Virus record (IMG/VR): IMGVR_UViG_3300042321_002788 | Span: 62,001 to 82,806 of that record | Reading direction: 5' to 3' (one strand) | Source: an uncultured virus (IMG/VR IMGVR_UViG_3300042321_002788) | Lineage: Duplodnaviria > Heunggongvirae > Uroviricota > Caudoviricetes | Length of the DNA stretch: 20,806 bases | Shown here: positions 1 to 20,806 of the stretch, piece by piece | How positions within the stretch are numbered: position 1 is the first letter of the stretch | Layout of the letters: every line of letters starts with the position of its first letter | The notes under the pieces: generated by a model | What the model was told of the DNA's origin: nothing | Databases searched by the model: none | Seen by the model: the letters and a program-made list of their open reading frames with translations, nothing else | Program-made: the position numbers and the translations under genes

Positions 1-1
1 A

Positions 2-682
2 ATGACAACGACATTTAGAATAGTACAACAATTTTTAGACTCTGGCGATAGTGATAAAGCTAGAGAAGAAATTGATAGAGCTTTCCGCAATCTGAGAAAG
101 GTAGATAGTCATGTTAGAGAGTTTGCCGCTCTGTTGGCACTGGGATCGATCGAAGCTTTAGAAATCGGCTTAGGAGTATTGGGACGTAAGCTTCTACAGA
201 ATGACAGCGAGATTAATAATGAGGTTATTTGGTTATTTATTGCGTCAATTTTATCTCGCAATAGTATTCCCTCTGATAGTCCATCTAGAATCAGCCTACT
301 TGTTCTTACCGCTTCTGTCAATAGTTGGGAATTACCAATTTTTGCGCTTCTTGCCCCTGCCCTCGACGCTTTTTTTAAAGTTAGTCTTGCGGACGGAACC
401 CCTTTAATTGCCGAACAAACTCTTGATTTTTTGACCACTTGGGGAAGAATTTATGCTAAAGCACCTCATGTCAAAACACAGCTTCAAGAACTTCAATCTC
501 TTAGTAATAATCTATTAGAGCAAGTAGATGACTCAGAGTTAAAAGCTGAATGGTCAGAGGGAATTAATATATTTTTTGAAGAAGCCAGTACAGCCAAATA
601 TTCCGATAGTAATGTTTTTTCTGATAGTGGAGAATTGATTAAAAAAATTTATTCGTTTTTGGATCGTGAAAAGTTAGAATAA
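2..682 (+). CDS. Hypothetical helical protein (226 aa; may be 5'-truncated by the window edge)
   Basis: Long open frame with alpha-helical composition; no motif recognised. Confidence 0.6.
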   Translation: MTTTFRIVQQFLDSGDSDKAREEIDRAFRNLRKVDSHVREFAALLALGSIEALEIGLGVLGRKLLQNDSEINNEVIWLFIASILSRNSIPSDSPSRISLLVLTASVNSWELPIFALLAPALDAFFKVSLADGTPLIAEQTLDFLTTWGRIYAKAPHVKTQLQELQSLSNNLLEQVDDSELKAEWSEGINIFFEEASTAKYSDSNVFSDSGELIKKIYSFLDREKLE

Positions 683-708
683 GTTTACACAATAGAGGAG
701 GATTGATT

Positions 709-930
709 ATGTCCTGGTTAGATAGATTAAAACAAGAGAAAACGGAGCTTAAAGAAAGGCTGACTGCCTTAAACAAGGCGTTGGAATCGTCACATGAAAG
801 CATTTCATTAGAGCAACTAGCTCTTTTGGAACAGCAATCAGAGGCAATGCAAACGTATTTAGATATTTTGGTAAAGCGTTTATCGTTAATAGAAAGCGCC
901 AATTCAAAAATGAAGTGCATCAATGTCTGA
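709..930 (+). CDS. Small coiled-coil phage protein resembling the crAss001_48-like family
   Basis: RBS GAGGAGG at ~695-701 favours ATG 709; pattern RLxxEKxELxERLxxL...EQxxLLxxQxxAMxxYxxILxxR resembles that family (recognised from memory). Confidence 0.6.
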   Translation: MSWLDRLKQEKTELKERLTALNKALESSHESISLEQLALLEQQSEAMQTYLDILVKRLSLIESANSKMKCINV

Positions 931-1047
931 TGATAATTCATAGAATACCTCAAAAGAGGTTCGATAGTCAAGACATTTTCGAGGACGATGATTAATTAAT
1001 TCTACAGCTTTTTGAATTGGCGTAGTCCCTAATGGTCTTGATTCCAG

Positions 1048-3309
1048 TCAAATAATCGTTGCCAGTGATTCTTTAAAAGGCACTGGATAGCTTGAATTTT
1101 GAAAAACTCGTACTGTGTAAGCCGATTGGACTGACCCCCAATCGGCTATTTGTTGTGCCTCTGTGTAAACGACGCTTCGGGCTGACAATACTGACCATTC
1201 TCGTTTTATTGTGTCCCCATCGTAAATTCTGACTACATAGCTGTCCAACTCTCCTGCTGCGTAAGCAATATCAATATAGTCGATCCAACGACCATCTAAC
1301 CGCGTCCGTCGATACCAAGTAATAATTAAATCGTTGTTATCTTTTTCCCCTCTTACAGCACAAGGGAAAGGCTTTAATCCTTCTAAGGTGATTGTGTGAG
1401 AGACTTCCTCCTCTATATCAGTTTCAAGTAATCCATTAGGGACTACTTTTAATAAATATTCTCGATTAATATCAGAAAGATTTAAGGGGTATCGAACTAA
1501 ATAATTAGTCAGTAACACGAATTTTTCTCCTATTATATGCCTAGAGATAGCCGGTTCAGTTCCTTTGACTCCACGAATTGTATATGAAATATCAAAGGTT
1601 AGGGGATTGTTGGACACAATAGCAGCATTTTTAAAAGCTATAATTTCTCCAGTAGAAAACCAACCTAATTGTTTGCCTGATAGAAATGTTTCAAGAGTAA
1701 CTGGCTCTAATTGCCCTGAATTCATGCTTACTCGTATCCAATTTGAATCGTCAATAAAACTAGGAGAAGCGTTGTTAAAATTTGGGGAGAAGCTTAATAC
1801 AGTACCAGTTACGCTGTTGGCAACATTGCCAATAGCAAAATCATAGCTTAATCCGTTGTCATCAGAATAAAATAATGCTCCTCTGTTAAAACTAGAGTTA
1901 CCTTCAATCGCCACATAAATTCCCATGTCTGCATCTCGGCTACTAACTATTGGGCATTCAATAGGAATAGCGTTAGCGCGTCCGTAGGGACGAGGAATGT
2001 TATTGTCTGGTGGAAATTCGTTATCTATAGGAATATCTGGTAAATATCCTACTCCTTGAAATCGAGTAGCTTCAATTTCAATTAAATAATTTACTCCTCT
2101 TACTTTCTTTGTAATTTGCATCAATTCTTGATGATAATTGTTATTATTATCGGTAAAAATTATATCCCCAACCTTTAAATTTTCCCATGCTGGTAATAAA
2201 AACATTTTTGAAAAAGTTTTTGATTGCGTTTTCCCTAAAAAAAGAATTTTTGAAGCAATATTCATGAAAAGCATATCTATATCTATTAGCTTAGTTTGAA
2301 AACTAAGCTCGTTTGTGTGAGTATCTGATGGGTCTTTAGCTACTGCGGTAATAGTTTCATAATTTTTTAAAACATTTAGCCCAGATACCGTAACAGCACT
2401 AGGGGTTTCTCTAAAATGAGTCAGTTTTTTTTCATTAAGGTCAATAGGATTTTCTCCAAATTTTTTAGACCCAAAAGAGCTTTTAGGGATAAAAATAGGA
2501 TCAGATGATTGTTCTTGTCTTTTAAAAATGATTTTATCTTTTGGCTCCCCTGTCACAATAAAAAAAGCTCTCATAAGTTCTTCTAACTGATCAGCAAAAG
2601 ATGTCCCATCAAACAATAAATCAAATCCTTGAATTTGGTAATCATTAGGAATATCAGTTACGTCAATTTGATCGTCTGTTCTACCAGCTAATTTACAAAT
2701 AGTTTTCAAAATATTTTTTATTTTTGGATTGTTTCCACTTTCTCCAATCACTTCAATATCAATAGTAGGAAATCCAGTGCCGTCATAATTAGCAATCGGA
2801 TAATTATTAAAAACTAAAAAAGACATTCCAGTAAAAGCAGGTACTGGATTAGATTCTTTTGACTGAATTACTGACGATGGTGTAGTTTGATTGCCAGTAT
2901 AAATAGTTGTGTGTTCAATAAATTTTAGGCTTTTTTCGTCATTGGTTTCAGAGTTGTAAACAAGGACGCTATTCATCCAAACTCGCCTAACAGAGCCAAT
3001 TTTTCTAGCAATTGGATAAGCGGCTGTCAAAAAATAAGTGTAAACTTCGGTAGTTTGCCCACCACCACCACCTTTTCCGCCTTGTCTTTCGGACGTGACG
3101 ACTTCCTTAAGAGGAATCCCCCACATCATAGTTAGCCCTTCTTTCCTCACCCTTCCAAAAGGATAGGATAGGCTTCTGCCGTATTCAGCATCGGGAACAC
3201 CAGTATCCTCAATTTTTCCTTTTTGTTGGGTAGGGGGTTTAGGAGCAAATAGAGATAATAATAGGTTAGCTCCGATCCCTATTGCTACGGGAATGAGAAA
3301 ATTAGCCAC
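1048..3309 (-). CDS. Phage tail-tip/host-specificity protein (GTA rcc01698 / Phage-tail_3-like)
   Basis: N-terminal hydrophobic segment then YGxxLxxxFG, GGKGGGG, I-x-RVW-x-N, PAF-x-G, GEIIAF, RGxxGT and C-terminal WxRRTR...YT-x-A-x-Q-x-ADWG, typical of this family; GTG start. Confidence 0.85.
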   Translation of the reverse strand: MANFLIPVAIGIGANLLLSLFAPKPPTQQKGKIEDTGVPDAEYGRSLSYPFGRVRKEGLTMMWGIPLKEVVTSERQGGKGGGGGQTTEVYTYFLTAAYPIARKIGSVRRVWMNSVLVYNSETNDEKSLKFIEHTTIYTGNQTTPSSVIQSKESNPVPAFTGMSFLVFNNYPIANYDGTGFPTIDIEVIGESGNNPKIKNILKTICKLAGRTDDQIDVTDIPNDYQIQGFDLLFDGTSFADQLEELMRAFFIVTGEPKDKIIFKRQEQSSDPIFIPKSSFGSKKFGENPIDLNEKKLTHFRETPSAVTVSGLNVLKNYETITAVAKDPSDTHTNELSFQTKLIDIDMLFMNIASKILFLGKTQSKTFSKMFLLPAWENLKVGDIIFTDNNNNYHQELMQITKKVRGVNYLIEIEATRFQGVGYLPDIPIDNEFPPDNNIPRPYGRANAIPIECPIVSSRDADMGIYVAIEGNSSFNRGALFYSDDNGLSYDFAIGNVANSVTGTVLSFSPNFNNASPSFIDDSNWIRVSMNSGQLEPVTLETFLSGKQLGWFSTGEIIAFKNAAIVSNNPLTFDISYTIRGVKGTEPAISRHIIGEKFVLLTNYLVRYPLNLSDINREYLLKVVPNGLLETDIEEEVSHTITLEGLKPFPCAVRGEKDNNDLIITWYRRTRLDGRWIDYIDIAYAAGELDSYVVRIYDGDTIKREWSVLSARSVVYTEAQQIADWGSVQSAYTVRVFQNSSYPVPFKESLATII

Positions 3310-3344
3310 GGCTTTTTAAAAGATAGTATTTTCTCTATTTTAAG

Positions 3345-3426
3345 TGGATTGGGCTAGATTTGCACTAGCGTGGAATTACTCTACAGATTTACAGTCTGTC
3401 GCCTTCGACTACTCGGCCACCAATCC
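3345..3426 (-). tRNA. trnY: tRNA-Tyr (anticodon GUA), atypical D/T loops, CCA not encoded
   Basis: Minus strand: GGATTGG acceptor pairs CCAATCC, discriminator A; anticodon arm ACAGA-CTGTAAA-TCTGT; long variable region; T arm GCTAG-TGCAAAT-CTAGC. Confidence 0.9.
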
Positions 3427-3438
3427 TTGTTTAAATTT

Positions 3439-3467
3439 ATCTTACTATAATTCTTAATGCTTGTCAA
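3439..3467 (-). promoter_or_regulatory. Sigma70-type promoter for tRNA-Tyr
   Basis: TTGACA-N17-TAAGAT ending 13 nt upstream of the tRNA 5' end. Confidence 0.75.
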
Positions 3468-4011
3468 TCATATTGGTTTTTGATTCTTGATTCTTTTGAG
3501 ATTCTTGCAAATTAAGAAGTTGAAGCATTGCTTCTCCTGCGTCTTTACGCGCCATGTTACAAGTCCAGAGTCTTTGTTCATTGCGCTTGATAATGATAAT
3601 TTCTGTATTAGAAACTAAACAAACTAAATCATTTTTCTGTTTTATTAGTTGATTAATAGCTTCTAATTTTTGCTTTTGTTCTAATTCAGAAACGGGTTGA
3701 GGGTTTTCTCCATACTCTTGCGTGGAGAAAACAACAGCTAACATAACACTTTTTGTTTCTTTAAACTGAAAATGAATAATCTGCCAACTAAATTCACCAT
3801 CAGGCTCTAATTCTCGATTCCAAATATTTAGAAAGGTTTCTAAATAACCTTCTAATCCTTTTTGAGTTTGACGATTTTTATTAATATCACTGAAAAGTCC
3901 TTGATGCTGTTGAGGATAGTTTTCAACAGGTTTTACTGACTCACTATCTTGAATAGAGTAAGAATGACAAGAATTAAACGGAAACATAAAGGGCATATTG
4001 ATTGCTATCAA
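3454..4011 (-). CDS. Hypothetical protein resembling the C-terminal domain of N-6 DNA methylase/RM proteins
   Basis: C-terminal IIIIKRNEQRLWTxxMARKDAGE resembles the IIKPNxxRYWTxSxAxxDAD end of such proteins (from memory); no methylase motifs in the ORF. Confidence 0.45.
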   Translation of the reverse strand: MIAINMPFMFPFNSCHSYSIQDSESVKPVENYPQQHQGLFSDINKNRQTQKGLEGYLETFLNIWNRELEPDGEFSWQIIHFQFKETKSVMLAVVFSTQEYGENPQPVSELEQKQKLEAINQLIKQKNDLVCLVSNTEIIIIKRNEQRLWTCNMARKDAGEAMLQLLNLQESQKNQESKTNMIDKH

Positions 4012-4058
4012 GATATTAGGAAAGTTTAATAATTTGTTACAGATTAACTATATTAGAT

Positions 4059-4373
4059 TTATTCTCTGTAAAAATTAAGATTACACCAAAAGGAATCTTT
4101 CCAAAAATTTATCAATTGTATATTTTTTTCAGCTATTAATTTTCGCCAAAGACGAAAATTCTCAAAAAAATTATACCATCCAAAAGGAACATCTTCTCTA
4201 AGGGTAGTCCAAATAATAGGTAAATAGCTGTCGATAGGTTTATGAAGTTTGTTACAAACATAAACATAAAAACCAAAAGACAAAGTGTAAAACAACCCTT
4301 TGATGATTAACATAAATCCCCACACAGAAATTAAAAACAAATTCAAGATTAAGGTTATCGGTTTTATTTTCAT
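4059..4373 (-). CDS. Hypothetical membrane protein, paralogue of 5657-5950
   Basis: Hydrophobic N-terminus; shares DVPFGWYNFFExFRxW with the 5657-5950 ORF. Confidence 0.7.
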   Translation of the reverse strand: MKIKPITLILNLFLISVWGFMLIIKGLFYTLSFGFYVYVCNKLHKPIDSYLPIIWTTLREDVPFGWYNFFENFRLWRKLIAEKNIQLINFWKDSFWCNLNFYRE

Positions 4374-4429
4374 TTTTGGCCTTCAATAGATTTTAAAGTT
4401 ATTACTATATTACTTTACCACAATTAAAG

Positions 4430-4651
4430 TTATTTGTCTATAACTTTGATAAGAAAATAAATTAAATTTACTTTTTCCGATGTCAGTGTTTTGATTTTCA
4501 TTAAGATTTCTACTAATTTATCCTTAAGTTCTTTTTTAGTGGGTTTTGTGTTAGTTGGTTTGTAAATGAAAGTTTTAGCACTTCCATCTTGTTCTATTTT
4601 AGTTAAAGTGTATTTTTCCATTGTTTTATAATTTAATTTCGTCATCTCCAT
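4430..4651 (-). CDS. Hypothetical basic protein (true start may be ATG 4621)
   Basis: ORF in the packed minus-strand gene run. Confidence 0.5.
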   Translation of the reverse strand: MEMTKLNYKTMEKYTLTKIEQDGSAKTFIYKPTNTKPTKKELKDKLVEILMKIKTLTSEKVNLIYFLIKVIDK

Positions 4652-4955
4652 TCAAAAATCCCGATATATCAAAATGATACTCACTATCAGTATTTTGAGG
4701 AACTACTATTCCTCCAAATTCTAAGAGTTTATTGTCAAGGAATTGCTTGGATTGTTTTAAAGAGATGTAATTCTCTATGGCAAATTCTTTAGCACTAATC
4801 GGTTTTTTGTACCGATATTTGAAGTCTGTATCAAGTTTTTTGTTTCGAGTGTCAGACCACGAGAAATAGTTTATTGTTACTCCTGTCAAGAAACCAAGTA
4901 ATAAAGTTGATACTCCGAAAGCAAAAATTAAAATTTGATAAGTTTCATTGATCAT
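4626..4955 (-). CDS. Hypothetical protein with N-terminal transmembrane helix
   Basis: ILIFAFGVSTLLLGFLTGVTI hydrophobic segment; packed in operon. Confidence 0.65.
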   Translation of the reverse strand: MINETYQILIFAFGVSTLLLGFLTGVTINYFSWSDTRNKKLDTDFKYRYKKPISAKEFAIENYISLKQSKQFLDNKLLEFGGIVVPQNTDSEYHFDISGFLNGDDEIKL

Positions 4956-4978
4956 AGTGCCTTTTTTTAGGTGTAGGT

Positions 4979-5434
4979 TTATCTTAATATATCTAGCCCT
5001 CGATTTCTGATTCTTTGAGCAAAGTCTTTATTAAATACTTTTGATTTTTTAATCACAGTAATCTGATTGCTTGGCCAGTATTCTAGCAGAAAATCAACGA
5101 GTTCTATTGAAGTTGTGTGTATTCTAGCTTTTTTGCTGCATCCTTTTAGTAATTGGTAAAAAAGAAATAGTCCACTAAGCAGGTCTTTTTCAATTACCCA
5201 AAATACCAATCTAATTAATGTATTGCTAAGTCGCCAGTGTTTTAGAAGTTGGCATAGTTTTGTTTCCTCTAATTGCCAGTAACTGAAAAAATCCAAAACA
5301 TTAGAGATTACTGGGTAGTCGCTTCTACTTACGAAGTCAGATACTAGAGCATCGATTGCTTCTAGAGATTGACACATCCCGATAGATGCAATCGATAATC
5401 CCTCTAATTTATATCCTGAAATAATTTGTAGCAT
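4979..5434 (-). CDS. Hypothetical protein (151 aa)
   Basis: ORF in the minus-strand run directly downstream of the CRISPR array. Confidence 0.65.
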   Translation of the reverse strand: MLQIISGYKLEGLSIASIGMCQSLEAIDALVSDFVSRSDYPVISNVLDFFSYWQLEETKLCQLLKHWRLSNTLIRLVFWVIEKDLLSGLFLFYQLLKGCSKKARIHTTSIELVDFLLEYWPSNQITVIKKSKVFNKDFAQRIRNRGLDILR

Positions 5435-5492
5435 GGTTTTAAAGTTTTGTTTTGTTTTGTTTTCTTGCCTTAGTTTGCCTTGCCTTGTAATC

Positions 5493-5586
5493 GTTTCAAT
5501 CTCTAATAAGGCTTAAGCTTAATTGTTTCAGTCGGGCCGGGAGATAGCCTTTTGTTTCGATCAAGTTTCAATCCTTAGTTAGGCTA
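5493..5586 (-). CRISPR. Detached repeat-spacer-partial repeat unit
   Basis: Near-perfect repeat 5493-5529 (GTTTCAATCTCTAATAAGGCTTAAGCTTAATTGTTTC), 35-nt spacer 5530-5564, degenerate repeat starting 5565 (GTTTCAATCCTTAGTTAGGCT). Confidence 0.85.
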
Positions 5587-5656
5587 ACCATGTTCTCAAG
5601 AGAAATCCTAGCAATAAAGTTGGTATTGCAATAAGATAAATTTCGTGATTCATTAT

Positions 5657-5950
5657 TTATTCTTTATAATTATTAATAGTTTCCCAGAAATAAATTACTA
5701 GCAGAGATTTATTTCTTTTAAGTATTAGCTCTTGCCAAAAACGAAAACTTTCAAAAAAATTATACCATCCAAAAGGAACATCAACAAAAATACTATCTAA
5801 AATGATAAGTAGATACCTCTCGACAAAATTGCGTATTGTTAAGATTAAGATTAAAAAACGTGGTTTTATTTCCATTTCTTTTAGTTCCGCTTTGGTTAAT
5901 TTTTTCCTTAAAAATTGACTAATCTTTTTATCTAGTTGTGTTTGATTCAT
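5657..5950 (-). CDS. Hypothetical protein lying between the two array segments; paralogue of 4059-4373
   Basis: 97-aa ORF; 32 identical nt (5751-5782 = 4162-4193). Confidence 0.7.
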   Translation of the reverse strand: MNQTQLDKKISQFLRKKLTKAELKEMEIKPRFLILILTIRNFVERYLLIILDSIFVDVPFGWYNFFESFRFWQELILKRNKSLLVIYFWETINNYKE

Positions 5951-5975
5951 TGTTTTTTTTCGGGTTTAATATTTA

Positions 5976-6607
5976 GTTTAATCTTAATAAAGTTTAAGCT
6001 TAATTGTTTCAAAAGGAGATTAAAAATGTATAACGATTATACCAATGTTTCAATCCCTAATAAGGCTTAAGGTTAATTGCTTCCGATGCTGTGGCCTATG
6101 TAGAGGCTGCCGGTGAGGACTGTTTCAATCCCTAATAAGGCTTAAGGTTAATTGCTTTAATATCTCCCTTTAACTCAGACTGACCGATTTCTGTTTCAAT
6201 CCCTAATAAAGCTTAAAGTTAATTGCTTTTCATCATAGATCAGCAAGGTATTCAGGGAACTATGTTTCAATCCCTAATAAGGCTTAAGCTTAATTGCTTC
6301 ATCCCCCCGTACCCGTGCGGCCTCTACACAATACCAATGTTTCAATCCCTAATAAGGCTTAAGGTTAATTGCTTCTGACACAGAACCGAGTGAGGCTGTG
6401 GACATAGAGGTTTCAATCCCTAATAAGGCTTAAGCTTAATTGCTTCGCTCTCGCTATGCAGTTAGATAGTCAACAGGATAGTTTCAATCCCTAATAAGGC
6501 TTAAGCTTAATTGCTTCCCCCCTTATAGCGAGAGACTAGGGCATAAGCCCCATGGCGATCGAGCGTTAGAGTTTCAATCCCTAATAAGGCTTAAGGTTAA
6601 TTGCTTC
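5976..6607 (-). CRISPR. CRISPR array, 9 repeats of 37 bp and 8 spacers
   Basis: Plus-strand repeat GTTTCAATCCCTAATAAGGCTTAAG(G/C)TTAATTGCTTC at 6047, 6122, 6193, 6264, 6339, 6410, 6481 and 6571, plus a degenerate trailer copy at 5976-6010; spacers 36, 38, 34, 34, 38, 34, 34 and 53 nt; minus orientation inferred from the 3' ATTGAAAC end, leader position and trailer decay. Confidence 0.98.
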
Positions 6608-6880
6608 CCATCTTCCTTTAGCCTTTGATATAAAAGGGTTTCGGGTAAGGATTGCGCCCCATTCGCTAAAATTCAGTTTTCAAGGTTCTGCTCATTCCAA
6701 AAAATCAGGCTAGTAAATCCCAGATTGTAAGCTGGTCGGGGTTTTCGGGGATTGCGCCCCGTGATTTTTTAGAATTTCGCTTAGATGCCTTATTGGGTAA
6801 GGCTTCCAGGTTATTTATGCCGTGGCTATCCTCGCACGGCTGAGGTGGGGCGGAAGAAAAAATAAGGGATTGCGAGTCAT
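6608..6880 (-). promoter_or_regulatory. CRISPR leader, partly overlapping the 3' end of the nuclease gene
   Basis: GGGGCGCAATCC twice (6649-6660, 6749-6760) and CGCAATCCC at ~6866-6874; also GAAACCCTT and AACCTTGAAAAC, which resemble cyanobacterial leader motifs. Confidence 0.65.
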
Positions 6881-8606
6881 TCTCGGACTGAGTGGGAGTG
6901 CGATTCCCTTCCTGCTTTATCTGCTTACTAATCGAGTGTTCGGCATTCTCTATTGGCGCGTCCCCAATAGACTCTTGATTTGCATCAAGATCAGGCGTGA
7001 ATTTCCCTGCTAAACCAGGGTATTTTCCAATCATAGAGACAGGAAACTTGATTAAAGAGCTAATCGCTCTTAAAAACTCATCTCGTAAGCCACGGATCAG
7101 AATATTTGCGGCGGCATTCTGATCGGCGTGGGCTTCATAGCCACAGCTAACACATCTAAACTTTGATTGACTAACGCGGTTAGCTTTATCAATATTACCA
7201 CAATTGAAGCAAGTTTGTGAAGTATGTTTAGGATTAACTCGGATCACTTTTCTGCCACGTTCGTTAGCTTTATTTTCGATAAATGTACGAAGTTGTCCAA
7301 TAGCATTATCAAGTAATGCCTTATTTAATCCGGACTTTCTTTTTTTGCCATTTTGTTTATAGCCATCACCGTCTTCTCTTTCTTTAGGTTTTGCGGCGGC
7401 TGTCATGTTTTTTAGTTTTAAATCTTCTAAAATAACTGATTGATATTCGCTGGTTATTTTATGGGCTAATTGAGCATTTCTCCCTTTTCGCTGACGAGCA
7501 ATTTTCTCATGAACACGGGCAAGTTTAGCGTAGGTTTTACGCTGATTATTAGAGTTATCTTTTTGCCTAGAAGCTTGACGCTGTAGTCGGTTAAGTCGCT
7601 TTTTCTGAATTTTTGCGTAGCGTTTAGCTTCTGATTGTCTCCCTAAGTCATCGGTAAATATTGCCACAGCACCCATATCTAAACCAACACATTTATCAGA
7701 TTCTTTATAGATCATGTCGTCGGTTTCAACGGTTAACTGTAGATAATATCCCGTCGCTTTACGAGTAATTTTAGCCATTCGGGGAGCTTTCCCTTGTAGT
7801 CGGTCAATCCCCCGTACTTTCAGTAATCCTATCTTTGAAGAAACAATAACCCCATTAGATTCAATCTTTATAGTTTCAGGTTGACCGTTAACAAGAGTCT
7901 CTACCTTATCCCGTCTTCTTTTAAACTTAGGAATCCCACGGATACCTTTTTTAGCGGCATCATAAGCAGGTTTAATCACACTTCTAAAAAAGCCTTTTTT
8001 AAACTCTGTTTCAATTTCACCGATAAATTTTGCTGTATCTTCTCGAAAGTAAAAAGCAAGTTTCTCCCTATTGAGATAATTAATAGCATCCTTGTCAATA
8101 TTTTCGGCATTCTTGAAACGACGGATAGGAATAGCATATAAGGGAGTATATTCTTTTCTGTTGCTTGTCTTTTTAAAATAGGCAATTTTACAGCAAGGAT
8201 TGCCAATTAAAAGTTCTTTTTCTTTATCTTTAAGGGCTTTAAACTCTTTTTCGTCATAATCCCCAGAATAACTTAACTCCCATATTTCAGGGCTAAACTC
8301 ATCAAATTTATGTTTTTTGCGATAATATCTTTGCTTTGATTCTTCCTTAAGTGCGATCGAAAGATTCCAGAGTAACTTACACGCCGCTAAAGAACGATCA
8401 ATCTCTGTGATTTGTTCTTTAGTAGGATGTATCTTAAATTCCAAGACTTCCATAGAAGATTTTTCTTCTTTTTTCTTAGGAGTCTTTTTTACGATACTAA
8501 ACCCTAGATGCCCATCTTTAGAACTAGGCGTTTTTTGAATTTGATACTCATCTACTTTACGCTTAACTTTACTTTCTTTGGCTTTCATAGATCGACCTTC
8601 TTTCAT
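6705..8606 (-). CDS. TnpB/Cas12-like RNA-guided RuvC nuclease, CRISPR-associated (type V-U-like; C2c8/V-U2 is a candidate assignment)
   Basis: TnpB-type N-terminus FKIHPTKEQ...CKLLWN; RuvC-I GLD310MG, RuvC-II ILE394DL, Zn ribbon CFNC...CVSC, RuvC-III AD495QNAAANI; stop 97 nt from the first repeat; likely start ATG 8588 (GAAGG RBS). Confidence 0.9.
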   Translation of the reverse strand: MKEGRSMKAKESKVKRKVDEYQIQKTPSSKDGHLGFSIVKKTPKKKEEKSSMEVLEFKIHPTKEQITEIDRSLAACKLLWNLSIALKEESKQRYYRKKHKFDEFSPEIWELSYSGDYDEKEFKALKDKEKELLIGNPCCKIAYFKKTSNRKEYTPLYAIPIRRFKNAENIDKDAINYLNREKLAFYFREDTAKFIGEIETEFKKGFFRSVIKPAYDAAKKGIRGIPKFKRRRDKVETLVNGQPETIKIESNGVIVSSKIGLLKVRGIDRLQGKAPRMAKITRKATGYYLQLTVETDDMIYKESDKCVGLDMGAVAIFTDDLGRQSEAKRYAKIQKKRLNRLQRQASRQKDNSNNQRKTYAKLARVHEKIARQRKGRNAQLAHKITSEYQSVILEDLKLKNMTAAAKPKEREDGDGYKQNGKKRKSGLNKALLDNAIGQLRTFIENKANERGRKVIRVNPKHTSQTCFNCGNIDKANRVSQSKFRCVSCGYEAHADQNAAANILIRGLRDEFLRAISSLIKFPVSMIGKYPGLAGKFTPDLDANQESIGDAPIENAEHSISKQIKQEGNRTPTQSENDSQSLIFSSAPPQPCEDSHGINNLEALPNKASKRNSKKSRGAIPENPDQLTIWDLLA

Positions 8607-8615
8607 TTTTATTTA

Positions 8616-8645
8616 AATCTACCATAACCCTGCTAGAAATGTCAA
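8616..8645 (-). promoter_or_regulatory. Sigma70-type promoter of the nuclease gene
   Basis: TTGACA-N18-TAGATT with extended TGn; near-identical copy at 9075-9104. Confidence 0.7.
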
Positions 8646-8697
8646 GTAAGAAGTCTAAAGATTTTTAATGTCAAATAATGGGATACCAGTTCCCACA

Positions 8698-9030
8698 TCA
8701 GATATAGCCCAACCTATAAAAGTTAAAGGCAGTAGTATCAATATGAAGGGGAAACCCTATAGCTTCCCAATAGTATAATAGTCTTGGCGCGTCAAGAACC
8801 TGAACCGTATAATTTAATCCTGTTTCAGTGAGGATAAATTTTTCAAAAATCTCTGGGGCAACTAAAACAGAACAATAGCTAGTATCGTTAAATTTACCAG
8901 ATTTTTTGGCTAATTCAGAAGTAATTGCGATCAAAATCTCTTTTGTAAGTAATCTTTCTTGCGATATATTGCAACTATCTAAGTTAGTCCAAGCGGTAAA
9001 TTTAACATAATTAGATCGGGAATTAAACAT
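8698..9030 (-). CDS. Hypothetical protein (110 aa) upstream of the nuclease
   Basis: ORF with its own copy of the duplicated promoter. Confidence 0.65.
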   Translation of the reverse strand: MFNSRSNYVKFTAWTNLDSCNISQERLLTKEILIAITSELAKKSGKFNDTSYCSVLVAPEIFEKFILTETGLNYTVQVLDAPRLLYYWEAIGFPLHIDTTAFNFYRLGYI

Positions 9031-9074
9031 AACTTATAGTAAAAAAAGGTGCTAAACTATATTTGACTAACTTA

Positions 9075-9104
9075 AATCTACCATAAGCCTACTAGAAATG
9101 TCAA
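9075..9104 (-). promoter_or_regulatory. Sigma70-type promoter (duplicate of 8616-8645)
   Basis: TTGACA-N18-TAGATT; its -35 overlaps the ATG of the divergent RHH gene. Confidence 0.7.
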
Positions 9105-9238
9105 GTAAAAATTATTATCCTCTTAACGTCCGTACATCAGAATCAGAAGAGAAAAAGCTAAAAAACTACTGTAAAGCCCAAAAGCGGTCAATAACCGAGG
9201 TAGTCCGAGAATTGATTAGAAGTTTACCCGATAACTAA
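9098..9238 (+). CDS. CopG/Arc-like ribbon-helix-helix DNA-binding protein (46 aa, not in the ORF track)
   Basis: MSSKNYYPLNVRTSESEEKKLKNYCKAQKRSITEVVRELIRSLPDN: beta strand LNVR, helix, then SxTEVVRELI; followed by a terminator. Confidence 0.8.
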   Translation: MSSKNYYPLNVRTSESEEKKLKNYCKAQKRSITEVVRELIRSLPDN

Positions 9239-9267
9239 TCAAGGGTGTTGTCGGGATAGCTAACACA

Positions 9268-9297
9268 AAAAGTGCCAGTTTACAGACTGGCACTTTT
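9268..9297. terminator. Intrinsic terminator, probably bidirectional
   Basis: AAAAGTGCCAGT-N6-ACTGGCACTTTT. Confidence 0.75.
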
Positions 9298-9355
9298 AAC
9301 TTTATTCCCCAATTAACAGTTACTTGACGATTTTAGTGAGAAGAAAAAAATAGTT

Positions 9356-9388
9356 AAAGAGAGAGGATTAAAATAATCCTCTCTCTTT
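9356..9388. terminator. Perfect 15-bp inverted repeat / terminator
   Basis: AAAGAGAGAGGATTA-AAA-TAATCCTCTCTCTTT followed by Ts. Confidence 0.7.
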
Positions 9389-9411
9389 TTTAGTTTCCTG
9401 TACTGGCAGTC

Positions 9412-9675
9412 GTTGTTAGATTGTAATTAGATTGTAGATACTCTTATTAACAATGAAACCCTTACAGGGATTAGCTTTTACGCTTTGTTAATACTGTTAA
9501 CACCATTCCCCGATGTTATTTTTTTACGCTCTTACTGCTGAGGCTGTCTTGCCCCTTTACCCTATTTTCTTTTTTCCTCTATACGGCATCAACGGCATCA
9601 ACAAAGTTTAAAACCTATATATATCAAGACCTCCATTGTTAATATCCTTATCTACAATTTATTAACGATAATAAC
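9412..9675. repeat. Long imperfect inverted repeat (~90-bp arms, 80-bp spacer)
   Basis: Arms 9412-9504 and 9585-9675; core ATTGTAGATA-N4-TATTAACAATG versus CATTGTTAATA-N4-TATCTACAAT. Confidence 0.75.
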
Positions 9676-9697
9676 TTAGTTCTTCTGTACTATTATC

Positions 9698-9764
9698 TTT
9701 TTGTAAGTTTTTTGCAAGTTTTTTTTTAAAAATACTTGACAATTCTAGCAATCTACTATAAGAT
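9698..9764 (+). promoter_or_regulatory. Early-operon promoter with upstream putative operator
   Basis: TTGACA(9736)-N17-TAAGAT(9759); 21-mer 9698-9718 is the exact reverse complement of 15706-15726. Confidence 0.75.
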
Positions 9765-9790
9765 TGTATTAATCAAATTTTAGAGGAGCG

Positions 9791-10084
9791 ATGCTTATCA
9801 CCCATATCTCGGTAGATTATAGACAGAAAGTCAATCTTGGTAACTTTGAGTCCGTGGATGTAAGTATAAATATTCATGGGAAACCAGAAGACGACGAAGA
9901 TGCTGATGCTTGCTATGAATTTCTTTTAAATCAAGCACAGCGAGTAGTTATGTCAAAACTTCTGGAAGTAACAGAGGCTCATGATGTCACTTGCCCAAGT
10001 GTGGTCAAGTATTTTGCTGGTAAAGAAACAGACGAGTTTCCTTCCTCTTATAGATTTAGCGACCCTAGCAACCTTCCTTTTTAG
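9791..10084 (+). CDS. Hypothetical phage protein (NLGNFES motif, acidic, ends ...NLPF)
   Basis: RBS GAGGAG; first gene of the plus-strand operon. Confidence 0.75.
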   Translation: MLITHISVDYRQKVNLGNFESVDVSINIHGKPEDDEDADACYEFLLNQAQRVVMSKLLEVTEAHDVTCPSVVKYFAGKETDEFPSSYRFSDPSNLPF

Positions 10085-10095
10085 GAGTAAAAACA

Positions 10096-11103
10096 ATGCC
10101 TATAAAATCTTTGACAACAAGACAAGCCCGGTTCCTTAGACTGGGTATAATTCGCAAAGGGGGAGAAAAAAAAGAAAACCCTAAAAGACCTGGCACTCTA
10201 ATAAGCGGAGATGATTTAGAATATTTTCGCATTGATTCTGATATTCAAGGAATCAACGAAAAATTTACCGCTATTTACGGGAAAGAACCAAAGCAATTAG
10301 ATTGCTTGTTACCTTTTCCTTATACAGACCAAGTATTTCCTTGTTGGATGGAACAGTGGAATGATAAAGATTTAAAAACCTCTGGGTTAATGATTCGGTG
10401 CGACGAGGAAAAGCAACATATCTACCAACAAGCTGGCAAAATGATTGCCACTAATCCTATCCCGTGCAAACGACAACAAAATCCTGACGGAAGTTATTCA
10501 GGGTGTAAATGCAAGCAAGTTGGGCGATTGCAGATTGTTTTACCTAAATTAGGTGAACTAGGATACTTTGAAGTCGAAACCCATTCAAAGTGGGATATTA
10601 TCGGACTAACAGAGCAACTACTAGCTATTGAAACATCGGCTGGTAGTTTGATTGGTATCCCTTTTCTATTAGAACGCGGGTCAAGAGAGCTATCTTATCC
10701 CTTACCAGACGGAAAAAGGGGACGAAAGACTTTTAGTCTTTTATCAATCCGTGTTCACCCTAGCAGAGCGTCTCAAGTTCTAGAAGTCATTGAAACAAAA
10801 GCCTTTCAACAATTTACGGGAAATGTAGAACCTGTCAGAACTCTAACTCCTGCGTCAACGGGAAACGTAAAATTGTTCAACGCTTCGCAATCACTGTCAG
10901 AGGATCGCAAGCAGGCTGGAATTACTTGGGCTGTAAATCAAGGATTACCTCAACCAGAAGCTTTGCAAATCGCCCAACAAGCAACCTCCGAAAAAGAATT
11001 GGCCGACCTCCTAAAAAAAGCTATAGACGCAAGGCTAAAGCCAGTAATAGAAGTTTGCAGTGAAAATATTGATCCTGGTGAACTTCTTAGTGAAGATTTT
11101 TAA
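10096..11103 (+). CDS. Gp3-like (phiC31/phiBT1-type) recombination directionality factor-like protein
   Basis: MPIKxLT...RLGxIRKG...DLEYFR, RCD, C..C.C..VGRL pattern and G-x-FEVETHS, consistent with the Gp3-like family. Confidence 0.7.
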   Translation: MPIKSLTTRQARFLRLGIIRKGGEKKENPKRPGTLISGDDLEYFRIDSDIQGINEKFTAIYGKEPKQLDCLLPFPYTDQVFPCWMEQWNDKDLKTSGLMIRCDEEKQHIYQQAGKMIATNPIPCKRQQNPDGSYSGCKCKQVGRLQIVLPKLGELGYFEVETHSKWDIIGLTEQLLAIETSAGSLIGIPFLLERGSRELSYPLPDGKRGRKTFSLLSIRVHPSRASQVLEVIETKAFQQFTGNVEPVRTLTPASTGNVKLFNASQSLSEDRKQAGITWAVNQGLPQPEALQIAQQATSEKELADLLKKAIDARLKPVIEVCSENIDPGELLSEDF

Positions 11104-11109
11104 TTAGTT

Positions 11110-11135
11110 GCCAGTTGTCAGTTGTCAGTTATCAG
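11110..11135 (+). repeat. Heptamer tandem repeat (CAGTTRT), STRR-like; shorter copy at ~14344-14360
   Basis: gccagttgtcagttgtcagttatcag in an intergenic position. Confidence 0.6.
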
Positions 11136-11156
11136 CAACTTATTAGGAGTAAATCA

Positions 11157-11414
11157 ATGTCTGTGTTCCCAGTTTTCAAAATAATCAAAATGCTCCGATC
11201 TCCAGAAGATGACATGACAGATTTTATCTTTTTAGGACAACAATATCGGTTAATAGCAAGGCCAATAAAATACTGGAAGTATTTTCCGTTTTCTCCGAGG
11301 TTTTGCGGTAAGCGTTTTTTTTATCAGTGTCCGTGGCTAACCATTTTTTCTTTACACAGCGCTGATCCTAGCGTTTTGTTAGACGATGAAAGTAATTCAC
11401 TTAAAAACCATTAG
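11157..11414 (+). CDS. Hypothetical protein
   Basis: AGGAGTAA RBS before ATG 11157 (ORF track start 11115 lies in the heptamer repeat). Confidence 0.6.
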   Translation: MSVFPVFKIIKMLRSPEDDMTDFIFLGQQYRLIARPIKYWKYFPFSPRFCGKRFFYQCPWLTIFSLHSADPSVLLDDESNSLKNH

Positions 11415-11424
11415 GAGTAAACCA

Positions 11425-11562
11425 ATGACACATCAAGAAGAATTAATGAAAGATTGGAGTTTAGAACGACAAGTTAAAGCTTTATCCATCGTGGCTCCTA
11501 ATTTACATCTTTTTATGGAATATAACCCAGAACAGTTAATGGCATTAAGGAGTATTAAATGA
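11425..11562 (+). CDS. Small hypothetical protein (45 aa, not in the ORF track)
   Basis: AGGAGTAA RBS; MTHQEELMKDWSLERQVK...RSIK; ATGA overlap with the next gene. Confidence 0.65.
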   Translation: MTHQEELMKDWSLERQVKALSIVAPNLHLFMEYNPEQLMALRSIK

Positions 11563-11978
11563 ATCTGAATCTCTTAAGTCGTGATTGGTGGGATGAACTG
11601 ACTTCCCAGCAAATACAAGAAATCTTAGTTGAAAGCAGCAAAAACCAATGGAAAGTTTTAAGTACAGGGCAAGTCGAAAATATTTGCTTGCATGGATTGG
11701 TGGCTAACCTAGTTTTTAGTGTAGGCATTAATCAAGTACAGCAATTAAAGGCAGATTTTGAGATTACTTGCGATTCTGGCAAGACTAAAAAAGTAATCAA
11801 GATTAATTTAACATTTGTAGAATTGAAATCTACAAACTTGCTATTTGAAACATTAACAAGTTTATCGGAATCAAATAATCCGTATATATGGATTAAAGGT
11901 AAGGCGATTAATCTTCCAGAAATTACGATTCTTGTTAACGAATGGGGAAAACGCTATGAAGACCTAAAAATGCCTTAA
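11559..11978 (+). CDS. Hypothetical protein (139 aa)
   Basis: AGGAG RBS, translational coupling. Confidence 0.7.
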   Translation: MNLNLLSRDWWDELTSQQIQEILVESSKNQWKVLSTGQVENICLHGLVANLVFSVGINQVQQLKADFEITCDSGKTKKVIKINLTFVELKSTNLLFETLTSLSESNNPYIWIKGKAINLPEITILVNEWGKRYEDLKMP

Positions 11979-12011
11979 AAGTAAAAACTAGCACAATTGG
12001 GGAGTAAAACA

Positions 12012-12413
12012 GTGAACATCAACTCGCATCTCAAAGAGGAGCTATATAAGCTTATGATTAAAAATAAATATCTCGAATTATCTCTTGACTCAAAAAATTG
12101 GATTGATGATTTATTAAAAAAATCTCAAACTAGCCAAATAACTAACGAGATATTAATCTGGTGGTGGGAAGGAGATATACAAAAAGGATACGTCTATCTG
12201 TACTTATTCGATGGTAAATGGAATCTCTCTTTTATTAATCGGGTTAAATTTTGGGTTATAACTATTCTTATGCCTATATGTACAGGAGTTGCTATTCCTT
12301 CTCCTCTTAAAAAAGATTTTGATCTTTTCAGAGAAGCTTTAACACTAGCGTCGATTTTTCTAGCAGAAAAAAGCTGGTATAAAGAAATAACCGACAATAC
12401 AACTAAGGAGTAA
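12012..12413 (+). CDS. Hypothetical protein, tandem paralogue 1
   Basis: GGAGTAA RBS before GTG 12012; shares Y-x-x-L...K.W/Y.D.L and TGVAIP..LKK..LF..A...AS. Confidence 0.7.
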   Translation: MNINSHLKEELYKLMIKNKYLELSLDSKNWIDDLLKKSQTSQITNEILIWWWEGDIQKGYVYLYLFDGKWNLSFINRVKFWVITILMPICTGVAIPSPLKKDFDLFREALTLASIFLAEKSWYKEITDNTTKE

Positions 12414-12417
12414 AAAA

Positions 12418-12858
12418 ATGAAAAGCCTGACCTATCGAGTGCTAATCAACTTAAGCTACGCTGAGTTGCCAACAGAAGCCAAGCAATATGTTGATCGCTT
12501 AGTTCTTGAAACATCAAAAGAACCCTTTGCATCGAAAATATTAGAAGGAGTTTATGAAAACGTAATCAAAGCAGATGACAATGATATAGAATGTCTTCTT
12601 TTAAGCGGTGCATTTATTGACGCTGATTCAAATAGGAAAGTAGGATGTTTTTGGCGTTTTAAAACTGCTATATTCCAGTTTATCTTTTCGATTTTAACAG
12701 GTGTAGCAATACCTAATCTTTTCAAGAAAAACTATTGTCTTTTTCTACAATCTCTTGTTATAGCTAGTTACCTTGTAAAAGAGGGTTATGTCATTCTCCC
12801 ATTGTTTGGGATACGAATAAAGCAAGAAACAACTAAAAATAATCTACAGAAGGAGTAA
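12418..12858 (+). CDS. Hypothetical protein, tandem paralogue 2
   Basis: YAELPTEAKQYVD and TGVAIPNLFKK. Confidence 0.75.
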   Translation: MKSLTYRVLINLSYAELPTEAKQYVDRLVLETSKEPFASKILEGVYENVIKADDNDIECLLLSGAFIDADSNRKVGCFWRFKTAIFQFIFSILTGVAIPNLFKKNYCLFLQSLVIASYLVKEGYVILPLFGIRIKQETTKNNLQKE

Positions 12859-12862
12859 CCCA

Positions 12863-13273
12863 ATGGACATTCAACGCGCAATGCTAGTTCGGAGAAAATA
12901 CAATAGCTTGCCTACCGAAGCTAAACAATACGTTGATGCTTTACTATTAGAAGTGAAACAGAATCCTAAATTAGACTATTTAGAACTGTTTTATAAATTC
13001 GCAATCAAGGGCAATATAATGGATTGTCTTGTTCTTGGTAATTACGATTGGAATCAATCTATTACAAAGAAAATAACATTTTGGGTGTGGTTATTTCTTG
13101 TTTTTTGTAAGACAGATGTTTCTATCCCTAAACAGTTAAAAAAGGATGCTAACTTGTTTACGAAAGCTATTGCTATAGCTTCTAATTTTGTAGTAGAGGG
13201 TGATTATGAAGAAATATACAGAACGTCTCACATCTGGGGACTAACTTACAACCCAATCACAACCGAGGAGTAA
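12863..13273 (+). CDS. Hypothetical protein, tandem paralogue 3
   Basis: YNSLPTEAKQYVD and TDVSIPKQLKK. Confidence 0.75.
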   Translation: MDIQRAMLVRRKYNSLPTEAKQYVDALLLEVKQNPKLDYLELFYKFAIKGNIMDCLVLGNYDWNQSITKKITFWVWLFLVFCKTDVSIPKQLKKDANLFTKAIAIASNFVVEGDYEEIYRTSHIWGLTYNPITTEE

Positions 13274-13277
13274 CAAA

Positions 13278-14339
13278 ATGAGTGCAAAATCAAGAGACAA
13301 AATCAGAACTTATGGGTCTGCAAGAGGAGAGTTAATCGTAGTCGATCCCCAGCTAATTTCTTTCAGATTAGCTAACGGTGACTTTATCGGGCCAAGAATA
13401 GGGCTTCATGACGACGGCAAAATGCACGTCTTGCCTGATGAAACTCTTTTAACCTTTAGCCTCGATTTAATCGAGGCTATCGCAGGGGAAAGCGGATGGA
13501 ATACCCGCGTTACCTACGACTTGGAGTTGATTAAAGAACTAGCCGATAAGATACTGGCATCGGGCGTAATCTATCAACCTTTACACTTGATTGCAGACGG
13601 TGATCGACTGTTTCCTATGGACGGGCATCGAAGGGTATTAGCTTGGTTGCTTTTAGCCTCTCAAGGAATAATAATTCCTAACGTTCTAGCAATTATTAAG
13701 CCTTTGTCAGGCGGGCTAACCGTCCGGGACTTAGAGTATCAAATGCTCTCTTACGGCACTGATAGCGAAAAACTATCGGTGTACGACAAAGCGAAACTGA
13801 TCAGACGGCATTTACACGAGGATAGATTAGCTGGTTTAACTGAAGAACAGTCCTACCAACAGTTTTGCGAAAAAACTGGATGGAAAAAATCAGAATATGA
13901 TCGGACTCTAGAAATTTCTTCGATGTCTAGTCCGACATTAAAAGCAATCAAAGGTAAAGTATCAGAGACGACTTTACACAATCTTGTAAGGAAAAATGAA
14001 CTAACACTCTCGGAGAAAGAAAATGTTCTTTTAGAGACTGTAGCTATAGCGGAAGAAAAAGGGATAAAAGCCACTGGAGAATTAGTTCAATCTGTAGCAG
14101 CTAACCTTATAGAGTCTAAAAATCCAACTTTTTTGAACTCTGATGGAAACGTAAAACCCAGTGACGAATTAGAGCCAAAACCCATTAAACTTACTCCGAA
14201 AGCTAAAGAAGTTAAATATCTATTAATATCTTTAGCAACCGAAGGAAATGCAAAGCAAACAGACGATGATACAATGACCGTAGATTTTCCTGTAACTCTT
14301 TGGGAAAAACTTATTGATTTTGTAGAGAGATTAAGTTAG
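13278..14339 (+). CDS. ParB/Srx N-terminal domain protein
   Basis: LADKILASGVIYQPL...MDGHRRVLA ParB signature followed by an HTH-like region. Confidence 0.8.
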   Translation: MSAKSRDKIRTYGSARGELIVVDPQLISFRLANGDFIGPRIGLHDDGKMHVLPDETLLTFSLDLIEAIAGESGWNTRVTYDLELIKELADKILASGVIYQPLHLIADGDRLFPMDGHRRVLAWLLLASQGIIIPNVLAIIKPLSGGLTVRDLEYQMLSYGTDSEKLSVYDKAKLIRRHLHEDRLAGLTEEQSYQQFCEKTGWKKSEYDRTLEISSMSSPTLKAIKGKVSETTLHNLVRKNELTLSEKENVLLETVAIAEEKGIKATGELVQSVAANLIESKNPTFLNSDGNVKPSDELEPKPIKLTPKAKEVKYLLISLATEGNAKQTDDDTMTVDFPVTLWEKLIDFVERLS

Positions 14340-14391
14340 GATTAGTTGTCAGTTATCAGTAAAAAATTGCTAAATAAATTAAAAGAACCCG

Positions 14392-14628
14392 ATGATCCAA
14401 CATCACGAACGCACACAAACTCAAATTAAACTGCTATCCCAAAAATTAGCAGATACAGTCGGTAAAGAAATATTTGCTTCTTTAGAAAGAGGAGATCGAG
14501 AAGATATTTTTGAGCAAATGCTTACAAGCCTCTACTATTCCTATAGACTTAATGGTAGCATGAAAAGTTGGTGCGGAACCACATTTCATGTCATTGAAAC
14601 CCTGCTATCTAAACTGGAAAAACAATGA
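14392..14628 (+). CDS. Hypothetical protein (78 aa)
   Basis: ORF with ATGA overlap to the next gene. Confidence 0.6.
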   Translation: MIQHHERTQTQIKLLSQKLADTVGKEIFASLERGDREDIFEQMLTSLYYSYRLNGSMKSWCGTTFHVIETLLSKLEKQ

Positions 14629-15017
14629 ACCAAAAGAATGCACTCAACCCCGAATCTACGAGTTTCGTCTGTCCGCCTGATTGTCCTGCTCGTGAAATAG
14701 AGTGGCCTTGTCCTGACCCTGTACAACTGAGTCCAGAAAAAATAAAACAAGAAAAAAAACAGGCAGAAAAAAAGATTTTTAGAAGTGTTCATTCAAAAAG
14801 AATACTTGGGAGTCTAGAAAAAATTGAAATAGTTTACGGATATACAGTTTATGTATTTTCTGATGGCAGCCGATGGAGCTTAAAGGATTATTATAGACAT
14901 TTAGAAAGTATTCCCTTTTACGGTCCGTACTTAAGTGACTATGGAATTAACCGGAAAGATAAAGAAGGATTTACTCCAGTTAGAACATATCAAGCAACAA
15001 ATGATATGTTTCAATAA
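14625..15017 (+). CDS. Hypothetical protein (130 aa)
   Basis: Last ORF before the terminator. Confidence 0.65.
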   Translation: MNQKNALNPESTSFVCPPDCPAREIEWPCPDPVQLSPEKIKQEKKQAEKKIFRSVHSKRILGSLEKIEIVYGYTVYVFSDGSRWSLKDYYRHLESIPFYGPYLSDYGINRKDKEGFTPVRTYQATNDMFQ

Positions 15018-15026
15018 ATCTCAAAT

Positions 15027-15056
15027 AAAGAACAGAGGGTTAACCCTCTGTTCTTT
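15027..15056. terminator. Bidirectional terminator between convergent genes
   Basis: Perfect 30-bp palindrome AAAGAACAGAGGGTTAACCCTCTGTTCTTT. Confidence 0.85.
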
Positions 15057-15060
15057 TCTG

Positions 15061-15666
15061 TTATGCTCCGATTAGTTTCTCCTGTAAATATTGGTAAACC
15101 TCTTTCTGTAAATCTTTTGGGGCAGAACACAGAAAAGCTTTCACATCTTCTAGATCGATCTCTTTAATCATCTTCTGTAACTCATCTAGCTTTGAGTAAA
15201 GAGACTCAACTTCTTTAATTACAAGCTTTGCTTTAACTTGAGGATCAGCTTCCTGAAAAAGTTCGGGAACTAAATTAGGATTTTTAACACAATCCTTTTT
15301 TTGATTGATTGGATCTTTTAGAAAATCCTGAATTGTTGGCCAGTCGCCATTAAGATAATTCACAAAAGAATCTGTATCAAGGCCAAATACAGCAGCTAGT
15401 AATCGCATATTCCCTAGATCAGGGCAGCTAGCGATATTTTTTAGCTCCCAGTTTTGAACCGCTCCCCCAGAAAATTCTGTGCCAGGTAATCCCAATCGCC
15501 GGCCTTCTTTTAGTATCCACTCAGTAAATTCGGCTTGGGTCATGCCCAGCCCCATCCTTTTTGCCTTAATCGTATCGGACATTTTGCTTATCCCTTTTTC
15601 TGTCAAGGCCGAGGACTTTACTCGTTTGCGGGGTGTCCCGTCGCTGTTAAATCGTGGTGTAGCCAT
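15061..15666 (-). CDS. XRE-family HTH transcriptional regulator (putative phage repressor)
   Basis: IKAKRMGLGMTQAEF...SGGAVQNWE...PDLGNMRLLAAVFG; divergent from the replication genes. Confidence 0.85.
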   Translation of the reverse strand: MATPRFNSDGTPRKRVKSSALTEKGISKMSDTIKAKRMGLGMTQAEFTEWILKEGRRLGLPGTEFSGGAVQNWELKNIASCPDLGNMRLLAAVFGLDTDSFVNYLNGDWPTIQDFLKDPINQKKDCVKNPNLVPELFQEADPQVKAKLVIKEVESLYSKLDELQKMIKEIDLEDVKAFLCSAPKDLQKEVYQYLQEKLIGA

Positions 15667-15705
15667 AAAAGTGTATTTTGATAAGATACCCTTATCTTAC
15701 ACTAC

Positions 15706-15733
15706 CTTGCAAAAAACTTACAAAAAACTTACA
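15706..15733. promoter_or_regulatory. Putative operator: 11-bp-period direct repeats CTTRCAAAAAA
   Basis: CTTGCAAAAAA-CTTACAAAAAA-CTTACA in the divergent intergenic region; same motif inverted at 9698-9718. Confidence 0.65.
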
Positions 15734-15783
15734 GGCAATCTCGACTTTTATGATACAATATAGAAAATTCTGTAAATTAAGCC

Positions 15784-16032
15784 ATGTCTGCCAATCAAGA
15801 TGCTCCAATAAAAGTTGTGTCAATCCGGGTTAAAAAAGAGCTATGGGCTGAGATGTGTCAAAGGTCAGGCGTTTTAGGACTAAAAACCCAAGAGATAATT
15901 GAAATTGCACTAAAGTCCTACCTTTCTATCCCCATTGAGAACGAACTCATTGCCAGAAAAGAGGGCGAAGATGCCTTTTACAACTCTTTGCATAACCTAA
16001 AACCTAAGCGTAACAAGGATTTGCAGGTGTAG
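15784..16032 (+). CDS. Ribbon-helix-helix (Arc/CopG-like) protein, in a Cro-like position
   Basis: VVSIRVKKELWAEM...GLKTQEIIEIALKSYL fits the RHH pattern. Confidence 0.7.
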   Translation: MSANQDAPIKVVSIRVKKELWAEMCQRSGVLGLKTQEIIEIALKSYLSIPIENELIARKEGEDAFYNSLHNLKPKRNKDLQV

Positions 16033-16117
16033 TGCAAGTGTAGTATTTACTGATCAAGAACATTCTGCTAGGATAGTAGATACCTTGATTTGTCCTAATC
16101 CATCTTATCCACCCAAC

Positions 16118-16140
16118 AAAAAACCCGCTCGGAGGCGGGT
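16118..16140 (-). terminator. Minus-strand intrinsic terminator upstream of the primase gene
   Basis: AAAAAACCCGCT-CGGA-GGCGGGT; the U-tract falls on the minus strand. Confidence 0.5.
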
Positions 16141-16171
16141 CGTGTAACTAAACACTTTTCATATAGAAACT

Positions 16172-19069
16172 ATGATACCACAAAGCTCTAACCGTGTCAA
16201 GATCGATAAAAACAATCCTTGTCCCCACTGTGGCAAGCCTGATTGGTGCTATATGTACACTGCTGAGGACGGCAATTTACTCTCGGTCTGCAACCGAGAT
16301 CACGAACCCGCAGCAGGATGGGAAAAATCTTCTAAATTAGACAGTCAGGGCAAGCCAATCTACTATTTTAAGAAAGAAGTCAAGTTTTCTGGCTATAAAA
16401 AAGAAAAAACCCAATATTTTCTTTATCCTCCCCTTGTCAGTGGGGCGAGAATCCGCGTGTACCGGAAGGACTATCAAGAAGATGGAATCTGGAAAAAGGA
16501 TATTAAGCAGCAACATTCTACAGATAATGGTAAAAATTGGAAATGGGGAGTAGGCGATATCGGTTACAAAGATATACCTCTTTACCGTCAAGATCGGCTG
16601 GAAAAGGCTATTAAGGAAGGGACCCAGATATTTGTAGTAGAAGGCGAGACTAAGGTAGAAAGGCTTGAGTCGTTTGGGCTGGTTGCCACTTGCAATATAG
16701 GCGGATCAAAAAAATGGCAGCCAGATCACACGAAAGCTTTGAAGGGAGCAAATCTGATTTTATGCCCTGATCGCGACAAAGGGGGAATGGCTCACTGCCA
16801 GAAAATTTATCAAGATTTCCCCGATGCAAAATGGCTTTATGCCTATCCAGATTCTCCTTTGTGGAATCATTTACCAGATTCTCAAGGGGTAGATATTCTT
16901 AATTGGATTGAAGAAAAGAAGGTAACTCTCGATACATTGCTAACTTCGATAGTTGATAAACCAAAAGAAATAAAAGAGAGCAAAGAAAAAGAAGTCACAG
17001 TAACAGAAACGATGACTTTTCAAGACCTAATAACAGCTATTGACGGCTGTATTGGTCAGGAAGAAATCACCCGAACTCAGTGGCAAGAAAAAGTCGATCT
17101 GTGGGCAAAAGCCACTGGTAGGAAACCATCAGACATACGACATTTAATTGAAATCCGTAAAACAGAAATAGCAGAAGGGGACGCTATCAAATCAGGATTA
17201 GAAGGGTTCTTGAAAGGTAAGCATTATCAGCAGAAAGAGATTGATCTTTTTGAGATACTTCCGAAACCTTTAGCCGAAGCGATTATAAGCCGTGCCAAGA
17301 CATTAAATCAACCCCCAATCAGATTACTGCATTCTTTATGGCCAATACTAGGAGCTATTTTAGGAAGTCGGTTTGCAATTAACCTCCGAACTACTGTAAG
17401 AGAAAGGGAATGCTGGAAGGAATACCCGATATTCTATTGTGCAGATTTGGGCGGGGTTTCCACTGGTAAAACTCTCACTCAAAACGAAGTTTGTCGGGTT
17501 TTGAAAAGAAAAGATTTAGCCGAGCAGAAAAGAGTTACTAAGGAACAATCCACACTAGACGATCTAAAAGCTGCGTGGCAAGAGATGTCAGCGTCAGATC
17601 GCAAGGCAAACAAAACAAACGCTGAAATCAACCCTCGTCTTTATGAGAAAGAACACTGTCAGGCGCGTCGGTGGTTTTATGATGAAGGTACTCTTGATGG
17701 CATCTTAAAAACGATGTCCTCGCAACCTTCTTGGCAAGGTGGGGTAGTCGTATATGACGAATTATCGGGATTTTTTGAAGGATTAAATCAGTACCGATCA
17801 GGTGGTAAAGGTAACGACCGGCAACGAGACTTAAGCAACTGGAATGGCCCTATCCGAAATACTTTTGACCGCGTAAACAAAGACAATCGATACTATTTAG
17901 ATGGGCAAACACTTAATAAATTAGGTGGGATACAAGTCGAGAAACTCAGGAAATATCTTGATTTATCTAATGATGTCGATGGGGCAGTTTCTCGGTATCT
18001 TTTCTTGCTACACGAACCCCTTGATCCTCGTCCTGGTAAGCCGCCAGAAGACCCTAATTCTATCGATGAGTGTATCGAAACACTGGTCAATCAAATCAGT
18101 GGAATTAGCCTAGAAGCTGATGAAAATGGGATTATCGATCCTTATAATTGCTGGTTTAGCGAAATCGGAGAAAGTTATGCCTGGGGTATTAAGTATCACT
18201 ACGAGATACTTATTAAGAAGTATCGAGCGATTAATCCATCATTTGCTTCCTATCTAGGGAAGCAAATGAAGACTTTTTTAAGGCTTACATTAAGTATCCA
18301 TCTTCTCAATTGGATATTTGATCCAGATAATACTAATCTTTACAGTATTCCTGTGCAAACAGCCATTAAAGCTGCTAAGATGACCGACTTCTATATCAGT
18401 CAATTCCTGACAATTCAAGGAGTTACGTCTCAGGACGAAAATCCAGTACAGGGAATTTTATCCGAAATCTGGGAGATCGTTAAAAGCGCAGGTCAAATTA
18501 AACCTCGGGACGTTGCCCAAAAATTCGGCGGGCGTAAAATTAATGGGGAAAAAGTAAATACATCTATCGCCCGTACCCTACTTACTCAGCTAGAGCAAGC
18601 TGGCTATGGACGACTAGAGGTCAAATCAAGGGGTATGGTGTTGCACTATCAAGAGCCAAAAGAATTAGAAACTTTTGAGATAGAAGATTCTCTGGAATAT
18701 AAATCGGAGATAAAAGAAGAAATTGTTCAAGTTGCCAGTCCCACTTTCACACACCCAAAAAATGAATCGATCCCTGATTCTGGCATAGTAGAAGTTGAAT
18801 CGGAGCCAGTAATCGATGAGTTATCGGCTGATGGTGTACACATTGATAGTCTTCCTGATCTTGAGAAAGAAAAGGTGCTAGTGCGGACGGCTGCACCTAT
18901 AGAGATAGGGGAGCGAATTATCCCACCGAGAGCAGTCGGAAAAGTTATAGAAGCAACTTTTGACACTTTTGACAATCAATGGCTTTTGAGGGTAGAAACT
19001 GTTTTAAATGGGTCTGTGATCATTTTTACAATTCCATTTTCTGATTGTTACCTAGATATAAGTACCTGA
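16172..19069 (+). CDS. Primase-helicase-like replication protein (Zn-binding + TOPRIM + DUF3987-like NTPase)
   Basis: CPHCGKPDWC...C; TOPRIM VVEGE...PDRD; Walker A-like GGVSTGKT, Walker B-like VVVYDE, GGIQ and RYLF. Confidence 0.85.
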   Translation: MIPQSSNRVKIDKNNPCPHCGKPDWCYMYTAEDGNLLSVCNRDHEPAAGWEKSSKLDSQGKPIYYFKKEVKFSGYKKEKTQYFLYPPLVSGARIRVYRKDYQEDGIWKKDIKQQHSTDNGKNWKWGVGDIGYKDIPLYRQDRLEKAIKEGTQIFVVEGETKVERLESFGLVATCNIGGSKKWQPDHTKALKGANLILCPDRDKGGMAHCQKIYQDFPDAKWLYAYPDSPLWNHLPDSQGVDILNWIEEKKVTLDTLLTSIVDKPKEIKESKEKEVTVTETMTFQDLITAIDGCIGQEEITRTQWQEKVDLWAKATGRKPSDIRHLIEIRKTEIAEGDAIKSGLEGFLKGKHYQQKEIDLFEILPKPLAEAIISRAKTLNQPPIRLLHSLWPILGAILGSRFAINLRTTVRERECWKEYPIFYCADLGGVSTGKTLTQNEVCRVLKRKDLAEQKRVTKEQSTLDDLKAAWQEMSASDRKANKTNAEINPRLYEKEHCQARRWFYDEGTLDGILKTMSSQPSWQGGVVVYDELSGFFEGLNQYRSGGKGNDRQRDLSNWNGPIRNTFDRVNKDNRYYLDGQTLNKLGGIQVEKLRKYLDLSNDVDGAVSRYLFLLHEPLDPRPGKPPEDPNSIDECIETLVNQISGISLEADENGIIDPYNCWFSEIGESYAWGIKYHYEILIKKYRAINPSFASYLGKQMKTFLRLTLSIHLLNWIFDPDNTNLYSIPVQTAIKAAKMTDFYISQFLTIQGVTSQDENPVQGILSEIWEIVKSAGQIKPRDVAQKFGGRKINGEKVNTSIARTLLTQLEQAGYGRLEVKSRGMVLHYQEPKELETFEIEDSLEYKSEIKEEIVQVASPTFTHPKNESIPDSGIVEVESEPVIDELSADGVHIDSLPDLEKEKVLVRTAAPIEIGERIIPPRAVGKVIEATFDTFDNQWLLRVETVLNGSVIIFTIPFSDCYLDIST

Positions 19070-19074
19070 TAGAA

Positions 19075-19103
19075 TTGACAATTTTAGGAGTCCCTGATAG
19101 GAT
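19075..19103 (+). promoter_or_regulatory. Sigma70-type promoter of the tRNA-like RNA
   Basis: TTGACA-N17-TAGGAT with extended TGn; predicted start at ~19109-19110. Confidence 0.75.
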
Positions 19104-19109
19104 TGAAGT

Positions 19110-19307
19110 GCTAGAGTAGCTTGGTAGCTAAAGGCTGAAACGAAGCCTTCAACCGAAAAGGGACTTAATGCAAAAAATAAAGTTATTTTTTGTTTCAAAA
19201 CTGAAATTTGCGAATCCACCGAACTTAGCAAAGATTGAGTGAGGGAAGGGCGTTTCGTCAGGAGTAGATTTAATTAAGTTTTGCGGGTTCAATTCCCGTC
19301 TCTAGTA
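19110..19307 (+). ncRNA. tRNA-like structured RNA (~198 nt): acceptor stem plus T arm with a large insert
   Basis: GCTAGAG(19110-19116) pairs CTCTAGT(19300-19306); T arm GCGGG-TTCAATT-CCCGT(19283-19299); several internal helices; no canonical anticodon arm. Confidence 0.7.
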
Positions 19308-19310
19308 CCT

Positions 19311-19514
19311 ATGATCGGACAATATATTCCCTCCCGATACCCTGAAAAAGTTTATCGTGTTAATTCCTATGGTCAAATTTTCCCCCGGTGCAAACCACTG
19401 GGGATTATTAAGACTGCCATAGGAATCTACTATCACTTTGAATCAATTGATCGCCTCACAAAAGGAGAACATTTTTACTGTTTTCGCAAAGAAGATTTTA
19501 CAGAAATTTCTTGA
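19311..19514 (+). CDS. Hypothetical protein (67 aa)
   Basis: ATG 19311 just after the RNA 3' end; the ORF-track TTG start at 19281 falls inside the RNA. Confidence 0.55.
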   Translation: MIGQYIPSRYPEKVYRVNSYGQIFPRCKPLGIIKTAIGIYYHFESIDRLTKGEHFYCFRKEDFTEIS

Positions 19515-19539
19515 CAATTCTAGTAAAATGATGTAGGAT
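19511..19539 (+). promoter_or_regulatory. Sigma70-type promoter
   Basis: TTGACA-N17-TAGGAT; shares TTGACAATTCTAG with the 9736 promoter. Confidence 0.7.
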
Positions 19540-19565
19540 TTAAGTAATAGATTGAAGAAGAAATC

Positions 19566-19754
19566 ATGAAGCGTATCGTAAATATGAACACTACTGAAAT
19601 TAGTTATTATGCTAATTTCTATGCTGGACAATATCGAAATTCTAAGCAAGAATCTGGGGAAAATGTCCAAAAAAAACGTGCCATTTTATACTCTAAAATT
19701 CAGGAGTATAATAAAGTTTTGGAACAACGAGGTTTTAAACAAGTAAAGGTGTAA
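19566..19754 (+). CDS. Hypothetical protein (62 aa)
   Basis: First ORF after the promoter. Confidence 0.6.
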   Translation: MKRIVNMNTTEISYYANFYAGQYRNSKQESGENVQKKRAILYSKIQEYNKVLEQRGFKQVKV

Positions 19755-19761
19755 GCGTAAA

Positions 19762-19914
19762 ATGACAACAAACTCAAAAAAGCGACTATATTGTGTAATT
19801 TTTTGGCTAACGATTTTGGCTTATTTAGTAATTATATCGGCTTTATTATTAGATGCGAACGAAGCCTATAAAGACTACAAAGTTAATTTGAGCCTATTGT
19901 ACGGTATTGTTTAA
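19762..19914 (+). CDS. Small single-pass membrane protein (50 aa, not in the ORF track)
   Basis: MTTNSKKRLYCVIFWLTILAYLVIISALLLDANEAY...; AAAGGTG upstream. Confidence 0.55.
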   Translation: MTTNSKKRLYCVIFWLTILAYLVIISALLLDANEAYKDYKVNLSLLYGIV

Positions 19915-19932
19915 AAAAGTAAAGGTGTGATT

Positions 19933-20094
19933 ATGGAAAAAGAAACTAAAAAAGCATGGGCTAAATTATCAAGTCAGGATGACATTGATAAGAACAAAGG
20001 ACTTATCAGAGGGACGGATGAGCAAGAGTCTGCCAAAAGACTTAAAGCGCATTTAGATTACTGCAAAAGACACCTAAAGGATTGGAAACAATGA
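19933..20094 (+). CDS. Small hypothetical protein (53 aa, not in the ORF track)
   Basis: AAAGGTG RBS; MEKETKKAWAKLSSQ...DWKQ; ATGA overlap with the next ORF. Confidence 0.6.
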   Translation: MEKETKKAWAKLSSQDDIDKNKGLIRGTDEQESAKRLKAHLDYCKRHLKDWKQ

Positions 20095-20243
20095 GATACA
20101 CGATCAGGACAATAGATAGAGAAAATAAGCCTTGCAAGATTAAAACTTCTATGCACGAAAGCCATTTAATGGCTTATTTAGACGCTTTAAGCCGCAACAG
20201 TCATCATGGTATCGTAGTAAAGGAATCAGTAGGTATTTCTTAG
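20091..20243 (+). CDS. Small hypothetical protein (50 aa, not in the ORF track)
   Basis: MRYTIRTIDRENKPCKIK...VGIS; coupled start. Confidence 0.55.
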   Translation: MRYTIRTIDRENKPCKIKTSMHESHLMAYLDALSRNSHHGIVVKESVGIS

Positions 20244-20268
20244 TAAATTTACCCAACAGGAGTAACAC

Positions 20269-20670
20269 ATGAACACATGGCAAATAGCGGAAAAGTTATT
20301 TAATTTCTGTAAAGAAAAATACCCAGATTTAGACTGGAATTTTGATTTTACAGATAATCGCTACGAAATCATTCAATGCTTAACTTTTTCTAATGGCAGC
20401 ATAGAGATTAGATACGGTTTTTGTACGGGATTAGACAGACAACTTAAGTGTGTTCAGTGGCAAGATAACCAAATAGGAAGGTTTAAAATTTGGATAAATC
20501 CTCCTACTGAGTTCTGTCATGATCGGTATGAAGACACTATAGTTTTTGAGAATCTTGCCTATTATAGACATGAGCTATGGAGTGCAGAAAATTGGAAATT
20601 AGTTAGTCAATACCAAAAAATAATGCTAGATATTTTCACTTTCATTTTTGATGAAGTTAAAAATATCTAG
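20269..20670 (+). CDS. Hypothetical protein (133 aa)
   Basis: AGGAGTAA RBS; paralogous N-terminus with the next ORF. Confidence 0.75.
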   Translation: MNTWQIAEKLFNFCKEKYPDLDWNFDFTDNRYEIIQCLTFSNGSIEIRYGFCTGLDRQLKCVQWQDNQIGRFKIWINPPTEFCHDRYEDTIVFENLAYYRHELWSAENWKLVSQYQKIMLDIFTFIFDEVKNI

Positions 20671-20672
20671 CA

Positions 20673-20699
20673 TTACTAGACAAAATATCTGTCTAGTAA
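20673..20699. other. Intergenic hairpin
   Basis: TTACTAGACA-N7-TGTCTAGTAA. Confidence 0.55.
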
Positions 20700-20721
20700 C
20701 TTTACCCAACAGGAGTAACAA

Positions 20722-20806
20722 ATGGACATAAAACAAGTAACAGGGAAAATATTAGAATTCTGTCACAGAAGTTATCCAAATTTAAGATGGAATTACTCTT
20801 ATAGTG
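20722..20806 (+). CDS. Paralogue of 20269-20670 (runs off the window)
   Basis: MDIKQVTGKILEFCHRSYPNLRWN versus MNTWQIAEKLFNFCKEKYPDLDWN; 27-nt upstream repeat with 1 mismatch. Confidence 0.7.
   Translation, partial: MDIKQVTGKILEFCHRSYPNLRWNYSYS

Follow-up and report, generated by a model that had tools for sequence, protein, structure and literature searches.

Is the TnpB-like gene that lies beside a CRISPR array in a tailed Microcystis phage a nuclease guided by this array, and against which DNA would it be directed? We addressed this question in a window of 20,806 nucleotides, positions 62,001 to 82,806 of an 82.8-kb IMG/VR record; coordinates below are those of the window. An earlier note, made from the letters alone, had guessed at a C2c8 (type V-U2) effector used by a temperate cyanophage against competing mobile elements.

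The effector gene and its phage context

The ORF, at 6705..8606 on the minus strand, reads as 633 aa and is present as a single copy in the 82.8-kb record. With Pfam, it matches OrfB_IS605 at residues 300-402, a Cas12f1-like TNB zinc ribbon at 437-502 and, weakly, HTH_OrfB_IS605 at 57-90. In an alignment of 63 sequences, D310, E394 and the cysteines C466/C469/C485/C488 are invariant, while D495 is kept in at least 90% of the sequences and is invariant in alignments of 18 and 31 sequences. The TnpB architecture, catalytic residues D310/E394/D495 and Zn ribbon described in the earlier note are therefore in agreement with domain searches and alignments. As in type V effectors, the RuvC D-E-D triad is split by the zinc-ribbon/TNB insert.

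The NCBIfam C2c8 model (NF038192, V_cas_c2c8) gives 469.4 bits for a cut-off of 350 and is covered from position 2 to 457 of 457; the TnpB subfamily model scores 182. IS200_TnpB (141.7 for a cut-off of 425) and IS607_TnpB (74.3 for 350) were rejected, as was Cas12f (NF049972 Cas12f2, 83.6 bits for 450), to which the structural likeness is that of the TnpB core only. In the tree, the closest relatives are long C2c8-like proteins with adjacent arrays, not the IS605/IS607 TnpBs without arrays that the earlier note had named as speaking against its reading. Judged on profile scores, the window protein is a member of the known family C2c8 (type V-U2), as had been guessed. The AF2 model has a confident core, with pLDDT above 90 from about residue 50 to about residue 520; the nearest folds are Cas12p, TnpB, Cas12f and TranC.

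Since codon 1 is not a start codon in seven of the nine relatives compared, translation probably starts at M7 (8588), which would give 627 aa. Host copies of the gene start at M52 (8453), where the part common to phage and host begins. The N-terminal extension of about 50 aa noted earlier must be qualified accordingly, its first codons probably not being translated. A promoter-like element of 40 nt (8613..8652, minus strand; hexamers judged by eye) lies just upstream of the ORF and recurs with 93% identity (repeat family D3) at 9072-9111, ahead of the adjacent phage ORF of 110 aa.

Cas and TnpA profiles were searched with Pfam in the 29 window ORFs and, for the remainder of the record, in 75 of its 77 ORFs that reach 70 aa; the two record ORFs outside this search are 18989-21241 and one of 3409 aa. 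Among the ORFs searched, no match was found to cas1, cas2, cas4 or cas6, to a Y1 TnpA or serine recombinase, to an integrase or to Tn7-like genes, in line with the absence of tnpA and cas1, cas2, cas4 and cas6 from the window noted previously. The neighbouring tail and primase genes are also confirmed, as a 753-aa ORF matching a phrog tail protein and a 965-aa primase/helicase ORF with DUF3987. The putative repressor (ORF 15061-15666) had zero matches, and a temperate lifestyle is not upheld, no integrase having been found in the window or in the searched remainder of the record.

Array, spacer turnover and targets

The leader (6608..6704, minus strand) spans the 97 nt from the stop codon to the first repeat and hardly varies among 17 relatives; it shares an 18-nt block (6671-6688) with a distant C2c8 locus (L034). 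It is followed by the CRISPR array (6047..6607, minus strand), with eight well-kept 37-bp repeats and seven spacers of 38, 34, 34, 38, 34, 34 and 53 nt, the newest adjoining the leader. A last spacer of 36 nt and a degenerate terminal repeat, the ninth, at about 5974-6010, occupy the gene-distal end (5974..6046, minus strand). Beyond a 97-aa phage ORF (5657..5950, minus strand), array remnants remain at 5493..5585 on the same strand, with an orphan full repeat at 5493-5529 and a partial one at 5565-5585. This ORF follows the array in nearly all phage relatives but is missing from host c2c8 loci, and thus lies outside the module. The array is co-oriented with the gene, because the degenerate repeat is distal, spacers turn over on the gene-proximal side in relatives and the PAM is 5' in the direction of the gene. 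The spacing and co-orientation seen in the earlier note hold, with the stop at 6705 and the first repeat from 6607.

Then, we investigated whether orthologues are consistently adjacent to arrays, a check proposed in the earlier note. Gene, leader and array are kept together in all 17 related IMG/VR phage contigs (4-25 repeats), with the same repeat family beginning about 100 nt past the gene in each of them. From 401 cyanobacterial genomes, the six loci above the C2c8 cut-off all have an array within 1.5 kb, downstream and co-oriented in five cases. In four out of four distant metagenome loci whose proteins bear the long C-terminal tail, the array lies 0-85 nt from the stop codon, one of them overlapping it. 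On these sequences, linkage of gene, leader and array is strict across phage and cyanobacterial relatives. Spacer turnover is polarised to the gene-proximal end, as seen in three phage contigs (L004, L007 and L017) that have distal spacers in common and a different proximal end.

A search with the spacers, also proposed in the earlier note, gave matches for 21 of the 84 unique phage-borne spacers, and for 5 of the 8 window spacers, in an integrase/primase-helicase element or in related host loci. Window spacers 1, 2, 3 and 5 match one contig (G001:C139) with 5/53, 0/34, 4/34 and 3/34 mismatches, and spacer 6 matches G416 with 1/34; many matches in the whole set are imperfect (0-7 mismatches). 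Genes for an integrase, for a Mu-HTH protein and for a DUF3987 primase/helicase lie on the element, whose primase occurs in three of 17 Microcystis genomes. It is in the integrase, regulator and primase genes that the targets concentrate. Phage G405 has a spacer that matches phage G407, with a GTC flank. G407 itself carries a second such gene-array pair, and 4 of its 14 spacers match the target element. Protospacers as identified by sequence matching are thus mostly located in one Microcystis integrase / Mu-like HTH / DUF3987 primase-helicase element, plus one rival phage, which fits the use against competing mobile elements suggested earlier. A 5' GTN flank is found at 14 of the 21 matched protospacers, for a chance expectation of 1 in 16, and is absent from the other seven; GTN on the 5' side is the likely PAM. 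By a hand tally, seven protospacers are in mRNA sense and eight in antisense, which fits the targeting of DNA and not of transcripts.

Close copies of c2c8 (87-92% nt identity) are found in Microcystis genomes, and homology between host and phage at this level runs from M52 through the gene and the leader into the array. In class, 3' end and hairpin, the phage repeats agree with those of host Microcystis arrays. Nineteen spacers of the host arrays located beside host c2c8 match this phage group, with GTY flanks at 9 of 12 first matches; some phages display variant flanks at these sites. The locus is probably a working, phage-borne type V-U2 CRISPR system, with c2c8, leader and array exchanged as one module with Microcystis chromosomes. 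Cas1 and Csc2 were not found in two draft host genomes with c2c8 arrays.

The disordered C-terminal tail and the RNA domain in its coding region

The protein ends with a tail of about 105-125 aa that is predicted to be disordered, consistent with the long C-tail described before. It terminates in QLTIWD (codons 622-632; 6711..6743, minus strand), a short linear motif resembling those that bind the beta clamp. Known clamp-binding peptides are terminal and QL[SD]LF-like, and occupy a pocket between clamp domains II and III; the C2c8 motif mostly has W where this consensus has F. Of the 266 homologues collected, 55 have a QL[TSG][LI][WF]D, whose median distance from the C-terminus is 5 residues; inside protein bodies the motif occurs at a rate of 0.0031 per 40 aa. 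The motif is encoded by different codons in the window and in the relative L024. The two highest-scoring short C2c8s (L033 and L034) have neither the disordered tail nor the QL..[WF]D motif.

In a model of the tail-clamp complex, the motif is docked into the beta-clamp pocket with a score of 0.71, the best of three controls reaching 0.00. For comparison, 116 of 157 solved complexes attained this mark, as did 2 of 215 mismatched pairs, figures that apply only roughly since our own alignments were used. At least 85% of contacts agree between runs, with a partner pLDDT of at least 46, and the modelled contacts join residues 622 and 624-632 to clamp residues 179-184, 254-259, 334, 358-360 and 374-381. 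As clamp-peptide complexes have already been solved, this result may reflect mere likeness to them. The C-terminal motif may serve to anchor the effector on the beta sliding clamp of the host. In the literature searched, a clamp motif is nowhere linked to TnpB or Cas12. IS200/IS605 TnpA and Tn7 TnsE are described as binding the clamp and seeking replicating DNA (PMC3971601, PMC5027513), but these are transposases or target selectors, whereas the window C2c8 is a predicted nuclease.

The same coding region contains a hairpin-rich RNA domain (6924..7090, minus strand; codons about 506-561), a candidate tracr/omega-like scaffold. Its fold has a z score of -2.57, and across 11 distinct sequences 98.4% of cells are paired, with three compensatory pairs against none in slid controls. 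Two hairpins contain these pairs, one of which entails two amino-acid changes; the closing helix is broken in 3 of the 11 sequences. Synonymous divergence is 0.18 for the core and drops in the tail, to 0.105 and then to 0.038. In two studies, RNA contigs with very high depth span 6867-7084, a weak hint, since these are assemblies only, which include host copies and do not give strand, ends or level. In two tail-bearing relatives, strong cognate anti-repeats lie inside the tail-coding region (L097, -41.3 kcal/mol; L100, -33.5 kcal/mol), non-cognate pairs giving -14 to -32 kcal/mol, as would be expected of an omega RNA divided into a tracr and a crRNA part. In three regions of the window, by contrast, none of the anti-repeats is significant, the best duplex being matched by shuffles in 20/150, 25/150 and 5/150 cases.

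Mode of action, alternatives and known systems

The array would be transcribed with the c2c8 gene or just behind it, and a crRNA made of the 3' part of the repeat and a spacer would be loaded onto C2c8. A structured RNA would probably join it, made from the tail-coding 3' part of the ORF in the way that omega RNA overlaps the 3' end of tnpB. The complex would find GTN-flanked double-stranded DNA, which RuvC would cut; during infection, a competitor element, which may be of a satellite kind, and rival phages would thereby be removed or blocked. As no adaptation genes were found among the phage ORFs searched, spacers would be added in trans by host Cas1-Cas2(-Cas4). The clamp-like motif of the disordered tail may park the effector on replicating DNA. 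In a broader and still tentative joint reading, for which we would claim rather less than even confidence, tail-bearing V-U2 proteins would be replisome-tethered, dual-coded RNA-guided nucleases, serving Microcystis phages as an anti-satellite weapon and the host as an anti-phage module. The last ~125 codons would then encode a disordered linker and a clamp peptide for the scanning of replicated DNA (phages, induced islands, plasmids) and would provide, as RNA, the tracr/omega-like scaffold for crRNAs of the array abutting the stop; Microcystis phages would sometimes carry two modules with different PAMs. The literature searched holds no report of cleavage, RNA binding or interference by any V-U2 protein.

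Since the phage repeats are of the host class, crRNAs from the phage could be processed and used by host type I-D or type III effectors, in which case GTN might stem from host adaptation instead of being C2c8's own PAM. The orphan array of cyanophage N-1 has reportedly been proposed to be used by host effectors, and the type I-D PAM is also GTN, a point discussed for cyanobacterial arrays (bioRxiv 10.1101/2021.02.06.429022). That the array works through such host complexes, with C2c8 as a passenger TnpB-like gene located beside arrays for some other reason, is nonetheless unlikely: despite a phage repeat that is a close variant of the host ones, a shared GTN flank and a window without a clear anti-repeat, gene, leader and array travel together between host and phage and are linked in all loci examined. 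In tail-bearing relatives whose quite different repeats fall outside the host class, arrays still abut the stop and strong anti-repeats lie in the ORFs; the second gene-array pair of G407 is aimed at the same element, and, as far as two drafts can show, hosts with c2c8 yielded no Csc2.

C2c8 might also bind without cutting, like Cas12m, Cas12c and TldR, and silence the integrase and primase genes of the rival element or block its replication. A regulatory role was raised for V-U2 in the report on phage CL131 (PMC6293099), targets do cluster in integrase, regulator and primase genes, and clamp tethering could serve a replication block. Binding-only lineages are described as usually losing the RuvC triad and zinc ribbon (PMC10691335), whereas both are invariant across this family, and protospacers lie on both strands and throughout genes, not at promoters; we consider this possibility quite improbable. 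An ordinary mobile TnpB with its omega RNA, the adjacent array being a coincidence of insertion-site preference, is hardly credible, although the Pfam and PHROG labels are those of an IS605 OrfB transposase and, as in TnpB, a structured RNA extends over the end of the ORF on its 3' side. The record has a single copy and no TnpA among the ORFs searched, the C2c8 score is far above those of the TnpB models, relatives keep the gene at the same position between the same phage genes, and the array is always adjacent, with spacers that turn over and have real targets.

We retain, as the probable reading, C2c8 as a nuclease guided by its own array, and compared the locus with known systems. Like cyanobacterial V-U2 loci, it has a TnpB-sized effector whose RuvC is intact and, next to it, an array with repeats of ~37 bp, while adaptation genes are lacking; it differs in being carried by a phage, in a phage-specific N-extension of about 45 aa and in belonging to a sub-clade with a long disordered tail and C-terminal QL..[WF]D. 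It is not the first phage-borne V-U2, because Aphanizomenon phage vB_AphaS-CL131, a siphovirus described in 2018, carries a TnpB-like V-U2 gene beside a 10-spacer array, with no other cas gene (PMC6293099). One CL131 spacer partly matches a cyanobacterial primase pseudogene, echoing the primase-bearing element targeted here; its authors could neither orient the array nor identify any further target (PMC6293099). The two proteins share only 36.7% identity, the host here is Microcystis, and the present locus adds population evidence of spacer turnover, a PAM and a defined target element.

From the 2013 work of Seed et al., Vibrio phage ICP1 is said to carry a type I-F CRISPR-Cas aimed at the PLE island, likewise a phage-encoded CRISPR with spacers against a host-resident integrative element. 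ICP1 has a complete class 1 system that includes adaptation genes, whereas we found a single small class 2 effector without them and a target that may or may not be a parasite of phages. In Cas12k (V-K, formerly V-U5, CAST), RuvC is inactive and the gene is linked to tnsB, tnsC and tniQ. This identity was rejected for the window protein, whose RuvC is intact and whose surroundings give no tnsB/tnsC/tniQ-type gene among the Pfam matches; no Cas12k chain is among the best 50 Foldseek matches. Cas12k resembles the window locus in being cyanobacterial, of about 640 aa, with 37-bp repeats of similar ends and a GTN PAM, and type I-D machinery is described as possibly adding its spacers in trans (bioRxiv 10.1101/2021.02.06.429022). 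TranC, presented as a transposon-CRISPR intermediate (Jin et al. 2025, cited in review PMC13565253; PDB 9jfo/9jfq), takes its guides from a transposon-derived reRNA as well as from CRISPR RNA, with which the ORF-embedded RNA here and the anti-repeats inside the ORFs of L097 and L100 would be compatible. It shares with TnpB omega systems and the window locus a TnpB/Cas12f/TranC-like fold and a structured RNA over the 3' end of the ORF, but sequence similarity to LaTranC is weak (E 0.0014) and the window locus has no transposon ends or TnpA. The best structural match is Cas12p (PDB 9jfs; E 5.6e-21, 17% identity), a small phage-encoded Cas12 described as working with host thioredoxin (bioRxiv 10.1101/2025.01.20.633832). 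It provides a precedent for reliance on a host protein, which here would be the beta clamp, through a terminal peptide motif, and not TrxA.

A 2024 review lists V-U2 as the only one of the five original 'V-U' groups without a Cas12 letter, a size or a PAM (PMC11641405). New here are the linkage in 17 contigs, the turnover, the targets with a GTN flank, counter-targeting by the host, the clamp-like motif and the RNA domain. This lineage thereby offers material for experiments: an effector of about 580-630 aa, the orientation of its array, a likely GTN PAM, natural targets, a candidate scaffold RNA and a candidate host partner. It would be a second natural case, after ICP1/PLE, of a phage CRISPR aimed at a host-resident element. 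Clamp tethering, if true, would give RNA-guided nucleases a novel means of locating invaders as these replicate, and might be exploited in the engineering of small editors. In this bloom-forming cyanobacterium, host and phage appear to turn the same module on each other.

The effector and its family

The ORF at 6705-8606 (minus strand) encodes a product of 633 aa, in which Pfam recognised OrfB_IS605 (RuvC I-II), a Cas12f1-like TNB zinc ribbon and, weakly, an N-terminal HTH_OrfB_IS605. Across an alignment of 63 sequences, there is no variation at D310, E394 or the four cysteines of the zinc ribbon; D495 is conserved in at least 90% of the sequences, and without exception in the alignments of 18 and 31 sequences. 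These results bear out the earlier note, which had described a TnpB-like protein of this length with a RuvC triad and a zinc ribbon. Its suggestion of C2c8 (V-U2) also stands: the NCBIfam C2c8 (type V) model scored 469.4 bits over its full length (cut-off 350). The generic TnpB model reached 182 on the same ORF, and the IS200, IS607 and Cas12f2 models all scored far under their respective cut-offs.

The AF2 model of the protein has a mean pLDDT of 78.4, with values above 90 for the core (residues ~50-520) and below 50 for residues 528-633, which indicates a disordered tail. The best Foldseek matches were Cas12p-TrxA, ISFba1 TnpB, ISDra2 TnpB, several Cas12f and LaTranC; no Cas12k chain was found among the matches listed, to rank 50. 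In a tree of 149 representatives, built with FastTree only and rooted at the midpoint, the window protein falls in a clade of 79 rows of longer proteins (support 99), and the proteins of ~400 aa sit apart from it, in the other half of the tree. From the model scores, the fold and the tree position, the window protein is therefore a member of V-U2. Its basic N-terminal extension, found in phage copies only, appears to be coding (pN/pS 0.37), and translation probably starts at M7, as seven of nine relatives lack a start codon at codon 1.

Two observations concern other copies of the gene. In a Microcystis isolate (L023, G002:C171), the host c2c8 match spans 2.6 kb (1425-4056) with an open frame of 355 aa only; a separate TnpB-like match lies within it and the adjoining array has 55 repeats, which suggests that an IS was inserted into the effector gene. 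Moreover, two contigs of the window's phage group (L019 and L022), one of which matches the window at 100% identity across the gene, are filed in a Crocinitomicaceae (Bacteroidota) MAG. Given the spacer links to Microcystis, this placement is probably a binning error.

Linkage of gene, leader and array

The array comprises eight 37-bp repeats and seven spacers (6047-6607) and begins 97 nt downstream of c2c8, as had been noticed from the sequence. A degenerate ninth repeat follows it; past a 97-aa ORF come an orphan repeat and a partial one. The array adjacency of orthologues, a check proposed by the earlier note, was found throughout. In 17 out of 17 related IMG/VR loci (proteins 90-97% identical), the same repeat family begins ~100 nt past the gene, with 4-25 repeats. 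Among the 401 cyanobacterial genomes sampled, six matches exceeded the C2c8 cut-off, all six with an array within 1.5 kb, which was downstream and co-oriented in five. In the four distant tail-bearing metagenome loci, the array starts 80 nt (L097), 83 nt (L098) or 5 nt (L100) past the stop codon, or 30 nt before the ORF end (L099). These four were the tail-bearing C2c8s among 80 loci, mostly ordinary TnpBs, returned by a metagenome scan with a broad pattern; a scan of genome contigs with one peptide pattern returned 7 loci.

The leader is almost invariant among relatives, and near-identical phages differ in their spacer sets. In three of them (L004, L007 and L017), the distal spacers are common and the gene-proximal ones differ, a turnover that is the signature of polarised acquisition at the gene-side leader. 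The newest spacer of the window (6518-6570) is 53 nt long, vs. 34-38 nt for the others; its protospacer overlaps the one matched by a 34-nt spacer of phage L017, and one integrase-gene site was thus sampled twice. Three Microcystis genomes carry c2c8 copies 90-93% identical to that of the phage, beside arrays of 15-56 repeats. The host-phage nucleotide homology (87-92%) runs from codon 52 exactly, via the gene and the leader, into the array; by these limits, c2c8, leader and array are a module that has been exchanged as a unit. Separately, an 18-nt block past the stop codon of the window gene (6671-6688, minus strand) recurs without change just past that of L034, a distant C2c8 locus with a short tail and an array ~440 nt beyond the block. 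It may be a processing site, the start of a tracr-like RNA or a leader signal.

The window makes up the final 20.8 kb of an IMG/VR record of 82.8 kb, whose estimated completeness is 91%. Phage genes in the window encode a tail protein, a primase/helicase with DUF3987, one Gp3-like and one ParB-like protein, and the remainder of the record encodes a large terminase, NblA, the RNR small subunit, a methylase and baseplate proteins. The terminase (G000:C1:33410-36286) has an intein-like LAGLIDADG/homing-endonuclease insert; NblA (15410-15670) acts in phycobilisome degradation. Cas1/2/4/6, Y1 transposase, integrase and DnaN were not found in a search of the 29 window ORFs and of 75 of the 77 other ORFs of the record. 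The absence of tnpA, cas1, cas2, cas4 and cas6 from the window, as first reported, was thus confirmed. Gene calls also confirmed the tail and primase neighbours of the earlier note; its repressor and its description of the phage as temperate are unsupported, since this gene search gave no integrase. The neighbouring phage ORFs of 110 aa and 97 aa have no family match and are missing from host c2c8 loci, and were therefore left out of the system. Immediately upstream of c2c8 (8613-8652) is a 40-nt sequence that recurs as a direct repeat (93% identical) upstream of the 110-aa ORF (9072-9111); on the minus strand it resembles a -35/-10 promoter by eye, and this promoter-like element upstream of both genes suggests their shared control. 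At 3337-4011 and near 19365, approximately 1 kb in all, the window is 90% identical to Microcystis myoviruses of the Ma-LMM01/MaMV type. These phages have a single 41-nt copy resembling the window repeat (MaMV-CH01 152663-152703), a few hundred bases off the stretch common to window and myoviruses.

Spacer targets and flanking motifs

Against INPHARED phages and PLSDB plasmids, the window spacers produced repeat-level matches only; five related phage genomes gave no match, and two exact IMG/VR scans, for parts of spacers 1 and 7, turned up just another array and no protospacer. In Microcystis genomes, spacers 1, 2, 3, 5 and 6 did match. Spacer 2 matches perfectly an 8.9-kb Microcystis contig (G001:C139), to which spacers 1, 3 and 5 also point (5/53, 4/34 and 3/34 mismatches, respectively), and spacer 6 matches a host chromosome (G416) with 1 mismatch. 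The contig encodes a tyrosine integrase, a Mu-type HTH protein and a 986-aa DUF3987 primase/helicase that shares 33-35% identity with the phage's own. From this gene set, we infer that the element may be a phage satellite; its primase was found in 3 of 17 Microcystis species genomes, a patchy distribution typical of a mobile element.

Pooling the phage arrays, 21 of 84 unique spacers match the contig, homologues of its integrase or the site in G416. Read in the direction of the gene, a 5' GTN flank is present at 14 of these 21 protospacers, vs. 1 in 16 expected by chance. By hand tally, 7 protospacers are mRNA-sense and 8 antisense, and this balance fits the targeting of DNA rather than of transcripts. 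Related phages are also concerned: a spacer of phage G405 matches phage G407 (GTC flank, 1 mismatch) within the stretch of a second C2c8-like gene that encodes the tail. This second gene is found just past the first array in G407 (G407:C1:41240-42700, i.e. L010 ~10160-11620) and in G406 (L009), and its product ends in a C-terminal motif of the same kind as that of the window C2c8. At its stop codon are 15 copies of a different 36-bp repeat, the first copy overlapping; 4 of the 14 spacers of this second array match the integrase/primase contig, with NTT-like flanks (CTT, ATT, ATT and GTA).

Conversely, 19 spacers of the host arrays beside host c2c8 match the window's phage group, and 9 of 12 first hits have a GTY flank. 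Some phages display variant flanks where the site is otherwise conserved, which looks like PAM escape. Pressure from a type I-D system could also produce such variants; Csc2 is present in one of four Microcystis genomes and was not found in two incomplete drafts carrying c2c8. A Cas1 search of the same two drafts was also negative.

The tail and its coding region

Summed over nine relatives, synonymous divergence drops from 0.18 in the core to 0.105 (codons 511-575) and then 0.038 (codons 576-633); pN/pS in this last segment climbs to 0.89. This fall and rise point to constraint on the nucleotides of the tail-coding codons. The stretch 7090-6924 has a predicted multi-hairpin fold (z -2.57 for the enclosing 231 nt), in which 98.4% of cells pair across 11 distinct sequences. 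Changes on both sides of a pair were seen three times (two in helix 5, one in helix 8) and never in the six slid controls. There is no support for the closing helix, which is disrupted in 3 of the 11 sequences. One compensatory pair entails P530L and G534R, in a seemingly conserved peptide. As the window sequence served to derive the structure and the 11 sequences are closely related, this covariation is suggestive and not proof. No Rfam model scored near its gathering threshold in 5400-9800.

RNA contigs covering relatives of the gene were found in four freshwater metatranscriptome studies. In two of them, the contigs over 6867-7084 reach a word depth of ~2,700-10,000 and 51,000-87,000, vs. 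tens in the gene body, and one contig has an adapter-like loose end at 6924. Since strand, ends and level cannot be read from such contigs, and host copies are among them, they are a weak hint; their gaps (e.g. 5559-5994) were left uninterpreted. A strong cognate anti-repeat was found within the tail-coding region of L097 (-41.3 kcal/mol) and L100 (-33.5 kcal/mol), whose repeats differ from the host class, vs. -14 to -32 kcal/mol for non-cognate pairs. Other loci with host-class repeats gave no cognate signal, and none was significant in the window, where shuffles did as well in 20/150 cases for the RNA domain, 25/150 for the rest of the tail and 5/150 for the leader.

The tail nevertheless seems to be translated to its end, judging from its last residues: 31 tail-bearing sequences all have Q625 and L626, and the motif codons differ between the window and locus L024. 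The motif QL[TSG][LI][WF]D occurs in 55 of 266 collected homologues, at a median of 5 residues from the C-terminus (many of these carriers being closely related; 38 of 149 tree rows), vs. 0.0031 occurrences per 40 aa over the rest of these proteins. Among the 63 metagenome loci with enough flank, a downstream array is present in 4/4 with the motif and 1/59 without; this association is at the level of the clade. The motif resembles the consensus of the bacterial beta-clamp-binding pentapeptide. A complex model of Microcystis DnaN with C2c8 residues 590-633 scored 0.71, the best of three controls 0.00. Of the solved complexes, 116 of 157 attain this mark, as do 2 of 215 mismatched pairs; these counts hold only approximately, since the model was run with our own alignments. 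Over three runs, at least 85% of the contacts recur (partner pLDDT at least 46); they join residues 622 and 624-632 to clamp residues 179-184, 254-259, 334, 358-360 and 374-381. Since clamp-peptide complexes have already been solved, the modelled pass expresses likeness to these complexes and not binding. No clamp was found in the phage ORFs searched (29 in the window and 75 of 77 others). In the available parts of the literature searched, no link between a clamp motif and Cas12 was found, and sliding clamp with TnpB led to work on IS200/IS605 TnpA.

A putative V-U2 locus with 10 spacers was described in 2018 in phage vB_AphaS-CL131, one spacer partly matching a cyanobacterial primase pseudogene; in the available part of that article, its authors report that no tracrRNA was found and that the array could not be oriented (PMC6293099). 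Its effector shares 36.7% identity with the window C2c8. As far as their available text goes, a 2024 review that includes V-U2 in its list still gives neither size nor PAM for it (PMC11641405), and a 2023 survey of TnpB and Cas12 leaves V-U2 untreated in the main text (PMC10691335).

The observation of the earlier note is confirmed and its interpretation largely supported. The analysis itself establishes the family, the gene-array linkage, the spacer turnover, the flank and the targets. Beyond these, we infer that the phage would express C2c8, with the array on the same or an overlapping transcript, and that crRNAs, probably with RNA from the 3' part of the ORF, would guide the nuclease to cleave GTN-flanked DNA of the rival integrase/primase element and of rival phages. 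Host machinery would add spacers in trans, and the putative clamp-binding tail may put the enzyme on replicating DNA. V-U2 is a known but uncharacterised kind, with a phage-borne case already published, and the window is a further member. Its value lies in the targets, the likely PAM and two testable leads, namely a putative scaffold RNA embedded in the ORF and a candidate clamp-binding tail.

Follow-up and report, generated by a model that had tools for sequence, protein, structure and literature searches.

We found that the phage genome IMGVR_UViG_3300042321_002788 (82.8 kb) carries a promoter-driven RNA with tRNA-like ends and a tRNA-like elbow that is, on the evidence gathered here, undescribed so far. 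Its gene, of about 200 bases, occupies positions 19110-19309 of the window (the whole stretch of DNA analyzed, 20,806 nt, positions 62,001-82,806 of the record; all features below lie on its plus strand), downstream of a TTGACA-17-TAGGAT promoter. The explanation that we favor, and to which we give about an even chance, is that of a genuine phage gene, transcribed on its own, whose product is a stable non-coding RNA (~197 nt plus CCA), a tRNA-shaped but non-decoding mimic carried on a cassette exchanged among phages. The case is built on what we observed of its conservation, promoter, fold, absent decoding features and mobility.

A sequence-only reading of this DNA had placed a TTGACA-N17-TAGGAT promoter directly before the gene, and hexamers and spacer are indeed where it had put them. 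The promoter region (19066-19106) contains a -35 TTGACA at 19075-19080, an extended -10 TG at 19095-19096 and a -10 TAGGAT at 19098-19103, with a spacer of 17 nt; a promoter scan gave 10 of 12 consensus matches. The first acceptor nucleotide, G1 (19110), lies 7 nt past the -10 hexamer, and the distance from the -35 and -10 elements to G1 is constant in the Microcystis phage Ma-LMM01 (-10 TAGAAT) and in a diverged form of the element, type B (TTGACA-18-TATAAT), whose spacer is unrelated in sequence, the hexamers nevertheless being kept. The type A promoter, as in the window, sits within an imperfect 28-nt direct duplication (CTGATAGAATTGA, 19066-19078; CTGATAGGATTGA, 19094-19106). A match to CRISPR-DR44 (23.2 bits against 35) falls on the minus strand of this duplication, in sequence missing from type B, and was rejected. 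SigA-type promoters serve Ma-LMM01 genes of all classes, according to PMC5780444, and we propose that host sigma-70 (SigA) RNA polymerase would initiate at or next to G19110, the predicted transcript start. Because transcription would begin there, cleavage by RNase P is probably not required at the 5′ end. The tRNA-like body runs to the discriminator A19307, and the CC that follows (19308-19309) is not conserved, being CT or TT in other copies, so that CCA is probably added post-transcriptionally. A scan of the window found no terminator downstream of the gene, and the 3′ end must therefore come from processing.

In the predicted fold, a 7-bp acceptor stem leads into a mini D hairpin and then an anticodon-like hairpin; next comes a 133-nt insert, which a long helix closes, and a canonical T arm completes the structure. 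The fold has a minimum free energy of -55.5 kcal/mol, compared with -43.5 ± 3.7 in 200 shuffles (z = -3.2; no shuffle was as good). Most of this outline had been drawn by the sequence-only reading and survived inspection. The proposed acceptor stem, GCTAGAG (19110-19116) paired with CTCTAGT (19300-19306), is present as described and is followed by the discriminator A (19307) and CC (19308-19309). Both the mini D-like hairpin TAGCT-TGGT-AGCTA (19117-19130; 5 bp and a 4-nt loop that retains GG) and the T arm GCGGG-TTCAATT-CCCGT (19283-19299; essentially invariant and aligned by the Rfam tRNA model) are present, and the stretch that separates the 5′ acceptor strand from the T arm, given as ~165 nt, has 166 nt. 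The hairpin AAGGCT/AGCCTT was correctly placed at 19131-19149 (6 bp, 19131-19136/19144-19149), but its loop has 7 nt (GAAACGA, 19137-19143) and not the 6 nt originally given. It is followed by a single-stranded linker, CAACCGAAAA (19150-19159), which is the same in types A and B with single changes in 3 of 33 aligned rows. The long-range helix proposed at 19162-19169/19273-19280 exists and can be extended by G-U pairs to 19160-19169/19273-19282 (helix P2, 5′ strand GGGACTTAAT); it closes the inserted domain and adjoins the T arm. A variable hairpin follows within the insert at 19170-19193, again as stated.

Types A and B are 68% identical and retain every helix. Changes on both sides affect 12 of the 63 proposed pairs, against 2.3 ± 1.3 in 500 shuffles (none of which reaches 12), and sliding the partners by 1-3 columns as a control leaves 2-4 such pairs; since only two sequence types exist, these compensatory changes amount to few independent events. 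A covariation check had been proposed for the structure, and compensatory changes are seen in the acceptor, the D-like hairpin, the anticodon-like hairpin, the long-range helix and the variable hairpin. In the acceptor, 2 of 7 pairs changed on both sides (G5-C to U-A and A6-U to U-A in type B, with A6-U to G-C in L007), and G1-U72 appears as A-U in four rows or G-C in two. An A-U pair of the D-like hairpin is G-C in type B, two pairs of the anticodon-like hairpin changed on both sides, and so did 3 of the 10 pairs of P2, of which the six junction-proximal pairs are retained in type B. The variable hairpin has AAGT, CCTT or ACTT as its loop; in Ma-LMM01 each of its strands is a base shorter, an A missing from one and a T from the other, and type B has an unrelated sequence at this place that still forms a hairpin. 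Within the insert, the hairpin ACTTAG-CAAAGA-TTGAGT (19223-19240) has one pair changed on both sides and two on one side. A further proposed helix, P2b (AAATTTGC at 19204-19211 with GTAGATTT at 19264-19271), is unproven because 6 of its 8 pairs are invariant and no pair shows a two-sided change.

The anticodon-like loop appears to be engaged elsewhere. Its GAAACG (19137-19142) had been proposed to form a pseudoknot with CGTTTC (19251-19256); the complementarity holds, and both strands are intact in type B. The loop motif is invariant apart from G>A in three rows. One of these, L090, has a matching C>U in the partner, so that A-U replaces G-C in a single compensatory event supporting the proposal, whereas L038 and L049 have the loop change alone with an unchanged partner. 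The loop also carries A at the place of U33, with a 2-nt insertion in two rows (L013 and L036). It is probably tied up in the pseudoknot, which is why a simple anticodon-nuclease decoy is not obviously favored.

When compared with the tRNA family (RF00005), the element has the 7-bp acceptor and a 5-bp T stem with a UUCRANY-type T-loop, but its D loop TGGT has 4 nt instead of 8-11 and its anticodon-like loop lacks U33. The Rfam tRNA model reaches 15.8 bits against a gathering score of 29, aligning only the 3′ part (T arm and 3′ acceptor), and the default tRNA and tmRNA searches of ARAGORN do not call the element. We conclude that the RNA is not a decoding tRNA. Its closest likeness among tRNAs is to class II (Leu, Ser and bacterial Tyr), with which it shares the five-way layout of acceptor, D, anticodon-like, extra and T arms, an extra domain that exits the body exactly at the variable-arm place, and discriminator A. 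The differences are an extra arm of 133 nt rather than 13-21 nt, the 4-nt D loop, the probably pseudoknotted loop and the silence of tRNA detectors. The description of the RNA as undescribed also stands against Rfam as a whole: at gathering thresholds no family is found at the element, the window passing only for a tRNA-Tyr gene at 3345-3426, and at E≤10 the region 18950-19450 gives seven weak matches, none of them credible.

These results bear on whether the locus might be a functionless tRNA gene, decayed or interrupted, such as an intron-containing tRNA, a pseudogene with an insertion or an attachment-site remnant. The weak match of the T arm and 3′ acceptor to the tRNA model is consistent with such an origin, as is a second, truncated copy (promoter and first ~38 nt) in L007-type contigs, and ARAGORN in intron mode reports a ‘tRNA-Pro(agg)’ with a 105-nt intron. 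However, in that model the pseudoknot strands serve as the anticodon stem, the D stem is reduced to 3 bp, U33 is absent and the variable arm measures 24 nt. The model also clashes with the covarying hairpin at 19131-19149, and we rejected it. No intron or ribozyme family matches at E≤10 in Rfam (18950-19450), in keeping with the earlier statement that no group I intron core is visible, and the intron-containing tRNA offered there as an alternative fails on both counts. In addition, the entire 200 nt is conserved above its flanks with covarying helices, the promoter is kept in two diverged types, and no copy in a cyanobacterial genome is found among the six representative-genome matches described below. 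A functionless tRNA remnant is therefore highly improbable.

A larger question is posed by tmRNA (SsrA, RF00023, including the CDS-less DS6A form), which the element resembles in its acceptor and T arm, its reduced D arm, the existence of phage-encoded forms, a large insert closed by a helix directly beside the T arm, the presence of a pseudoknot, and an internal frame, short and lacking a start codon, that opens with GCG-AAU. By the usual tests it is not a tmRNA. At 3:70, 30 of the 32 distinct rows have U-A and the remaining two are copies with a replaced 3′ strand, so that U3:A70 is found in every intact copy and the earlier remark that tmRNA G3-U70 is lacking proved accurate. There is no G-U at 2:71 or 4:69 of the acceptor either, and with none at these three positions the element lacks the alanine identity by which tmRNA is defined. 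The Rfam model RF00023 finds nothing at E≤10 in the whole phage genome or in the region, and ARAGORN -m (tmRNA mode) makes no call; three weak matches to RF02544 (mt-tmRNA) lie elsewhere in the genome, all far under the cut-off, and were rejected. The element is also about half the usual tmRNA size, and its single candidate pseudoknot has another topology. No phage SmpB was found in any of the 5 records searched, which is neutral for a tmRNA-like reading because the host has one.

The internal frame, GCG AAT CCA CCG AAC TTA GCA AAG ATT GAG TGA (19210-19242), would encode ANPPNLAKIE, and in type B ANPPNL followed by TAA. All six variable sites are silent in the ANPPNL frame (GCG>GCT, CCG>CCA, AAC>AAT, TTA>TTG/CTG and TGA>TAA), against one of six in each other frame; of all possible single changes here 21% would be silent, and of transitions 36%. 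Among 110 gap-free 18-nt windows, only this frame combines at least four variable sites with no amino-acid change. Once it is taken into account that the 18-nt window and the frame were selected post hoc, the pattern has a roughly estimated p of 0.003-0.07. No conserved start codon precedes the frame: an ATG that is in frame in the window falls out of frame in Ma-LMM01, where each strand of the upstream hairpin is one base shorter, and type B has a further 2-nt indel upstream. We regard the ANPPNL frame as tmRNA-like but statistically modest. Types A and B share only six codons, and the changes also fit a hairpin.

On this basis the RNA could be a miniature tmRNA-like molecule that is charged with some amino acid, enters stalled ribosomes and adds the tag ANPPNL(AKIE) without a degradation signal, by which the phage would free ribosomes or divert host rescue without marking proteins for proteolysis. 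In tmRNA the resume codon is usually GCN, and here the frame opens Ala-Asn with GCG, without a conserved start codon. Its ten codons are the commonest tmRNA tag length, its 3′ part lies in a hairpin with the stop at the hairpin end (type A) or in the loop (type B), and the insert is closed beside the T arm by a helix, P2, with three pairs changed on both sides. CDS-less and 2-codon tmRNA forms exist, phage DS6A included, as reported in PMC11915505. Against this, the element departs from tmRNA at the 3:70 pair and in the model searches, and its anticodon-like arm has no counterpart in tmRNAs. The tag would end in KIE or L and not in the hydrophobic Ala-Ala, and type B stops after six codons and shifts frame thereafter. 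The silent changes also fit G-U-tolerant pairing in the hairpin at 19223-19240, and the stop-codon G>A recurs in type B (L153), where the homologous site is not part of a stop. We consider the tmRNA-like reading unlikely. Its strongest version, a new class of phage trans-translation RNA in which a half-size tmRNA relative, not alanine-charged, delivers an ANPPNL... tag to stalled ribosomes, seems to us rather doubtful; it is left open because of the tRNA-like ends, the tmRNA-like closing helix and the start-less frame with its six silent variable sites.

The element was found in 52 IMG/VR phage contigs (of 56 loci, 52 were confirmed by nhmmer, 46 as type A and 6 as type B), in nine GenBank records (the Ma-LMM01 group, Fukuivirus), in one contig of a metagenome-assembled genome (MAG) and in one metagenome contig, and it is not annotated in the three GenBank genome regions inspected. 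A gapped D-loop/T-loop pattern gave 41 true loci and one chance locus (L063); of the loci matching a loop-plus-linker pattern, 45 were true and 43 due to chance; a metagenome scan with a type B 19-mer had one true locus among eight. No third sequence type emerged from the two patterns, the metagenome scan and a scan of representative genomes. The sequence-only reading had expected homologues in cyanobacterial prophages, and this was not borne out: among 185,579 representative genomes there are six matches, five of them by chance, and the one true match is a 27-kb contig in a non-cyanobacterial MAG, apparently a mis-binned phage. In five of the 52 confirmed contigs the 3′ acceptor strand is replaced by CTGGGGAC with the remainder of the RNA intact, so the tRNA-like end may be dispensable or these copies may be dead.

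Comparison of the window with Ma-LMM01 delimits what is conserved. The 200-nt core is 95.0% identical, the promoter region 83% and the first 56 nt downstream 82%, and the flanks beyond are unrelated (34-40% identity); the whole 200 nt, insert included, is thus conserved above its flanks. The genes around it differ. The element lies 3′ of a primase/helicase gene in the window, between gp162 and tRNA-Tyr in Ma-LMM01 (in the region 144,851-145,176 of NC_008562), and in type B it precedes a deoxyribosyltransferase-like gene and an N6 DNA methylase. Window proteins have no match within 9 kb of the type B copy, and a single phage protein matches around an L007-type copy. Because these gene contexts are unrelated, the ~250-bp promoter and RNA cassette appears to be mobile between phages, and the sequences suggest exchange among unrelated Microcystis phages. 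In 17 of the 52 contigs the element has a tRNA-Tyr gene no more than 1.5 kb away. Neighboring proteins give no clue to the role of the RNA, as the gene beside tRNA-Tyr (phrog_36071) and the 67-codon ORF directly downstream (19311-19514, outside the RNA) have no known function. This ORF matches no family in Pfam or PHROGs and shows synonymous-type changes; its first 18 codons moved with the cassette into Ma-LMM01-type phages, where a stop follows codon 18.

The position of this ORF is relevant to another possibility, in which the tRNA-like ends are a processing or stability scaffold and the insert is a base-pairing regulator of host or phage mRNA, or in which the element is a cis-leader cleaved after A19307 to free a downstream message with a very short leader (ATG 19311). 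RNA embedded in a tRNA scaffold gains stability, and the invariant single-stranded blocks CAACCGAAAA and AAUUUGCGAAUCCACC look seed-like. For the cis-leader, the next ORF of the window begins 4 nt past the discriminator with no terminator between. However, L006-, L007- and L016-type copies are followed by unrelated DNA with no ATG there, and the type B copy by a promoter and ribosome-binding site of its own. The three invariant blocks have no complementary site elsewhere in the 82.8-kb phage genome (1 to 3 mismatches allowed, depending on the block), and the conservation of the GG in the D loop and of the T loop exceeds what an end-protecting stem would require. A scaffold with a regulatory insert, or a cis-leader, is thus also improbable in our view.

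Assembled contigs of all four metatranscriptome runs examined, from four studies, contain the element, which is weak evidence for an RNA product. One contig of 187 nt covers 19119-19305 only, and two of the four extend into phage flanks. The screening of RNA runs gave 24 rows from 12 studies with 17-29% of the sampled words. Because all of these are assembled contigs, they give no starts, ends, strand or level, transcription is not shown by them, and parts of the gene that they leave uncovered carry no information.

The literature searched (listings and abstracts) holds no description of the RNA. The terms tRNA, intergenic and non-coding do not occur in PMC5780444, and PMC9927357 mentions tRNAscan with nothing on the RNA. 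PMC10690425 does not mention Microcystis; its supplementary list of 10,006 candidate RNAs could contain the motif.

Among non-decoding RNAs of similar shape, T4 species 1 (rnaC) and species 2 (rnaD) are stable RNAs, 120-140 nt long and without an assigned function, whose ends are tRNA-like; they are encoded beside tRNA genes and excised from the tRNA cluster transcript. By description, the element resembles them in its tRNA-like ends and nearby tRNA gene, and differs in having its own promoter and a larger, more structured insert. The bacterial Y-RNA-like YrlA is likewise non-decoding, with a T arm, a D arm and an acceptor-like stem, and has phage members; however, its ends form a Ro-binding stem and its tRNA-like part is internal, while the element has no Rfam match to it at E≤10. 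No Ro/Rsr gene was noticed among the window ORFs scanned against Pfam and PHROGs.

Returning to the non-decoding mimic that we prefer, we infer its maturation, stability, mimicry and any target from the features above. An elbow and an end like those of tRNA are to be expected from the acceptor stem, the T arm and the mini D loop with its GG, and this end would allow host tRNA 3′-end enzymes (RNase Z or exonucleases, then the CCA-adding enzyme) to trim and cap the RNA after A19307. Its tRNA-like half may then bind a host tRNA-binding factor of translation, tRNA processing or tRNA-directed defence, and a specific effect would come from the 133-nt insert with its invariant single strands, loop-to-insert pseudoknot and variable hairpin. 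The promoter and RNA together, ~250 bp, would spread by recombination among unrelated Microcystis phages.

Non-decoding tRNA-shaped RNAs are a small, growing class that includes tmRNA, tag-less phage forms, Y-RNA-like RNAs and the T4 stable RNAs, and within it the architecture of this element is new, in that the outline of a complete cloverleaf bears a pseudoknotted domain of 133 nt at the variable-arm position. Were its internal frame translated, this would make it the first tmRNA-like system to lack alanine identity, and if the trans-translation reading is true, phages would recycle ribosomes or blunt rescue and abortive-infection responses while sparing the tagged proteins. Microcystis is a toxic freshwater bloom former, and its phages, such as the model Ma-LMM01, are studied as natural controls. 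The host has the largest known set of defence genes, according to PMC5780444. A cultured phage-host pair allows direct testing of the RNA, and a strongly conserved RNA gene with its own promoter that is passed between unrelated Microcystis phages likely matters for infection.

The element is a conserved gene that is mobile, has a promoter of its own and encodes an RNA with a covariation-supported tRNA-like fold and a structured insert. On the plus strand, a sigma-70-type promoter (TTGACA at 19075-19080, a 17-nt spacer with a TG and TAGGAT at 19098-19103; 10 of 12 matches in the promoter scan) precedes G19110, which lies seven bases past the -10 hexamer and is the first base of the acceptor stem. 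Reading 18900-19500 directly, we found every part that the sequence-only reading had listed. The 7-bp acceptor stem (19110-19116 with 19300-19306, then A19307 and CC) is followed by a 5-bp D-like hairpin with a TGGT loop (19117-19130), a 6-bp anticodon-like hairpin with the 7-nt loop GAAACGA (19131-19149) and, directly after it, the 10-nt linker CAACCGAAAA; a long helix (19160-19169 with 19273-19282) encloses a 103-nt interior and leads to a canonical T arm (19283-19299). The fold energy is -55.5 kcal/mol versus -43.5 +/- 3.7 kcal/mol in shuffles (z = -3.2), with 0 of 200 shuffles equally stable. The promoter of type A, the window-like sequence type (window 19066-19106), lies within an imperfect 28-nt direct duplication (CTGATAGAATTGA... 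and CTGATAGGATTGA...), the minus strand of which weakly matches CRISPR repeat family RF01353 below threshold (23.2 bits versus 35); the diverged type B is without this duplication sequence. A second TTGACA-17-TAGGAT promoter with identical hexamers stands 430 nt downstream (19511-19539), before the next small ORF, and thus the phage reuses one strong sigma-70-type promoter form.

Types A and B share 68% identity, and every helix is retained. The acceptor changes from GCTAGAG/CTCTAGT in type A to GCTATTG/CAATAGC in type B, the D-like hairpin from TAGCT/AGCTA to TGGCT/AGCCA, the anticodon-like stem from AAGGCT/AGCCTT to GAGGTTT/AAACCTC, and the base of the long helix from C-G to U-A and from U-A to A-U, while an unrelated hairpin takes the place of the variable hairpin. 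Within type A, acceptor pair G1-U72 becomes A-U, and A6-U67 becomes G-C in one locus (L007), four other rows having G-U as an intermediate; in the Microcystis myovirus Ma-LMM01 (NC_008562), each strand of the variable hairpin is one base shorter, one having lost an A and the other a T. Covariation, which the sequence-only reading had proposed as a check, is evident in an alignment of 33 rows (32 distinct) scored against a 63-pair structure derived from the window sequence, in which 97.9% of cells pair. Across what are just two deep lineages, 12 of the 63 pairs changed on both sides, compared with 2.3 +/- 1.3 in shuffles (0 of 500 reaching 12) and 2-4 for slid partners. The pseudoknot suggested from the sequence, GAAACG with CGUUUC, also gains support: both strands are intact in types A and B, and one compensatory event was seen (G>A with C>U in L090; L038 and L049 carry the first change alone). 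MAFFT places the type B loop one column off, so that four cells of this helix count as 'unpaired'. Helix P2b (19204-19211 with 19264-19271) and the T arm had no informative variation. In five contigs (L009, L011, L029, L031 and L048, the same contigs as L150, L152, L174, L177 and L200), the 3' acceptor strand and discriminator (CTCTAGTACC) are replaced by CTGGGGAC with the other 190 nt intact, so the tRNA-like end may not be essential everywhere.

ARAGORN in its default run and Rfam at gathering thresholds called the tRNA-Tyr gene (3344-3426) alone, and not the RNA element; at E<=10, Rfam's one relevant match was to the tRNA model, covering the T arm and the 3' strand of the acceptor (15.8 bits, threshold 29). 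The RNA cannot be a decoding tRNA: its D loop has four bases, and its 7-nt loop has A in place of U33, accepts a 2-nt insertion (L013, L036) and probably pairs elsewhere. The intron-containing tRNA that had been offered as an alternative fares no better, as the 'tRNA-Pro(agg)' forced by ARAGORN's intron mode (105-nt intron, 3-bp D stem, 24-nt variable arm) builds its anticodon stem from the two pseudoknot strands and conflicts with the covarying hairpin.

The interior contains a frame, GCG AAT CCA CCG AAC TTA GCA AAG ATT GAG TGA (19210-19242), placed after the variable hairpin and a single-stranded stretch. With no start codon, Ala-Asn first and ten codons within a tRNA-like RNA, it has the look of a tmRNA tag; according to PMC11915505, tags most often run to ten residues, and tmRNAs with very short tags or none are known, including one in phage DS6A. 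Among 33 sequences, type B reads CCA for CCG (as does L036), AAT for AAC and CTG for TTA; most of type A has TTG at this last codon, L006 has GCT for GCG, and three rows carry TAA for the TGA stop. Each of the six variable sites is silent in this frame versus one of six in each other frame; of all possible single changes in the frame just 21% would be silent, and of transitions 36%. No other of 110 gap-free 18-nt windows combines four or more variable sites with neither an amino-acid change nor a stop, but window and frame were picked post hoc with the data already seen. All changes but one are transitions, also compatible with the G-U-rich hairpin at 19223-19240 (which has one compensatory pair), and the G>A of the stop codon recurs in type B (L153), where the homologous site is not a stop. 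Furthermore, the tag end is atypical, and type B stops after six codons with a frame shift afterwards. In favour of a tag, no start codon is conserved across types A, B and Ma-LMM01; the window's in-frame ATG is out of frame in Ma-LMM01, whose hairpin is one base shorter per strand, and type B has another 2-nt indel upstream. Against it, the alanine identity pair that defines tmRNAs is absent, as the sequence-only reading had noted for G3-U70: the 3:70 pair is U-A, with no G-U at neighbouring positions. ARAGORN's tmRNA mode found nothing, and the tmRNA model RF00023 had no match at E<=10 across the entire 82.8-kb phage record. We therefore consider it improbable that this is a tmRNA-like RNA with the frame read as a tag.

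The window is the final 20.8 kb of its 82.8-kb IMG/VR virus record. A blastn search of GenBank phages gave nine records, each from the Ma-LMM01 group of Microcystis myoviruses, with the match limited to window 19058-19365 (~91%). In Ma-LMM01 it falls in an unannotated 326-bp gap from gp162 to tRNA-Tyr, and MaMV-DC and MaMV-CH02, the other two records inspected, are likewise without annotation in this region. The RNA is 95.0% identical to that of Ma-LMM01, the promoter region 83% and the following 56 nt 82%, with identity falling to 34-40% farther out. IMG/VR pattern scans, with copies confirmed by an nhmmer profile, yielded 52 true copies among 56 loci, 46 of type A (three cut by contig ends) and six of type B. 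Of six hits in a representative-genome collection, five were chance matches to GC-rich coding sequence and one was a further copy, carried by a 27-kb contig that had been binned with a Crocinitomicaceae MAG. Scanning metagenomes with a type B word gave eight loci, one of them an additional type B copy. No third sequence type appeared in these scans. In literature searches of listings and abstracts no published description of this RNA came up, though it may figure among the 10,006 candidate RNAs in the supplement of PMC10690425.

The window copy lies downstream of a 965-aa primase/helicase (DUF3987) gene (16172-19069, +). Other plus-strand neighbours encode a recombination-directionality-factor-like (Gp3-like) protein (10096-11103) and a ParB-like protein (13278-14339), which places the RNA gene where a replication module ends rather than among structural genes. 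The phage also carries a 633-aa ORF with OrfB_IS605 and Cas12f1-like TNB domains (TnpB-type transposon nuclease; 6705-8606, -). A type B copy lies upstream of two genes, one nucleoside 2-deoxyribosyltransferase-like and the other encoding a 677-aa N6 DNA methylase that has a specificity domain (L297:5649-8590, -), and the window's proteins have zero matches within 9 kb of it; a separate promoter and ribosome-binding site stand downstream of this copy, ahead of the deoxyribosyltransferase-like gene. Around an L007-type copy, just one phage protein matched. Similarity across contexts starts near 19058-19075 and ends at 19310 in L006-, L007- and L016-type contexts, and L007-type contigs have, besides the complete copy, a truncated one 1.25 kb upstream of it (L007:85-190), consisting of the promoter and first ~38 nt, then an unrelated stem-loop and T-run resembling a terminator. 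Given these differing neighbourhoods, shared limits and the truncated copy, the mobile unit is promoter plus RNA, about 250 bp, most simply moved by recombination. Together with the cassette, Ma-LMM01-type phages received the first 18 of the 67 codons of a window ORF (window 19311-19365; L002:4256-4310); there these codons show synonymous-type changes before the frame ends in a stop, and thus represent a gene fragment left by recombination.

Across 24 public runs (12 studies; 16 runs recorded as RNA), 17-29% of the sampled words were found. All four freshwater/aquatic metatranscriptomes examined (four studies) contain it, although these assemblies speak to presence in RNA libraries and not to transcription, ends or strand. 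In one, the sole contig (187 nt, 19119-19305) is the RNA body alone; two more have contigs (1.1 and 2.3 kb) that run on into L016-type phage flanks. The Ma-LMM01 infection transcriptome paper analysed ORFs only, and the words tRNA, intergenic and non-coding are absent from it (PMC5780444). Its passage on promoters reports SigA-type promoters for all Ma-LMM01 gene classes, which fits the element's promoter.

We infer that host RNA polymerase would initiate at G19110 and that tRNA 3'-end enzymes would trim past A19307, followed by CCA addition; the two bases after the discriminator A vary (CC, CT, TC, TT), and the gene thus does not encode CCA. With its elbow and acceptor, the RNA could then occupy a tRNA-binding host factor, the insert providing specificity. 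Of 52 contigs, 17 have a convergent tRNA-Tyr no more than 1.5 kb downstream of the element, and type B is not represented among them. The tRNA gene adjoins the element in Ma-LMM01 and is 15.7 kb away in the window, where tRNA-Tyr(GUA) and an adjoining 185-aa gene (phrog_36071, function unknown; together 3337-4011, -) are ~90% identical to their counterparts in Ma-LMM01-group phages, there directly beside the element (144825-145808 of NC_008562). Roles of phage tRNAs in tRNA supply or tRNA-directed defence have been proposed generally (PMC10264068), and the frequent vicinity of tRNA-Tyr hints at a link between this RNA and tRNA supply or tRNA-directed host defence.
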